Virus record (IMG/VR): IMGVR_UViG_3300042402_002564
Coordinates: 182,503-246,502 of that record
Length of the DNA: 64,000 nt
Reading direction: 5' to 3' (one strand)
Below are positions 1-64,000 of this stretch, piece after piece (position 1 is the first letter of the stretch; every line of letters begins with the position of its first letter). The notes beneath the pieces were generated by a model. The model ran no database searches. It was given only the letters and a program-made list of their open reading frames with translations, and was not told the DNA's origin. The position numbers were made by a program, and so were the translations under genes.

Positions 1-821
1 CAATTGATGAGGAATTTAGGATAAATAAAATTGATGACGCTCAAAATAAAGCAAAAGAGTTGCAATCTGGTTATAAAGAACTAGAGGAGGCAATTAAAGA
101 GGAAGAGAAACGAGAGTGTCAATTCAATTCTCTATCTAAGGAGATTTCAAATCTAACGAATGGCATTTCTCAAAACAATATTAAGATTAATGGATTGCGA
201 AGACAAATCAAAAATCTTGAATCTGAAATTCAAACTCTTACCGAAAACCTTGCAAATCGAAATTCTGAACATGAAAAGTTAGAAGAATATAAAAATAATT
301 TGAATTCTGTACTGAGTGATTTAGATTCTGTAAAGGAAAAAATTAATTATTACGATTATATCTACAGTCTCTTAAAAGATGGTGGAGTAAAAACTAAAAT
401 TATTAAAAAGTATTTGCCTCTTATTAATCAACAAGTCAATCGTTATTTACAAATGATGGACTTCTATATTAATTTCCATTTGGATGAAGAATTTTCTGAA
501 TCCATTAGATCTCCGATTCATGAAGATTTTTCATATACTTCATTTAGTGAAGGTGAAAAAATGAGAATTGATTTGGCTCTTCTTTTTACATGGAGAGAAA
601 TCGCTAAAATCAAAAATTCTTTGAATTGTAATATTATAATTTTTGACGAAACTTTTGATTCCTCTTTAGATGGATTTGGTACAGATGAGTTTTTAAAGAT
701 TATTAGGTATGTAATTAAAGACGCAAATGTATTTGTAATCTCTCATAAAGAAGGTATGCGAGATAAATTTAATAACGTAATTAAATTTGAGAAAATAAAA
801 GGATTTAGTAGGGCAGTTTAA
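1..821 (+). CDS. gp46: Recombination endonuclease ATPase subunit gp46 (Rad50/SbcC-like), 5'-truncated by window edge
   Basis: C-terminal ABC signature FSEGEKMRIDLALLFTWR and Walker B/D-loop IIFDETFDSSLD, preceded by coiled coil. Confidence 0.95.
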   Translation, partial: IDEEFRINKIDDAQNKAKELQSGYKELEEAIKEEEKRECQFNSLSKEISNLTNGISQNNIKINGLRRQIKNLESEIQTLTENLANRNSEHEKLEEYKNNLNSVLSDLDSVKEKINYYDYIYSLLKDGGVKTKIIKKYLPLINQQVNRYLQMMDFYINFHLDEEFSESIRSPIHEDFSYTSFSEGEKMRIDLALLFTWREIAKIKNSLNCNIIIFDETFDSSLDGFGTDEFLKIIRYVIKDANVFVISHKEGMRDKFNNVIKFEKIKGFSRAV

Positions 822-889
822 AGAGTGGCACAGGGGTCGTCCAATGGGCGATCTTTTTTTGTATTATACGCACATACGACATAAATCAA

Positions 890-3073
890 ATGCCTGTCTC
901 TCACGAAATCAAGTCTCAACTTGCCAAATTGCTTGCCACTGAGGATCTCGTTGTCGAGCATAAAAAAGTTTCTACTGCCTGCTTTAATGTCCACACTCGT
1001 GTTCTGACACTTCCTTTGTGGGAAAAAGCAAGCAATCTTGTGTATGACCTTCTGGTGGGTCACGAAGTTGGTCACGCTCTCTTCACTCCTGATGAGGATT
1101 GGACTGAGCAAGTAAAGGTTCCTGCTCAATTTGTAAACATCGTAGAAGATGCTCGCATTGAGAAGTTGATGAAGCGTAAGTATGCAGGACTTGCTAAAAC
1201 TTTCTTCAATGGATACAAAGAATTAAACGAGGAAGATTTCTTCCAGATTGCTGATGATGATATCTCTACTTTTAATCTTGCTGACCGTACCAATCTTTAT
1301 TTTAAAATTGGTAATTTTGTAAATTTAAAATTCGACTCAGAAGAGCAAGAAATTATTGACATGATTTCTGCTACTGAAACTTTTGCTGATGTTTTAATTG
1401 CAGCGGAAGAACTTTACAAATATTGTAAAAAAGAAAAAGAACAAGAACAAAAGATTGCTAACTTTGATTCTCATGAGCAACAAGGAGGTTCTCAATCACC
1501 TTCTAATGAAATTATAGAGACTAATAATTCTGATTCTGAACAAGATGGTGATGGTGATAATTCTCAACCAAAAGAGAATGAAGGAACTGGTGGAAATTCT
1601 CAAGGTGAACAAACTCCAATCAAATCTTCTGGGGATGATAATGAACCTGAAGTTCGTACTGCTGATTCTCTAGAGGAAAAGATTCGTGATCTTGTTGGGA
1701 ATGATTCATATGAAAATATGTACGTAGAAGTTCCTCAACTAAATTTGGACAGTGTTATTGGTAAAAATTCTGATGTTCATAAAGATATTGATGCATCTTT
1801 TGAACATCAACAAAAAATTCACAATGAGCATTCTCAAATGAGTGGTTATCCCACAATAAATTTATATGAAAATGTTGATCTTGAGTTTAGGAAGTTCAAA
1901 TCTTCAGCACAGAAAGAAGTCAACTATCTCGTGAAAGAGTTTGAATGTCGCAAGGCAGCAGACCAGTATGCTCGTGCGTCAACTGCTCGCACTGGTGTTC
2001 TTGATACTGCTCGACTTCATACCTACAAATATAACGAAGACCTTTTCAAGAAGGTTTCTGTAATTCCTGATGGTAAGAATCATGGACTAGTGTTTGTTCT
2101 AGACTGGAGTGGATCTATGTCTGATGTGATGGTTGATACTTGTAAGCAACTATTCAATCTCGTTTGGTTCTGTAAAAAAGTTAATATTCCATTTGAGGTA
2201 TATGCTTTTACTAACGAGTGGCGTCGAGGGGAGTATGACTATGAAACTGGAAAATATATTGCGGTAGACCGTGCTTCGCATTATGAAAAGAAAGAAAATT
2301 TATTGGTTGTGGATGAATCTTTCTCCATGATGAATATTCTTACCAGTAAAGTTTCTGGTAAGCAGATTGAAAAGCAAATGCTGAATATTTGGAGACTTGC
2401 TTGTTGTTTTAAAAATACTTATAGGTCTACGTACACTTATCCAAATCGTTTGAGTCTTTCTGGAACTCCTTTGAATGAAGCACTGATTTCTCTTCATCAA
2501 ATCCTTCCAAAATTCCAAAAGGAAAACAAACTCCAGAAAGTTCAATGTATTGTTTTGACTGATGGTGAGGCAAATCAACTAGTTTGTCATAAAGAAGTGA
2601 GGCGACATTGGGAAAAAGAACCATATATGGGAGTTGGACATATTAATGCTATGAGTACTTTTTTGCGAGATCGTAAACTTGGCACTACTTACAAGATTGG
2701 ATATGGGTATCATGAATTTACTGATGTTTTACTTAATAACTTAAAGGATAAGTTTTCTTCAACAAACTTCATTGGTATTCGTGTCCTTGAGAGTCGTGGT
2801 GTTCAAAGATTTATTAGTCTTTATCATCAAATTGGTGATAACGATTATGACAAAATTCAAAATGACTGGAAAAAAGTGAAAAGTTTTACCATTACAAAAT
2901 CTGGATATAATGCTTATTTTGGAATGTCTTCCGCTGCTCTTTCTCAAGATAGTGAGTTTGATGTTGCAGAATCTGCTACTAAGTCTCAAATCAAATCTGC
3001 ATTTGTTAAATCTTTGAAGACCAAAAAACTAAATAAAAAAGTTCTTGGTGAATTCATTTCTTTAGTTGCATGA
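890..3073 (+). CDS. VWA-domain protein with N-terminal HEXXH motif (CobT-like partner of the MoxR/CobS AAA+)
   Basis: HEVGH motif, acidic linker, MIDAS DWSGSM ... SGTP ... LTDGE; adjacent to cobS-like gene. Confidence 0.8.
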   Translation: MPVSHEIKSQLAKLLATEDLVVEHKKVSTACFNVHTRVLTLPLWEKASNLVYDLLVGHEVGHALFTPDEDWTEQVKVPAQFVNIVEDARIEKLMKRKYAGLAKTFFNGYKELNEEDFFQIADDDISTFNLADRTNLYFKIGNFVNLKFDSEEQEIIDMISATETFADVLIAAEELYKYCKKEKEQEQKIANFDSHEQQGGSQSPSNEIIETNNSDSEQDGDGDNSQPKENEGTGGNSQGEQTPIKSSGDDNEPEVRTADSLEEKIRDLVGNDSYENMYVEVPQLNLDSVIGKNSDVHKDIDASFEHQQKIHNEHSQMSGYPTINLYENVDLEFRKFKSSAQKEVNYLVKEFECRKAADQYARASTARTGVLDTARLHTYKYNEDLFKKVSVIPDGKNHGLVFVLDWSGSMSDVMVDTCKQLFNLVWFCKKVNIPFEVYAFTNEWRRGEYDYETGKYIAVDRASHYEKKENLLVVDESFSMMNILTSKVSGKQIEKQMLNIWRLACCFKNTYRSTYTYPNRLSLSGTPLNEALISLHQILPKFQKENKLQKVQCIVLTDGEANQLVCHKEVRRHWEKEPYMGVGHINAMSTFLRDRKLGTTYKIGYGYHEFTDVLLNNLKDKFSSTNFIGIRVLESRGVQRFISLYHQIGDNDYDKIQNDWKKVKSFTITKSGYNAYFGMSSAALSQDSEFDVAESATKSQIKSAFVKSLKTKKLNKKVLGEFISLVA

Positions 3074-3255
3074 AACAAAAATTTCCACTTGAACATCTAG
3101 TCAAATATGACACTAAAGAAGTGTTAGTAATTTGTGATAGTGCAATTACTGCTATGGGTATTCCTGCTATTGTAAAAAAATACTATCCAGGATATACGGG
3201 CAAAATTGTGAGTAGAGATTACTTTGAAAAATTTAAGAGCCAGTTGGCGAACTGA
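3070..3255 (+). CDS. Small hypothetical protein
   Basis: ATGA overlap with upstream stop; 61 aa ORF in operon. Confidence 0.6.
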   Translation: MKQKFPLEHLVKYDTKEVLVICDSAITAMGIPAIVKKYYPGYTGKIVSRDYFEKFKSQLAN

Positions 3256-3319
3256 CCACTGAGAACCTTTCAGAACCAATTTTACCCTTATAATTATTGA
3301 GTTGAACAAACACATCGTT

Positions 3320-4438
3320 ATGACACTTTCTTCTGATTACATCCGCACCTCTCTTCAAAATCTTTATGGCAACAACATCACCAGTGCCGATGTTCGTGCT
3401 TGGTGTAGTATGAATGATACTAATTACCAAACTGTTACTAATAAAATTTATCAATATAAAACTGGTCATGGTAAATGGAATCTTGAAGTGACTCAACAAA
3501 AAGTGGAAGAAATCGAACGTACTTATCAAGCACCCGCAGTGGTTCCTCCTGTAGAGCAAAATCTCATTCCTGATAAAGATGATACCTTCGTCAAGTTTGG
3601 TAATTTTAACGATATTAAACGCATTATTCAGTCCAATCTCTTTTATCCTACGTTCATTACGGGTCTTTCGGGTAATGGTAAAACGTTCAGTGTTGAGCAA
3701 GCGTGTGCTCAACTTAAGCGTGAATTGATTCGTGTAAACATTACAATTGAAACTGATGAAGACGACCTTATCGGTGGATTCCGCCTTGTTGATGGAAATA
3801 CCGCTTGGCATAACGGTCCCGTTATTGAGGCACTGGAACGAGGAGCAATCCTTCTCCTTGATGAAATCGACCTTGCATCTAACAAAATCCTGTGTCTTCA
3901 ATCCATCCTTGAAGGCAAAGGTGTTTTCCTGAAAAAGATTGGTCGCTGGGTAAAACCCGCTGCTGGGTTTAACGTGATTGCCACCGCAAACACCAAGGGT
4001 AAAGGTTCTGATGATGGACGTTTCATCGGCACCAACGTGCTCAACGAAGCATTCCTGGAGCGTTTCCCTGTGACCTTCGAGCAGTCCTATCCCGCCCCAG
4101 CAACTGAGCAGAAAATCCTTGAGGGGGTCGCTCTGGACCTTGGAGTAGAGGATCGTGACTTCTGCAAGCGTCTGGTGGACTGGGGTGATATCATCCGCAA
4201 GACCTTCTACGATGGTGGTATTGAAGAAATCATTAGCACCCGTCGTCTGGTTCATATCATCCGTGCTTACAGCATCTTCCAGGATAAAGCAAAGGCAATC
4301 CAAGTTTGTGTCAATCGTTTTGATGACGAAACTAAGCAAGCATTCCTTGAACTTTATGACAAGGTTGATGCTGACTTCCAGATGCCTAAAGAATATGAGC
4401 ATGTAACTTACGACCTTGACCAACAAACTCAATCCTGA
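3320..4438 (+). CDS. cobS: CobS-like MoxR AAA+ ATPase
   Basis: Walker A GLSGNGKT, Walker B LLLDEID, NEAFLERF; ATG 3320 downstream of TATAAT. Confidence 0.9.
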   Translation: MTLSSDYIRTSLQNLYGNNITSADVRAWCSMNDTNYQTVTNKIYQYKTGHGKWNLEVTQQKVEEIERTYQAPAVVPPVEQNLIPDKDDTFVKFGNFNDIKRIIQSNLFYPTFITGLSGNGKTFSVEQACAQLKRELIRVNITIETDEDDLIGGFRLVDGNTAWHNGPVIEALERGAILLLDEIDLASNKILCLQSILEGKGVFLKKIGRWVKPAAGFNVIATANTKGKGSDDGRFIGTNVLNEAFLERFPVTFEQSYPAPATEQKILEGVALDLGVEDRDFCKRLVDWGDIIRKTFYDGGIEEIISTRRLVHIIRAYSIFQDKAKAIQVCVNRFDDETKQAFLELYDKVDADFQMPKEYEHVTYDLDQQTQS

Positions 4439-4446
4439 TAAAATAT

Positions 4447-4473
4447 AAGGAGGTAAATCTGCCTCCTCTTTTT
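4447..4473 (+). terminator. Rho-independent terminator
   Basis: aggagg...cctcct stem followed by T tract. Confidence 0.7.
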
Positions 4474-4494
4474 GTCCTTTTACTATGAAACAAA

Positions 4495-5034
4495 ATGTCT
4501 GAAATTCCTGATAAAAATAAAAATTTTACTTCCATTTACGGAGACTTTATCGCAACTGAAGATTCTTATCCTTCGCCCGACACTATTTCTTTTGCTGGAT
4601 CTAGACTTTACGGTGGAATGAGTGATCAATCATATTGGGAAAGTGATGGGATTAGTCTTACTGGTAATCCTGCTCCCATGGGCGAAGACCGTATCACTTT
4701 AAATCCACCAACCCCCAAAGATGAATCGCAAAACAATTTTTGGAAATTTGGTGAAGGTAAAACTCTCAAAGCAGTAGAAGATTACATTATCAGCACTTAT
4801 AAAGCACATTACGCATCTGATAATTCTAAAGTTCAAGTTCTTGATATTATTGATGCAATTGGTGATGGTGTTCCATTTTGCCGAGATAATCTGATTAAAT
4901 ATTCTTCTCGTTTTGGTAAAAAAGAGGGGATGTCTCGTCTGGATGCACTAAAGATTATTCACTACGGAATTCTTCTTTATCATTTTGCTGGATTTAATAA
5001 TGAAACTTCGAAATCAAACTATGAAACTTTCTGA
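4495..5034 (+). CDS. Conserved cyanophage protein (DUF3310-like C-terminus)
   Basis: YIISTYKAHY...NLIKYSSRFGKK...DALKIIHY pattern. Confidence 0.7.
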   Translation: MSEIPDKNKNFTSIYGDFIATEDSYPSPDTISFAGSRLYGGMSDQSYWESDGISLTGNPAPMGEDRITLNPPTPKDESQNNFWKFGEGKTLKAVEDYIISTYKAHYASDNSKVQVLDIIDAIGDGVPFCRDNLIKYSSRFGKKEGMSRLDALKIIHYGILLYHFAGFNNETSKSNYETF

Positions 5035-5686
5035 TAAAACTCTGACACTTCTGAAGAATTTTTCTTCGATTAATCAATCCATTCTGTTTAAACAAGGCAA
5101 TTCTCTTCGTACAATTTCAGTAATGAAGAACATCTTGGCAGAAGCAACTGTAGAAGAAGAATTTACCAAAGATTTTGGTATCTATGACCTGAATCAATTT
5201 TTGAATGGTTTAAATCTTCATCAGAATGCAGAACTTGATTTTCAAAACGATGGTTATGTCGTTATTAAAGAAGGTAAATCGCGTTCCAAGTATTTCTTTG
5301 CAGACCCTAATGTAATCATCACTCCTCCAGAAAAAGATATTACACTTCCAAGTGAAGATGTTGCATTTACTCTGGATACAAAAGAACTAGATAAACTCCT
5401 TAAAGCTGCTGCAATTTATCAACTTCAAGATTTGTCAGTTATTGGAGAAGCAGGTGTTGTAAAACTAGTTGTTCGTGATAAGAAGAACGATACTTCTAAT
5501 GACTTCTCTGTGATTGTCGGTGAGACTGAAGATGAGTTCTCCTTTAATTTTAAAGTAGAAAATATCAAGATTCTTCCTGGTAATTATGAAGTTGTTATTT
5601 CACGTAAACTTTTGTCACGATTCAAGAATACTGGATTTGATGTGACTTATCATATTGCCTTGGAGCCTGATTCTACTTTTGGTTGA
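5021..5686 (+). CDS. gp45: Sliding clamp gp45 (alternative start 5000)
   Basis: MKLSDKTLTLLKNFSSINQSI, FGIYDLNQFL, Y.IALE C-terminus; synteny. Confidence 0.95.
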   Translation: MKLSDKTLTLLKNFSSINQSILFKQGNSLRTISVMKNILAEATVEEEFTKDFGIYDLNQFLNGLNLHQNAELDFQNDGYVVIKEGKSRSKYFFADPNVIITPPEKDITLPSEDVAFTLDTKELDKLLKAAAIYQLQDLSVIGEAGVVKLVVRDKKNDTSNDFSVIVGETEDEFSFNFKVENIKILPGNYEVVISRKLLSRFKNTGFDVTYHIALEPDSTFG

Positions 5687-6198
5687 TGAACATTTTTGTA
5701 ACTTCTCCTTGGCCCGCTGAGAGTGCTGTATGTCTTCCCGATAAACACATTGTCAAGATGCCTCTAGAGTGCTGCCAGATGCTCTCTATCGTTGCCTCTG
5801 ACAAGTGGGGACATGGGTACGGCACTCTTCCTAAGGCAGATGGAACTCCCTACAAGACCGACAAAGGAGCATTCCGCAATCATCCTTGTACCAAGTGGGC
5901 AATGGAGAGTATCCATAATGCCTACTGGTTAATCAAATGGGGACTGAACTTGTCTGATGAATACTGCCTGCGGTATAATAAAACTCACTCCTGTTATAAA
6001 ACTCTTGTGGATGCATACTATTTGTTTCCCAAGGGTAAGATTACAGAAGTGACTCCATTTGCTCGTGCTATGCCTGAGGAATGGAAGTTTGACGACACTA
6101 TTGATACATTTGAAGCATACAAAAGATACATAGCATCCAAACCTTGGGTTTCTGATAACTATCTTCGTATGCCTGAACGCAAACCTGATTGGGTCTAA
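5686..6198 (+). CDS. denV: Pyrimidine-dimer DNA glycosylase (DenV/Pyr_excise family)
   Basis: MNIFVT...DKHIVKMPLE..QMLS and NHPCTKW motifs. Confidence 0.75.
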   Translation: MNIFVTSPWPAESAVCLPDKHIVKMPLECCQMLSIVASDKWGHGYGTLPKADGTPYKTDKGAFRNHPCTKWAMESIHNAYWLIKWGLNLSDEYCLRYNKTHSCYKTLVDAYYLFPKGKITEVTPFARAMPEEWKFDDTIDTFEAYKRYIASKPWVSDNYLRMPERKPDWV

Positions 6199-6201
6199 AT
6201 T

Positions 6202-7146
6202 ATGACAAGTGAATTTCTTTTTGTGGAGAAATACCGTCCTCAAGTAATTGATGACTGTATTCTTCCCGATGAAACTAAAAAAACATTTAAGGAGTTTGTA
6301 GAGAAGGGTGAGATTCCTAACCTTCTTCTTGCAGGTCCTCCTGGTATTGGTAAAACTACCATTGCAAAAGCATTGTGTAATGAGTTGGGAGCAGATTTTT
6401 ATGTCATCAACGGATCCGACGAAGGACGTTTCTTGGATACTGTACGGAACCAAGCAAAGAACTTCGCTTCGACCGTCTCACTTACGGGATCTTCTAAACA
6501 CAAAGTCATCATCATCGATGAGGCGGATAACACAGGCAACGACGTACAACTCCTACTACGGGCGAATATTGAGGCATTTTATAACAACTGCCGATTCATC
6601 TTCACCTGTAATTACAAAAATAAAATCATTGAACCCCTTCACTCCCGTTGTGCAGTCATCGACTTCACAATTAAAGGAAAACAAAGAGTTCAACTTGCAG
6701 GGAATTTCTTTCAAAGGTTACAATTTATCCTTGATAAGGAAAAGATTGAGTATGATCAAAAGGTCGTTGCGGAACTCGTATCCAAGCACTTTCCCGATTT
6801 TCGACGTGTTCTAAACGAAATTCAAAGATATTCTACTAGTGGTAAGATTGACTCTGGTATTCTTGCTTCTTTTTCTGATATATCTGTAAATGAACTTCTT
6901 AAAAATCTTAAGGAGAAAAATTTTACTGAAGTTAGAAAGTGGGTAGTTGCTAATTTAGATAATGACCCTAATATCATTCTTCGTAGAGTATATGAGTCAT
7001 GTTATGATAATCTTTTACCCCAGTCGATACCTGCTGCAGTTCTTATTATTGCTAAGTATCAATATCAAATTGCATTTGTTGCTGACCAGGAGATTAATCT
7101 TTTAGCAGCATTAACCGAAATTATGTGTGAATGTGAATTTAAATAG
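6202..7146 (+). CDS. gp44: Clamp loader large subunit gp44
   Basis: EKYRP, GPPGIGKTT, IIDEAD, SRC motif. Confidence 0.97.
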   Translation: MTSEFLFVEKYRPQVIDDCILPDETKKTFKEFVEKGEIPNLLLAGPPGIGKTTIAKALCNELGADFYVINGSDEGRFLDTVRNQAKNFASTVSLTGSSKHKVIIIDEADNTGNDVQLLLRANIEAFYNNCRFIFTCNYKNKIIEPLHSRCAVIDFTIKGKQRVQLAGNFFQRLQFILDKEKIEYDQKVVAELVSKHFPDFRRVLNEIQRYSTSGKIDSGILASFSDISVNELLKNLKEKNFTEVRKWVVANLDNDPNIILRRVYESCYDNLLPQSIPAAVLIIAKYQYQIAFVADQEINLLAALTEIMCECEFK

Positions 7147-7161
7147 AGAGGAATTTAAAAA

Positions 7162-7449
7162 ATGAATGTAAAACTTATTCGTATGTCATCTGGTGAAGAT
7201 ATTATTTGTGATTTGATTGAGGAGACTGATAATCAAATTACAATTTGTGATCCTATTGTTGCTGTTCCTGCTGGAAATGGTCAGATTGGATTTGCTCCTT
7301 GGTCACCTCTAATTAATAAAGATGTAAAAGAACTAACCATTAATAAAAAATTTGTAGTGTATATTACGGAAACTACAGATAGAATGGTGCAAGAATATCA
7401 ATCTATGTTTAGTAGTATTATTACTCCTAATAAACAACTTCAAATTTAA
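7162..7449 (+). CDS. Small T4-like conserved protein (Sm-like fold candidate)
   Basis: MNVKLIRMSSGEDII...FAPWSP; similar start to 9989 ORF. Confidence 0.65.
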   Translation: MNVKLIRMSSGEDIICDLIEETDNQITICDPIVAVPAGNGQIGFAPWSPLINKDVKELTINKKFVVYITETTDRMVQEYQSMFSSIITPNKQLQI

Positions 7450-8306
7450 TGAAAAATTTTAAAACACCCCTTCGTTATCCTGGAGGCAAGTCTCGTGCTT
7501 GCACCAAAATGGATCCTTACTTCCCAGACCTTCGTAACTATGATGAATTTCGTGAACCATTTATTGGTGGGGGAAGTGTTGCAATTCATATTACCAAAAA
7601 ATATCCTAATTTAAATATTTGGGTAAATGATTTGTATGAACCTCTTGTTAATTTTTGGCAACAACTTCAAATTTTTGGAACGGATCTAAAAGATAAACTT
7701 TTAGAACTTAAATCGCTACACAATAATCCAGATGATGCAAAACAATTATTTTTAGTGAGTAAAAAAAATATTAATGATACGAATCTATCAAATATAGAAC
7801 GTGCAGTTAGTTTTTATATTATTAATAAGTGTTCTTTTTCTGGTCTTACGGAATCTTCATCCTTTTCAAAACAGGCATCTGAGTCTAACTTCTCTATAAG
7901 GGGAATTGAAAAATTACCAGAATATTCCAAATTAATTGAGAGGTGGCGTATAACTAATTACTCCTATGATTATCTAATGGATGGAAACAAGGGTGCTTTT
8001 GTGTATCTCGATCCTCCTTATGACATTAAGGATAATCTCTATGGGAACAAAGGATCAATGCATAAAGGATTTGATCACGATAAGTTTGCTACTGATTGCG
8101 ATTCTTGTAATATGGATCAACTAATCAGTTACAATTCAGACCAATTGGTAAAGGATCGTTTTAAGAACTGGAATACTGGGGAATTTGACCTTACTTATAC
8201 AATGAGGTCAGTTGGTGAATATATGCGAGAGCAAAAACAACGAAAGGAATTGCTATTATTTAATTATGGAATTGAAGGACTGGTTGAATTCAATCAATCA
8301 AACTAA
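7449..8306 (+). CDS. dam: DNA adenine methyltransferase (Dam/D12 class)
   Basis: LRYPGGKS, EPFIGGGSV, catalytic DPPY. Confidence 0.92.
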   Translation: MKNFKTPLRYPGGKSRACTKMDPYFPDLRNYDEFREPFIGGGSVAIHITKKYPNLNIWVNDLYEPLVNFWQQLQIFGTDLKDKLLELKSLHNNPDDAKQLFLVSKKNINDTNLSNIERAVSFYIINKCSFSGLTESSSFSKQASESNFSIRGIEKLPEYSKLIERWRITNYSYDYLMDGNKGAFVYLDPPYDIKDNLYGNKGSMHKGFDHDKFATDCDSCNMDQLISYNSDQLVKDRFKNWNTGEFDLTYTMRSVGEYMREQKQRKELLLFNYGIEGLVEFNQSN

Positions 8307-8646
8307 AACTAATTTAATGGATGAAAATCCAGAATCAGTAAAAGAATATACACCATATATCATCAATAAGTGTCTTTCTGCTCATATTGATTGTATTTTA
8401 TTTGCCAATGAAATGAATAAGTATCATCATCTTGATAAAGATATGCAATATTCATTTTATATAAATACTCTGAGGAAGCGAAAGAGATTTTCTCCTTGGC
8501 TCCGAAAGGATAAAGTCAAAGATTTAGAATGTGTTAAACGTTACTATGGTTATAGTAATGAGAAGGCATCTCAGGCTTTGAAAATTTTATCAAAATCACA
8601 ACTCGATTTTATTAAACAACGACTTGATATTGGCGGAACAAAATGA
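8266..8646 (+). CDS. gp62: Clamp loader small subunit gp62
   Basis: MELKDWLNSIN...RKRFSPW...YYGYSNEKA; synteny before regA. Confidence 0.93.
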   Translation: MELKDWLNSINQTKTNLMDENPESVKEYTPYIINKCLSAHIDCILFANEMNKYHHLDKDMQYSFYINTLRKRKRFSPWLRKDKVKDLECVKRYYGYSNEKASQALKILSKSQLDFIKQRLDIGGTK

Positions 8647-9083
8647 CTACTCAAACTATCGAACCCCAAGTAAATTGGACACCTGATATGATGGTGGAAG
8701 TTATTCTTAATGAACCTGATGATTTTCTGAAAGTTCGTGAGACTTTAACCCGTATCGGAGTGGCATCTAGGAAGGAGAAAAAACTCTACCAGAGCTGCCA
8801 CATTCTTCACAAACAAGGTAGATATTATATTACACACTTTAAAGAGTTGTTTGCACTTGATGGCAAACATGCAAATCTTACCGTAAATGATGTTCAGCGT
8901 CGTAATCGTATTGCTCGATTACTTTCTGATTGGGGATTAATTACTATAGTAAATACTGATTCAATCCTCGACATTGCACCTCTTAATCAAATTAAAGTTC
9001 TTTCTTATAAAGATAAAGGTGATTGGATTTTGGAGCAGAAGTATAATATCGGATCTAAAAAAGGTAAACCTCAAGATGAGTGA
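8643..9083 (+). CDS. regA: Translational repressor RegA
   Basis: DDFLKVRETLTRIG...LYQSCHILHKQG.YYI.HFKELF. Confidence 0.97.
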   Translation: MTTQTIEPQVNWTPDMMVEVILNEPDDFLKVRETLTRIGVASRKEKKLYQSCHILHKQGRYYITHFKELFALDGKHANLTVNDVQRRNRIARLLSDWGLITIVNTDSILDIAPLNQIKVLSYKDKGDWILEQKYNIGSKKGKPQDE

Positions 9084-9112
9084 TATTTAAATATAGGTTC
9101 GGAATACCATAA

Positions 9113-9146
9113 GAAGAGGTTCGGGTTTTTCCGCACCTCTTTTTTT
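9113..9146 (+). terminator. Rho-independent terminator
   Basis: gaagaggt...acctct stem plus T tract. Confidence 0.65.
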
Positions 9147-9221
9147 AATATCTTGTATAATTAATATTGGATGCCTTCGGGGTCCACAAAACACAAACTC
9201 GCTTTAAAAGGAGCTACTATA

Positions 9222-9662
9222 ATGACCAACCTTGCAACATCTAGGTTTACACATGCGGATCTTCCTGCCTTGATGGATAGGATTACTCGCAACAGTATTG
9301 GTATGGATGAATATTTTGACCGTCTATTTCATTTACATGAAACAACTTCTAACTATCCTCCATACAATTTAGTTCAAGTCAGTAATGTGGAATCAAGATT
9401 AGAACTTGCACTTGCAGGATTTAAAAAGAAAGAGGTTTATGTCTATACACAAGATGGGAAACTATTCGTTGAAGGACAAAAAGAGGATAAGGAATCTGAC
9501 ACCAACTACGTCCATAAGGGACTGGCTCAACGATCTTTCAAAAGAGCGTGGACAATGGCAGATGATACAGAAGTCGCAGAAGTATCATTTGAAGATGGAC
9601 TCCTCTCTATCAACTTAAGAAAGATTGTCCCAGATCATCATAAACGTAAAGATTATCTCTAA
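9222..9662 (+). CDS. hsp20: Small heat shock protein Hsp20
   Basis: NYPPYN, LALAGF, HKGLAQRSF, FEDGLL; SD aggag before ATG 9222. Confidence 0.95.
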   Translation: MTNLATSRFTHADLPALMDRITRNSIGMDEYFDRLFHLHETTSNYPPYNLVQVSNVESRLELALAGFKKKEVYVYTQDGKLFVEGQKEDKESDTNYVHKGLAQRSFKRAWTMADDTEVAEVSFEDGLLSINLRKIVPDHHKRKDYL

Positions 9663-9685
9663 ATAATTTTAAATTATTTAGAGAG

Positions 9686-9868
9686 ATGAAAACCTTCCAG
9701 CAGTTTATTGCAGAAATTAAAACCATAAGTTTTAAAATGGCAAAACCACACAAGGTATATAATAAAAATAGGGTAACAAATATTGGTGCTGGAAGGGCAG
9801 TTCCGAAAAGATCATCCTCTAGTTCTGGTGGAGATGGTGGTGATGGAAGTGGTGGAGATGGTGAATAA
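9686..9868 (+). CDS. Small basic protein with capsid-targeting-like N-terminus (putative internal head protein)
   Basis: Starts MKTFQQFIAE (T4 internal-protein CTS is MKTYQEFIAE); Gly/Ser/Asp tail. Confidence 0.6.
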   Translation: MKTFQQFIAEIKTISFKMAKPHKVYNKNRVTNIGAGRAVPKRSSSSSGGDGGDGSGGDGE

Positions 9869-9988
9869 ATAGAATTGGCTACCCCAAATATCGTCGGTGC
9901 TATCAAAGGGAGTTCTGGCAAAATCCAGATTGACTCCCTTTTTTATTTGTGATACAATTTTAGTAAAAAGTATTATTTAAAAATAATT

Positions 9989-10342
9989 ATGTCTATTAAA
10001 TTGGTAGTAGTAAAAACAGGTGAGCAAATTATTGCAAAAATTGAAGAAATGATTCTTGATGATAGAGTTGTTGGATATTTTTTAATAAAACCGTGTGTAG
10101 TAAAAATAGAAGACCTGAATCTTAATAAGGATACTGGAGGTGCATCTTTTGATATTAAATTGACACCTTGGATACCTTTAGGTAAAGGAATTAGATTTCC
10201 AGTTCCTACTGACTGGGTTGTTACAATTTCTGAACCAGTAGATGAATTAAAATTAATGTATCAGACTGATATTTTAAGAACTACTGAAGAAATTGAAGAG
10301 CAAAATATCGTTTTAAAAGATAATTGTGAGGAATGTCAATAA
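9989..10342 (+). CDS. Conserved cyanophage hypothetical protein
   Basis: MSIKLVVVKTGEQII...PWIPL; usual position before gp43. Confidence 0.75.
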   Translation: MSIKLVVVKTGEQIIAKIEEMILDDRVVGYFLIKPCVVKIEDLNLNKDTGGASFDIKLTPWIPLGKGIRFPVPTDWVVTISEPVDELKLMYQTDILRTTEEIEEQNIVLKDNCEECQ

Positions 10343-10608
10343 TGATTAAATTATTAGTATTTTTAGATAAAACCATCTTAATTACAAAAATAGAAGAATC
10401 ACCATCTGAACTTGGAGAACCAGATTGCAAATTAATTAATCCATTTGAAGTTAAAAAACCTCAAGTTGATGGAATGGCACCAACTTTGGAATCTTGGTTG
10501 AGTGGATACACTAAACAGAATGAATTTATGATTCACTCTGATAAAATCTTGACTATTGCCGAACCTACTGCTAGACTGATTGAACTATATGAAGAATTGA
10601 CGAAGTAA
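10333..10608 (+). CDS. Conserved cyanophage hypothetical protein
   Basis: ELGEPDCKLINP...MIHSDKILTI. Confidence 0.75.
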   Translation: MSIMIKLLVFLDKTILITKIEESPSELGEPDCKLINPFEVKKPQVDGMAPTLESWLSGYTKQNEFMIHSDKILTIAEPTARLIELYEELTK

Positions 10609-13103
10609 TGAGGTTTTATACCAACGTTCAGATGGTCGGAGATCAATTTCTTGTTCGTGGTTATGAAAATGGAAATCATTTCATGACTCGTGAGAAATTT
10701 GCTCCGACTCTTTTTGTGCCTTCAAATAAAAAAACTAATTATAAAACTTTAAATGGTGAATATGTAGAAAAAATTCATCCAGGTTTTGTTCGTGATTGTA
10801 GGGAGTTTATAAAAAAATATGATGGTGTAGAAGGATTTAAAATTTACGGGAATGAGAGATATATCTATCAGTATATTTCCGAAAATTATTCTGAGGATGA
10901 AATCAAATTTGATATTAGTAAAATTAAATTAATGACCTTGGATATTGAGGTTGCATCAGAAAATGGGTTCCCCGATGTAGAAAATGCTGCAGAAGAAGTT
11001 CTTCTCATTACTCTACAAGATTATACAACCAAGGAAATTATTACTTGGGGTATGGGACCATTCAAGCATAATCGTAATAAAGTTACTTATCGACAATTTA
11101 ACAACGAGTATGACCTTTTGAATGATTTTATTCATTGGTGGATGGATAATACTCCAGAAGTTGTGACTGGGTGGAATAGTAAACTTTACGATATTCCATA
11201 TCTTGTTCGTCGCCTAGACCGTGTGCTTGGTGAAAAACTTATGAAGAGAATGTCTCCTTGGGGTTTGGTAACTGAGGATGAAGTTTATATTTCTGGTCGT
11301 AAAAATATTTCTTATGATATTGGGGGTATCTCGCAGTTAGACTATCTTGACCTTTATAAAAAATTCACCTACAAGGCACAGGAATCATACCGACTTGATT
11401 ATATTGCCGAAGTTGAACTTGGTCAGAAAAAACTAGATCACTCTGAGTTTGATACGTTCAAGGACTTTTATACTAAAGGTTGGCAGAAGTTTGTAGAATA
11501 CAACATCATTGACGTAGAACTTGTTGACCGTTTGGAAGACAAGATGAAATTGATTGAACTTGCACTTACTATGGCATATGACGCCAAAGTAAACTATGAG
11601 GATGTATTTTCTCAGGTTAGGATGTGGGACACTATCATTTACAATTATCTCAAAAAGAGAAACATTGTAATTCCTCCAAATGAAAGATCTGATAAAGATT
11701 CCAAATATGCTGGTGCTTATGTAAAAGAACCAATTCCTGGTGCTTATGACTGGGTTGTGAGTTTTGACTTGAACTCTCTATACCCTCACCTTATTATGCA
11801 ATACAACATTTCTCCAGAGACTCTTTTAGATAATCGCCATCCTACAGTAAATGTAGATAAAATTCTTAATAAAGAACTAACATTTGACTCTTATAAAGAC
11901 TTTGCCGTATGTGCTAACGGTGCAATGTACCGTAAGGATGTTCGTGGATTCCTTCCAGAACTGATGGAAAAGATTTACACTGAACGTGTGGTGTTTAAGA
12001 AAAAAATGCTTGCTGCGGAACAGGAATATGAAAAGAAAAAGACGAAAGAGTTGGAAAAAGAGATTGCAAGATGCAACAACATCCAAATGGCGAGGAAAAT
12101 TCAACTTAACTCTGCTTATGGTGCTATCGGCAATCAGTACTTTCGTTATTTTAAACTAGCAAACGCTGAAGCCATTACTTTATCTGGACAGGTTTCTATT
12201 CAGTGGATTATGAATAAAATGAATGCCTATCTGAATAAAATTCTTAAGACGGGAGATGTTGATTATGTTATTGCTTCGGATACTGATTCTCTTTATATTA
12301 ATATGGGTCCTTTGGTTGACAGTGTATTCAAGGGAAGAGAGAAAACTACTCAAGGCATTGTTTCGTTCCTTGATAAGGTCTGTCAAGTGGAATTTGAGAA
12401 ATATATTGAAAGTTCTTACCAAGAATTGGCTGAGTATGTGAATGCCTATGATCAGAAGATGTTTATGAAGCGTGAATGTGTTGCTGAACGTGGAATTTGG
12501 ACTGCCAAAAAACGCTACATTCTGAATGTTTGGGATAGTGAAGGTGTTCGTTACGAAGAACCTAAACTTAAAATTAAAGGAATTGAAGCAATTAAATCAT
12601 CTACTCCTGCTCCATGCAGAAAAATGTTTAAAGATGGATTTAAAATAATGATGAGTGGAACGGAAGATGATGTTATCGAGTATATCGATAAATGTAGACA
12701 ATTGTTTAAGACTCTTCCCCCAGAACAAATTGCATTCCCAAGAAGTGCATCTGATGTTCGCAAATATAAATCGTCATCGGACATTTATATAAAAGGTACA
12801 CCTGTTCATATTCGTGGAGCACTATTGTTTAATCATTATATCAAAGAAAAAAAATTAACTAATAAATATTCTCTTATTGGTAATGGTGAAAAAGTGAAGT
12901 TTATTTATTTAAAAAAACCAAATATCATTAGGGAAAATATTATATCTTTTATACAAGAATTCCCAAAAGAATTGGGTATTGACAAGTACATTGATTATGA
13001 CTTACAATTTGAGAAGGCATTCTTAGAACCATTTAGATCTATTTTAGATGCTATCGGATGGAAAGTTGAAAAAATAAATACCTTAGAATCTTTTTTCTCA
13101 TGA
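10608..13103 (+). CDS. gp43: DNA polymerase (family B) gp43
   Basis: Exo DIE, SFDLNSLYP, KIQLNSAYG, SDTDS, KKRY motifs. Confidence 0.98.
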   Translation: MRFYTNVQMVGDQFLVRGYENGNHFMTREKFAPTLFVPSNKKTNYKTLNGEYVEKIHPGFVRDCREFIKKYDGVEGFKIYGNERYIYQYISENYSEDEIKFDISKIKLMTLDIEVASENGFPDVENAAEEVLLITLQDYTTKEIITWGMGPFKHNRNKVTYRQFNNEYDLLNDFIHWWMDNTPEVVTGWNSKLYDIPYLVRRLDRVLGEKLMKRMSPWGLVTEDEVYISGRKNISYDIGGISQLDYLDLYKKFTYKAQESYRLDYIAEVELGQKKLDHSEFDTFKDFYTKGWQKFVEYNIIDVELVDRLEDKMKLIELALTMAYDAKVNYEDVFSQVRMWDTIIYNYLKKRNIVIPPNERSDKDSKYAGAYVKEPIPGAYDWVVSFDLNSLYPHLIMQYNISPETLLDNRHPTVNVDKILNKELTFDSYKDFAVCANGAMYRKDVRGFLPELMEKIYTERVVFKKKMLAAEQEYEKKKTKELEKEIARCNNIQMARKIQLNSAYGAIGNQYFRYFKLANAEAITLSGQVSIQWIMNKMNAYLNKILKTGDVDYVIASDTDSLYINMGPLVDSVFKGREKTTQGIVSFLDKVCQVEFEKYIESSYQELAEYVNAYDQKMFMKRECVAERGIWTAKKRYILNVWDSEGVRYEEPKLKIKGIEAIKSSTPAPCRKMFKDGFKIMMSGTEDDVIEYIDKCRQLFKTLPPEQIAFPRSASDVRKYKSSSDIYIKGTPVHIRGALLFNHYIKEKKLTNKYSLIGNGEKVKFIYLKKPNIIRENIISFIQEFPKELGIDKYIDYDLQFEKAFLEPFRSILDAIGWKVEKINTLESFFS

Positions 13104-13303
13104 CAAATAAAAATCTTAATAATGAAGATATTGAAACTAAAAAAGACAAATGGAATAGGGGTTTAGATTTATTTTTAGAATCTGTATATAAACCAGATAA
13201 CGAACTTAGGCAATGTGCTCATAATCAAAAATGTTTTCATGAATTAATGGATGTTCGTGAAAATGTTGTAGAATATTTACAAACTTTGCGTTGGAATGAT
13301 TGA
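13100..13303 (+). CDS. Small hypothetical protein
   Basis: 67 aa, ATGA-coupled to gp43. Confidence 0.65.
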   Translation: MTNKNLNNEDIETKKDKWNRGLDLFLESVYKPDNELRQCAHNQKCFHELMDVRENVVEYLQTLRWND

Positions 13304-13467
13304 TGGAACTTCCTATTAATGATAAAGAACTGAATACTATTGTTAAGGCATTGGGATTTGGTGGAGATGCCTCTTTATACCATAAATTAAAATTAGTAAA
13401 AGAACTTAGAGAGCAAGGTTTGCCTTATAAACAAATACTTCGTAAAGAATACGGGATTGTAGCGTGA
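13303..13467 (+). CDS. Small hypothetical protein (54 aa, MELPINDKEL...)
   Basis: Below ORF-track cutoff; TGATG coupling at both ends. Confidence 0.55.
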   Translation: MELPINDKELNTIVKALGFGGDASLYHKLKLVKELREQGLPYKQILRKEYGIVA

Positions 13468-13595
13468 TGATTAAACTGAATTATTACATCAAAGAGTTTC
13501 CAAATACAACACTCTTTAAGTTTTTTAGAACTGAAGAGGCAGTAGAGATGTTTAAATCTCAAAATCAAGATTATGTTTTTATTGGAGATAAGTGA
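13467..13595 (+). CDS. Small hypothetical protein (42 aa, MIKLNYYIKE...)
   Basis: TGATG coupling to neighbours, fills gap to uvsX. Confidence 0.45.
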   Translation: MIKLNYYIKEFPNTTLFKFFRTEEAVEMFKSQNQDYVFIGDK

Positions 13596-14596
13596 TGGAT
13601 TTTTTAAAGGATATTGTAAAAGAGATTGGTGACGACTTTACAAAGTTGGCATCTGATATAGACGAGACCGAAACTTATGTTGATACGGGTTCATACATTT
13701 TTAATGCACTGGTCTCAGGTAGTGTATTTGGCGGTGTATCTGGCAATAAGATTACTGCTATTGCTGGAGAGTCTTCTACTGGAAAGACTTTTTTCTCTCT
13801 CGCCGTGGTTAAGAATTTTCTTGATTCTAATCCCGATGGTTACTGTCTCTACTTTGACACTGAAGCTGCTATCACTAAATCACTTGTAGAGTCTCGTGGT
13901 ATTGATACTACACGTCTTGTAGTTGTAAATGTTGTTACCATTGAAGAGTTTCGTGGTAAAGCACTTAAGGCGGTTGATATGTACCTTAAGAAACCTTTAG
14001 AAGAACGCAAACCGTGCATGTTTGTGCTAGACTCTTTAGGTATGCTTTCAACAGAGAAAGAAATCACTGATGCACTGAACGATAAACAAGTTCGTGATAT
14101 GACCAAATCTCAATTGGTCAAAGGTGCATTCCGAATGCTCACACTCAAACTAGGTCAAGCAAATGTCCCGCTCATTGTCACAAATCATACATACGATGTC
14201 ATCGGAGCTTACGTACCAACTAAAGAAATGGGAGGAGGTTCTGGACTCAAATACGCAGCAAGTACGATCATTTATCTCAGCAAAAAGAAAGAAAAGGATG
14301 GAACGGAAGTGGTCGGAAATATTATCAAGGCTAAGACTGCTAAATCGCGTTTAAGTAAGGAGAACAAAGATGTTGAAGTCCGTCTTTATTACGATGAGCG
14401 GGGGCTTGATCGTTATTATGGTCTTCTGGAACTTGGTGAGATTGGTGGACTCTGGAAGAATGTAGCAGGACGATATGAGATCGATGGTAAAAAGATTTAT
14501 GCTAAGCAAATTCTAAAAGAACCAGAATTATATTTTACTGAAGAAGTGATGCAACAATTAGATGAGATTGCTAAGAAGGAGTTTAGTTACGGTTGA
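13595..14596 (+). CDS. uvsX: RecA-like recombinase UvsX
   Basis: AGESSTGKT, YFDTE, LDSLG, MGGGSGLKYAAS. Confidence 0.95.
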   Translation: MDFLKDIVKEIGDDFTKLASDIDETETYVDTGSYIFNALVSGSVFGGVSGNKITAIAGESSTGKTFFSLAVVKNFLDSNPDGYCLYFDTEAAITKSLVESRGIDTTRLVVVNVVTIEEFRGKALKAVDMYLKKPLEERKPCMFVLDSLGMLSTEKEITDALNDKQVRDMTKSQLVKGAFRMLTLKLGQANVPLIVTNHTYDVIGAYVPTKEMGGGSGLKYAASTIIYLSKKKEKDGTEVVGNIIKAKTAKSRLSKENKDVEVRLYYDERGLDRYYGLLELGEIGGLWKNVAGRYEIDGKKIYAKQILKEPELYFTEEVMQQLDEIAKKEFSYG

Positions 14597-14618
14597 TTAT
14601 TGTTTATGGTTCTTTTAA

Positions 14619-15995
14619 ATGGAAAGTGTTGAATTAACAGTCTTAAAAAATTTAATATTTAATGAAGAATATTCTAGAAAAGTAATACCATTTATTAATC
14701 TAGAATATTTTGAAGATAATTCTCAAAAAATTATTTTTGAAGAAACTGTAAAATTTATCTTAAAATATAATTCTCAAATTACACTAGAATCACTTTTAAT
14801 TGAAATATCTAACAGAAAAGATATAAATGAGAGTGATATTAAATCTTTAACATCTTTAATCAATTCATTCGAATATCAACCATCCGACCAAAAGTGGTTA
14901 ATTGATACTACTGAAAAATGGTGCAGAGACCGTGCCATTTATCTCGCTTTAATGGAATCCATTTATATTGCTGATGGTAAGGATGATAAAAAAAATAGAG
15001 ATGCAATTCCTTCAATTTTATCTGATGCTTTAGCGGTATCATTTGATAATAATATTGGACATGATTATCTTTTAAATTATGAAGAAAGATATAATTATTA
15101 TCACAGGAAGGAAGATAAAATCGAGTTTGATTTGGAATATTTTAATAAAATTACTAAAGGTGGTCTCCCAAATAAAACATTAAATATTGCCCTTGCAGGC
15201 ACTGGTGTCGGTAAATCTTTGTTCATGTGCCATGTCGCATCTTCTGTCTTAGTTCAAGGAAAAAATGTCTTATACATTACTCTCGAAATGGCAGAAGAAA
15301 AAATTGCTGAGAGGATTGATGCAAATCTATTAAACGTTCCTATTCAACAGTTATCAGAATTACCAAAGGCAATGTTTGAAAGTAAAGTCAATACACTTGC
15401 CAGTAAAACACAAGGGTCTTTAATTATTAAAGAATATCCAACAGCATCTGCACATAGTGGACATTTTAAAGCATTGCTTAATGAATTAGCACTTAAAAAA
15501 TCTTTTAAACCAGATATTATTTTTATTGATTATCTTAATATCTGTTCTTCTTCCAGATATAAGGGAAATAGTAACATTAATTCTTATACGTTTGTAAAAG
15601 CAATTGCAGAAGAACTTCGTGGTCTTGCCGTGGAATTTAACGTTCCAATTGTATCCGCTACTCAAACTACTCGTAGTGGTTATGGTAATTCTGATGTAGA
15701 ACTTACTGATACATCAGAGTCTTTTGGTCTTCCAGCAACTGCAGACCTTATGTTTGCTCTTATCAGTACTGAAGAATTAGAAAATCTTGGGCAAATTATG
15801 GTAAAACAATTAAAAAATCGTTATAATGACCCAACAATCTATAAAAGATTTATTGTAGGTATCGACAGAGCAAAAATGAGATTGTATGATTGTGAACAAT
15901 CTGCCCAAAATGATGTTATTGACAATAATGAATATTCTGAATCTGAACAGGATAAAACAGTAAAAAAAGAAAAATTTAATGGATTTAAATTTTAA
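14619..15995 (+). CDS. gp41: Replicative DNA helicase gp41
   Basis: AGTGVGKS, YITLEM, IDYLNI, SATQTTR, SESFGLPATAD. Confidence 0.97.
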   Translation: MESVELTVLKNLIFNEEYSRKVIPFINLEYFEDNSQKIIFEETVKFILKYNSQITLESLLIEISNRKDINESDIKSLTSLINSFEYQPSDQKWLIDTTEKWCRDRAIYLALMESIYIADGKDDKKNRDAIPSILSDALAVSFDNNIGHDYLLNYEERYNYYHRKEDKIEFDLEYFNKITKGGLPNKTLNIALAGTGVGKSLFMCHVASSVLVQGKNVLYITLEMAEEKIAERIDANLLNVPIQQLSELPKAMFESKVNTLASKTQGSLIIKEYPTASAHSGHFKALLNELALKKSFKPDIIFIDYLNICSSSRYKGNSNINSYTFVKAIAEELRGLAVEFNVPIVSATQTTRSGYGNSDVELTDTSESFGLPATADLMFALISTEELENLGQIMVKQLKNRYNDPTIYKRFIVGIDRAKMRLYDCEQSAQNDVIDNNEYSESEQDKTVKKEKFNGFKF

Positions 15996-16042
15996 TAGTA
16001 TTTTGGTAAAGAGTTTTATATTCTTTACCTTTTTTTATTACC

Positions 16043-16050
16043 TATAAATA
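16043..16050 (+). promoter_or_regulatory. T4-type late promoter TATAAATA heading glycan island 1
   Basis: Exact gp55 consensus about 25 nt upstream of ATG 16075, after a terminator-like hairpin. Confidence 0.65.
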
Positions 16051-16074
16051 AAATCACGAATAAGAATATAATTA

Positions 16075-17154
16075 ATGAAAAAATTATTTAAAATATTGAC
16101 AAGTGAAAGGGTTGAGTATAATAAAAAGAGTATAAAAATCTTTGATATGATGAGATATTCATCTCATATTACTAATATTTTAGAAAGTGATAAAGATAAT
16201 TATATTAAAAATGTATGCTCATTTTTAGAAAAAAAGATAAGTGACAATACAATATTTTTTATTGATGATGAACGGTTTGAACCACAATATCAAAAAATTG
16301 AATTATTCTTTGAGTGTATAAAAAAAATAGATAGCAAACATAAAAATATAATTTATATTGTAAAAACTGAAATATTTGCTGATTATTTTGAAAAATATGA
16401 GATACAAAATTATATATTTGAACCACTGTTAGAAGTCATTAATTTTTATTACGGATCATTTAGAATAAGAAAATCTTTAATCGGAAATAAAATAAAGGAC
16501 GTGCCATTTTGCTCATTAAATGGGACAAAAAATCAAGTTAGAGAATTTTTGTTATATAGATTGAACGATTATAATTTGTTACCTGAAGGATACGTTACTG
16601 CTTGTGGGCAATTTTTTCTAGACCTGAATGAAGACATTAGAAATAATATATCCAAAGATAAATTTTTTGATAAATTTTATTATGATGGAAATCATAAATA
16701 TCATCAAGATAAAAATTTAGTAAATATTCTTTATATTGATAAAAATATTCCAGGTAATATATTTTTAACTGTCGAATCATTTAACTATGATAAAGTAGAA
16801 GAATCACTGAGACCATTATATACTGAGAAAACTTCTACTCCATTTTTGACAAAAAGAATACCTTTAATAATTGGATATAAAGATATTATTCAAGATCTTA
16901 GAATAGGTGGATTTGATATGTTTGATGATATAATTAACTATGAATATGATGAAATTGATCACATAGATTATCAAAAAAAGATTGACTTATGTATAAAAAA
17001 CAATTTACATATTCTTGAACATAATGATTTTTATGATAATTTAGAAATTGATAAGAGATTGGAATATAATAAAAAACATTATAATATATGGGTAGAAAAT
17101 CAAATTTTAAACTTCGAATCTAATATAGAAGAAAAATTAAAGTTATTTGTTTAA
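16075..17154 (+). CDS. Hypothetical protein, glycosyltransferase-like C-terminus
   Basis: TEKT..PF...IP.IIG...LR..GFD.FDDII.Y.YD pattern; very AT-rich. Confidence 0.5.
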   Translation: MKKLFKILTSERVEYNKKSIKIFDMMRYSSHITNILESDKDNYIKNVCSFLEKKISDNTIFFIDDERFEPQYQKIELFFECIKKIDSKHKNIIYIVKTEIFADYFEKYEIQNYIFEPLLEVINFYYGSFRIRKSLIGNKIKDVPFCSLNGTKNQVREFLLYRLNDYNLLPEGYVTACGQFFLDLNEDIRNNISKDKFFDKFYYDGNHKYHQDKNLVNILYIDKNIPGNIFLTVESFNYDKVEESLRPLYTEKTSTPFLTKRIPLIIGYKDIIQDLRIGGFDMFDDIINYEYDEIDHIDYQKKIDLCIKNNLHILEHNDFYDNLEIDKRLEYNKKHYNIWVENQILNFESNIEEKLKLFV

Positions 17155-17160
17155 TACATT

Positions 17161-17691
17161 ATGAAAGATACATTTATTACTGGTAAAATAGATAGTAATC
17201 TAATTGGAGATTTTAAAAACATAGATTATCCTGGAAGAAGGCAATTTAGAGATGATGAGACTGTTGAGAGGTGGAAAAATCTCGGACATTTGTATGTAAA
17301 TTATACTGGCTTTATTAGAGAAGAATATCGAGGATTGCCAGACTGGTGTGAAAATATAATTTTAGAAATAAAAAAACAACTAAATGTTTGCAACACTTCT
17401 TGTTCATTATATTGTATGCCTCCAGGTACAATAATGCCAGAGCATCAAGATGCATACTTAAATTATAAAAAAATATTTAATATTGGTGAGGTTGATAAAA
17501 TTTGTAGGATATTGGTGTTTATGGACGATTGGAAATCTGGACACTATTTTGAAGTTTGTGACAATCCAATAATAAACTGGAAATCTGGTGATTATTGTAT
17601 GTGGATTGGAAATACTCCACACATTGCTGCTAATATTGGAAGAGAAAATAGATATACATTACAAATAACTGCAACGATTGACGATGAGTAA
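17161..17691 (+). CDS. Fe(II)/2OG-dependent oxygenase-like (cupin) protein
   Basis: PGTIMPEHQD (HxD) ... W..GD ... PHIAAN.G...RYTLQIT. Confidence 0.75.
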   Translation: MKDTFITGKIDSNLIGDFKNIDYPGRRQFRDDETVERWKNLGHLYVNYTGFIREEYRGLPDWCENIILEIKKQLNVCNTSCSLYCMPPGTIMPEHQDAYLNYKKIFNIGEVDKICRILVFMDDWKSGHYFEVCDNPIINWKSGDYCMWIGNTPHIAANIGRENRYTLQITATIDDE

Positions 17692-18409
17692 AAGAAGAGC
17701 CGTTATAGATGAACTAGTAGAACAGTATCCAAAGTATTGTTCTTCTTTCACGTTCAAACTCCAAAAAGGAATACCTGGAGAAGTAATTCATAAAGAAGGA
17801 TTTGTTAATTGCTATATTGATTCGATAAACTATCTTGTTTATATGCATATTGATAAGTGTGGAAGTACCTCTATTACAACCGCATTGGAAGATCAAAAAC
17901 CTTACTTTTTAAGAATGGATAAGATTCCAAAGTCTGAAGAGTTTGCTAAACTTTTAGTGGAAAAAGAATATAAATTTTTTACTGTTGTTCGTGATCCAGT
18001 TTCTAGGTGGATGTCTGGATTGAACGAATTTATGTGTAGATATAGACCACCAATCAAATATGTAATAAATCAACTAAAAGATAAAAGATATGTTTTTGAT
18101 GAACATACAGCACCCCAACATTTATTTTTAAGATTGTGTATAGAAAATGATGCTAATCTTACTTGTATAAAAATGAATTCTGATATGGAGAAAAAAATAA
18201 ATGACGTTATTAGATGCTCTTTGAAAAATGAATCTACTAGAACTTCATACGTTCCATTAAAACTTCCACATTTAAGAAATTCCAAGTATTTTATACCGAA
18301 TTATATAAGTGTTTGTAAAAAATTATATGATGTTTATATAAAACCAGATACTACTCATTTTGATAAACTTTACAGCATAGACATTGACCTTTATAAAAAC
18401 GCAATATGA
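17684..18409 (+). CDS. Sulfotransferase (Sulfotransfer_2-like)
   Basis: PAPS motifs HIDKCGSTSI and VVRDPVSRWMS. Confidence 0.8.
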   Translation: MSKRRAVIDELVEQYPKYCSSFTFKLQKGIPGEVIHKEGFVNCYIDSINYLVYMHIDKCGSTSITTALEDQKPYFLRMDKIPKSEEFAKLLVEKEYKFFTVVRDPVSRWMSGLNEFMCRYRPPIKYVINQLKDKRYVFDEHTAPQHLFLRLCIENDANLTCIKMNSDMEKKINDVIRCSLKNESTRTSYVPLKLPHLRNSKYFIPNYISVCKKLYDVYIKPDTTHFDKLYSIDIDLYKNAI

Positions 18410-19020
18410 ATAACTTTAATACAGTAGAAAAATTTGAAAAAATCATAGCAAATTTTTTTGGATCTCCTTATGCAGTAGCAACAGATTGCTGTACTCATGC
18501 TATAGAACTATGTTTAAGGTATGAAAAATATGATAATATACAAATTCCTGAGCATACTTATATCTCTATACCATTTACAGCAGAAAAACTTAATTTAAAA
18601 TGGGAGTGGAAAAAAAATTATTCGTGGTGTGAATACTATCATATTTGGAATACAAACATAATAGATGCTGCAGTTTTTTGGGAAAAAAATGGTTATATTC
18701 CGAATACTTACATGTGTTTAAGTTTTCAGTATAAAAAACATTTAAATCTTGGTAGGGGTGGTATGATATTATTGGATAACTATGAATCTTATAAAGAACT
18801 CAAAAAAATGGTGTATGATGGAAGAACTTCTGAAAAACCTTGGATGGAACAAAATATTGATACGATAGGATATCATTATTATATGACGCCAGAAGTTGCT
18901 GAAACTGGCATACATAAATTTAGTAAAATTTCTGAAAAACAAACAAAAAAATGGGGATATCTAGATTATCCTTTTTTGCCAGATATGGAGGTGTTTAAAA
19001 AAAATGGATTTAGAAAATAA
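18406..19020 (+). CDS. Short DegT/DnrJ/EryC1/StrS PLP sugar aminotransferase
   Basis: AVATDCCTHAIEL, IIDAA, SFQYKKHL..GRGGMI (PLP Lys region); only 204 aa. Confidence 0.8.
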   Translation: MNNFNTVEKFEKIIANFFGSPYAVATDCCTHAIELCLRYEKYDNIQIPEHTYISIPFTAEKLNLKWEWKKNYSWCEYYHIWNTNIIDAAVFWEKNGYIPNTYMCLSFQYKKHLNLGRGGMILLDNYESYKELKKMVYDGRTSEKPWMEQNIDTIGYHYYMTPEVAETGIHKFSKISEKQTKKWGYLDYPFLPDMEVFKKNGFRK

Positions 19021-19882
19021 ACTTAAAGGTCTCCCCCCAGTTTTTTATTTGAACCTTGATCATAGGACAGATAGAAAAGAATATATGGAAAATCAGTTTA
19101 AAGAAAGAGGTATAACTGATTATACTAGAATATCTGCTTCTAGATTTGCAACATCAAAAATTGATGAGTGGGGTCATAGATTAGACTTGATGCTATTGGC
19201 TAAATCTGATGCATCCATTGTAATGAATCAGTTTACTACAATAATTGATTGGTATAATTCTGGTATATCAGAAACTTGTATAATAATGCAAGATGACCTA
19301 AGTTTGGAATTAATTGATTATTGGTCATTCGACTGGAATACTATCGTTAAAAGTTTGCCATATAATTGGGATTGTGTTCAATTTTATCATTGTCACAATG
19401 AAGAAATGCGTATGCATTTGCATAAAAGAAGTTATGGTAGTTCTTCTGCTGCTTGTTACATGATTAATAGATGGTACGCAGAAAAGTTAATAAAGATGCA
19501 TTTGCAACCAGATAACTCATTTAAACTTAAAAATAATTTGAAGGATGTAAGTGTTCCTAAAGAGTGTTATAGTAGTGATGACTTCTTGTTATATCAAATT
19601 GGTGTGAGTTATAGTTTACCAATTCTATGTTTAAACCAAAGACTTTCTCAAACTCCTGATAATAAAATGCAAGAAGATGAGACTGAAGATGACTATGATC
19701 CAGTTATAAGCATATATCACAACAAAATTCACGATATATTGGCTAGTACTTGCGTAAGGAGATGGTGGGAAAATGAAAGTTCAAAATATAAAGCAGAAGA
19801 TATTCTGAGTTATGGTGGTTCTATACATAAAAAGATGATTGTACCAATACCAAAGTTTAATAGAAAGGTGCTTCCAAAATGA
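19004..19882 (+). CDS. Glycosyltransferase family 25-like, paralogue 1
   Basis: YLNLDHRTDR, MQDD, LPYNWDCVQ. Confidence 0.8.
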   Translation: MDLENKLKGLPPVFYLNLDHRTDRKEYMENQFKERGITDYTRISASRFATSKIDEWGHRLDLMLLAKSDASIVMNQFTTIIDWYNSGISETCIIMQDDLSLELIDYWSFDWNTIVKSLPYNWDCVQFYHCHNEEMRMHLHKRSYGSSSAACYMINRWYAEKLIKMHLQPDNSFKLKNNLKDVSVPKECYSSDDFLLYQIGVSYSLPILCLNQRLSQTPDNKMQEDETEDDYDPVISIYHNKIHDILASTCVRRWWENESSKYKAEDILSYGGSIHKKMIVPIPKFNRKVLPK

Positions 19883-20742
19883 ACGTAGAATTGAATAAAT
19901 TAAAAACAATAGGATTTCCAAAAATCTTTTATTTGAATTCTGATTCTAGACCAGATAGAGGAAATTACATGGAATGGTCTTTTGAAAAGTGGGGAATAAA
20001 AAACTATGAGCGAGTTCCTACTAGTAGATTTTCACCAACAAATTACCATGATTGGTCGGAATTAATTTTAGATGAAAATATTTTACAGACACCTGAAGAA
20101 ATATCAAAAACTATTAATCATTTGAAAACAATAGTTGATTGGTATGATAATGGTGATGAAGAATATTGTATGATAATGGAAGACTTGATTGATATGAAAT
20201 CAATAGACCAATGGATGTTTGATTGGCAAACACTTTATAAAAATCTACCTTATAATTGGGATTGTATACAGTTATTTTTTTATAGCAATAGAACCATCAA
20301 CATGCATCTAAAACCAAAAGATGATGATACAAAAGGTGTATATTGTTATATGATAACTAGGCAGTTTGCTAAAAAAATTAAAGAACTTCATTATCATGAT
20401 GGAAGATTCAAATTTTTTATTAATAATAGAAATTTAAAATTACCAGAATATAAGTATGGGTCATTAGAATCCTTTTTATTTGAATTGGGAATAACCTATA
20501 CTTTACCAGTATTTTATTTGAGTTTAAAACATTTTGGTGAACCTAAAGAACTCGAAGATACATTGTGTAAACTCTCTTCGGAATCTATTGAGTTTTGGTG
20601 GAAAATAAAGTCTAAAGAATTTTCTATGCAAGAGTTCTTTTCATATAATAAAAGATATGATTGGAAAATGGAAGTTCTTTTTGATTTAAAAGAAAAGCAA
20701 GTGTATATGGATAAAGTTGAAAAAATAATGTTATGGATTTAA
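19879..20742 (+). CDS. Glycosyltransferase family 25-like, paralogue 2
   Basis: YLNSDSRPDR, IMEDL, LPYNWDCIQL. Confidence 0.78.
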   Translation: MNVELNKLKTIGFPKIFYLNSDSRPDRGNYMEWSFEKWGIKNYERVPTSRFSPTNYHDWSELILDENILQTPEEISKTINHLKTIVDWYDNGDEEYCMIMEDLIDMKSIDQWMFDWQTLYKNLPYNWDCIQLFFYSNRTINMHLKPKDDDTKGVYCYMITRQFAKKIKELHYHDGRFKFFINNRNLKLPEYKYGSLESFLFELGITYTLPVFYLSLKHFGEPKELEDTLCKLSSESIEFWWKIKSKEFSMQEFFSYNKRYDWKMEVLFDLKEKQVYMDKVEKIMLWI

Positions 20743-21587
20743 AAAATAAATTAAAAAATATGCCAAAAGTCTATTATTTTAATTTAGATAATAGAACAGA
20801 TAGAAAAAAATATATGGAAAAACAATTTGATAGGTGGGGCATAAACTATCAAAGAGTATCTGGAACCAAATACCTAGCTTCAAAAAACAAAGAATGGAAG
20901 CATTTAATTATTGATGTAAAAAACTACAAATTGTTAGTTCCTATTGCAGCAAATGCTATTTCTCATTTGGAGTTTTTAAAAAAATGGTATGAAGAAACAA
21001 CAGATCCGTATGTTCTGTTGATGGAAGATGATTATGATTTAAATCTAATAGAATATTGGCATTTTGATTGGGATTACTTAATGTCTAGACTTCCATATGA
21101 TTGGGATTGTCTGCAGTTGGGATTTGAGAATCCAATAGGAATACCTTTTTATCTACATCCAATGGCAACATCTCATGATTTTGGACCATGCTTACTTAAT
21201 AGGGATTATGTATACAAACTAATATCCTTGCATTGTGTTGATGATAAGTACAAACTAATTAATACCATATCTAATGGTGCTTGGAATGCTGAGGAAGGTG
21301 GATGTGGATCTGGAACAGTAGATTACTTTATATGTCATTGTGGTAAAACTTATTCCATACCATTAATAACAATAAATCCATCTTTTGGTAGTTTTGAGAA
21401 TAATAGTTTACTTCAAAAACTCTATAGAAATAATGGCGATGTGATGGCTAGAAATACATATTATTATTGGTGGCAAAATGAAAGGGATAAGTTTACTTTA
21501 GATGATTTTTTTACTTATGGAAAAAAACATGATCGCAAAATGATATTAGACCAAAAACAATATGGAAACTATAGACCTAAAAAATAA
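20733..21587 (+). CDS. Glycosyltransferase family 25-like, paralogue 3
   Basis: YFNLDNRTDR, SH, MEDD, LPYDWDCLQL. Confidence 0.82.
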   Translation: MDLKNKLKNMPKVYYFNLDNRTDRKKYMEKQFDRWGINYQRVSGTKYLASKNKEWKHLIIDVKNYKLLVPIAANAISHLEFLKKWYEETTDPYVLLMEDDYDLNLIEYWHFDWDYLMSRLPYDWDCLQLGFENPIGIPFYLHPMATSHDFGPCLLNRDYVYKLISLHCVDDKYKLINTISNGAWNAEEGGCGSGTVDYFICHCGKTYSIPLITINPSFGSFENNSLLQKLYRNNGDVMARNTYYYWWQNERDKFTLDDFFTYGKKHDRKMILDQKQYGNYRPKK

Positions 21588-22467
21588 ATTAAAAGGGTTT
21601 CCCCATGTTTATTATTTTAATCTTGACCAAAAAAGAGATCGTAAAAAATATATGGAAACCCAATTTGAACGTTGGGGGATAGAATATACTAGAATGTCAT
21701 CTAACATATATTCTATATGGAATTATGATGATTGGACCACAAATAAAGTAACTGGCGATAAAAGTGATACTGATCAAAGACTTTATGCTCCAGCAATGAT
21801 GCATTTTGAGTTATTTAAAAGATGGTTACATGATACAGATGAAGAATACATTCTCGTAATGGAAGATGATTATGATTTAAATTTAATTGAATACTGGCAT
21901 TTTGATTGGAATTATTTGATGTCTAAATTGCCTTATGATTGGGATTGTATTCAATTAGGATTTGAAACTTCAAATGTAATATCATTTTATCTTCATCCAG
22001 TAAAAGAAGACTATTCTTTTGGACCCTGCTTGTTTAAAAGAGAATATGTAGAGAAACTTTTAAGACTTCATTCTGAGGGATTTAAATATAGGTTTGATTT
22101 TAATATTTCTAATTGTCATTGGAGAGATAGACGAAATTATAAAAATGCTGCAGGTTCTTTGGAATATTTTATGTGTCAATCTGGAAGAACTTATTCAATT
22201 CCATTAATTGCATTAAACCCTTATTTTAGTTTTTGGTACTATAAAGATAAATGGATACCTAAATCTTATTTTCAAATGTGCTATGATTCTTATTATGATT
22301 GGTGGCAGAATGATAGAGATAAGTTTACTTTGGATGAATTTTTTACTTATGGAAAAGTAAATGATAAAATTATGGAAAGAAATCTCGAATATTGTGACAC
22401 TAAATATTTTGAAGAAAAGACCAAAGTATGTAGAGAAAAATTCTTGAAAAAATATGGATTTAAGTAA
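21562..22467 (+). CDS. Glycosyltransferase family 25-like, paralogue 4
   Basis: YFNLDQKRDR, MEDD, LPYDWDCIQL. Confidence 0.82.
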   Translation: METIDLKNKLKGFPHVYYFNLDQKRDRKKYMETQFERWGIEYTRMSSNIYSIWNYDDWTTNKVTGDKSDTDQRLYAPAMMHFELFKRWLHDTDEEYILVMEDDYDLNLIEYWHFDWNYLMSKLPYDWDCIQLGFETSNVISFYLHPVKEDYSFGPCLFKREYVEKLLRLHSEGFKYRFDFNISNCHWRDRRNYKNAAGSLEYFMCQSGRTYSIPLIALNPYFSFWYYKDKWIPKSYFQMCYDSYYDWWQNDRDKFTLDEFFTYGKVNDKIMERNLEYCDTKYFEEKTKVCREKFLKKYGFK

Positions 22468-23254
22468 TAAGTTATTCGGAATACCAAAAGTATATTATTT
22501 TAATTATGATGAGCACAAAAACAGAAATTACCATATGGATAGAAATCTTGGTAATTTAAAGGTTGCTAATTATGAAAGAATTTCGGCATCAAAATATACA
22601 TCCAAAAATTATGATGAATGGAAAAATTTAATCATAGATGTTGAGAATTATAAGTTAACACCAAATATTGCTGGATATGCAATCACAGTATTAGAATTTT
22701 TAAAAAAGTGGTTGGAGGAAACTGATGAAACAGAATTAATAATAACAAAAGATACTATTGATTTTGATTTAATTGAATATTGGAAATTTGATTGGAATTA
22801 TTTAAAATTTAGACTTCCTTATGATTGGGATTGTATTCAACTTGGATTTGAGAATTCTCAATACATACCATTTTATTTACATCCAATACTTCCTTCTAGT
22901 ACTTTTGGTCCATCGTTACTCAATAGATATTATGTAAAAAAAATAGTTAAATTGCATTGTATTGGTAGTCAATATAAACTGAATAATTATATTGCAAATA
23001 TGTATTTTAGCGGACAATCGGGAACAGTTGATTATTTCATTGGGCACAACGGAAATACTTATTCGATGCCATTATTTCCAAATAAACCAGAATTCTTTGA
23101 TAAAAATACTAAAAAATATGTTCTAGTTTATATCTGTAAAAATGCATATCATGAATGGTGGAAGAAAGAAAGTAGCAAATTTAATCTAGATGAGATATTT
23201 ACTTACGGAAAATATAATGATATTGGAATGGTAAAAAAACTTCGTAAAAAATAA
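22454..23254 (+). CDS. Glycosyltransferase family 25-like, paralogue 5 (EDD motif degenerate)
   Basis: Same scaffold (LPYDWDCIQL) but TKDT in place of MEDD. Confidence 0.72.
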   Translation: MDLSNKLFGIPKVYYFNYDEHKNRNYHMDRNLGNLKVANYERISASKYTSKNYDEWKNLIIDVENYKLTPNIAGYAITVLEFLKKWLEETDETELIITKDTIDFDLIEYWKFDWNYLKFRLPYDWDCIQLGFENSQYIPFYLHPILPSSTFGPSLLNRYYVKKIVKLHCIGSQYKLNNYIANMYFSGQSGTVDYFIGHNGNTYSMPLFPNKPEFFDKNTKKYVLVYICKNAYHEWWKKESSKFNLDEIFTYGKYNDIGMVKKLRKK

Positions 23255-23262
23255 TTAAAATT

Positions 23263-24081
23263 ATGAATATTAATCTGTCAAACAAGTTAAAAGGGCTTCC
23301 TCATATCTATTATGTAAATTTGGATAATAGAACTGATAGAAAAAAATATATGGAATCCCAGTTTGATTTTTGGAGAATAAAAGATTATACTAGAGTGTCT
23401 TCTTCAAAATACTTAGCATCTGAGTCTGAATCTTGGGCAAATAAAGTTATTGATGGGAGCATAAAAAATTTATCCTCATATGTTGTTGGTAATGCAATAA
23501 CCCACTTAGAACTTCTAAAAGATTGGGTTAATAATTCTAGCGATGATTATGTGATATTAATGGAAGATGATTATGATTTGAATTTAATACAGTATTGGAA
23601 ATTTGATTGGCAATACCTTATGTCTAGGTTGCCTTATGACTGGGACTGTATTCAATTGGGATTTGAATCAAAAGAATTTATTCCATTTTTTCTACATCCA
23701 AAATTAAGACATAGTTATTTTGGACCTGTTATGATTACTAGAGAATATGCTAAAAAGATATTAAGATTGCATTGTGTTGGGGAAGATAAGTATTCTTTAG
23801 ATAAATTGATGGGAGATTATAATTTTAAAGTTTGTTCTACTTCAGTAGATTATTTTATGGGACATACTGGCAGAACATATTCTATTCCATTGATAACTAC
23901 AAATGTTGATCTTGGTAGCACTGAAAGTGACATACAAATAGAGAGGCGTCATCATGTTAAATCCAGAGCCGCATATTATTATTGGTGGATGAAGAGAAGT
24001 ATGAAATATAGTTTAGATGAATTTTTTACCTATGGAAAACCAAACGATCAAGAGATGGTTATTAGTACGGTTGACTATTAA
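23263..24081 (+). CDS. Glycosyltransferase family 25-like, paralogue 6
   Basis: YVNLDNRTDR, TH, MEDD, LPYDWDCIQL. Confidence 0.82.
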   Translation: MNINLSNKLKGLPHIYYVNLDNRTDRKKYMESQFDFWRIKDYTRVSSSKYLASESESWANKVIDGSIKNLSSYVVGNAITHLELLKDWVNNSSDDYVILMEDDYDLNLIQYWKFDWQYLMSRLPYDWDCIQLGFESKEFIPFFLHPKLRHSYFGPVMITREYAKKILRLHCVGEDKYSLDKLMGDYNFKVCSTSVDYFMGHTGRTYSIPLITTNVDLGSTESDIQIERRHHVKSRAAYYYWWMKRSMKYSLDEFFTYGKPNDQEMVISTVDY

Positions 24082-24111
24082 ATAAAAAATGATTATAATG
24101 TCTTTATTTAA

Positions 24112-25086
24112 ATGTATAGTACTAATGAGTGGGGAAAATTAAAAAAAATTGTAGTTGGTGTTGCTGACTATGCTGTAGTTCCCCCAGTTGATAAAAGTTT
24201 GCGGACTATTAACTATGCTGATCTTAAGGATACTTCTGAAATCAAGGTTGGACCATATCCAGAGCAAGTAATTGAAGAAGCAAATGAAGATTTAGAAATA
24301 CTTGTAGATTTTTTAAAGTCTCAAGATGTAGAAGTATTGAGACCAAAAAGAGAAAAAACAGATTATTATAACTATTGCCCAAGAGATTGTGTATTCGTTC
24401 ATGGTGAAGTTGCATTAGCGACACCAATGCCATTAAGATCCAGATTGGGTAATTGGAGATCTTATTCTCATCATTTGACCGATGTTATTGAAATGCCTTG
24501 TTGTTATTTCGATGATCTTTACAATGAAGAATGTGTTGGAAATCCAGACATTCTTGCATTGACTGAAGTAACTCCTGCATTTGATGCCGCCAATATAATT
24601 CGTGCAAATAATGAGATTTTATATCTGGTATCAAATAGTGGAAATGTTGCGGGTGCAAAATATTTACAATCACTTTTGGATGAACATTATGATGGAGAAG
24701 TTCAGGTAAATCTTCTCCAAAATGTATATTCATATGTTCATATTGATACTACTATTGCATTTTTAAGAGAAGGTCTTTTACTTGCAAATCCAAGTAGAAT
24801 AAAAGATAAAGATGATTTGCCTGAACCATTTAATGAGTGGGAAATAATTTGGTGCCCAGAACCTGTAGACACTGGATACTATCCAGGTTATAATCATGCA
24901 TCACCTTGGTCCAATATGAACTTGCTTAGTGTTAGTCATGAGTTAGTAGTCTTGGAAGAACATCAACATCCAACTAGACAAGTATTGGAAAGATATGGGA
25001 TTGAGTGTGCTATGCTTCCCATGAGACAACAAAGAACATTAAGTGGTGGATTTCATTGCGTAACTTTAGACCTTGAGAGAGAATAA
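24112..25086 (+). CDS. Amidinotransferase (AGAT/StrB1-like)
   Basis: NEWGKL..IVVG, CPRD, FDAA, SGN..G, HIDTT, GGFHC; Asp-His-Cys triad intact. Confidence 0.9.
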   Translation: MYSTNEWGKLKKIVVGVADYAVVPPVDKSLRTINYADLKDTSEIKVGPYPEQVIEEANEDLEILVDFLKSQDVEVLRPKREKTDYYNYCPRDCVFVHGEVALATPMPLRSRLGNWRSYSHHLTDVIEMPCCYFDDLYNEECVGNPDILALTEVTPAFDAANIIRANNEILYLVSNSGNVAGAKYLQSLLDEHYDGEVQVNLLQNVYSYVHIDTTIAFLREGLLLANPSRIKDKDDLPEPFNEWEIIWCPEPVDTGYYPGYNHASPWSNMNLLSVSHELVVLEEHQHPTRQVLERYGIECAMLPMRQQRTLSGGFHCVTLDLERE

Positions 25087-25088
25087 TT

Positions 25089-26306
25089 ATGGAAATTGGA
25101 TTTATTGGATTGGGTAAATTGGGTATGGCATGTGCGGAAGAAATAGTTCTGCATGGGCATAATGTATATGGGTATGATATTTGTGATAAAAATAGTAACC
25201 TAGTACAAGTTAAAAAAAGTATTGAGGATGTTGTAAAAATTAGCGATATTGTTTTTATTGCTGTTCCAACTCCCCATGATCCAGAATATGATGGTAGTAA
25301 GCCATGTATGGACTTGAATCCAAAAGATTTTAGTTATGACATTGTAAAGGAGTGTTTGATTGAATCAAATTGTTATATGAATAAGAATCAACTTTTGGTT
25401 CTTATTTCTACAGTTCTTCCTGGAACAACTAGAAATCAATTTTCGAGATTAGTCCAGAATACTCGATTTGTTTATAATCCATATCTTATTGCAATGGGGT
25501 CTGTTGCTTGGGATATGGTCAACCCAGAAATGGTAATGATTGGTACTGAAGATGGTACTGAAACTGGGGATGCTAAACAACTCATTGAATTCTATAAAAC
25601 TGTTATGGAAAATGATCCCCCATATGTTGTTGGTACGTGGGATGAATGTGAATGTATTAAAGTTTTTTATAATACATTTATTAGCAACAAAATTAGTTTT
25701 GTGAATATGATACAAGATGTTGCCGAAAAATCTAAGAATATTAATGTTGATGTTGTTACAAGTGCGTTATGCCTTGGTGCATCTAGAATCATTAGTCCTC
25801 ATTATATGAAGGCAGGAATGGGTGATGGTGGTGCTTGCCATCCAAGAGATAATATTGCCCTCCGTTATCTTGCAGAAAAACTAGATCTGGGGTATGATTT
25901 CTTTGAAGGAATTATGCGTTCTAGAGAAGTTCAAGCAAAAAATCTTGCTAAAAAGTTAGTTGAACTTGCTGGCGATGTCCTACCAATTGTCATTCATGGA
26001 AAAGCATATAAACCAAAGGTTCCTTATATTGATGGGAGTTATAGTCTTTTAGTTGGGCATTATTGTGCTGAGATGGGCAAACCACCAATTTATGTTGACA
26101 AATATACTGGAGACGAATATACTCCTGATGGTCCTGCAGTTTTTCTTCTTGCTCACAGTGCATCTACAACTTACTGGCATGATGAGAGTAATGATGAACT
26201 TTATTGCAATATTCCAAAAGGAAGTGTTGTTCTGGATCCGTGGAGAAAATTTAAGTCAAATGATGTTAACGTAATTTATTACGGCAACACTCGATTTGGT
26301 TCTTGA
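25089..26306 (+). CDS. UDP-glucose/GDP-mannose dehydrogenase family protein
   Basis: GLGKLG Rossmann, AVPTP, STVLPGT, KVFYNT, GGACHPRD. Confidence 0.9.
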   Translation: MEIGFIGLGKLGMACAEEIVLHGHNVYGYDICDKNSNLVQVKKSIEDVVKISDIVFIAVPTPHDPEYDGSKPCMDLNPKDFSYDIVKECLIESNCYMNKNQLLVLISTVLPGTTRNQFSRLVQNTRFVYNPYLIAMGSVAWDMVNPEMVMIGTEDGTETGDAKQLIEFYKTVMENDPPYVVGTWDECECIKVFYNTFISNKISFVNMIQDVAEKSKNINVDVVTSALCLGASRIISPHYMKAGMGDGGACHPRDNIALRYLAEKLDLGYDFFEGIMRSREVQAKNLAKKLVELAGDVLPIVIHGKAYKPKVPYIDGSYSLLVGHYCAEMGKPPIYVDKYTGDEYTPDGPAVFLLAHSASTTYWHDESNDELYCNIPKGSVVLDPWRKFKSNDVNVIYYGNTRFGS

Positions 26307-26353
26307 CTAGACATTCAAAATCTGTTATTCTTTTAAAGAGAATCTAAAAACCT

Positions 26354-26764
26354 ATGCAAATCATTGATACAAAAAAATATATTGAATTTGTTCGCCAAAC
26401 TACAAGTCCTGCAAGTAGCGACTTTACACAACTTCTTTCCCGAATGACCGAACTTGAGGCAACTCATGATGCCGATGTTCCTCGTTTGATTACAGCAGCT
26501 TTTGGTATGAGTGCCGAAGCTGGAGAGTTTACTGAAGTGGTTAAAAAAATTATTCTTCAAGGTAAACCTTATAATGAAGAAAATGCCTTCCACTTAAAAC
26601 GTGAACTTGGTGATATTTGTTGGTATCTTGCTCAAGCGTGTATGGCACTTGATACTAATTTTGAAGAAATCCTTCAAATGAATTATGAAAAGTTAAGTGC
26701 TCGTTATCCAGAAGGAACATTTGATGTTTACCGTTCCGAAAATAGGGTAGAAGGAGATCTCTGA
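26354..26764 (+). CDS. mazG: MazG-like nucleotide pyrophosphohydrolase
   Basis: AEAGEFTEVVKK...ELGDICWY...N.EKL.ARYP. Confidence 0.92.
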   Translation: MQIIDTKKYIEFVRQTTSPASSDFTQLLSRMTELEATHDADVPRLITAAFGMSAEAGEFTEVVKKIILQGKPYNEENAFHLKRELGDICWYLAQACMALDTNFEEILQMNYEKLSARYPEGTFDVYRSENRVEGDL

Positions 26765-26825
26765 TAATATGCCTCCCATATTGGGAGGTTTTTTTATAAA
26801 TATTTTTATAAAAAGAATTAGGAAA

Positions 26826-27452
26826 ATGGATTTTTGTAACCCAGACGGAATGAGAGATTTGTACAACTCTCTATATCTTTCAGAAGAAGTTGATATTGAA
26901 GAAGGTAAGAAAGAGTTTCCTTCTGCTAAGGTTGCTAAACAAGAGGAAAAGCATAGAAAAGCAGCTGTTTCTCAAAAAGGTGGTAGTAGAGGTTCTTCTA
27001 AAAATCGTGCAATGAAGATGAGTTCAATTCGTGGTGCTATAGAACGTGGAGAAGATCCAAGAGCAGATGGATATGGTGGTGCTCGTGCTGCTCGCGGAAA
27101 TCCACCTGAAGACCATCGTGCGGCATTTTCAAAAAATCCTTTAAACAATCCTCCAAGACCAGTTAAAAAACCTGGAGTTAATAAAGAGGAATTTGACGCT
27201 ATTGTAGAATATTTGTTTGTTGAAGGTTATGCTGATACTTTTGAATCTGCAGAATTAATGGCAGAAAATATTAGTGAAGTTTGGATTGATGAAATTCTTG
27301 AAGCATATAAAGAGTTTCCAACTGCAAAAGTAATGAATAAAGCAGGAAAACTTATGGGTTCTTCTGCTGGTAAAACTGATTCCGCAAGTAAGAAGAAAGA
27401 AAAGCGTGGTATTAAGATGATGGATACAATGATGCAGCACACACCAGATTGA
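26826..27452 (+). CDS. Charged putative internal head protein
   Basis: Late promoter TATAAATA at 26795; K/R-rich; EGYA.T.E.A..M..N.SE.W domain shared with 39642 ORF. Confidence 0.6.
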   Translation: MDFCNPDGMRDLYNSLYLSEEVDIEEGKKEFPSAKVAKQEEKHRKAAVSQKGGSRGSSKNRAMKMSSIRGAIERGEDPRADGYGGARAARGNPPEDHRAAFSKNPLNNPPRPVKKPGVNKEEFDAIVEYLFVEGYADTFESAELMAENISEVWIDEILEAYKEFPTAKVMNKAGKLMGSSAGKTDSASKKKEKRGIKMMDTMMQHTPD

Positions 27453-27481
27453 TAATAAATAAAATATAATTTTTGTCCCCC

Positions 27482-27510
27482 TTGACAAAAGTTGAGGGGG
27501 ACTTTATAAT
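27482..27510 (+). promoter_or_regulatory. Sigma70-type promoter for tRNA-Ala/Leu
   Basis: TTGACA-17 nt-TATAAT perfect consensus. Confidence 0.85.
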
Positions 27511-27519
27511 ATGGAGTAT

Positions 27520-27590
27520 GGGGGATTAGTTTAGTGGTAAAACGGGTGCTTTGCAAGCATCAATCACCAGTTCGACTCTGGTATTCTCCA
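27520..27590 (+). tRNA. tRNA-Ala(UGC)
   Basis: Cloverleaf, anticodon TGC, G3:U70, A73. Confidence 0.92.
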
Positions 27591-27593
27591 TAT

Positions 27594-27676
27594 GCCTAAG
27601 TGGTGGAATGGTAGACACAGCGGACTTAGAATCCGCCGCCTTAAAAAGCGTGGAAGTTCGAATCTTCTCTTGGGCA
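27594..27676 (+). tRNA. tRNA-Leu(UAG)
   Basis: gcgga-CTTAGAA-tccgc, long variable arm. Confidence 0.92.
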
Positions 27677-27708
27677 CTAAATATTTTAAATGCAGTTAAA
27701 ATTCCAAA

Positions 27709-28788
27709 ATGGAACTAAGGGGTGCAAAGACTATAATAGATGATTTAAAAAAACACTTAAAAAGTAGGAATAAAATAAAAATAGATATTCAAGGTGATTA
27801 TGCATATAAAACTAACACCAAACAAACCACATTTGTAATTATAAAATCTAATGATAGGTCTGACACTTTAGAAGTAGTTACTGATGCTTTAACAGATATT
27901 GGGGTAAAATATATTGAAGGGAGAGTTACAGGAAGTTCTTTTCCTGGATTGACAATAACTGATTTTAAAAAATTTGGTAAAAGAGAAAAAGAAATAAGAA
28001 TATTATTTAAATTTCCAGATGGTGCAGATTCAAAATCTTATAATATTTGGAATGAGTTATTAGATAAGCATGTTTTTCCTAAGAATTCTAGTTTGAAAAG
28101 GCAACCATCCAATAACTATGAATTAAATGTTTTGAGATTAATTAATTCTAAAATACAAGAAAGTGGTAACGGAAAACCAATCGATATTAAAATAAAAAAT
28201 AAAACATATAAAAATATTGCTGGATTTGTTGGTGGAGTTGGAACAAAAAAAGCAGATTTTGTTGTAATAGATTATGATGGAAATGAAGTATGCTTTATTT
28301 CATATAAAAGTGGATCCACCTCATTAGATTTCCAGCAATATGGGGGAATAACTCAAAGGTCTGGAGATATTATATCTAATCATCCAGAGGTTAAAAAATT
28401 TAATGAAGATGTTGTGAATAACTGGGAAAGTTTATCTGATGATTATACTACTTTACATAGAAAAATATCTGATAGAAATTTAAAAAAACAATCTGTATTT
28501 GGTAAAGATTATAAAAAAGCATCTGGATATGATAGCGTAGATTTTTTTATTCAGGGGGATCCTAGATTTTCAGTAAGGGGATCTGTTTTACATATTATGT
28601 TCTCTACTAAAATTGTTAGAAAAGGTGATTTATCTGGATTATCTAGAGATTATGATCCAGTTTTAGGTGCTAGAACTGGTGAAAGATATAGAAAGATAAC
28701 TTATAATGGAAGAACCATATATGGAGTTAGAGGTGGTATTTGGACCAAAGGATATATAGTATCTAGAAGAAAAAATAAAGAAATTTAA
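27709..28788 (+). CDS. Hypothetical protein with putative PD-(D/E)XK nuclease domain
   Basis: KKADFVVID...FISYK...FQQYGG motif. Confidence 0.5.
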   Translation: MELRGAKTIIDDLKKHLKSRNKIKIDIQGDYAYKTNTKQTTFVIIKSNDRSDTLEVVTDALTDIGVKYIEGRVTGSSFPGLTITDFKKFGKREKEIRILFKFPDGADSKSYNIWNELLDKHVFPKNSSLKRQPSNNYELNVLRLINSKIQESGNGKPIDIKIKNKTYKNIAGFVGGVGTKKADFVVIDYDGNEVCFISYKSGSTSLDFQQYGGITQRSGDIISNHPEVKKFNEDVVNNWESLSDDYTTLHRKISDRNLKKQSVFGKDYKKASGYDSVDFFIQGDPRFSVRGSVLHIMFSTKIVRKGDLSGLSRDYDPVLGARTGERYRKITYNGRTIYGVRGGIWTKGYIVSRRKNKEI

Positions 28789-28821
28789 TCAGTTCATAAA
28801 TATTAGTATATCAAAACAAAT

Positions 28822-29412
28822 ATGAAAAGCTTCTCTCAATTTTTAAATGAATCTAATAAATCTCTTGCCGCAATTCACGGTAAGAGATTAGGTCTCGTGC
28901 CAGATGGGCATGGTGGATTTTATGACAAAAAAACTGGAGAATTTATAGCCAAGAACGAAGGTGGTAGATTAAAATTCTATAATCAAAATCAAATTATTGG
29001 AGAACCAGATCCTAAACAAATTAGAACACCCGCTAATCAAAGACCTGTTTCGACTCAAACTTTCTCTAAAAAAATAAAAAAAGAAAATTATATACCTGAT
29101 AGACAGGATGAACAGATACTAAGAGAAAAATATATTTCAAGAGAAATATTCAATGAGGGTTCAATAGTTGAGAATTTAAACACAGGTATGGTTGGTAAAA
29201 TAATTCGTAGAGGAACGAATTATTTAATTTGTGTTACTGAAGATAATAATATGTTCAAGTCTTGGATAAAAGATGTTGTTGAGTGGACTGAAAAATCTGG
29301 TGTTCCTGCGGATAAAAGAGAAATAGGAACAGATTCTTTTAGAAAATATGCAATGAAAATGACTGATACTAAAAGAATAAAGAATTTCATAAATAAATAT
29401 AAGGCAAATTAA
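28822..29412 (+). CDS. Putative internal head protein resembling the termini of the cyanophage cytidyltransferase-like protein
   Basis: MKSFSQFLNE start, DGHGG, VENLNTG..G.IIRRGTNYLICVTED..MFKSWI; no HxGH motif. Confidence 0.55.
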   Translation: MKSFSQFLNESNKSLAAIHGKRLGLVPDGHGGFYDKKTGEFIAKNEGGRLKFYNQNQIIGEPDPKQIRTPANQRPVSTQTFSKKIKKENYIPDRQDEQILREKYISREIFNEGSIVENLNTGMVGKIIRRGTNYLICVTEDNNMFKSWIKDVVEWTEKSGVPADKREIGTDSFRKYAMKMTDTKRIKNFINKYKAN

Positions 29413-29434
29413 AGTAAATTTAATTTTTAATACA

Positions 29435-32062
29435 ATGTTAAGACATATCGTAACTGACCTTCATGGGGTCTATTTAAGAGAGTTTGAAGCACAACTTGGT
29501 AAAACTCCAACTAAACCACAATTAGCTAAAAAAGCTCCTCAGAAAGAAGGTGGAGATAAGTCTGATGCTGGTGGAAGTCCAGATGAAAAAATTAAAAAGC
29601 AAGCAAGACAACTTGCATACGACACTAGATATAAGTCAAGAAGAGAAGGTATACCTTTAGAGAGAGCATGGTCTCAAGTTCTTCAAAATTCTTCTGCATC
29701 TGCTCCAGTTAAAGAACTTGCCAAAGGTATGGTATTTGGTGGTTCAGTAAAAGAAGATGTTGATGGTAATATTAATGAAGCAGATGATAATAAGAAAGAA
29801 ATGGTTTTAGTTACTCCTGTAAAAGGATATGGTAAACCATATAGAAGATATGCAACTTTAAAGAAAAAATATGAATTGAGAAGAAACCCACAAATTCAAT
29901 CTGTTGTTGGTACTTCTTATGGAACTCCTTATGAGGGAGAAAAGAAAAAAGGAGAACAAACTGCTGCGGCACTTCAGCATAAGACTCCCGAAAAGAAGGC
30001 TAAAAAAGATTATGATGGTGATGGAAAAGTAGAAAGTGGTGCAAAAGAATATCGCGGTGCAGTTCATAACGCTATTCAACGCAAAAAAGGTGGAAAACCA
30101 GATGGTAAAGATACATCTAATGTAAAAGAGTCATTCTCAAATTGGAGAGAAGATCTTATTGAAGTTGCTGATATTTTAGATAATCAAAAAGACCAAAAGA
30201 AAATTTCTGAGAAAAAAGTAAATAATAAAATTAAAATTAATCCAGATATAAAAGAAACGGTATCTCTATTTGGTGGAGAACTTATTGACGTTCAAGAAAT
30301 TACCGAAGATTATTTGAACGAATCTATTGATATTGCATCTGAATATTTCTATCAGTGTGGATTAAATGAATATGGATTAGATATGGTTATTGAAGAACTT
30401 GGATTAGAAAAGTTCACTGATTTTGTTTTTTATATTTCTGAAGATTATGAATTGACCGAGGCAAGAAGAAGTGGACGTATTGAACCAGTAACAAAGGGTG
30501 GTAAATCTGTTGGTTCTCTCAAAGGTGGAGCAAAAACTGCAGCTATTAATCGTCTTCGTAAAGAGAAGCAAGCAGCGAGATCTGGTGAAGGATCTAATTC
30601 CAAATCCTTAGGAATGACTGCTGCTCTTAGAAGTCAATCATCTGTGGCTAAAAAAATTGCAACTGATAAAGGTAAAAAGGCAGTAGAAAAAGCAAAAGAA
30701 GCACAAGGTTCTAAAAAACCACTTAAAGATAGAATTGCAAAAGGTGTTCTTGGTGCTGTTAAGGCATATCAGCAAGGCATGGAGCGTCATAAAGCTGCAA
30801 CTGCAACTGCTGGTAAGGCATTAAAAGTTGCTGCTAAAGGTGCATCTGAATTTGGTAAAGGTGTTGCTTCTGGAGTTAAGGCAACTGGCACTGCTGCTAA
30901 AAAAGTAAAGAAAGCAGTAGTTGGTGAGGCGGTTTATGGTGGAACAAAACCAGAACCAAAAGATACCAGAATGACTGTCACTGCTTCTGATAAAAAGGCA
31001 AATACCAAAGCATGGCAAAATTATAAGGCGGGGCATCCTTCGTATAAAGCAGCACCACATCTTGATGAAGAAGAAAGTGATAGAATGAGAGATCGTCAGC
31101 TAGAGCGTGGTGGAATGGGTGCTCGTTCTTCAACATCTCCAGAAAGAAGATCTAGTGCGAAACCACAAACTGATGCTGAAAGAAAGGCATCTATGGAAAA
31201 ATACAAAAAAACTAGTAAAGATGCTTTAGATCTTGTAAGAAAATCTATGGGTAAAGGTTTAATGCAGCAATATGAACCAGAAGGTAATATTATAGGTGAA
31301 GCAAAGAAGATGAAAGGCGAAGATCCTTGCTGGAAAGGGTATCAAATGGTGGGGACTAAAAAGAAGCGTGGTAAAGAAGTTCCAAACTGTGTTCCTAAAG
31401 AAGAAGTATCTTTAGATGAAAAAATAACATCTAAAACTTCAAAAGAAAAAATCATAAGTGATTTTGTAAAATCTAATGATCCAAAGTTTTCTGGAGATAC
31501 TAAAAAAGAAAGAATCAATAGGGCATTGGGTGCATGGTATGCAATGCATCGTAATAAAAGTAAAGTAACTGAAGCGATTTCTACAGTAACTGGTCAGCAA
31601 GGCAGTGAAGTTGCTAATAAGCAAAAAGATACTGAAAGAAAACAAATGCTTGCTGCACAACAAAAATTAATGCAGAAAAAGCAAATGCTTCAGAGACAGC
31701 AATTCCAGCAACAAAAACAAGGTAAATTACCCTTAAATTATGGAGAGGATATTGAATTGAATGATGAAGTAATTGATGAAAAAACAAGATACGCTAAAGA
31801 AACTGGTGTTAATTATAGAAAGCAAAAACCACAACCCGAAGGTGGTAGTGCAAAAAGTGATAAAGCATTCCAAAGCGTATCTAAGATGATGCGTAATATG
31901 TCTGGTGGTAGACCTGCTGGACAAAGACCAAAGGTAAAAGGTAAAAAACCACCTGAAGCTGGTAAATATGGATCTGAGAGGGAATCACCCGCACAAACAG
32001 TAGCAAAGCGTCGTGCTGCTGCTCAAAGAGCACAAGATATGATGCATTCTAGATTTGATTAA
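29435..32062 (+). CDS. Large K/A/E-rich putative virion (internal head) protein
   Basis: 875 aa, modular low-complexity blocks separated by [LIV]xE sites; DPCWKGY..VPNCV and DYDGDG motifs. Confidence 0.65.
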   Translation: MLRHIVTDLHGVYLREFEAQLGKTPTKPQLAKKAPQKEGGDKSDAGGSPDEKIKKQARQLAYDTRYKSRREGIPLERAWSQVLQNSSASAPVKELAKGMVFGGSVKEDVDGNINEADDNKKEMVLVTPVKGYGKPYRRYATLKKKYELRRNPQIQSVVGTSYGTPYEGEKKKGEQTAAALQHKTPEKKAKKDYDGDGKVESGAKEYRGAVHNAIQRKKGGKPDGKDTSNVKESFSNWREDLIEVADILDNQKDQKKISEKKVNNKIKINPDIKETVSLFGGELIDVQEITEDYLNESIDIASEYFYQCGLNEYGLDMVIEELGLEKFTDFVFYISEDYELTEARRSGRIEPVTKGGKSVGSLKGGAKTAAINRLRKEKQAARSGEGSNSKSLGMTAALRSQSSVAKKIATDKGKKAVEKAKEAQGSKKPLKDRIAKGVLGAVKAYQQGMERHKAATATAGKALKVAAKGASEFGKGVASGVKATGTAAKKVKKAVVGEAVYGGTKPEPKDTRMTVTASDKKANTKAWQNYKAGHPSYKAAPHLDEEESDRMRDRQLERGGMGARSSTSPERRSSAKPQTDAERKASMEKYKKTSKDALDLVRKSMGKGLMQQYEPEGNIIGEAKKMKGEDPCWKGYQMVGTKKKRGKEVPNCVPKEEVSLDEKITSKTSKEKIISDFVKSNDPKFSGDTKKERINRALGAWYAMHRNKSKVTEAISTVTGQQGSEVANKQKDTERKQMLAAQQKLMQKKQMLQRQQFQQQKQGKLPLNYGEDIELNDEVIDEKTRYAKETGVNYRKQKPQPEGGSAKSDKAFQSVSKMMRNMSGGRPAGQRPKVKGKKPPEAGKYGSERESPAQTVAKRRAAAQRAQDMMHSRFD

Positions 32063-32064
32063 AA

Positions 32065-32685
32065 ATGAGTGCAACTTTTGATCCTCTTAAAGAGTTTTTA
32101 AAATTTGTTCTTGATAGTGAAGAACTCATGGAAAAAGCCGCATCTGTTAAAGATGAGGAGTTTCAAGATTATTTAAATGGAGTTCCTGGATTTAAGAAGT
32201 TTTACTTATATAATGATGGAGAATTCCAAATTCAAATATTTCAGTGCCCACCAAATTTTATTGTTCCAGAGCATACCCATCCAAATGTAGATAGTTATGA
32301 AGTTTATATGGGTGGATCTATGTGCTTTAGTCATGGTGGAAATTGGGTATTAGGTGAGTATGAAAAAATAAAATATTTCAAACATAGAGATTATTATTGC
32401 ATACGTGTTCGTCCAGAAGATCCACACGGTGGTGTTATAGGACCAAAGGGTGGACGTTTTATGTCCGTTCAAAGATGGATAAATGGCACAAAACCTAGTT
32501 GTGTGGGTTCAGACTATACTGGATTTACAGTATCCGCTGAGCATGTGGGAGATGTTACTTTTGGAAAAGCTGCATTTAAAGAACAAATTTCTTATAAAGA
32601 TGCAGCTACATTAGAAGAACTTAAACCAGTGTTTAAACTTGATGAAAATGGTGAGGTTTGTGATGTATCATTACCAAAGAGTTGA
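32065..32685 (+). CDS. Cupin-fold protein
   Basis: PEHTHPNVDSYE ... PHGG cupin metal motifs. Confidence 0.65.
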   Translation: MSATFDPLKEFLKFVLDSEELMEKAASVKDEEFQDYLNGVPGFKKFYLYNDGEFQIQIFQCPPNFIVPEHTHPNVDSYEVYMGGSMCFSHGGNWVLGEYEKIKYFKHRDYYCIRVRPEDPHGGVIGPKGGRFMSVQRWINGTKPSCVGSDYTGFTVSAEHVGDVTFGKAAFKEQISYKDAATLEELKPVFKLDENGEVCDVSLPKS

Positions 32686-32737
32686 ATATAAAAACTCATA
32701 ACTCTAAATATTTACAGATCCACTTTAGGAGATTACC

Positions 32738-32908
32738 ATGGGAGCAATTGTAGAAGTCTTAAGACCAGTACTTTTTGCATTTTTGGGTTCTTGCCACACT
32801 AAAAAATTAGTATGTGATCTTTTGGATCGTTATGTTCAAACAACCGATAATGATATTGACAATCTTATTTCTAACACAGTAAGAACTGCATTAATGAAAG
32901 GTTGCTGA
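32738..32908 (+). CDS. Small hypothetical protein (56 aa, MGAIVEVLRP...TDNDIDN)
   Basis: SD aggag; below ORF-track cutoff; followed by terminator. Confidence 0.6.
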   Translation: MGAIVEVLRPVLFAFLGSCHTKKLVCDLLDRYVQTTDNDIDNLISNTVRTALMKGC

Positions 32909-32930
32909 TTTAAAAGTACAAATTTTACAG

Positions 32931-32960
32931 AGAGACCTTTAATTGGGGTCTCTCTTTTTT
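32931..32960 (+). terminator. Rho-independent terminator abutting late promoter TATAAATA (32960-32967)
   Basis: agagacc...ggtctct plus T tract. Confidence 0.75.
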
Positions 32961-33002
32961 ATAAATACTTTTTAGGAAAATAAATTTTACGGAAGAAAAA
33001 AC

Positions 33003-33773
33003 ATGGCACTCTGGGGAAATAATGATGCTAAGTTTTCAGGAGGCACAGTATCTCTTAATTACAATACCCTCGTCGTAACTGGTGCTGGCACTTCTTTTGG
33101 TGCAGTTGGTGCTGCTGCTACTGGAGACGTAATTAGATTTGGTAGCAGAGATAATTCTACTTATGTTGGAGATGCTGTAATTGTAAGTATTGCAAGTACA
33201 ACTCAATTATCTATTGCATCTACTGCTGGACTAAGTGGTGCTGCTATCTCTGGATTAGGATTCGATATTAGTGAACTTCCTAAGTACACTGTCCTTGATA
33301 GTAATTATTCACAATTCAATGTTCAGAATAATACTGCAGAAACAACAATTGCGGTTAGAACAAGCGTTGCTGCTACTGCTGCTGTAGGTGTAGCAACTGT
33401 TGCGATTGCATCCACTTCTGGAATTATTGCTGGTGACACATTCGTGAGTGGTAGTGTTTCTAAAGTAATTGTTTCTATTGCTTCTACAACAGTATCTTTT
33501 GGTTCAACCATTGCTGCTTCTCTTGCTGCTGGTGCTAGTGTAAATATTACAAGATCTAGTGGTACTTATCGTAAGAGTGTTTACGGTGTTGCTACTGGTG
33601 GACGTAATGCTGCATTAACCACTAAGTATGAATTAACTCATGAAGGATGGGTTGGAGTTACTACTTATGTAGATAGCACTGGAGAATTGAGAGTTAAGAA
33701 AGAAACTCTTGTTGCAATGTCTGGTATTACTACAGGTAACACACCAATCTATGACGGTAACCCATTAGCTTGA
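33003..33773 (+). CDS. Virion structural protein (S/T/A/G-rich)
   Basis: MALWGN start, HEGWV and RVKKETLVAMS C-terminal motif; late promoter upstream. Confidence 0.7.
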   Translation: MALWGNNDAKFSGGTVSLNYNTLVVTGAGTSFGAVGAAATGDVIRFGSRDNSTYVGDAVIVSIASTTQLSIASTAGLSGAAISGLGFDISELPKYTVLDSNYSQFNVQNNTAETTIAVRTSVAATAAVGVATVAIASTSGIIAGDTFVSGSVSKVIVSIASTTVSFGSTIAASLAAGASVNITRSSGTYRKSVYGVATGGRNAALTTKYELTHEGWVGVTTYVDSTGELRVKKETLVAMSGITTGNTPIYDGNPLA

Positions 33774-33781
33774 TATAACTT

Positions 33782-34171
33782 ATGCTTTTTGATGAACTGA
33801 ATGAAAATAATTTTTTATTATTTGCTATTAAGCATTATGAAAATCCTCATGCGGTAACCAAAGAGGATTTTGATAAAGATTTGAATCATTTCAAATACAT
33901 AAAAAGATTGCTTAAAAGATATAAAAATACGGGACAATTAAAGTCCCATCTTTTAATTAATCACTTTATAATTTTGTATAATATATTTGGTGATGCCACT
34001 ACACCAATGTTATTTTATAAAATTGAAAAAGAATTGTGGTCAGTAATGAAAACATTTATTCTGTTTTTAAACAGATTGCCAGAGTATCCAAAATGTTATA
34101 TACATGACATACCAGTTGATATAACTTGTTTAGGAGAACTTCAAAAAATTTACCGAAATGAAAAGTGTTGA
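33782..34171 (+). CDS. Conserved T4-like hypothetical protein
   Basis: FAIKHYENP...KYIKRLL...LINH.IILYN.FG. Confidence 0.75.
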   Translation: MLFDELNENNFLLFAIKHYENPHAVTKEDFDKDLNHFKYIKRLLKRYKNTGQLKSHLLINHFIILYNIFGDATTPMLFYKIEKELWSVMKTFILFLNRLPEYPKCYIHDIPVDITCLGELQKIYRNEKC

Positions 34172-34370
34172 TAAAGTAATTCAAATACTTAGAGAAATGA
34201 TGGTTGCTAACGCACCAGGATCTGGTAGCGGATTTAGTACTAAATCTCCCGAAGAAGGTCCAGTTGCAGGTAAAGATACTTTAATTGGAACTGGAGTCAA
34301 AAAAAGATACATTTATGGCGGGAGAAAATCTCGTAAAAATTGGATTGATCATTTTAATAAAAAATCATAG
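34158..34370 (+). CDS. Small hypothetical protein
   Basis: Operon position; GPVAG.D motif. Confidence 0.55.
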   Translation: MKSVDKVIQILREMMVANAPGSGSGFSTKSPEEGPVAGKDTLIGTGVKKRYIYGGRKSRKNWIDHFNKKS

Positions 34371-34380
34371 AGATTTTAAA

Positions 34381-34842
34381 ATGTTTAACCAAATAGGAGC
34401 ACCTAAAATGTCAGACACAAAATTGGCAGTTTTAGAAGAAAAGTTAAACATTTATGAAGAACTTTCTAGAGAGATGCTCTCTAAGTTAGAATCTGCAGTA
34501 AATAAAATTTCAGAGTCTAATCAAAGAATCGCAAATATTCTCGCTAAACATGATGAAAGAATTGATCAGTCTATTAAAACTGACCAAGTGATTATAAAAA
34601 TGATCGAAGATGTTAAAGCATCAAATACTGTTGAACATCAATCGGTTATTAAAAGAATAGAAACAGTAGAAGAAACTGTCAGAGGATTATCTCAAACTAA
34701 ATGGATGTTGGTTGGAATGGGTATATTATCTGGTGTAGTCGCAACGATAATATCAACTATTTTATCTGGATGGATGAGTGCCCAGGATTATAGTCCAAGA
34801 ATTCAAGAAAATATTATTCTCGAACAACCACAAAATAAATAA
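34381..34842 (+). CDS. Coiled-coil protein with C-terminal transmembrane helix
   Basis: Heptad pattern then WMLVGMGILSGVVATII. Confidence 0.65.
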   Translation: MFNQIGAPKMSDTKLAVLEEKLNIYEELSREMLSKLESAVNKISESNQRIANILAKHDERIDQSIKTDQVIIKMIEDVKASNTVEHQSVIKRIETVEETVRGLSQTKWMLVGMGILSGVVATIISTILSGWMSAQDYSPRIQENIILEQPQNK

Positions 34843-35035
34843 TTTGGAATTATGGCATACTATGCCACATGAAAAAAAATAAGTATAGAAAATTGAAGAG
34901 TTTATATTTTATTCAAAGAATTACAAACTCTGTCATTAAATGGACTTCCTTAATATCCTCTCAGATTAAGGAGACCAGATCTATTGACAAGTCATTTAAT
35001 CAGTGATACCATTGAGCATCGGATAAAATATTAGT

Positions 35036-36025
35036 ATGGACTTTATTGATGTAAAGTATGTGAACTTATTGTCTCCTAGATTGGATAAATTTAAGTTTGT
35101 AAAAACCAATCTTTACAATTTTAGATGTCCTATTTGTGGGGACTCTCAGAAGAATAAAAATAAAACAAGAGGATACTTATATTCTGTAAAGAATAATACT
35201 AACTTCAAGTGCCATAATTGTGGTATTAGTATATCATTTAACAATTTTTTAAAAAAAGTAGATCCTAATCTTCATAAACAATATACCTTAGAAAAATTTA
35301 AAGAAGGTTTTACTGGTAAAAATTTTGTAGTTGCTGAAGAACCAGAATTTAATTTTGCACCACCATCATTTAATCAGACTAAAAAGTTAAAACTAAATAT
35401 ACCAAAAGCTTCTTCAAATTCTTCTGCAAAAATTTATTTGGAAAGAAGAAAAATAAATCCAGAAAAATTTTATTACGTAGATAAATTTAAAGAATGGACT
35501 AATTCGATGGTTCAAACGTTTGACCAAAAAAGTTTGGACTATGATGAACCTAGAATTATAATTCCTTTAATTTATCAAAATAAACTTGTTGGATTTCAAG
35601 GAAGAGCATTAGGTTTAAATAAGATTAAATACATTACTATAATGATTGATGATGACGCACCAAAAATCTATGGTCTCGATGAAGTACAAAACGATAAAAC
35701 TGTGTACATCACAGAAGGTCCATTCGACTCAACTTTCATTCGCAACGCAATTGCTCTTTGTGGAGCTGACGGTGATGTTAGTAAGTGGGGTATTAGCAAT
35801 CGCGTGTGGATTTATGATAACGAACCACGTAACACAGACATTGTTAATAGAATCGAAAAATGCATCGATAATGGAGAAAAGGTAGTTATTTGGCCAAATA
35901 CCATACGTGAGAAAGATATAAACGATATGGTTTTATCTGGACATAACGTTGAAAAGATGATAAACTTAAATACTTATTGTGGATTAGAAGCAAAACTTAA
36001 ATTTACAACCTGGAAAAAAATATGA
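35036..36025 (+). CDS. gp61: DNA primase gp61
   Basis: Zn finger CPICGDS...CHNC, TOPRIM TEGPFDS, DNEPRN, KDINDM. Confidence 0.96.
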   Translation: MDFIDVKYVNLLSPRLDKFKFVKTNLYNFRCPICGDSQKNKNKTRGYLYSVKNNTNFKCHNCGISISFNNFLKKVDPNLHKQYTLEKFKEGFTGKNFVVAEEPEFNFAPPSFNQTKKLKLNIPKASSNSSAKIYLERRKINPEKFYYVDKFKEWTNSMVQTFDQKSLDYDEPRIIIPLIYQNKLVGFQGRALGLNKIKYITIMIDDDAPKIYGLDEVQNDKTVYITEGPFDSTFIRNAIALCGADGDVSKWGISNRVWIYDNEPRNTDIVNRIEKCIDNGEKVVIWPNTIREKDINDMVLSGHNVEKMINLNTYCGLEAKLKFTTWKKI

Positions 36026-38325
36026 GTAACGGATTAAAGGTTAAAAAGAGAAGTGGATTGATTGAAAGCATTGATTTGGATAAAATGCATGTTATGGTTG
36101 AAGAGGCATGTAGGGATCTTGCTGGAGTATCTGCATCTCAAGTTGAAATGCAATCAGGTATTCAATTTTATGATGGAATAACGACTTCTGAAATTCAAGA
36201 AATTCTAATTCGAAGTGCTAGTGATTTAATAGATTTAGATCATCCGAATTATCAATTTGTTGCTGCTCGTTTATTACTTTTCGGAGTTAGGAAGCAACTT
36301 TATGGTAAAATGAAGGAACTTCCTCATCTTAAAGAGCATATTACCAATTGTGTAAAATTGAGTGTCTATGATGATGAAATCTTTGTCAAATATTCTGAAG
36401 AAGAACTTGATAAAGCAAATGCATATATTGATCATAATCGTGACTATCTGTTCACTTATGCGGGTCTACGTCAAGTCGTTGATAAGTACCTCGTGCAAGA
36501 TAGAAGCAGTGGTGGTGTATATGAAACACCACAGTTTATGTACATGATGATTGCTCTGACTATCTTTGCAGAGTATCCAAAAGAAACACGTCTTTCCTAT
36601 GTAAAGAGGTATTATGACGCAATCTCAAAGCACAAAATCAACATCCCCACACCAATCATGGCAGGGGTCAGAACACCACTTCGTCAATTTGCATCTTGTG
36701 TTCTCGTTGATGTTGATGACACCCTCGATAGTATCTTTAGCAGCGATATGGCTATTGGCAGGTATGTTGCACAAAGGGCTGGTATCGGCATCAACGCAGG
36801 TCGAATCCGTGGTATCAACTCTAAAATCAGAGGTGGAGAGGTACAACATACAGGCGTTGTCCCCTTCCTTAAAAAGTTTGAGTCAACTGTCCGATGCTGT
36901 ACACAAAACGGTATCCGAGGTGGTTCTGCTACAGTTCACTTTCCTATCTGGCACCAAGAAATAGAAGATATTCTCGTCTTAAAAAATAATAAAGGAACTG
37001 AAGATAATCGTGTTCGTAAGTTAGACTACTCTATCCAAATCAGCAAACTGTTCTATGAACGATTCATTCGCAACGAAGAAATCACCCTCTTCTCTCCGCA
37101 TGATGTTCCTGGTTTGTATGATGCTTTTGGCACTGATCGATTTGACGAGTTATATGTGGATTATGAACGAGATACATCTATTCCAAGAAAAACTATTGGT
37201 GCTCAAGAACTTATTCTGGACCTCCTGAAAGAGAGAGCAGAGACTGGTCGTATTTACATCATGAATATCGATCATTGTAACTCACATAGCTCTTTTCTTG
37301 ATAAAGTAAGCATGTCTAATCTTTGTCAAGAAATTACATTACCAACAGACCCTATTCAACATATTGATGGTTCTGGTGAAATTGCCCTGTGTATTCTTTC
37401 TGCAATCAACGTTGGAAAAGTAAAGTCTGATGAGGAACTTGAAGAACTTTGTGAACTTTCAGTACGTGGTTTGGATGAATTGATTGACTATCAGAAATAC
37501 CCTGTAATGGCGGCAGAAATCGCCACTAAGGCACGTAGATCACTTGGTATTGGTTATATTGGTCTTGCACACTATTTGGCAAAACTTGGATTTAAATATG
37601 AATCTCAAGATGCTTGGAATGCTGTTCATGGACTTTCTGAGTCCTTCCAGTATTATCTACTAAAAGCATCAAATCAACTTGCTAAAGAAAAGGGTTCTTG
37701 TGGGTATTTTGATAGAACAAAATATTCTCAAGGAATTCTACCAATTGATACATACAAAAAAGACGTAGACGAAATTTCATCAATTCCATACCAACATGAT
37801 TGGGAAGAACTTAGAGCATCAATCTTGGCTTACGGTCTCAGGCACTCAACACTGTCCGCACAGATGCCATCGGAGAGCAGTTCCGTTGTGTCAAACGCAA
37901 CCAATGGAATTGAACCACCTCGTGGATACTTGTCCATTAAGAAGTCAAAGAAGGGACCACTTAAGCAAATTGTTCCTCAGTACCAAACTCTCAAGAATAA
38001 TTATACGCTTCTTTGGGATATGCCTAGTAACACTGGCTATATTAACATTGTTGCTGTGATGCAAAAATTCTTTGACCAAGCAATTTCGGGCAACTGGTCT
38101 TATAATCCAGAAAATTATCCAGATAATGAAGTTCCAGTCTCTGTAATGGCGAACGATTTTCTAACTACATATAAGTACGGGTGGAAAACTTCATATTATC
38201 AAAACACTTATGATATTAAAACTGATGAAGTTGATGATAATACAACAAGTTCAAAATTGAATAATTTATTGGAAGAGATCTTAAACAGTAAAGATGAAGA
38301 AGATTGTGAGAGTTGTAAGATTTAG
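36022..38325 (+). CDS. nrdA: Ribonucleotide reductase class Ia alpha subunit
   Basis: ATP cone, PTP, SCVL, SNLCQEI, C-terminal CESC. Confidence 0.97.
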   Translation: MSNGLKVKKRSGLIESIDLDKMHVMVEEACRDLAGVSASQVEMQSGIQFYDGITTSEIQEILIRSASDLIDLDHPNYQFVAARLLLFGVRKQLYGKMKELPHLKEHITNCVKLSVYDDEIFVKYSEEELDKANAYIDHNRDYLFTYAGLRQVVDKYLVQDRSSGGVYETPQFMYMMIALTIFAEYPKETRLSYVKRYYDAISKHKINIPTPIMAGVRTPLRQFASCVLVDVDDTLDSIFSSDMAIGRYVAQRAGIGINAGRIRGINSKIRGGEVQHTGVVPFLKKFESTVRCCTQNGIRGGSATVHFPIWHQEIEDILVLKNNKGTEDNRVRKLDYSIQISKLFYERFIRNEEITLFSPHDVPGLYDAFGTDRFDELYVDYERDTSIPRKTIGAQELILDLLKERAETGRIYIMNIDHCNSHSSFLDKVSMSNLCQEITLPTDPIQHIDGSGEIALCILSAINVGKVKSDEELEELCELSVRGLDELIDYQKYPVMAAEIATKARRSLGIGYIGLAHYLAKLGFKYESQDAWNAVHGLSESFQYYLLKASNQLAKEKGSCGYFDRTKYSQGILPIDTYKKDVDEISSIPYQHDWEELRASILAYGLRHSTLSAQMPSESSSVVSNATNGIEPPRGYLSIKKSKKGPLKQIVPQYQTLKNNYTLLWDMPSNTGYINIVAVMQKFFDQAISGNWSYNPENYPDNEVPVSVMANDFLTTYKYGWKTSYYQNTYDIKTDEVDDNTTSSKLNNLLEEILNSKDEEDCESCKI

Positions 38326-38400
38326 TTTTCATAACAATTCTAAATCTTAAATATTAGTGGTGATGGTTGGATTACATTATTAGCAAAACGGAGAAAACAC

Positions 38401-39579
38401 ATGCAATTTAAATTCCTGGAAACCGAAAATCAATCGAAGATCAAGGGACTGACAGTTTTTAATACTGATCAAGTTAATACTAAAAAACAACCTATGTTTT
38501 TTGGCAAACCACTAGGAATTCAAAGATACGATACATACAAATACCCAATTTTTGATAAACTAACCACACAACAATTAGGTTATTTTTGGAGACCTGAAGA
38601 AGTTTCTCTTCAGAAGGACCGTGGAGATTATCAAACACTTCGCCCAGAACAAAAGCATATCTATACTTCTAACTTGAAGTATCAAATTATGTTAGATTCT
38701 GTTCAAGGACGTGGACCAGGAATGGCATTTATTCCTTATTGTTCTCTTCCAGAATTGGAAGCGTGTATGGAAGTGTGGGGATTTATGGAAATGATCCATA
38801 GTCGCTCATACACCTATATTATTAAAAATGTTTATTCCGATCCATCTGAAGTATTTGATGCAATTATAACAGATGACCGTATTTTAGAACGTGCTGCAAG
38901 TGTAACTGAATCTTATGATGATTTTATTCAATCTGCACAGTTTTATGCTTCATCTGAAACATGGAAACATCATCTTGAAGGAGTACATTACGCAAAAGAG
39001 ACCGTCAATGATGTCAAACGAAAACTTTACAGAGCAATCGCAAACGTTAATATTCTTGAAGGTATTCGGTTCTACGTTAGTTTTGCTTGTTCTTTCGCCT
39101 TTGGTGAACTTAAGCTTATGGAAGGATCAGCTAAAATCATCTCTCTTATCGCAAGAGACGAAAACCAACATTTAGCTATTACTCAGAATATTCTAAACAA
39201 ATGGCGTGATGGTGATGATCCAGAAATGGCAAAAATTGCAAAAGAAGAAGAAGAGTGGGTTTATAAAATGTTTGACCGTGCAGTAAATGAAGAAAAACGT
39301 TGGGCAGATTATCTGTTCAAAGACGGAAGTATGATTGGTTTGAATGATAAACTTCTTCAGCAGTATGTCGAATGGATTGCAAATCGCAGAATGAAGGCAA
39401 TTGGATTAAAACCAATTTATGATATTTCAGCAAACAATAATCCACTTCCTTGGACTCAACATTGGATTTCTTCTAAAGGACTTCAAGTTGCTCCCCAAGA
39501 AACTGAAGTTGAATCTTATGTGGTTGGTGGAATTAAGCAGGATCTTAAAAAAGATACTTTTAGTGGATTTAAACTTTGA
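38401..39579 (+). CDS. nrdB: Ribonucleotide reductase class Ia beta subunit
   Basis: FWRPEE, EMIHSRSY, LEGIRFY, RDENQH, APQETE. Confidence 0.97.
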   Translation: MQFKFLETENQSKIKGLTVFNTDQVNTKKQPMFFGKPLGIQRYDTYKYPIFDKLTTQQLGYFWRPEEVSLQKDRGDYQTLRPEQKHIYTSNLKYQIMLDSVQGRGPGMAFIPYCSLPELEACMEVWGFMEMIHSRSYTYIIKNVYSDPSEVFDAIITDDRILERAASVTESYDDFIQSAQFYASSETWKHHLEGVHYAKETVNDVKRKLYRAIANVNILEGIRFYVSFACSFAFGELKLMEGSAKIISLIARDENQHLAITQNILNKWRDGDDPEMAKIAKEEEEWVYKMFDRAVNEEKRWADYLFKDGSMIGLNDKLLQQYVEWIANRRMKAIGLKPIYDISANNNPLPWTQHWISSKGLQVAPQETEVESYVVGGIKQDLKKDTFSGFKL

Positions 39580-39641
39580 ATATTTGGGGAGGGTTAACCT
39601 CCCCTTTTTTTATAAATATAATTAAACACAAAAATAGAAAA

Positions 39642-40595
39642 ATGAGCGTTTTTAAACTTACCGAGGCATATAATGCCATTTATGACGAAGATTTGAGATC
39701 TGAAGTTGAAGATATGAATGAGGAGTTTGTTGGTGTAGAAGAACTCTCAGATGAAGAATTAGACTCTATTGTTGAAGAAGCAATTTATGATGTTTTAAAC
39801 GAAGGATTTGATATTGAAGAACTTGATGTAATTTTTGAAGAAGTTATTTTAGAAGCAAAAGTAACCATGGGTCGTGGTGGTGAAGCAGGTGGAAGTGATA
39901 AAGTAACTTCTGGATCTGGTAGCAGAATGGCTGCTGCATCTAGATTATCTGCATCTAAAGCAAAAAGAAGACAGGAAAGAATTGCTAAAGTAAAGGGTGC
40001 AATTAAAAAGGGTGTTGAAAAAGTAAAGTCTGCCCCTGGTGAAGCAAAGAAGGCAGCAGAGAAAAAGGTAAAGGATGTTAAGCAACAGTCTCACGTAGCT
40101 GCTGCTAAGTACGCAAATAAGCGTAATTTGGTTAAAGGGGCTGGTCTTAAGACTCAATCAAGTAAAGGTAGATCGGAACTTCGTTCTGCAGTTGCAAAAG
40201 ATATTAAATCAAGAGTTGGTGCTAAGATTAAAGCAGCCGCAGATAAAGTAAAGCAAAAAGCAGCATCTGCAGCAGTATCTGGTTATGCTGCCGCAAAGTC
40301 TGCTAAGCAAGCAGCATCTGATGTTAAGAACAAGGCAGTTCAATCTGCTAAGAACAAGGCAGCAGTTGCTAAGAGAGGTGCTAAGAGTGCTGTAGGTAAG
40401 GCAGCAAGGGCGGTTGCTAGCGGTGCTGGTAAGGTTGCTTCAAGACTTGGTGAAGAGACTGAGGTTGTCGATCTTTATGATGTTATTCTTGAGCATCTAA
40501 TTGAAAATGGATATGCAGAGACTCCAGAATCAGCAACAGTTATCATGGCAAATATGTCTGAAGAATGGAGACAAAATATTTTAGAAAGTATTTGA
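39642..40595 (+). CDS. K/A-rich putative internal head protein
   Basis: Late promoter 39611; acidic N-terminus, histone-H1-like basic core, ENGYAETPESA..IMANMSEEW C-domain. Confidence 0.65.
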   Translation: MSVFKLTEAYNAIYDEDLRSEVEDMNEEFVGVEELSDEELDSIVEEAIYDVLNEGFDIEELDVIFEEVILEAKVTMGRGGEAGGSDKVTSGSGSRMAAASRLSASKAKRRQERIAKVKGAIKKGVEKVKSAPGEAKKAAEKKVKDVKQQSHVAAAKYANKRNLVKGAGLKTQSSKGRSELRSAVAKDIKSRVGAKIKAAADKVKQKAASAAVSGYAAAKSAKQAASDVKNKAVQSAKNKAAVAKRGAKSAVGKAARAVASGAGKVASRLGEETEVVDLYDVILEHLIENGYAETPESATVIMANMSEEWRQNILESI

Positions 40596-40675
40596 TAAAT
40601 GTAATCAAATAACAACAAAGAGACCTTTTACAGGTCTCTTTTTTTATAACTATTGATAGATGTAAATAAAATTCG

Positions 40676-40831
40676 ATGGTCCATATAACTGATATTTACG
40701 AATTGAAGGCAAGATTAGATAAGTTAAAACATCAAATTGATAAAGAGTCTAGATATCCTGGGGAGAAGGAACTTGCCCATAAATATCTGAGCAAAGCTAT
40801 TGACTATGTGAATGAGTTACAGTTATACTAA
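40676..40831 (+). CDS. Small hypothetical protein (51 aa, MVHITDIYEL...)
   Basis: Clean ORF overlapping the next gene start. Confidence 0.5.
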   Translation: MVHITDIYELKARLDKLKHQIDKESRYPGEKELAHKYLSKAIDYVNELQLY

Positions 40832-41249
40832 TCCATGGGTCTATGATGGAAAAGTTTTTGAGTCTGATAATATACAAGATTATTTTGGTTTTGTTTATCA
40901 TATTCACTGCAATACAACTGGTAGGGACTATATTGGTAGAAAATATTTCTGGAGTTTCCGAACACCGAAGGGAAAATCTAGAAAAGTTAAATCAGAGTCT
41001 GACTGGAAAAACTATTATGGATCATGTCCAGAGCTAAAAGAAGATGTTCAAAAATTTGGCAAAGAAAATTTTACAAGAACTATTATTTCATTACATAAAA
41101 CAAAGGGCAAAACTAACTTTGAAGAAACAAGACAATTATTTACAAAAAACGTCCTTACAGAATCCCTTGACGACGGAACCCCGAGGTACTACAATAGCAA
41201 CATCCTCAACAGGTACTTCCGAAAAGATTATTATGGAAAAGACGACTGA
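40812..41249 (+). CDS. denA: GIY-YIG endonuclease (T4 endonuclease II-like)
   Basis: GFVY...YIGRK...W..YYGS...YYN.NI. Confidence 0.75.
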   Translation: MSYSYTNPWVYDGKVFESDNIQDYFGFVYHIHCNTTGRDYIGRKYFWSFRTPKGKSRKVKSESDWKNYYGSCPELKEDVQKFGKENFTRTIISLHKTKGKTNFEETRQLFTKNVLTESLDDGTPRYYNSNILNRYFRKDYYGKDD

Positions 41250-41448
41250 AGATATCGTCTCAGATATTCGTGAATGGTCAATTGACCGAATTCACTATCT
41301 GTGTCAAGATAGTACAGAACAAAAATTAAAACTTCAACAATATATGGATGCGGTATCTATATCAGAAGAATTTTCTGAATGGATTGACCTTGATGTGGAT
41401 TCTAATCAACAATTAGATATCATGTACCTGGAGTATAAGCAAATCTAA
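41233..41448 (+). CDS. Hypothetical protein
   Basis: 3' part of the 41044 ORF; ATG 41233 avoids a long overlap. Confidence 0.55.
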   Translation: MEKTTEDIVSDIREWSIDRIHYLCQDSTEQKLKLQQYMDAVSISEEFSEWIDLDVDSNQQLDIMYLEYKQI

Positions 41449-41618
41449 TTGTTAGAAATCTTGACAAAACATAAATATTAACTTATTATGTAAAAATCCC
41501 TGTTATGAGCAGGGTATTTTATTATGAGACTGTGACAATGATTTAGAGCCGTGGGCACTGCCCCTGAGAAGGGGAACTTCTCCTTTGCTTATACGGATGT
41601 AGAGTTCTATTAAATTTA

Positions 41619-41981
41619 ATGCTTTTAAAAACACTTTCAATTTTTGCTATTGCTGTTTCGGGATTAGCACCCCTTGAGGCAAAAGCAGCAAGTGGTTGTA
41701 CCCTTGCTTCACACTATGGAGTTGGCGATGGTTATCACGGACAAACTACTGCTAATGGTGAACGGTATAACGCTTATGGTAAATCAGTTGCACATAGATG
41801 GCTTCCATTCGGAACCAGATTACGAGTTACAAATCAACGAACTGGTAAGTCAGTAATTGTGCGTGTAAATGATCGTGGACCTTATGTTGGCGACAGAGAC
41901 CTAGACCTGTCGTATGGAGCATTCTCCACTATTGCCCATCCAGGGCAAGGTGTTGCCAGCGTATGTTATTCTAGAGTTTAA
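41619..41981 (+). CDS. rlpA: RlpA-like (DPBB) lytic transglycosylase
   Basis: Signal peptide, ASHYG, TANGE, AHRWLPFGT, VRVNDRGP, DLS. Confidence 0.9.
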   Translation: MLLKTLSIFAIAVSGLAPLEAKAASGCTLASHYGVGDGYHGQTTANGERYNAYGKSVAHRWLPFGTRLRVTNQRTGKSVIVRVNDRGPYVGDRDLDLSYGAFSTIAHPGQGVASVCYSRV

Positions 41982-42038
41982 AAAATTAATATTTTTATAA
42001 TAAATAGGAGAAAGTGTTAACCAACTTTCTCCTTTTTT

Positions 42039-42458
42039 ATGTTTAATTTTGGTAAAAAGAAACCAAATATAAAACAGTATGCAATAATAGGGATAGTTCT
42101 TTCTTCTATCGTTGCGGTATTATCTCAGTGTTCTGGAGTATCTGAAAATAGCGTTTGGGATTTATTTGATGAAATTCAAAGAAAATATTTTCCACAAACT
42201 ATTCTTAATGAATTTATTATTAAAGATGATGAAAAATTAAACAGAAGAATAAAAAGAGATGTTGATAATGCTATTCAAAAAGTTACTCCAGAATATGATA
42301 GAATTATTGAAGAAGCAGATAAGAAGTATCAACCAAAAAAATTAGAAAAACCAGTGGATGATTCTGTTTGTTATACCGACGAGTGTAAATCGCTTGGAGG
42401 AGAAATTAGAATTTGTTCTCCTTGGATAGATTCTTGTAAAGAAACTAATATAAATTAA
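42039..42458 (+). CDS. Hypothetical membrane-anchored protein
   Basis: N-terminal hydrophobic helix; Cys-rich C-terminus. Confidence 0.6.
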   Translation: MFNFGKKKPNIKQYAIIGIVLSSIVAVLSQCSGVSENSVWDLFDEIQRKYFPQTILNEFIIKDDEKLNRRIKRDVDNAIQKVTPEYDRIIEEADKKYQPKKLEKPVDDSVCYTDECKSLGGEIRICSPWIDSCKETNIN

Positions 42459-42477
42459 AAAAGATACTTTAGACAAT

Positions 42478-42660
42478 ATGGAAGACATTAAAAAACAATA
42501 TCCAAGTCCATCAGATTTAAATAATCTATATGGACATACCGATTTGGAAGGATTTTCCAAATATCTTGGTGTAAATTATGATACTCTTCTTGAAATAAAT
42601 AGAAAGAATGCTGAAGTTATTCGAAAATCGGCAAAGGGGTTGACAGAGCAAGACGTTTAG
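42478..42660 (+). CDS. Small hypothetical protein
   Basis: 60 aa ORF; overlaps the -35 of the tmRNA promoter. Confidence 0.45.
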   Translation: MEDIKKQYPSPSDLNNLYGHTDLEGFSKYLGVNYDTLLEINRKNAEVIRKSAKGLTEQDV

Positions 42661-42668
42661 GGTACTAT
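42640..42668 (+). promoter_or_regulatory. Sigma70-type promoter for tmRNA/tRNA-Arg
   Basis: TTGACA-17 nt-TACTAT. Confidence 0.7.
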
Positions 42669-42674
42669 ATAGAT

Positions 42675-42911
42675 TGTTCAGGAGGAGAGATCCACTGGCA
42701 TTTCGGACTGGGGTTCGACTCCCCACAACTCCATAAATCAAGGGGTTGACAAGGTTTCGACGGGGTGTTATGATCTTATCTGTTGATGGAACAAACAACA
42801 AACGCCAACAAAATCGTGGCATTCTCTCGTAGCAAAGTTGCTACCTTAGTTTGAGAGACGGGGTGACGACTACCTTGTAATCCAAAGTCGCGGGCAGTGG
42901 AATGCTGCCAC
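42675..42911 (+). ncRNA. ssrA: Circularly permuted (two-piece) tmRNA, cyanobacterial type
   Basis: T-arm plus acceptor 3' strand CAACTCC-A (to 42733), 8-nt spacer, GGGGTTG..TTCGAC 5' end (42742), G3:U70; tag ANKIVAFSRSKVATLV* at 42804-42854; outer ends approximate. Confidence 0.9.
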
Positions 42912-42915
42912 TTAT

Positions 42916-42989
42916 GCCTCAGTAGCTCAGTGGACTAGAGCATCCGCCTTCTAAGCGGTTGGCCGCAGGTTCGAATCCTGCCTGAGGCG
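42916..42989 (+). tRNA. tRNA-Arg(UCU)
   Basis: Cloverleaf, anticodon TCT. Confidence 0.92.
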
Positions 42990-43317
42990 TTGACTTTTAA
43001 AATAAAAAGTCTTATAAATAATAACACTTAGGTCGAAAACAATGTCTTATCCAATGCCCAAACAGTTTAGTAATCTCGATTGCCGTTATTGGCATATTGA
43101 GGGTACTCCCCTGTTTGTGGATATGGATAAACATATGTAGTATGTAATCCATAAAAACAAAAAGACAGGGGAGAGAAACCAAAAAGTTTCCTCCCCTTTT
43201 TTGTTGCCTGTGACAGGTTCCTAAGTGTCCACCAATCTCCCCTAAGAGACCAAACGGTGGTATTCTAATCAAGTGGTCGAGAGAGACCACGATTTGCACC
43301 TTGACAATTTAACCCTT

Positions 43318-43390
43318 GGGTCTGTAACTCAGTTGGTAGAGTAGCGGGCTTTTAACCTGTAAGTCGTCGGTTCGAGCCCGACCAGACCCA
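43318..43390 (+). tRNA. tRNA-Lys(UUU)
   Basis: Cloverleaf, anticodon TTT. Confidence 0.92.
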
Positions 43391-43428
43391 TTGACCGCCA
43401 CAGTTCGGTCGTTAAACATAAACTGTTC

Positions 43429-43519
43429 GGGAGAGTGGCTACTGTTGGCAATATGTGTGGCTGCGGTCTGTAAAACCGTTACATCGGAACCATCGGGGGT
43501 TCAATTCCCTCCTCTCCCA
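43429..43519 (+). tRNA. tRNA-Tyr(GUA), atypical long D-loop
   Basis: gcggt-CTGTAAA-accgt, long variable arm, T-arm. Confidence 0.8.
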
Positions 43520-43523
43520 CCTT

Positions 43524-43596
43524 GACCCTATAGTGAAGTGGTCTATCACGCTACCCTGTCACGGTGGTATCACGGGTTCGAATCCCGTTAGGGTCG
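43524..43596 (+). tRNA. tRNA-Asp(GUC)
   Basis: Cloverleaf, anticodon GTC, G73. Confidence 0.92.
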
Positions 43597-43775
43597 TTGG
43601 GAGTCAGTATTCTAACTCCCACGCATTCTTCAGAGGTTGCCAGTTTGCAGAAGAATGTTGTAGTAATAACTGGAATTGGGGAGGGATTTCTAACCACCAT
43701 CGGATGATGGCAGGATTCATAAGGCTACGAAGCGTAATCCGTAAGTAACTTCGTGTGGGATACCCCTCCCATCAA

Positions 43776-43851
43776 GGTCCCATCGTCTAATTGGTCAGGA
43801 CGCGACCCTTTCAAGGTTGAAACGCGGGTTCAAACCCCGCTGGGACTACCA
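43776..43851 (+). tRNA. tRNA-Glu(UUC)
   Basis: Cloverleaf, anticodon TTC, CCA encoded. Confidence 0.92.
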
Positions 43852-43852
43852 A

Positions 43853-43929
43853 CGGAATGTAGCTCAGTTTGGTAGAGCTCTGGTTTTGGGAACCAGTTGT
43901 CGCAGGTTCGAATCCTGTCATTCCGACCA
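43853..43929 (+). tRNA. tRNA-Pro(UGG)
   Basis: Cloverleaf, anticodon TGG, CCA encoded. Confidence 0.93.
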
Positions 43930-44002
43930 CGGGGAATAGCTCAGTTGGTAGAGCACATGCCTGAAGAGCATGGTGTCGGTGGTTCAATTCCACCTTCCTC
44001 GG
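43930..44002 (+). tRNA. tRNA-Phe(GAA)
   Basis: catgc-CTGAAGA-gcatg. Confidence 0.88.
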
Positions 44003-44139
44003 CTTGGGTTGCTGCCCGATATGAGAAACACTCCTGTATTTCTAGGATACGGTAGGGTGAAAACTCGGAATTACCTCTGCCCCGTCTCTTGGGGATGCGA
44101 ATTGAGGAAAGGTAAAGGGAAGAGACAGCAACCCATATT

Positions 44140-44212
44140 GGAAACATAGCTTAGTTGGTAAAGCATTCGACTGATAATCGAAAGACCACTGGTTCGAGTC
44201 CAGTTGTTTCCA
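44140..44212 (+). tRNA. tRNA-Ile(GAU)
   Basis: Cloverleaf, anticodon GAT. Confidence 0.93.
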
Positions 44213-44299
44213 TAGGACTCCAGCAAGGTGCTTGCTAGGATATAAAAGACTGACGCCTCCCTCTTCAGAAAGAGTACCCAGCAGGTCAGCGTCCATTTT

Positions 44300-44371
44300 G
44301 GCAGTGTAGTTCAGTGGTAGAACAAGAGATTCATACCCTCTATGTCGGTAGTTCAATTCTACCCACTGCCT
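44300..44371 (+). tRNA. tRNA-Met(CAU)
   Basis: Cloverleaf, anticodon CAT. Confidence 0.82.
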
Positions 44372-44372
44372 T

Positions 44373-44443
44373 GTGTCGTTAGCCTAGTGGTAAGGCAGTG
44401 GTTTGTGGAACCACCTAGATGGGTTCAATTCCCATACGACACC
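44373..44443 (+). tRNA. tRNA-His(GUG)
   Basis: Anticodon GTG, C73. Confidence 0.88.
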
Positions 44444-44445
44444 CC

Positions 44446-44524
44446 GTTCAGGTGGCAGAGTGGTCGAATGCGGAAGTCTGCAAAACTTCTATTACCGTGG
44501 GTTCGAATCCCACCCTGAACTCCA
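44446..44524 (+). tRNA. tRNA-Cys(GCA)
   Basis: Anticodon GCA, U73, CCA. Confidence 0.92.
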
Positions 44525-44528
44525 AAAA

Positions 44529-44599
44529 GTTGGATTGGTGTAACGGTAGCACGACGGTCTCCAAAACCGTTAGTGGGAGTTCAAATCTCTCATCCTTCG
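44529..44599 (+). tRNA. tRNA-Trp(CCA), two acceptor-stem mismatches
   Basis: acggt-CTCCAAA-accgt; acceptor GTTGGAT/ATCCTTC. Confidence 0.75.
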
Positions 44600-44604
44600 C
44601 CTAT

Positions 44605-44677
44605 GCCCTCGTAACTCAGTGGCTAGAGTATCCGCCTTCTAAGCGGTTAGTCGTAGGTTCGAATCCTACCGAGGGTG
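44605..44677 (+). tRNA. tRNA-Arg(UCU), second copy
   Basis: Cloverleaf, anticodon TCT. Confidence 0.92.
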
Positions 44678-44681
44678 CTTT

Positions 44682-44755
44682 GTCCTCTTAACTCAGTGGA
44701 CCAGAGTGCTTGGCTACGAACCAAGAAGTCGCAAGTTCAAATCTTGCAGAGGACG
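44682..44755 (+). tRNA. tRNA-Arg(ACG)
   Basis: cttgg-CTACGAA-ccaag. Confidence 0.92.
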
Positions 44756-44850
44756 CTTGACAAACTTACAAAAGTTTGTTACTATATAATAGTGATAGAG
44801 GTTGAGTCCCTGTTACATCCTTATGAGGTGTATCACACTCAATCCATCAA

Positions 44851-44925
44851 AGTGGGGAAGTGTAACGGTTGCACAGAAGTCTCATAAGCTTCAAGAAGGA
44901 GGTTCAATTCCTCCCCCCGCCACCA
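44851..44925 (+). tRNA. tRNA-Met(CAU), initiator-like
   Basis: Anticodon CAT, 1:72 mismatch, CCA encoded. Confidence 0.78.
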
Positions 44926-44928
44926 CAT

Positions 44929-45001
44929 TCCCTTATAGCTCAATTGGCAGAGCACGGAGCTGTTAACTCTGGGGTTCCTGGTTCGAGTCCAGGTGGGGGA
45001 G
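44929..45001 (+). tRNA. tRNA-Asn(GUU)
   Basis: Cloverleaf, anticodon GTT, G73. Confidence 0.92.
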
Positions 45002-45133
45002 TTTTAATCTAGGAATAAAATGATTAATATTTTTAAAAAAATCTATTTTAATATAAAAGCATATATTGAATTTAAAAAAGTATCTAAAAAATGTAGAGAA
45101 GAAGACCCATACATCTATAAATAAAACTAAAAA

Positions 45134-45904
45134 ATGACTAATAATATATTAGTTACATTTGGATGTAGTTGGACTTTTGGTGAAGGATCTGGATATGTTG
45201 ATGGAATGGATCAAAATGAATATGAAGAAATTCAACAGGATGAAAAAATATGTTATGATAATTCTTGGAGAAAAATCATAGTAGATCATTATAATCTTAG
45301 ACACATAAACTTTTCTGTTCCAGGAAGTAGCAATCAAAGACAGTTTAAAACTGCTAGGGAATATTTTGTAACAGAAGAATGGAAAAAATTAATTAGTGAA
45401 CGCAGAAATAATGTTGTTGTTTTGTGGGGAATTACCAGTACATATAGAAATTATTTTTGGTGTAAAGATACTAATAGATACCAAAACATTTTTTATTCTA
45501 AATCTAAATATGATAGATACCAAGACAAATTGGCAAAAGCAATGATGTCATGGTCCTATGTTAAAGAGGTTGAGGAAGAAGTTGTAAAAAATGAAATATT
45601 ATTTTTTAATCAATATTTTAAATTGGTTGGTGTAAAAAATATGTGGTTTGATACTTTTAATTCTTTAGATTATAAAGAAAAATTTGATAATTTTTTAGAT
45701 CAATATAAAGAACAGAGAGATCTTTTATCGATGCTTTGTTATGAACATGCTAGAAAATTAAATGGCAGATTAGTTTTGAATAATAATTTTAAATATGCTG
45801 AAGAAAATGGATTAATAAATTTAATTAGTTTTCATCCTAAAAAAGAACAATATAAAATTATTGGTGAATATTTTATTAGAAAATTGAAAAAATACTTCAA
45901 ATAA
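45134..45904 (+). CDS. SGNH-hydrolase-like hypothetical protein
   Basis: FGCSWTFG block I, GSSN, C-terminal HP. Confidence 0.6.
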   Translation: MTNNILVTFGCSWTFGEGSGYVDGMDQNEYEEIQQDEKICYDNSWRKIIVDHYNLRHINFSVPGSSNQRQFKTAREYFVTEEWKKLISERRNNVVVLWGITSTYRNYFWCKDTNRYQNIFYSKSKYDRYQDKLAKAMMSWSYVKEVEEEVVKNEILFFNQYFKLVGVKNMWFDTFNSLDYKEKFDNFLDQYKEQRDLLSMLCYEHARKLNGRLVLNNNFKYAEENGLINLISFHPKKEQYKIIGEYFIRKLKKYFK

Positions 45905-45954
45905 ATCAATAAATAGTTGACAAAATAATTTGTCTCTGTTAAAATAAAATCATC

Positions 45955-46026
45955 GGGCGATTAACTCAGCGGTAGAGTGGCCTCCTTACAAGTGGTAAGT
46001 CACTGGTTCGATTCCAGTATCGCCCA
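45955..46026 (+). tRNA. tRNA-Val(UAC)
   Basis: Anticodon TAC; TTGACA promoter upstream. Confidence 0.9.
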
Positions 46027-46173
46027 TATATAAAATGAAGCATATATAACTTATGAAAGATAAAAAATTCAAAAAATTAATTCAAAAACCTTTAAGATTT
46101 CATCATCAAGATATCCATGAAGAACTTGATAGTATTAAATTATCATTAGCAGATATTAGGAGATTAATGGAAA

Positions 46174-46431
46174 ATGTTAGTAGTGAGATGCAAAGATTGC
46201 AACAAAGAGTTGACAAGTCATCCATCTAAAACTCAGTGTTGTGGATGTTCTAATATGATGACTGTCTGTGCTGATAACATATCAGCCATTGATTTAACTA
46301 AAGTAATTATTATTAATTCAAATAATAAAAAACCTCATAAAAAAACAAGTTTATTTTCTCCAGAAGAACTTGAGTATCAAGAATCTAGAAGAAAAAGAAA
46401 AGTTCGCAAATTAGATTTTGAAATACGTTAA
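46174..46431 (+). CDS. Small Zn-ribbon-like conserved cyanophage protein
   Basis: CKDC...CCGCSN; RRKRKVRKLDFEIR. Confidence 0.65.
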   Translation: MLVVRCKDCNKELTSHPSKTQCCGCSNMMTVCADNISAIDLTKVIIINSNNKKPHKKTSLFSPEELEYQESRRKRKVRKLDFEIR

Positions 46432-46471
46432 ATCTTAACTAAATAAGAAAATAAAGTTTTCTTATTAACTT

Positions 46472-46558
46472 GGAAGGGCAATCCGATTGGCGACGGAACC
46501 TGTCTTGAAAACAGTTGAGGTGTTAAAGCCCTTGGGGGTTCGACTCCCCCTCCTTCCG
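46472..46558 (+). tRNA. tRNA-Ser(UGA)
   Basis: Anticodon TGA, long variable arm, G73. Confidence 0.9.
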
Positions 46559-46657
46559 TTTAACAATTTTTTAATTTGTGTTATAAAATGAACACAATAC
46601 ATTGACGTTTAAAAATTAAAAACTATTATATAGTAGTACAACTACTTATAAACCCCA

Positions 46658-46813
46658 ATGGATGATCATACTTACCAAAATTGGGTGAAGATTAAAGAAA
46701 CCTTTGAGTCTTCTGGTAATACAAATAACATGTTTTATCGTAGGGCCTGTGAAATAGTAAAAACTAAAAGAGACCCTTTAGCAAAGTTTTTTGGTGATAC
46801 TAATAATGGATAA
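46658..46813 (+). CDS. Small hypothetical protein (MDDHTYQNWVKIK...)
   Basis: Clean ORF after a TTGACG promoter; below track cutoff. Confidence 0.55.
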   Translation: MDDHTYQNWVKIKETFESSGNTNNMFYRRACEIVKTKRDPLAKFFGDTNNG

Positions 46814-47044
46814 AACAATTATATCTGCAATAATAATTTTTACATTAATTGGTTTATTCATCAGATGGGGACTTACAAACGCATATGCGTAAGTAAAGAT
46901 AATTTAAATGGAGAGAAAGATGATTTTTCATATTGTAGAGACTCTTGCAGCGAGTCCAGTTTGGTTGTTCTTTTGCGGTTTTGGCTTGACAGTTGTTCCT
47001 TTTATGGGTATAATGATTATACACCGAGATAAATAATCTTATTA

Positions 47045-47118
47045 CGGGGTGTAGCTCAGTTTGGTAGAGCACTGCTTTTGGGAAGCAGGGGCCGTAGGTT
47101 CGAATCCTATCACCCCGA
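47045..47118 (+). tRNA. tRNA-Pro(UGG), second copy
   Basis: Cloverleaf, anticodon TGG. Confidence 0.92.
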
Positions 47119-47322
47119 TTAGTAAAATCTTTGTAATTTTACTATTTAAATTTTAGTTAATGATTTTTTTAAATGGAATCACAACAGGAAATTTCTAAAA
47201 TTGAATCTATAGATTTTACTAATGAGTCAAGTAAAGATGCATCAGAGACAGATATCAAAGAGTTGATAGAGGTCTTGACAAACCACAACGATGCATGTTA
47301 ACTTTGATTTGTTGAAACACAC

Positions 47323-47397
47323 GGGACTGTCGCCTATTGGTTAAGGCCCACTGCTTATAACGGTGTGAACTGAGTTCAATTCTCAGCAGTCCTACCA
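47323..47397 (+). tRNA. tRNA-Ile(UAU)
   Basis: cactg-CTTATAA-cggtg, CCA encoded. Confidence 0.88.
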
Positions 47398-47398
47398 A

Positions 47399-47470
47399 GG
47401 GAGTATAGCTTAATGGTTAGAGCGGCCTGCTTATAACGGGTTAGTCTGGGTTCAACTCCCAGTATTCCTA
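47399..47470 (+). tRNA. tRNA-Ile(UAU), second divergent copy
   Basis: gcctg-CTTATAA-cgggt. Confidence 0.88.
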
Positions 47471-47499
47471 TTGCTATTCGCTATTTGCGAATAACGAAT

Positions 47500-47572
47500 G
47501 CTCGTTTAGCCATCTGGTGAAGGCAGCGAACTCATAATTCGCCTCAGGAGAGTTCGATCCTCTCAACGAGCA
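47500..47572 (+). tRNA. tRNA-Met/Ile2(CAU)
   Basis: gcgaa-CTCATAA-ttcgc. Confidence 0.85.
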
Positions 47573-47649
47573 CTCGGACAGAATTTAATCTGTCCATCTT
47601 GACTTCTCCAAGTCAACCCCTTATAATATTAAGGTCAACATTCAAAACA

Positions 47650-47865
47650 ATGACTCTTACAACTAAATTCAAGAAAGACATTCAAACTCTTCGCGGTGCT
47701 GCAAACGGAGATTTTTATCTCGATGTAAAGAATCCGAAACTTTATAAAAAAGTTCGCAGATATTATGAAGGTGAAGGTGTAGTGTTCTCTGGTGATCCTT
47801 TGGATGATTATGAAATGCTAATGGAATATCTCTATCAAGATCTTGAAACTGTAGAAGTTGCCTAG
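47650..47865 (+). CDS. Conserved cyanophage hypothetical protein
   Basis: LDVKNPKLYKKVRRYYE.EGV.FSGDPLDDY; TTGACT-TATAAT promoter upstream. Confidence 0.7.
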   Translation: MTLTTKFKKDIQTLRGAANGDFYLDVKNPKLYKKVRRYYEGEGVVFSGDPLDDYEMLMEYLYQDLETVEVA

Positions 47866-47907
47866 TCATGGAGAGACTATAAAAACCCTGGTCGGGAGCA
47901 ACCCCTT

Positions 47908-48141
47908 ATGGATAAAACAACTATACTTAGGTATGTTGGTAATGCACTCCTCATAATTGGATATTACATTCTTTTATGGGGAGATGAAAAAATTGGATTA
48001 ATTGTTAAATTTCTTGCTGGAATCTTGTTACTTCCTTCATTTGTTTATTTAAAAATGTGGGATTCTGTAACAATATGTGGATTTTATGCTTTTATTGAAA
48101 TTACTAGATTAATCCATCTTTTCGCCACGGATGGGCGTTAA
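47908..48141 (+). CDS. Small membrane protein
   Basis: Three hydrophobic segments. Confidence 0.55.
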   Translation: MDKTTILRYVGNALLIIGYYILLWGDEKIGLIVKFLAGILLLPSFVYLKMWDSVTICGFYAFIEITRLIHLFATDGR

Positions 48142-48142
48142 C

Positions 48143-48275
48143 AGTACTGGTGGAGTCAAATGACCCTCATTTTGGTTTCTTGCTTTTCCATTAAAAAGCA
48201 AGTGGTGCGGATGGGGAATTCTTTCTCCGCCTGGTTTCTTGCCTCCAGTTAAAGGGCAAGTGGCGAGCCTGAATT
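48143..48275 (+). ncRNA. manA-like structured RNA motif
   Basis: CTGGTGGAGTC..GACCC followed by two GGTTTCTTGC..CC..AAA..GCAAGTGG modules next to the tRNA cluster; recognised from memory, not searched. Confidence 0.6.
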
Positions 48276-48339
48276 TACTAAGATGGGTAAATCCCATCTT
48301 TTTTTATACCATAAAATAAATACATTTTTAATTCTTATT

Positions 48340-49152
48340 ATGGTAGAAGTATCTCACTTAGAATGGCATATAACACATTCATGTAATTTTATGTGTCAGG
48401 GGTGTGGGCATTTTACTAATGATGGATATAATGAGCATATATCAATTGATGATTTAAAAAAATGGTATTCACTTTGGAAAAATAAAATAAAACCCAAAGA
48501 ATTATCAATACTCGGTGGAGAACCTTTATTACACAAAGATTTAATTGATATAATTTACATGACAAAAGAGGAATGGAATATTCAAGAAGACCAATATTAT
48601 GAGATAGTTACTAATGGTGTTTTAATTGATAGGCATCCAGAATTACCAAAAGCTTTATATGATACTAATTGTGTCATGACAGTATCAATGCATTCTTATG
48701 ATAAAGAATACTTAAAAGTGTTTTTAAAATCTTTATCTAAAATAAATGAATGGGTTGAATTATATGGTATTAATGTAGTATTAAATGATTCTGCTAATCA
48801 TTGGATAAAAACCTATCATGGTAGTGGTAAAAACATACTTCCTTTTGAAGACAATGATCCACAAATGAGTTGGGATAGATGCCCATCAGGACAACAGAAT
48901 TTTCAATTATATAATGGAAAAATGTATAAATGTTCGCCACTTGCATATCTACAACTTAAAAAAAGAAAATATGGAGATCAATTATCACCAAAATGGGATC
49001 CATATTTAAAATACAAACCATTATCACCAGATTCTACTGAAGAAGAAATATATGAATTTTTTAATAGAGGATCAGAATCTGTCTGTAGCATGTGTCCTAA
49101 GAACCCTCAAAAATTTATAAAGTCTAATCCGATGAAAAAATTCATTGACTGA
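48340..49152 (+). CDS. Radical SAM protein with C-terminal auxiliary Cys cluster
   Basis: CNFMCQGC, GGEP, TNG, C-terminal C...KC...CSMC. Confidence 0.85.
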   Translation: MVEVSHLEWHITHSCNFMCQGCGHFTNDGYNEHISIDDLKKWYSLWKNKIKPKELSILGGEPLLHKDLIDIIYMTKEEWNIQEDQYYEIVTNGVLIDRHPELPKALYDTNCVMTVSMHSYDKEYLKVFLKSLSKINEWVELYGINVVLNDSANHWIKTYHGSGKNILPFEDNDPQMSWDRCPSGQQNFQLYNGKMYKCSPLAYLQLKKRKYGDQLSPKWDPYLKYKPLSPDSTEEEIYEFFNRGSESVCSMCPKNPQKFIKSNPMKKFID

Positions 49153-49197
49153 ATTTTGTTTTAATGTTAGGATGCAATCCATATCATAATTTAACAT

Positions 49198-50199
49198 ATG
49201 AAAGTTGCCCTTATCACTGGAATAACAGGACAGGATGGATCGTATCTTGCAGAATTGCTTCTTCAAAAAGGTTATGAAGTTCATGGCATTGTTAGAAGAG
49301 CATCCCTTATCAATACTCATCGTATTGACCATATCTTTGATTCTATTAATCTCCATTACGGTGATCTTACTGATTCTACCAATCTTGTAAGAGTTATTCA
49401 GCAGGTTCAACCAGATGAAATTTATAACTTGGGTGCCCAAAGTCATGTAAAAGTGTCTTTTGAGATGCCAGAATATACTGGTATGGTTGATGGTCTTGGA
49501 ACTCTTCGTATTCTTGAAGCAGTTCGTCTTTTAGGAATGGAGAAAAAAACAAGAATTTATCAAGCATCTACTTCTGAACTATATGGTCTCGTTCAAGAAG
49601 TACCACAAAAAGAAACAACCCCTTTTTATCCTCGTTCACCTTATGGAGTCGCTAAACTTTATGGATACTGGATTATTAAAAACTACCGAGAATCGTATGG
49701 ATTACACGCAAGTTCTGGAATTCTTTTCAATCACGAATCCCCTCGCAGAGGAGAAACTTTTGTCACAAGAAAAATCACTCGCGGATTATCACGAATTTCA
49801 ACTGGGGAACAGGACGTATTATATCTCGGAAATTTGAATGCAAAGCGTGATTGGGGACATGCTAAAGACTTTGTTGAAGCAATGTGGTTAATGCTTCAAC
49901 AAGATAACCCAGATGACTATGTAATCGCTACAGGAAAACAATACTCGGTACGCGAGTTTGTTGAAGAAGCATCACCTTATTTTGGAATGAAAATTGCTTG
50001 GGAAGGTGAAGGTTTAGATGAAGTTGGTATTGATAGACTTACTAAAAAAGTAATAATTAGAGTTAATCCAAAATATTTTAGACCAGCAGAAGTTGAATCT
50101 TTGTTGGGAGACCCATCAAAAGCGAAAGAAAAACTAGGATGGGAACCAAAAATTACATTTGAACAATTAGTTGAGGACATGTGTTTATATGGACAATAA
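49198..50199 (+). CDS. gmd: GDP-mannose 4,6-dehydratase
   Basis: [31 protein letters not shown]. Confidence 0.97.
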
Positions 50200-51127
50200 T
50201 TCTAAAATCTTTGTTGCTGGTCATAATGGTTTAGTTGGATCTGCAATTGTTAGAAATTTAAAGTCAAAAGGGTATAATAATATTATTACTGCAAATAGAA
50301 AACAACTAGATCTTACCGATCAATGTCAAGTTGATTTATTCTTCATTGAAAATAAACCAGATTATGTATTTCTTGCTGCAGCAAAAGTAGGTGGTATCGT
50401 TGCTAATCGAGATTATCCAGCAGATTTTATTCGAGACAATCTTTTAATTCAAACAAATGTAATTGATGCCTCTTACCGATATGGTGTAAAAAAACTGGTA
50501 TTTTTAGGGTCTTCTTGTATATATCCTAAACATCCAACTATTCCGATTACAGAAGATCAATTCCTTACTGGACCATTAGAACCCACAAATGATGCCTACG
50601 CAGTTGCAAAAATTGCTGGAATTAAAATGTGCCAAGCGTATAATAAACAGTATGGATTTAATGCAGTCTCATTAATGCCAACTAATCTTTATGGACCTAA
50701 TGATAATTTTGACCCAGAAAGTAGTCACGTTATTCCAGGTATAATGGGGAGAGTTCATAAGGCAAAAATTAATAATGAACCTTTTATAGAGTGTTGGGGA
50801 GATGGATCTGCATTACGTGAATTTTTATTCATTGATGATTTTGCTGAAGCATGTTATACTTGCATGATTAAATATAATAACCCTGAAATTATTAATATCG
50901 GTAGTGGCAAGGATATTACAATTAAAAATCTAACAGAATTAATTTGTAATGTTTTAGATTACACTGGTGAAATTAAATGGGATACTTCTAAACCCAATGG
51001 AACCCCAAGAAAAGTGATGAATGTTGATAAAATTAAATCTCTTGGATGGGATACTAAAACTGGGATTAGACAAGGTTTATACGAAACATACGAATGGTTT
51101 AAAAACAATGTCAATGATCGGATTTAA
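50189..51127 (+). CDS. fcl: GDP-L-fucose synthase
   Basis: [34 protein letters not shown]. Confidence 0.95.
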
Positions 51128-51905
51128 TTCTTTAGGAAAACTTGGTAGACTTGGAAATCAAATGTTCCAACTTGCGTCTTTAAAAGGTATTGCAAGAAAA
51201 AATGATTACAATTATTGTCTCCCTCCATCTACTAATGTTAATGAATGGGAAGATCACCAATTGTTTGTTCCATTTAAGCTTCATAACGTTATGCTGCTTA
51301 ATATCCAATATCTTGATGGTAAAAGACCTACCATTGTAGAAAATGAATTTGGATTTAATGAGGAATTATATAACAATTGCCCAAAGTGGGTGAATCTTCA
51401 AGGATACTTTCAATCAGAAAAATATTTTAAAGATATTGAAGATGAAATTAGAGAAGATTTTGAATTTCATGACCATATTTTTAATCCAGCAAAGGAAATG
51501 ATTGAAACTATAGATGATCCAATTTCTCTTCATATTAGAAGGACTGATTATCTACAACTATCACATCAACATAACAATCTCGATTTAGATTATTATGAAA
51601 AGGCATTAGAGCATTTTGATACTGATAGAACTGTTGTTATTTTTTCTGATGACCCAGAATGGTGCAAATCACAGACATTATTTGAAAGTGATAGATTTTT
51701 AATTGCGGAAGGAAACTCTAATTATGTTGACCTTTGTTTGATGACTCTATGTAAATCGCATATTATTGCAAACTCTTCATTCTCTTGGTGGGGTGCATGG
51801 TTGGCAAAGAGTGATAAGGTTATTGCACCAAGTAAATGGTTTGGACCTGATAATCAACACCTAGATACTAAAGATCTTTATTGCCCAGATTGGACTGTAA
51901 TTTAA
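51108..51905 (+). CDS. Alpha-1,2-fucosyltransferase (GT11)
   Basis: GRLGNQMFQ, GYFQSEKYF, HIRRTDY, FSDD, ANSSFSWWGA. Confidence 0.92.
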   Translation: MSMIGFNSLGKLGRLGNQMFQLASLKGIARKNDYNYCLPPSTNVNEWEDHQLFVPFKLHNVMLLNIQYLDGKRPTIVENEFGFNEELYNNCPKWVNLQGYFQSEKYFKDIEDEIREDFEFHDHIFNPAKEMIETIDDPISLHIRRTDYLQLSHQHNNLDLDYYEKALEHFDTDRTVVIFSDDPEWCKSQTLFESDRFLIAEGNSNYVDLCLMTLCKSHIIANSSFSWWGAWLAKSDKVIAPSKWFGPDNQHLDTKDLYCPDWTVI

Positions 51906-52624
51906 TGAAAGTTGCTGTTATTTTTATTGGAACGGAGAAGTACCTTAACTTCCTTCCCTCATGGTATGAGAGTTGTGAGCAATTCTTATTGCCAAGCACC
52001 GAAAAAAAGTATATAATTTTTACTGATGGTGAGGTTCCAGAATCTCCAGAAAATGCTATTGTATATAATCAAGAGCATTTAGAGTGGCCATATATCACCC
52101 TGTATCGTTTTAAAATGATCCAGAAATGTTTTGAAGATATTCAAGACTGTGATTGGTTACTTTTTCTAGATGCAGATATGCGAGTAGTAGATACTGTTAT
52201 TGCAGAAGACTTGTTTGATGATTCTAAAAAATATATTGGGGTTCATCATCCATGTCATTATTTGAACATGCCACCACACAATGAACTTCCTGGAGCATTT
52301 GATGTAACTCCACTATCTAATGCATGTGTTTCCGAATCTGATGATTTGTCAATTTATTTTCAAGGATGTTTATGGGGTGGTAAACTTCCTTATGTTCTTG
52401 ATATGATTCAAGAACTTGACCAAAAAACAACTGAAGATGAAAAAAATAATATAATTGCTACTTGGCATGATGAAAGTCATTTGAATAAGTTTTATATTGA
52501 ACATCGGGATGAAGTATTTGTAGCGTCACCAAGTCTTGCATACCCAGAAGTATTCGCTAAAGTATGTACATTTGAACCAAAAATTGTCCATCTATCTAAA
52601 GATAATAGTAAGTATCATGTCTAA
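51905..52624 (+). CDS. GT6 (ABO-type alpha-1,3-Gal/GalNAc transferase)
   Basis: IFTD, WPYITLYRF, DAD, YFQG..WGG, WHDESHLNK. Confidence 0.88.
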   Translation: MKVAVIFIGTEKYLNFLPSWYESCEQFLLPSTEKKYIIFTDGEVPESPENAIVYNQEHLEWPYITLYRFKMIQKCFEDIQDCDWLLFLDADMRVVDTVIAEDLFDDSKKYIGVHHPCHYLNMPPHNELPGAFDVTPLSNACVSESDDLSIYFQGCLWGGKLPYVLDMIQELDQKTTEDEKNNIIATWHDESHLNKFYIEHRDEVFVASPSLAYPEVFAKVCTFEPKIVHLSKDNSKYHV

Positions 52625-53321
52625 AATTGCTATGATTTACTCGGGTCAACCGAGACACTTAAAAGAATGTTATGAAAATCATCGTCAAACTTTTTGGGAT
52701 GCAAATCCAGATTGTGAAATTGATGTGTTTGCTCATATTTGGTATGACGAGGCATGGGTAGGAACTTATTTTTGGGACCAATATAAAGACCGTGGGCGTT
52801 GGGAAGCAGACCTTAAAGATTTTATGGTTGATAACTGGCAACCCAAAGGTCTTGTTTTTGAAGAACCAAAAGAGTTTGAAGCGGAAGATATTTATCCTGA
52901 TCCTAGATTTCCTCATCCAGTCAACAACATTATCTCAATGTTTTATAGCTTGAATGAAGCAAATAATCTCAAGAAAAAGTATGAAGATGATAATGGGTTT
53001 AAGTATGATTGTGTTATTCGTTTAAGAACTGATGAATATTTTAAAACTCCTATTGGTCCCATATCAAACTATGATTTAAATACAGTTAATGTATTGAATG
53101 AATGGGCACACATTGAACATGGAATCAATGACCACTTTGCATTTGGGTCATCTGAATTGATGGATAAATATCTTGACGTATTTGACAATTTTGTTAAAAT
53201 ATGTGAAATGGGTGCGGAAATCAATCCAGAATGTCTTATTGGGTTTAATGCACAAAAAAGACACAATCTTCCCATTACTAAAAACAACTGGAACTATGTA
53301 CTTTGGAGAGATAAAAAATAA
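52617..53321 (+). CDS. Hypothetical glycan-locus protein (paralogue of 54694)
   Basis: SGQPR...DVFAH.W...SMFYS...YDCVIRLRTD. Confidence 0.6.
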   Translation: MSKIAMIYSGQPRHLKECYENHRQTFWDANPDCEIDVFAHIWYDEAWVGTYFWDQYKDRGRWEADLKDFMVDNWQPKGLVFEEPKEFEAEDIYPDPRFPHPVNNIISMFYSLNEANNLKKKYEDDNGFKYDCVIRLRTDEYFKTPIGPISNYDLNTVNVLNEWAHIEHGINDHFAFGSSELMDKYLDVFDNFVKICEMGAEINPECLIGFNAQKRHNLPITKNNWNYVLWRDKK

Positions 53322-54694
53322 TGACTAAACTTGTTATCTTTGATTTGGATGGCGTCTTAATTGATAGTAAAGATTATCATTACGAAGCATTAAACCAAGC
53401 ACTTGGGGAAGAATATGCTATCAGCAGAGAAGAGCATGTTAGCATTTATGATGGTCTTCCCACTAAAGCAAAACTAGAACTTTTGACTAAAAATAAGGGT
53501 CTTCCTGTAGACCTTTACGACCAGATTTGGAGAGATAAGCAAGAGGCAACTCTCAAAATCTTTAATGATTGTGTTGCAAAAGATTATGAGTTAATGGGTT
53601 ATTTCCAGCAACTTGTAGATGCAGGATATAAAATCGCCGTAGCATCTAACAGTATTCGCAATACTGTAAAGATTATTCTTCTGCGTCTTGGTCTTCTTGA
53701 GTTTGTTGATATGTACGTCTCTAATGAAGACGTTGTTCGCAATAAACCATTCCCAGCAATGTACTGGAAGTGCATGACTGCTCTTGGAGCACTTCCTGCA
53801 GATACTGTAATTGTTGAGGATAGTCATATTGGTCGTCAAGGTGCTCTTGATAGTAAGGCACACTTGGTTCCTGTTGAAGACCGTAAGGATCTTAATCAGG
53901 TAAAGATTGACCGCATCAAAAAAATTCTAAATGGTACTAAACAAAAAGTTGCGTGGGAGAGCAAGACTATGAATGTTCTTATTCCTATGGCAGGTGCTGG
54001 CAGCAGATTTGCTAGTCAGGGTTACACCTTCCCCAAACCTTTGATTGAAGTTAAAGGTAAACCAATGATTCAAGTGGTTGTTGAGAACCTGAACATCAAA
54101 GCAAATTATACTTTTATTGTTCAGAAGGAGCATTATGAGAAGTATAATCTCAACTATCTGCTTCCTCTGATTGCTCCTGGATGTAATATTGTCCAAGTTG
54201 ATGGTCTTACTGAAGGTGCTTGTTGCACTACTTTACTTGCAAAAGAGTTTATCGATAATGATGAACCCCTTGTAATGGCAAATTCGGACCAGTTTGTTGA
54301 ATGGGATAGCAACGAAACCCTTTATGCATTCCAAAATGGTGAAGTTGATGGCGGTATCGTAACCTTCCCCGCAACCCATCCTAAGTGGTCTTATGCTAAA
54401 CTTGGTGAAGAAGGTTATGTTGAGGAAGTTGCTGAGAAGAAACCAATCTCTGAACATGCCACTGTAGGTATTTACTACTGGAAAAAAGGTTCTGATTATG
54501 TTAAGTATGCTGAACAAATGATTGAAAAGAACATTCGGGTTAATAATGAGTTCTATGTTTGTCCAGTATTTAATGAAGCAATCGGTGATGGTAAAAAAAT
54601 CCGCATCAAAGAGATTGATAGGAATGGTATGTGGGGTATTGGAACTCCAGAAGATTTAAATTATTTCCTCGAACATTATAATGGAGAAGTGTGA
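53321..54694 (+). CDS. HAD phosphatase fused to NTP-transferase
   Basis: FDLDGVL, KP.P, VEDS then IPMAGAGSRF..PKPL, AEKK, GTPEDL. Confidence 0.85.
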   Translation: MTKLVIFDLDGVLIDSKDYHYEALNQALGEEYAISREEHVSIYDGLPTKAKLELLTKNKGLPVDLYDQIWRDKQEATLKIFNDCVAKDYELMGYFQQLVDAGYKIAVASNSIRNTVKIILLRLGLLEFVDMYVSNEDVVRNKPFPAMYWKCMTALGALPADTVIVEDSHIGRQGALDSKAHLVPVEDRKDLNQVKIDRIKKILNGTKQKVAWESKTMNVLIPMAGAGSRFASQGYTFPKPLIEVKGKPMIQVVVENLNIKANYTFIVQKEHYEKYNLNYLLPLIAPGCNIVQVDGLTEGACCTTLLAKEFIDNDEPLVMANSDQFVEWDSNETLYAFQNGEVDGGIVTFPATHPKWSYAKLGEEGYVEEVAEKKPISEHATVGIYYWKKGSDYVKYAEQMIEKNIRVNNEFYVCPVFNEAIGDGKKIRIKEIDRNGMWGIGTPEDLNYFLEHYNGEV

Positions 54695-55440
54695 TGAAAG
54701 TAGCATTAGCATTTTTTGGGCAACCTAGATTTGTTGATAATCTAGAAATTATCAACACATACAAAGAAGTAATTCTTAATCGATATGATACTGATGTATT
54801 CGGTCACATGTGGTGGCAAGAAAATGGTGGAGAATATGATTACTCTTCTTGGTCTAAGATAAACAAATGCCCTGTTTCTGAGGATGCCCCAGAAATTATT
54901 ACCAATAATTATTCTCCTTTAATTTTAGGTATTGAAGATCCAAAGACTTTTGAATTGCCACCTAAAGCTAAAAAATTTATTGATGAGAAGTTTACTGATA
55001 AGCATCCTGCTAGACAAATATATGGAGAAAGTGGCAACCATTGGAATCCTAAAAACTATAGCAATGTAATGTCACAATTGTATTCTATTAAATCTGTTGC
55101 TAATATTGTTAAATCATACGCAGAAGATACAAATACCAGTTACGATTTTATTGTACTAGCAAGGTATGATACCGTACTTCTTAATTTCCCAGATCTTAAT
55201 ACTTGTGATAAGTATAAGTTTTATCTTCCAGGACATCATCCTAGATTCCCTGATACAATCCAATTCTTTGGTCCAAAATATTTGACTTGGGCACTTAATG
55301 CTTTTGATGATATTGAAGATGTATATGAAGATATTTGGGAACCTTCTCCCGAAGCATTTAAAATGGGTTCATTTTTAAAGTGGTTTGAACACTCTGATCT
55401 TGCTCCTTGTTCTATGGATGCTGCTTGTATCCGAGGTTAA
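54694..55440 (+). CDS. Hypothetical glycan-locus protein (paralogue of 52617)
   Basis: FGQPR...DVFGH.W...SQLYS...YDFIVLARYD. Confidence 0.6.
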   Translation: MKVALAFFGQPRFVDNLEIINTYKEVILNRYDTDVFGHMWWQENGGEYDYSSWSKINKCPVSEDAPEIITNNYSPLILGIEDPKTFELPPKAKKFIDEKFTDKHPARQIYGESGNHWNPKNYSNVMSQLYSIKSVANIVKSYAEDTNTSYDFIVLARYDTVLLNFPDLNTCDKYKFYLPGHHPRFPDTIQFFGPKYLTWALNAFDDIEDVYEDIWEPSPEAFKMGSFLKWFEHSDLAPCSMDAACIRG

Positions 55441-55442
55441 TT

Positions 55443-55910
55443 ATGAAAATCATTGCACATAGAGGAAATATTGATGGTCCCAATCCTTTAACGGAAAACC
55501 ATCCAGATACTATTGATAATGCAATATCAATGGGATTTGATGTTGAAATTGATATTAGATATGATACATTTGATAATAAATTTTATCTAGGTCATGATGA
55601 TCCACAATATGTGGTTACTCCATATTGGTTAGCTGAACGTATGGAAAACCTGTGGATTCATTGTAAAAATATTGAAGCACTTTATCATTTTGTTCATAAA
55701 ACTGGTGGATATAATTATTTTTGGCATCAAACAGATGATTTTACGCTAACCAGTAAAAACTATATTTGGACATATCCTGGACAAACCTATACACCATCTA
55801 GTATAATTGTTATGCCAGAAAATTATATTAAACGAGAAGAATTAAATACTTTGATTGCTTATGATTGTTATGGTGTTTGTACAGATTATCCTCAAAAAAT
55901 AAAAAAATGA
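55443..55910 (+). CDS. GDPD/PLC-like phosphodiesterase
   Basis: IAHRGN, EN, VEIDI, GHD, VCTDYP. Confidence 0.75.
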   Translation: MKIIAHRGNIDGPNPLTENHPDTIDNAISMGFDVEIDIRYDTFDNKFYLGHDDPQYVVTPYWLAERMENLWIHCKNIEALYHFVHKTGGYNYFWHQTDDFTLTSKNYIWTYPGQTYTPSSIIVMPENYIKREELNTLIAYDCYGVCTDYPQKIKK

Positions 55911-56857
55911 AAATTACATTAGTTGGACCAGGCATTATGCCTATTCCCCCTACTGGGTGGGGTGCAGTAGAAATATTAATTTGGGATACTAAACTTGCCT
56001 TAGAAGAACTGGGGCATGAAGTTCAAATTGTAAATACTAAAGATTACAGGCAAATTATTAATGAAATAAATGCATTTGTACCTGATTTTGTGCATGTGCA
56101 TTATGATGAATTTATTAATCTTTGTCCATACATCCAATATCCATCTGCAATTACAAGTCATTTTGGATATTTAGAGAGACCTCAAATGTTTAATGGTTAT
56201 GCAAATGTTGCCAATCAATTTGCTTCTATTAAACCAAATATTTTTTGTTTATCTGAAGGAATCTCTAAGGTATATCAAATAATGTTTAATATTCCTAAAG
56301 AGAATCTTTTTATTACTCCAAACGGAGTTAATATTAATCAATTTAAAGTCTCAGAATCTCCAAAATACCCAGACAGATCAATCTATCTTGCAAAGATTGA
56401 TTATAGAAAACGTCAACATCTATTCCAGTCTATTGATAGTCTTTGGTTTGCTGGAAATCTTGCTGATAGTAGATTTAATACTAACAAGAACTATTTGGGT
56501 GAATGGTCTAAAGAAACTCTATACAATGAACTCACCGATTATGGTAACCTTGTTCTTCTATCTGATGGGGAGGCACATCCATTAGTTTGTATGGAAGCTC
56601 TTGCCGCAGGTCTTGGTGTAGTAGTATGTGAATGGGGCAAAGCAAATCTCGATCAATCTAAACCATTTATTACTATTATTCCAGAAGACAAAATTGATGA
56701 TTTAGAATACATTGAAGAAAAAATTGTAAAAAATAGAGAGTATTCAATTTCTCATCGGGAAGAAATTTTAGAATATTCTAAAAACTTTGATTGGAAAGAA
56801 ATCTTACAAAAATATTATATTCCTAGTATAGTTAAAGTTATTGAAAATCATGGATAA
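55907..56857 (+). CDS. Glycosyltransferase (GT4-like, GT-B)
   Basis: PIPPTGWGAVE, PNGV, E...LV.MEALAAG. Confidence 0.85.
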   Translation: MKITLVGPGIMPIPPTGWGAVEILIWDTKLALEELGHEVQIVNTKDYRQIINEINAFVPDFVHVHYDEFINLCPYIQYPSAITSHFGYLERPQMFNGYANVANQFASIKPNIFCLSEGISKVYQIMFNIPKENLFITPNGVNINQFKVSESPKYPDRSIYLAKIDYRKRQHLFQSIDSLWFAGNLADSRFNTNKNYLGEWSKETLYNELTDYGNLVLLSDGEAHPLVCMEALAAGLGVVVCEWGKANLDQSKPFITIIPEDKIDDLEYIEEKIVKNREYSISHREEILEYSKNFDWKEILQKYYIPSIVKVIENHG

Positions 56858-57641
56858 AAATAAATCAATAAGTAAATTGAAAAACTTTGGACCTGTTTAT
56901 TATTTGAATTTGGATGGTCAACCAGAAAGAAAACAGTATATGGAGGAACAGTTTTCTTACTGGGAAATTGAAAATTATACTAGAATTTCTGCCTATGATG
57001 GTAGAGATGACGATTTAAGTGATATCATAAAAGGAAGGTATCCAGAAAATATGTCATCTGGTGAGGTTGGATGTGTAACCTCACATCTTAAAGCAATTGA
57101 ACATTGGTATAATAATTCTGATAGTCCTTATGCAATTATCATGGAAGATGATTGCAATTTAGATATTGCTAGATTTTGGACATTTACCTGGGAAGACTTT
57201 ATTTCTAGGGTTCCCTATGATTGGGATGTTGTTCAATTGGCAATTATTTGTACTGGTGATATTCATGTGAAAATTCATAAACGATTTGTGAATGAATTTT
57301 CCACTGCATGTTACGCAATCACTAGACACCATGCAGAAAAATTAATTAAACTCCACATTAGAGATGGTAAGTATAAACTGGACAATGGGGTAAAACCAAG
57401 GCCAGTTGCAGATGATTTATTGTATAATTCTGGAAATACTTATTCAGTACCATTATTATTGTATAAAATTGAGTTAGGTTCTTCTATTCATCCTGATCAT
57501 ATTGATATTTTTCACAGAAACAGTCATGATGGAATATTTAATTTCTGGTCTCAAGCAGGGGCTCAATTGACAATTGATCAACTTACCGACTATGATCCTT
57601 ATCTAGGGAGAGTCACTGATCCATCTGGTGGACAGCGGTAA
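56850..57641 (+). CDS. Glycosyltransferase family 25-like (seventh copy)
   Basis: YLNLD..PER, GEVGC..SH, MEDD, PYDWDVVQL. Confidence 0.85.
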   Translation: MDKNKSISKLKNFGPVYYLNLDGQPERKQYMEEQFSYWEIENYTRISAYDGRDDDLSDIIKGRYPENMSSGEVGCVTSHLKAIEHWYNNSDSPYAIIMEDDCNLDIARFWTFTWEDFISRVPYDWDVVQLAIICTGDIHVKIHKRFVNEFSTACYAITRHHAEKLIKLHIRDGKYKLDNGVKPRPVADDLLYNSGNTYSVPLLLYKIELGSSIHPDHIDIFHRNSHDGIFNFWSQAGAQLTIDQLTDYDPYLGRVTDPSGGQR

Positions 57642-57748
57642 ACCCTATACACTTGACAAACATAATTCTTAAACCTATACTAAATAGGTACTTAAGAATT
57701 ATGTTGTAATTCTTAACATTTGTCGTTTAGATCTAAAACAAATTAACT

Positions 57749-58624
57749 ATGATTATTCGTTCTATTCTTGCCGCCGCTGTTGCTGCTACTGCTGCTCCCG
57801 CCATGGCACAAGTCACCAGTGTTAAGCAACTGAGTGATGTTCAACCTACCCAGTGGTCGTATCAAGCGATTACTAATCTGGTAGAGCGTTATGGTTGTGT
57901 TGCTGGTTATCCCAATGGCACCTTCCAGCCTGGTCAACCTGCTACTCGTGCTGAACTTGCTGCCCTGACTAATGCTTGTTTGGATCGCATTACTGAGTTC
58001 CAAAGTGCTGCTGATGCTGCCCTGGCTGCTGCTCTCCGTGCTGAGTTCGCCAAAGAAATCGGTGCTACCAATGCCCGTGTAAGTGCTCTTGAACTTGCTG
58101 CCGCTCAGAAGGCACAAGGCGTGGGTAATTACCTGGGTGCTGGTGTACTGCTGAACAAGCAAGGCACCGCTGGTAACGGTTATACCGAGAACCGTACTAT
58201 CTCTGGTGCTACTATCCAAGGTCGTTATGCTGTGAAGACCTTCAGCAATCAAAATGCTGTTGCTGTTCGTCCTTATACTAACCTTGTTGGTACTCCTGCT
58301 GGTCAGATCGGTGCTGCTGGTGGTGCCCTCCTCTCCTACGATTGGAGTCTCGCCCGTGCCGCTTCTGGTGTGAGCAAGGCTAACATCTACACTGGTGTTG
58401 GTTATCAAATCCCCTTCGTGAATAACACTGCTGCTAACTTCCAGTCCGCTGTGGGTGATCGTGGTCAAGTTGTTCTCGCTCTGGGTATCGAAGGTCGTCT
58501 GACCAACTCTCTGGTTGGTTTTGCTGATCTGAAGTTCCCCACCACCAACGCTGCTAACAGCTACGGTGCAACTAACGGAACCTATTCTCCTGTGTTCACC
58601 ACGGGTCTGGGATTCAAGTTCTGA
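57749..58624 (+). CDS. SLH-domain outer-membrane porin-like protein (short)
   Basis: Signal peptide, LSDVQPT.W.YQA..LVERYGC.AGYP...TRAE SLH domain, C-terminal GLGFKF beta-signal. Confidence 0.85.
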   Translation: MIIRSILAAAVAATAAPAMAQVTSVKQLSDVQPTQWSYQAITNLVERYGCVAGYPNGTFQPGQPATRAELAALTNACLDRITEFQSAADAALAAALRAEFAKEIGATNARVSALELAAAQKAQGVGNYLGAGVLLNKQGTAGNGYTENRTISGATIQGRYAVKTFSNQNAVAVRPYTNLVGTPAGQIGAAGGALLSYDWSLARAASGVSKANIYTGVGYQIPFVNNTAANFQSAVGDRGQVVLALGIEGRLTNSLVGFADLKFPTTNAANSYGATNGTYSPVFTTGLGFKF

Positions 58625-58726
58625 TTTAAAAATAAAATCTAATTGATTTAGTCAAGGGTCGGATTTCCCCCCTTGACTTTTTTTTATAATTACTATATAA
58701 TTTTGTTGTAAATCGTTACAAAATCA

Positions 58727-58921
58727 ATGACAGTTACCACTAATGAACGTGGGCAGCAAAATATGTTTGCTAAAGAACCCACTATGTATTATGAAAATTA
58801 TGGGATGTATTCCCCTAATGAAATTAAGGAGATGACGAATGGACGCTGGGCTATGGTCGGTATTGTTGCTGGGTTCATTTCTTATGCTATCACTGGTAAG
58901 TTCTTCTTCTGCATCTTCTGA
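58727..58921 (+). CDS. hli: High-light inducible protein
   Basis: NMFAKEP, E..NGRWAMVG. Confidence 0.9.
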   Translation: MTVTTNERGQQNMFAKEPTMYYENYGMYSPNEIKEMTNGRWAMVGIVAGFISYAITGKFFFCIF

Positions 58922-59020
58922 CAATTGATTGACAATGACTGAGATTCTATTTACAATGACTTCAGTTGCCTTCTTCGTATTGTTGGCAGCATCTGTAGAA
59001 AAACTTTGTGAGACTTATTA

Positions 59021-59311
59021 ATGACTTACACTATTACTCTTCAAAACCCAGATGGCACTGAGAATACAATTCAATGTGCTAGTGATCAGTATATTTTAGA
59101 AGCGGCTGAAGAAGCAGGACTTGATATGCTTTATTCTTGTCGTGCTGGTGCATGTAGTTCTTGTGCAGGTAAACTTATTAGTGGAACTGTCGATAATGAA
59201 GAACAATCATTTCTTGATGATGACCAAATTGCACAAGGATACATTCTTACATGTGTCGCATATCCAACTAGTGATTGCGTCATTCTAACTGAACAGGAAG
59301 AAAACCTGTGA
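59021..59311 (+). CDS. petF: [2Fe-2S] plant-type ferredoxin
   Basis: [10 protein letters not shown]...EQSFLDDDQ...LTCVAYP. Confidence 0.96.
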
Positions 59312-59520
59312 GTGCTGGAATGCTTGGGAAATTCAATCTTGCCCTCCAAGAATTAGTTGACAGTGGTGTTTGGGATCGAGATGTAAAACTAGAAGTCAAG
59401 ATCGCTGGCACACTCAAGAATGATAAGTTTATTGTTATCAAACCTGTCAAAGAAAAAATGGTTTGCAATACAAACCCAGATCTTAAACAAAAACACATTT
59501 ATCAAGGAGAAACAAAATGA
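59308..59520 (+). CDS. Hypothetical protein
   Basis: GTGA-coupled to petF. Confidence 0.55.
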
Positions 59521-59636
59521 AATTCGGATTCACCCCTGAAGCAGAAATTCTTAATGCTCGTCTCGCCATGCTTGGTTTTGTAATTGCTGTTGGCACTTAC
59601 ATGACCACGGGACAAATTATTCCTGGTGTATGGTGA
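59517..59636 (+). CDS. hli: High-light inducible protein (39 aa)
   Basis: [21 protein letters not shown]...TGQIIPG; SD aggag; not in ORF track. Confidence 0.92.
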   Translation: MKFGFTPEAEILNARLAMLGFVIAVGTYMTTGQIIPGVW

Positions 59637-59704
59637 TTATGATTAAAATTTTCGCTAAAAAAATTTACAACAAATATAAAGAAAAAATTAGTATGGAGGT
59701 GCCT

Positions 59705-60232
59705 ATGCGTAAAGAAGGATATCAAATTCCACAAGTAGAATTTGTATTTCGTGAGAATGGTGAATTTGTAAATCGTACATCTTCTGAACTTTTCGATGGA
59801 AAGCGTGTGGTCATTTTTAGCTTGCCTGGTGCTTTCACTCCTACTTGCAGTGCCTATCAGTTACCTGGATTCGAAGAGAAATACGACGACTTTATTGGTA
59901 GTGGCATCGACGCTATTTACTGCGTCTCTGTTAATGATGGGTTTGTAATGAATGCTTGGGCACAAGATCAAAACATCAAGAACGTCACTCTTATCCCTGA
60001 CGGCAATGCATATTTCACACGTTCTATGGGAATGCTTGTCAATAAGTCTAACCTTGGTTTCGGTGATCGCTCTTGGCGTTATGCTGCGGTCGTGGATAAC
60101 GGAATCATCGAGAAACTATTCGTTGAAGATGGGCAACGGGACAATGCAGAAACCGACCCTTACGAAGCGACTACTCCAGAAGTTGTTTTGGAATATGTGA
60201 AATCTACTGTTCGTGAAGTAGCAACAGTTTGA
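59705..60232 (+). CDS. Peroxiredoxin (Prx5/type II)
   Basis: LPGAFTPTCS, VSVND.FVM.AW, DGN..F, RSWRYA; SD ggagg. Confidence 0.93.
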   Translation: MRKEGYQIPQVEFVFRENGEFVNRTSSELFDGKRVVIFSLPGAFTPTCSAYQLPGFEEKYDDFIGSGIDAIYCVSVNDGFVMNAWAQDQNIKNVTLIPDGNAYFTRSMGMLVNKSNLGFGDRSWRYAAVVDNGIIEKLFVEDGQRDNAETDPYEATTPEVVLEYVKSTVREVATV

Positions 60233-60291
60233 ACGAAGGAGGGTTTATCCCTCCTTTTTTAATAAATATAATGCAGGGTTTGGATACTATA

Positions 60292-60990
60292 ATGCTCATC
60301 GATCTTCACAATTTTTTTAAACACTTTGATGAAAATAATCCAAAGCATGTTGCTGCGGTAGAACAATTTGAAAAAGATTTGCTTTTAAAGGCACACGAAT
60401 TGATGCAAGACGAAGCAAATTGGGTAAGGATTTTTAGAACAAAAGAGAACAAACCCCAAGCAACTATTTTACCAGTTCCTTTTTATCCACAAACAGATAA
60501 CTATAGAGATGCAAATAGAACCTGCAACTCTTCTGCTTGTGCAATGTGTCTTGAGTATTTCAAACCTGGCACACTAAAAGGACCTAAGGGCGATGACGCC
60601 TATGTACAAAAAGTTTTTTCAATTGGTGACACAACTGATCACCTGGTTCAAACCAAAGTTCTTGCGTCATACGGTATTAAATCCAGTTTTTCCTACAGCC
60701 TTACTTTTGCTGATCTTGATAGAGAGCTTGCCGCTGGTAGACCTGTTGTTATTGGCATTCTTCATCGCGGGACTTTATCTAATCCCACAGGAGGACACAT
60801 GGTAGTGGTGATTGGTAAGACACCTTCTGGTGATTATGTCGTTAATGACCCTTATGGATCATTAAATGATGGATATACTGGTTCCGTGAACAATGGTAAG
60901 GGTGCTGTTTACAAACGTTCCGAATTATCTCGTAGATGGTGCCCTAAAGGTAATGATGGTTGGGGTAGAATTTTTGATGTAAAAAAGTAG
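60292..60990 (+). CDS. C39-like cysteine peptidase (putative endolysin domain)
   Basis: Q...CNSSACAM, GHMVVV.G, VNDPYG. Confidence 0.8.
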   Translation: MLIDLHNFFKHFDENNPKHVAAVEQFEKDLLLKAHELMQDEANWVRIFRTKENKPQATILPVPFYPQTDNYRDANRTCNSSACAMCLEYFKPGTLKGPKGDDAYVQKVFSIGDTTDHLVQTKVLASYGIKSSFSYSLTFADLDRELAAGRPVVIGILHRGTLSNPTGGHMVVVIGKTPSGDYVVNDPYGSLNDGYTGSVNNGKGAVYKRSELSRRWCPKGNDGWGRIFDVKK

Positions 60991-61053
60991 AATCAACATC
61001 ACAATCAAAAATCCCTCAATGTGGTGTTGATTTAATTAGAGAGTTTGAGGGAT
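60981..61053 (+). other. Predicted -1 programmed ribosomal frameshift signal
   Basis: A_AAA_AAG slippery heptamer (60981-60987) plus pseudoknot (stems 60991-61003/61020-61032 and 61011-61019/61045-61053). Confidence 0.8.
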
Positions 61054-61469
61054 GTCACTTGAATGCTTATCCAGACCCACTAACTGGTGGACTTCCAATT
61101 ACAATTGGTTGGGGTTCTACTAAAGATTTTGATGGTAAATCTTTTAAATTGGGTAGAAAAATTACTCAAGAATATGCAGATAAATTATTGTTATTTGACC
61201 TTGAACAAAGATTTCTTCCTTCATTGCAAAAAATACCTTATTGGAGCGAAATGAATGACAACCAACGTGGAGCACTTCTCAGCTTTGCTTATAATCTCGG
61301 TGCTGGCTTCTATGGTAACAGCAATTTCAATACTATTACCCGCAATCTACGTGAGAAGAATTGGAAAGCAATCCCAAAAACATTAGAGATGTATCGTAAT
61401 CCTGGTAGTAAAGTTGAAGCAGGATTACTTAGAAGAAGAAAAGCGGAGGGTAAACTCTGGGTTTCTTAA
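60987..61469 (+). CDS. GH24 lysozyme domain (-1 frame; probably made as a frameshift fusion)
   Basis: DLIREFEGCHL.AYPD....TIGWG...ALLSFAYNLG...GLLRRR.AE; frame open from 60978, no ATG before the catalytic Glu. Confidence 0.88.
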   Translation, partial: VESTSQSKIPQCGVDLIREFEGCHLNAYPDPLTGGLPITIGWGSTKDFDGKSFKLGRKITQEYADKLLLFDLEQRFLPSLQKIPYWSEMNDNQRGALLSFAYNLGAGFYGNSNFNTITRNLREKNWKAIPKTLEMYRNPGSKVEAGLLRRRKAEGKLWVS

Positions 61470-61705
61470 TCTTCTACCTTTGTTCGTAGAGCGATTACTG
61501 TAGTTAGAATTGCTAATAGAGTTTCATATCCTCTTCTCTCAGATTCTTTACAATCTAAGGGAGGAGGATTTTTTAGTTTTCCTAATGCATTTGCAGCATT
61601 GATTGACCCTGGAAACATAAAGTTACATGAAATAAAATTAATTCCAACAAATCCAATAGCGGAGAAACAAACTATAAAGATAAGTTTGGTTAGATTAAGT
61701 TTCAT
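61466..61705 (-). CDS. Small membrane protein
   Basis: MKLNLTKLIFIV... two hydrophobic segments; ATG coupled to upstream minus-strand ORF. Confidence 0.5.
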   Translation of the reverse strand: MKLNLTKLIFIVCFSAIGFVGINFISCNFMFPGSINAANALGKLKNPPPLDCKESERRGYETLLAILTTVIALRTKVED

Positions 61706-61893
61706 CTTCCTTCTTGACGATGAATCCAGGTTTTGAGTTCGTGTAAATATGTTCTTAATATTTGTGCTTGTTCTTGATGCCAAAAATCACCCGTCTCCAA
61801 CCAGAGACGGGTGTGATTATCTATTGCCTTAAGTATTTGGTGGATAGGAGCATTCCAACACTCCCTTTTTGGAGTGTTCCACTCTCTGGGCAT
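61702..61893 (-). CDS. Conserved cyanophage hypothetical protein
   Basis: MPREWNTP.RE.WN.PIH..LKAIDNH. Confidence 0.65.
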   Translation of the reverse strand: MPREWNTPKRECWNAPIHQILKAIDNHTRLWLETGDFWHQEQAQILRTYLHELKTWIHRQEGR

Positions 61894-61896
61894 ACA

Positions 61897-62088
61897 TTAA
61901 ACTTCAGTGGTGTCTTCTTGGTCTTTTGCTGGAATAAACAAATCAACTTTCTTTAATAAAGATTCTGCTTCTTCATCATGAATGGCATTTTTTTGTGCCC
62001 AAGATAAATCAAAGTCAGAAACTTTTTGCTTTTTAGAAAGTTTTGTGCAGATTGCTAAAAGTCTCTTGCGAGTAGGTTCGTTTAACAT
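61897..62088 (-). CDS. Small hypothetical protein
   Basis: Minus-strand operon member. Confidence 0.55.
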   Translation of the reverse strand: MLNEPTRKRLLAICTKLSKKQKVSDFDLSWAQKNAIHDEEAESLLKKVDLFIPAKDQEDTTEV

Positions 62089-62279
62089 CTTTTTAAATAA
62101 ATCTACTTTATTTTATTTAGCAATACTATATCTTAATTATTATACGGTTATCAATATATCAACCCTTTATTTAGGATGTGCCAGTTGAGCAATTGTACCT
62201 ATTGACAGGGTTTGCTGACAATGTTATTATAAATACATCAAAACGTTAAGGAATGTAACACTTCTTTAATGTTTGTGAC

Positions 62280-62390
62280 TCCCGTTAACCGAGACCTATG
62301 GGAGTATAAATTACGTCTCTCATGCCCACACTGGGGGTGGTGTGGGGAATAACGTAACATCCAGTTCCCCCTGGACTTTTTACTTACCCT
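62280..62390 (+). ncRNA. PhotoRC-II-like structured psbA 5' leader
   Basis: AACCGAGACCTATGGG...CGTCTCTCAT...hairpin...CCAGTTCCCCCTGGAC..TACTTA directly before psbA; recognised from memory. Confidence 0.7.
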
Positions 62391-62400
62391 TTTAAACAAA

Positions 62401-63480
62401 ATGACTGCTACACTTTCACAACAACGACAATCAAATACTTGGGAACAATTCTGCAACTGGGTTACTTCAACCGACAACCGCCTCTATGTGGGTTGGTTCG
62501 GAGTCCTGATGATCCCTTGTCTGCTTGCTGCTACAACTTGTTTTATCATCGCATTCATCGGTGCTCCTCCTGTGGACATTGATGGTATCCGCGAACCTGT
62601 TGCTGGTTCACTCATGTACGGAAACAACATCATCTCTGGTGCTGTTATCCCTTCGTCCAATGCAATTGGACTGCACTTTTACCCCATCTGGGAAGCTGCT
62701 TCCCTAGATGAGTGGCTCTACAACGGTGGTCCTTTCCAACTCGTTGTCTTCCACTTCCTGATTGGTATCTATGCTTATATGGGTCGTGAGTGGGAACTTT
62801 CTTATCGTCTAGGTATGCGTCCTTGGATCTGCGTTGCATACTCTGCTCCTGTTGCTGCTGCTTCTGCAGTGTTCCTGGTCTATCCTTTCGGTCAAGGTTC
62901 TTTCTCTGATGCGATGCCTCTGGGTATCTCTGGCACCTTCAACTACATGCTGGTGTTCCAGGCTGAGCACAACATCCTGATGCACCCCTTCCACATGCTC
63001 GGTGTTGCTGGTGTATTTGGTGGTTCTCTGTTCAGTGCGATGCACGGTTCGCTTGTAACCTCTTCGCTTGTTCGTGAAACCACTGAAAACGAGTCGCAGA
63101 ACTACGGTTACAAGTTCGGTCAAGAAGAAGAGACTTATAACATCGTTGCTGCTCACGGTTATTTTGGTCGCCTTATTTTCCAATATGCTTCCTTTAATAA
63201 CTCCCGTTCTCTGCACTTCTTCCTTGCTGCTTGGCCTGTTGTAGGCATCTGGTTCACTGCTCTTGGTGTTTCTACGATGGCCTTCAATTTGAATGGCTTC
63301 AACTTTAATCAGAGCATTATGAGTTCTGAAGGTAAAGTTGTTAACACTTGGGCAGATGTGCTCAACCGTGCTGGTCTTGGTATGGAAGTTATGCACGAAA
63401 GGAACGCACACAACTTCCCTCTGGATCTTGCTGCTGCTGAGAACACTCCTGTTGCTCTCACTGCTCCTAGTATCGGTTGA
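62401..63480 (+). CDS. psbA: Photosystem II D1 protein
   Basis: Full D1 sequence ([33 protein letters not shown]); no intron. Confidence 0.99.
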
Positions 63481-63505
63481 TAAAAACTGAATAACTGATA
63501 TAATT

Positions 63506-63532
63506 AAGAGGGTATAACAACCCTCTTTTTTT
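63506..63532 (+). terminator. Rho-independent terminator after psbA
   Basis: aagaggg...ccctctt plus T tract. Confidence 0.75.
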
Positions 63533-63655
63533 ATGTCTCATAATACTCAACACGAACCTGTACCTAACTGGGTAATCTGGGCAGGTGTAGGTATGATGGT
63601 ATTCACAGTTCTTGTATTTGTTTTATTCACTCTTGGGGTAATTTATTGGGGATAG
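63533..63655 (+). CDS. Small single-TM protein (40 aa)
   Basis: MSHNTQHEPVPNWVIWAGVGMMVF... Confidence 0.45.
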   Translation: MSHNTQHEPVPNWVIWAGVGMMVFTVLVFVLFTLGVIYWG

Positions 63656-63661
63656 AAATTT

Positions 63662-63865
63662 ATGTTTATTTTTAAAGTAGGTGATATTTGTAGAATTGAT
63701 AATCCAAATCAAAGAAGGTATGGAAGAGAATTTGAAATTCTAGGTTTCATGTATGATAAAGATGATGAGCATTTTCCTCCAATCGCAATGAAAGTTAGAT
63801 ACTTAGACACCAATCGTAAAGGAACATATGACTGCTCATTTGATTCTCTTGTTGTAATTGGATAA
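63662..63865 (+). CDS. Small hypothetical protein (SH3/KOW-like start FKVGD)
   Basis: 67 aa ORF. Confidence 0.5.
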   Translation: MFIFKVGDICRIDNPNQRRYGREFEILGFMYDKDDEHFPPIAMKVRYLDTNRKGTYDCSFDSLVVIG

Positions 63866-63932
63866 GCACAAACACTCATTGACCTCTTTGTTAAGGAATG
63901 TTAAGATAAATATGAGAAATACATAGGAGGTT

Positions 63933-64000
63933 ATGACTTCTTCAACACTTTCACAACCAATTTCACAAAGAGGATGGTTCGATGTCCTGGATGACTGGCT
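63933..64000 (+). CDS. psbD: Photosystem II D2 protein, N-terminus (runs off window)
   Basis: SD aggagg; MTSSTLSQPISQRGWFDVLDDW. Confidence 0.9.
   Translation, partial: MTSSTLSQPISQRGWFDVLDDW

Follow-up and report, generated by a model that had tools for sequence, protein, structure and literature searches.

The question raised by positions 60292 to 61469 of the window (the whole 64,000-nucleotide stretch analysed, positions 182,503 to 246,502 of IMG/VR virus record IMGVR_UViG_3300042402_002564) is how a lysozyme can be produced when its reading frame lies in the −1 frame behind a peptidase gene and offers no start codon of its own. We consider it likely that a T4-like cyanomyovirus expresses a single late lysis gene here by programmed −1 ribosomal frameshifting. 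The analysis establishes the signals with their conservation and covariation, the identities of the domains and the natural in-frame fusions. Ribosomal slippage itself and its efficiency are inferred, without junction peptide, reporter or ribosome-profiling data. The locus comprises the following features.

60236..60260, + strand: terminator-like hairpin AAGGAGGG-TTTAT-CCCTCCTT followed by a T run, closing the upstream peroxiredoxin gene (read from the sequence; terminator role inferred)
60261..60268, + strand: AATAAATA, a T4-type late promoter-like motif, 23 nt 5′ of the ATG (read from the sequence; promoter role by resemblance only)
60292..60990, + strand: peptidase ORF in the 0 frame, including the TAG, for a 232-aa papain-like (Peptidase_C39_2) cysteine peptidase (Pfam, homologue N-terminus, invariant residues, AF2/Foldseek)
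60981..60987, + strand: slippery heptamer A_AAA_AAG, 0-frame codons GTA AAA AAG (read from the sequence; conserved among homologues)
60988..60990, + strand: 0-frame stop TAG, adjoining the heptamer (read from the sequence; adjacency kept in 73 of 78 junctions)
60987..61469, + strand: −1 frame continuation of 160 codons, linker and GH24 lysozyme, with TAA at 61467-61469 (Pfam, PDB alignment, phrog_3617)

The 0 frame of the peptidase ORF ends with GAT GTA AAA AAG TAG, in which the run of six A residues (A6) occupies 60981-60986 and the heptamer has the X_XXY_YYZ form of bacterial −1 shift sites in the 0 frame. The −1 frame is blocked by a TGA at 60975-60977 and is open only from 60978. Therefore, the change of frame is confined to 13 nt containing the heptamer. 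Read from G60987, the −1 frame translates as VESTSQSKIPQCGVDLIREFEGCHLNAYPD... and continues to the TAA. Its first ATG, GTG or TTG is the TTG at 61059, which is downstream of the catalytic Glu codon (61047-61049). Upstream of the gene, the hairpin at 60236..60260 was absent from the consensus scan's list for the window, and we take AATAAATA to be similar to TATAAATA-type late promoters, on resemblance only.

The peptidase and lysozyme pieces were searched separately, never as a read-through. The 0-frame ORF matched Peptidase_C39_2 of Pfam (E 3.7e-13, 50.7 bits against a cutoff of 24). Its N-terminus, MLIDLHNFF, agrees with the homologues, in the alignment of which Cys78/Cys83, His169 and Asp186 are invariant. 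A PDB sequence search with the peptidase gave no meaningful match. An AF2 model, predicted from an alignment built from IMG/VR loci, had a pLDDT of 78.7, and its Foldseek matches were C39-like peptidases, the phytochelatin-synthase-like Alr0975 and PeiR (E about 1e-4, TM about 0.45-0.5). Cleavage of peptidoglycan by the peptidase is inferred, the support being association only, namely lysozyme fusions in many cyanophages and ‘endolysin’ annotations. The −1 piece matched Phage_lysozyme (PF00959; E 1.3e-24, 87.3 bits against a cutoff of 22.3) over profile positions 2-125 of 125, and GH24 lysozymes in the PDB matched it from about residue 9 (best E 3.6e-15). The GH24 catalytic motif is Glu-x8-Asp ... 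Thr. It can be read from the translation as E(GCHLNAYP)D followed by the T of ITIGWG, with an Asp-to-Thr spacing of 8, not 5; activity is inferred.

The two pieces are also colinear with natural fusions. In phrog_3617, a 405-position profile about as long as the single-ORF fusions of ACG-2014f-type phages, the peptidase maps to positions 1-235 and the lysozyme piece to 242-404. Single-ORF cyanophage endolysins of the ACG-2014f gp198 type (phrog_3617) contain the same two domains, homologous over the full length, and have a K-V-E linker at the same place (...F-D-A-K-V-E-E-K-K... against F-D-V-K-K-V-E in the window). However, they are continuous ORFs, whereas the window requires a change of frame and would yield a peptidase-only product as well. 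S-CREM1 gp9 is likewise a peptidase-lysozyme single ORF, with the domain order reversed.

In the proposed mechanism, in-frame ribosomes would stop at TAG 60988 and release the 232-aa papain-like (C39-like) cysteine peptidase. Some of the ribosomes decoding AAA-AAG would slip back one base on A_AAA_AAG, slowed by a hairpin of 9-14 bp with its stable core from 6 nt downstream, which is probably extended to an H-type pseudoknot in the window's lineage. Continuing with GTA GAA TCA ..., the shifted ribosomes would complete a peptidase-linker-GH24 muramidase of 392 aa. Lacking a start codon, the lysozyme would be made only as the fusion, and the shift site would thus set the ratio of peptidase to fusion.

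The number of heptamers in the window was rejected as evidence for frameshifting: AAAAAAG occurs 56 times against 49 expected, a chance-level frequency. With so many copies in an AT-rich genome, the case depends on the context of the heptamer. We collected 130 distinct junctions from four IMG/VR scans and phage records. The sequence NNA AAA AAG was found in the same frame in 78 of them, with the lysozyme in the −1 frame and no overlapping start (the A6 class), and the stop directly follows the heptamer in all but five. The codon preceding the lysines is GTA, GCA, GAA, ACA or ATA, its third base always being A, and the lysines are always AAA then AAG, against a background of 61% AAA and 33% third-base A. 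The 60 nt 3′ of the site folded with a median z of −3.44 in the A6 class, with 84% below −2. Such structure is mostly missing from relatives in which the lysozyme has its own start, is a separate gene or is fused in frame, z being about 0 at overlap-start (median −0.19), separate-gene, peptidase-only and in-frame loci. All 78 hairpins of the A6 class are located within 2-8 nt downstream, and they comprise 54 distinct 5′ arms with a median contiguous stem of 10 bp. Compensatory changes were found in three arm families (5/13, 5/11 and 3/12 pairs), exceeding slid and shuffled controls, and RNAalifold recovered the stems unaided. The amino acids of the linker under the 5′ arm vary freely, so selection is acting on the RNA. 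Because the junction sequences are related, fewer independent events underlie them than the counts suggest.

These comparisons bear on two rival explanations. One is that an ancestral fusion gene suffered a frameshift mutation, leaving the lysozyme part as a decaying pseudogene and only the peptidase functional. Indeed, 17 related junctions have a peptidase without a lysozyme within 1.5 kb, indicating that the peptidase can stand alone. However, dozens of diverged lineages (60-100% amino-acid identity) retain the GH24 motifs and an uninterrupted lysozyme frame of 160 codons, and the Pfam and PDB matches span the full lysozyme domain. The A6 class also forms the backbone of a 118-row clade, implying long persistence under selection, and no scattered stops or indels were found in the lysozyme frame among the A6-class genomes in the data collected. 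A pseudogene can therefore be set aside almost entirely.

The other is that the lysozyme is translated alone, from a non-canonical start (ATC 61011 or ATT 61035) or by termination-reinitiation after the TAG, the locus being two coupled genes. Separate expression is viable in the family, since overlap starts (ATGA, GTGA or TTGA) occur in about 15 related junctions and wholly separate genes in several. The window, however, has no ATG, GTG or TTG between the opening of the frame and the catalytic Glu, and the candidate Ile codons are not kept as starts in relatives, which have GTC, ATA and GTT. No Shine-Dalgarno-like sequence precedes ATC 61011 or ATT 61035 in the window. In addition, the overlap-start loci are without a strong hairpin; therefore, overlap start and hairpin look like alternative solutions. 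We regard independent translation as very improbable.

The frameshift reading further depends on RNA structure at the site, for which two stems were considered.

60991..61003, + strand: stem 1 5′ arm, conserved core 60994-61002 (RNAfold, RNAalifold, covariation)
61020..61032, + strand: stem 1 3′ arm, core 61021-61029, on lysozyme codons C-G-V-D-L (RNAfold, RNAalifold, covariation)
61011..61019, + strand: candidate stem 2 5′ arm ATCCCTCAA, in the stem 1 loop, codons I-P-Q (complementarity, resampling)
61045..61053, + strand: candidate stem 2 3′ arm TTGAGGGAT, on catalytic-motif codons F-E-G (complementarity, resampling)

Stem 1 consists of 13 bp with one G:U (T60999:G61024), and RNAfold extends it by G60990:T61033. 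The spacer from the heptamer is 2-3 nt for the stem of 13-14 bp and 6 nt for the conserved 9-bp core, which RNAalifold found without guidance. The 3-nt spacer of the full 13-bp stem is shorter than the usual 5-9 nt, a range reached only by the conserved core with 6 nt. In the stem 1 family of the window, 91.5% of cells were paired and compensatory changes occurred in 5 of 13 pairs. The observed stability was matched in 0.6% of draws in synonymous resampling of 24 codons. The window alone, with 73 nt folded, reached only z = −1.6 against dinucleotide shuffles.

The two arms of stem 2 are fully complementary and give a 9-bp stem; a stem of this length appears in 0.3% of synonymously resampled sequences (p = 0.003 with the protein unchanged). 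The pseudoknot would have loops of 7 nt (L1), 0 (L2) and 12 nt (L3), a geometry that may be sterically feasible by analogy. Both arms encode conserved residues. The core pairs in the window's lineage showed one-sided G:U-type changes only, with no double changes, and the stem is broken in 5 of 33 sequences. In the sister clade, it lengthens to 11-14 bp at four loci (L239, L242, L209 and L215) and is 9 bp at L248. Loop-to-downstream pairing of this type was sought in every hairpin family; it was significant only in the window's family and the sister clade (21/81 sequences) and absent from the other families. Therefore, we do not claim the pseudoknot as a general feature. It is a good candidate in the window's lineage, with non-random pairing and no compensatory proof, and the formation of stem 2 remains inferred. 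Searched against Rfam with a permissive threshold, the junction matched no curated frameshift element and had hits at chance level only.

An earlier note on this locus, made without database searches, had placed the ORF end, the heptamer, the −1 frame, the possible starts and both pairings, and all these coordinates held. It had proposed checking whether homologues keep the heptamer and the stem, as they do in the 78 distinct junctions, and whether both stems show compensatory changes, which were found in stem 1, the changes in stem 2 being of wobble type only. Its H-type pseudoknot held in part, as the pairing is exact and non-random and double-sided covariation was not found.

A second slippery site was found in S-CAM7. 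Three isolates and two metagenome contigs have a T8 run, T_TTT_TTT, with a hairpin (GTAGAACC/GGTTCTAC) 5 nt 3′ of the site that is unrelated to the A6-class hairpins. S-CAM7 is nested inside the in-frame-fusion clade with 100% support. Its position in that clade, together with the T8 run and the unrelated hairpin, indicates an independent origin.

The two site types bear on two further rivals, both of which concern the homopolymer itself. It could be argued that an assembly or sequencing indel has hidden a true A7, so that the genome encodes a plain in-frame fusion. Homopolymers are error-prone, and two contigs (L167 and L188) do show A7 and encode plain fusions; either some genomes do without frameshifting, or the A7 of these two contigs is erroneous. 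However, 78 distinct junctions of many metagenomes have A6, as do contigs L008 and L009, which come from two metagenomes and do not differ from the window, and S-PM2 in both of its sequencings (the wild type and a resequenced deletion mutant). An indel would also leave the heptamer frame, the adjoining stop and the covarying hairpin unexplained, and S-CAM7 has the same arrangement by T8 in three isolates. Because of the conserved signals, the A6 of S-PM2 in two sequencings and the three isolates of S-CAM7, we judge an indel very unlikely.

Alternatively, RNA polymerase may slip, adding an A on A6 (or a U on the S-CAM7 T8), so that a subset of mRNAs encodes the in-frame fusion. The resulting protein would be identical, homopolymer runs are the feature common to both site types, and A7 variants exist in DNA. 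The T8 of S-CAM7 is a borderline case, close in length to the runs on which bacterial RNA polymerases are known to slip. However, appreciable transcriptional slippage needs runs of about 8-9 or more, and the A6 of the window falls short. That AAAAAAG always ends in G and strictly keeps its frame is relevant to the re-pairing of tRNAs but not to a slipping polymerase, and in the polymerase model a covarying hairpin at the distance of a frameshift stimulator would have no role. Polymerase slippage thus appears hardly tenable as well. The core reading of the earlier note, a −1 shift giving a 232-aa peptidase and a 392-aa fusion, is accordingly supported by the in-frame heptamer, the covarying hairpin, the absence of a start codon and the in-frame fusions among relatives, and the A7 that it named as a possible refutation is disfavoured by the comparative evidence. 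Its ‘fixed ratio’ and the fusion product are without experimental demonstration.

The programmed ribosomal frameshift proposed here resembles several known systems. In the OrfAB of IS3-family elements (IS911, IS150, IS3), A_AAA_AAG is located near the end of the upstream ORF and is followed by a hairpin or pseudoknot. A −1 shift there joins two domains, of which the second is without a good start of its own, and a short product and a trans-frame fusion are made. The present case differs in that it concerns a phage lysis enzyme, not a transposase, with no sequence homology, no upstream Shine-Dalgarno-like enhancer assigned, and the 3′ arms of the stems on conserved catalytic-domain codons. E. 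coli dnaX (gamma/tau) has the identical heptamer, a stem-loop about 6 nt downstream and decoding by tRNA-Lys(UUU). The dnaX shift, however, leads to a near-immediate stop and a shorter product, whereas shifting here would add 160 residues and, with them, a second enzyme. dnaX also has an upstream Shine-Dalgarno element, and none is demonstrated here. The sequence GGGG at 60962-60965, 15 nt before the heptamer, was considered as such an enhancer and proved uninformative; it lies within W-G-R codons invariant in all classes, and therefore no inference can be drawn from it.

Among tailed phages, the lambda G/GT tail chaperone and T7 gene 10A/10B show conserved −1 recoding that yields two proteins with a common N-terminus in a set ratio, although they serve virion assembly rather than lysis and use other slippery sequences. 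Several Gram-positive phage lysins are reported to have an internal start and also give two lysis proteins from one gene in a fixed proportion. There, in-frame secondary initiation gives the full length and a C-terminal fragment, whereas recoding here would give an N-terminal enzyme and the full length. No description of frameshifting in a lysin gene of a cyanophage or other phage was found in the full-text literature searched, outside which most subscription journals lie, and this absence is not proof. The mechanism is thus canonical (dnaX/IS3-like), and its use in an endolysin appears undescribed in that literature.

The window also encodes a tRNA that may be relevant to the shift site.

43317..43391, + strand: phage-encoded tRNA-Lys, anticodon UUU (ARAGORN and Rfam tRNA)

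In E. coli, A_AAA_AAG is so shift-prone because tRNA-Lys(CUU) is lacking. The phage tRNA-Lys(UUU) would decode both codons of the shift site, and a tie to frameshifting is possible, as speculation. A bolder reading, which we consider unlikely, is that frameshifting here is more than a fixed-ratio device and that its efficiency is perhaps tuned during infection. The tuner might be this tRNA, or temperature or energy state acting on a pseudoknot made of lysozyme catalytic-motif codons. The same reading would have frameshifting originate at least two times (A_AAA_AAG and U8) and repeatedly replace, or give way to, plain fusions, separate genes and overlap-start coupling; as a whole, it remains improbable. 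If it were true, the ratio of peptidase to fusion could help to time or shape lysis.

Dozens of related phages, the model phage S-PM2 among them, carry this frameshift signal without annotation. The lysozymes of S-PM2, S-CAM7 and many metagenomic cyanomyoviruses are annotated as truncated ‘lysins’ of 72-90 aa without the catalytic Glu, or are unannotated. If confirmed, the finding would represent conserved recoding in a lysis gene and correct the annotation of these viruses. The family spans plain fusion, reversed fusion, frameshift with two slippery sites, ATGA coupling and separate genes, and thus offers a natural series for the origin and loss of recoding signals. The stem arms on conserved catalytic-domain codons make a clear overlap of RNA and protein constraints, and S-PM2 on Synechococcus WH7803 is a tractable system for the frameshift. 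Confirmation would also mean that these phages deliberately use a single mRNA for both a free peptidase and a two-enzyme fusion, with implications for the dismantling of picocyanobacterial walls and for the timing of bursts in abundant aquatic viruses.

The virus carrying the window is a T4-like cyanomyovirus, and psbA, ferredoxin and peroxiredoxin genes are all present in this stretch. At the peptidase/lysozyme locus, the nearest sequenced relative was Synechococcus phage S-PM2 (74% nucleotide identity). The locus is laid out as follows (window coordinates).

60236-60260: hairpin and T run, 3′ of the gene upstream of the peptidase ORF
60261-60268: AATAAATA, 23 nt before the peptidase ATG
60292 (ATG) to 60988-60990 (stop): peptidase ORF, 232 aa (Peptidase_C39_2, 3.7e-13)
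60975-60977: TGA closing the -1 frame, which is open from 60978 to the TAA at 61467-61469
From G60987, -1 frame: reads VESTSQSKIPQCGVDLIREFEGCHLNAYPD..., with a complete GH24 domain (Phage_lysozyme, 1.3e-24)
60991-61003 with 61020-61032: stem 1, 13 bp, one G:U
61011-61019 with 61045-61053: stem 2, perfect 9-bp pairing of the stem 1 loop with downstream sequence
61466-61783 (-): convergent ORF of 105 aa that has a single hydrophobic segment, overlapping the lysozyme stop by 4 nt

The peptidase ORF ends GAT GTA AAA AAG TAG. The -1 frame contains no ATG, GTG or TTG until the TTG at 61059, downstream of the catalytic Glu codon (61047-61049), and alignment to solved GH24 lysozymes begins at about residue 9 of the -1 frame piece. 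The earlier note had proposed that a pseudoknot-stimulated -1 frameshift joins the peptidase to the lysozyme. Its heptamer before the stop, its frame layout and the missing start codon all held, and a sequence check confirmed the 13-bp stem and the 9-bp loop-to-downstream pairing as described. T4-type late promoters were the comparison used for AATAAATA; by this analogy, the motif and the terminator-like hairpin before it may suggest a late transcription unit of the peptidase gene's own. The convergent ORF had no match in PHROG; it might encode a membrane lysis accessory (holin or spanin candidate) or might not be a gene.

The claimed peptidase-muramidase fusion was supported by a colinear match to phrog_3617, a profile of 405 positions in which the peptidase covered 1-235 and the -1 piece 242-404, and by natural in-frame fusions. 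The junction of in-frame relatives reads ...W-G-R-I-F-D-A-K-V-E-E-K-K-S..., and the trans-frame junction predicted for the window reads ...W-G-R-I-F-D-V-K-K-V-E-S.... The fusion is thus very probably the homologous product of those natural fusions. The GH24 catalytic motif is defined as E-x8-D with a downstream Thr. Both elements were present, and from domain matches and motif the lysozyme is in all likelihood a standard GH24 muramidase. The peptidase residues Q67, C78, C83, H169 and D186 were invariant in the alignment. Its AF2 model (pLDDT 78.7) resembled C39-like peptidases, the gamma-glutamyl-cysteine-cleaving Alr0975 and the pseudomurein endoisopeptidase PeiR (E ~1e-4, TM ~0.45-0.5). We regard it with high confidence as a papain-like cysteine peptidase. 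This domain recurs widely among cyanophage proteins with endolysin or lysozyme annotations, podovirus and siphovirus ones among them; cleavage of peptidoglycan stem peptides is inferred.

Taken as a single sequence, the window contains 56 copies of AAAAAAG where 49 are expected, and heptamer frequency alone is uninformative. When codons were redrawn with the window's codon usage and amino acids fixed (5000 draws), 0.64% of draws folded as well as the observed stem 1 region, and a 9-bp Watson-Crick stem 2 arose in 0.34%. Against dinucleotide shuffles the 73-nt segment was only modestly unusual (z = -1.6). Decisive evidence must come from relatives. In total, 258 homologous loci (L-numbers below) with 130 distinct junction sequences were collected from phage records and from four scans of IMG/VR.

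Junction classes among the 130 distinct sequences
A_AAA_AAG read in the peptidase (0) frame, with the lysozyme in -1 and without an overlapping start: 78
T_TTT_TTT in the same frame arrangement (S-CAM7 type): 3
Lysozyme with its own start codon in an ATGA/GTGA/TTGA overlap: 15
Separate genes or inserted domain: 6
Peptidase only, lysozyme absent within 1.5 kb: 17
Conventional in-frame fusion (ACG-2014f type): 8
In-frame through A7 in place of A6 (L167, L188): 2
One ORF with reverse domain order (S-CREM1): 1

Of the 78 junctions in the A_AAA_AAG (A6) class, 73 have the stop immediately after the heptamer and five have it one codon further on. Contigs L008 and L009, which come from different metagenomes, had a junction identical to that of the window. 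In the Synechococcus phage S-CREM1 (L003, 1497-2678) a single ORF encodes the lysozyme first and the peptidase second. The overlap-start (ATGA/GTGA) loci L002, L052, L065, L076, L086, L191 and L198 (junctions near 2190-2240) mostly retain A_AAA_AAG one codon upstream. A short hairpin of 6 bp, ATTCC...GGAAT, is retained as well, with covariation to GATTCC/GGAATC in L065 and L086; such loci might combine coupling and frameshifting. In L084, L202, L211 and L223 an extra segment of ~50 codons runs from the ATGA overlap before the lysozyme, about 150 nt past the peptidase stop.

The slippery site is very likely under selection at the nucleotide level. The lysine pair was AAA then AAG in all 78 A6-class junctions, and lysines elsewhere in those genes were 61% AAA. 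The preceding codon was GTA, GCA, GAA, ACA or ATA, covering five amino acids but always ending in A (background 33%). Peptidases without a -1 lysozyme usually stop before both lysines (e.g. ...IFD-stop, ...VFT-stop); the pair therefore belongs to the junction and not to the peptidase fold. The earlier note's concern about an assembly indel was answered by S-PM2, whose GCA AAA AAG TAA and stem AGCTCTACT/AGTAGAGCT occur in the original genome and in an independently sequenced deletion mutant, so that a sequencing artefact is very unlikely. The S-PM2 "putative lysin" annotation starts at an internal ATG, and the resulting 72-aa fragment lacks the catalytic Glu. All three isolates of S-CAM7, and two contigs from metagenomes, carry the T_TTT_TTT (T8) run. 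The A7 contigs (both about 2180-2200) encode a plain in-frame peptidase-lysozyme ORF with the downstream hairpin retained, and could be genuine variants or else errors in the homopolymer.

The hairpin, too, is very likely selected as RNA. For the 60 nt 3′ of the site the frameshift class (n = 81) had a median z of -3.44, with 84% below -2, compared with -0.19 for overlap-start, -0.40 for separate or peptidase-only and +0.20 for in-frame junctions. Its hairpins comprised 54 distinct 5′ arms; stems ran uninterrupted for a median of 10 bp, after spacers 2-8 nt long. Arm sequences were wholly different between families (AATCAACATCACA, GCCAACTAA, AGTTCTATTCC, AGCTCTACT, CCCCACTAT and others); the 3′ arm mostly coincided with the codons for G-[VI]-[DEN]-L of the lysozyme, and the 5′ arm lay in a linker with freely varying amino acids (ESTSQSK..., ETPTNN..., KVLFLKE...). 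Pairs of a named helix were counted within each of three families. Paired cells and compensatory changes amounted to 91.5% and 5 of 13 pairs in A1 (the window family), 96.7% and 5 of 11 in A2 (which includes S-PM2), and 90.1% and 3 of 12 in A3. The covariation score was reached by 0/500 shuffles in A2 and 7/500 in A3; the A1 control (0/500) applies to stems 1 and 2 together, none being given for stem 1 by itself. In each family, pairing fell to 13-51% when the partner was slid by 1-3 columns. Unguided RNAalifold recovered the same helices, in the window a 9-bp core (60994-61002 with 61021-61029) 6 nt past the heptamer. Conservation of heptamer and stem with compensatory changes, a check named in the earlier note, thus held for stem 1 in three families.

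The pseudoknot held only in part: the complementarity exists, but it is lineage-limited and lacks compensatory double changes. The stem 2 core (61011-61017 with 61047-61053) was paired in most window-family sequences, with G:U-compatible substitutions only; five sequences in which it was broken have a more G+C-rich stem 1 instead. In a sister clade it is lengthened by different bases to 11-14 bp (L239, L242, L209, L215; e.g. AATGACATCCCTC with GAGGGATGTCATT) and either rivals or adds to a stem 1 of 8-9 bp; in L248 it is 9 bp. In loop-shuffle tests 21 of 81 sequences reached p < 0.01, and almost all of them belong to the window family or this sister clade. Where a family's loop has only 5-8 nt, the pairing cannot form. 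The universal stimulator is likely the hairpin; for the window's lineage, an H-type pseudoknot is a good candidate that lacks proof.

On the peptidase tree (quick IQ-TREE, inner-branch support often weak), junctions of the A6 class make up the backbone of a clade with 118 rows. The other states in that clade (overlap-start, separate, peptidase-only, reversed and A7) occur at scattered positions and so appear to be derived replacements. T8 junctions form a single clade (100% support) inside the in-frame fusions, and their hairpin GTAGAACC/GGTTCTAC, 5 nt past the run and wholly in the linker, is unrelated in sequence to A6-class hairpins, indicating a second origin of the same solution. Parsimony gave 22 transitions, a count that is only indicative because many inner branches are weakly supported. 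Near-identical peptidases with different hairpin-arm and linker families (L022 vs L027, L016 vs L024) may mean that phages have exchanged a linker-lysozyme module, or that the tree is unresolved.

Other RNA elements were also found. The window encodes a cyanobacterial-type permuted tmRNA (42646-42909; Rfam RF01851, 113 bits; tag peptide ANKIVAFSRSKVATLV per ARAGORN) and 24 tRNA genes in two arrays (27519-27677 and 42915-47573). These include tRNA-Lys(UUU) at 43317-43391; no tRNA-Lys(CUU) was among the tRNA genes in the window. A wcaG RNA motif lies at 48171-48274 (96.6 bits), and a PhotoRC-II motif at 62266-62360 (72.2 bits), just upstream of psbA (62401-63480).

In the proposed mechanism, tRNA-Lys would slip in tandem on A_AAA_AAG, with the hairpin or pseudoknot as stimulator. 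Alternatively, the adjacent 0-frame stop could add a termination pause allowing P-site slippage from AAG to AAA, giving the same product; both routes are possible and present data do not distinguish them. The same protein could also arise by transcriptional slippage, the chief alternative, which is considered unlikely for A6 and rated higher for T8. Under ribosomal frameshifting, the ratio of peptidase to fusion would be set by the shift efficiency, for which no value is available. The mechanism matches the canonical bacterial -1 site: IS3-family OrfAB sites are the closest mechanistic match and dnaX has the same heptamer. Neither is homologous to the lysis gene, which differs in gene class and in having stem arms built on catalytic-domain codons. 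No GenBank record inspected annotates a frameshift, and the full-text literature searched contained no report of programmed frameshifting in cyanophage lysin or other phage endolysin genes. Frameshifting in this lysis gene is likely, being well supported computationally in the absence of experimental proof. The mechanism is thus a known one, and its use in an endolysin gene is, judging from the literature searched, apparently new.
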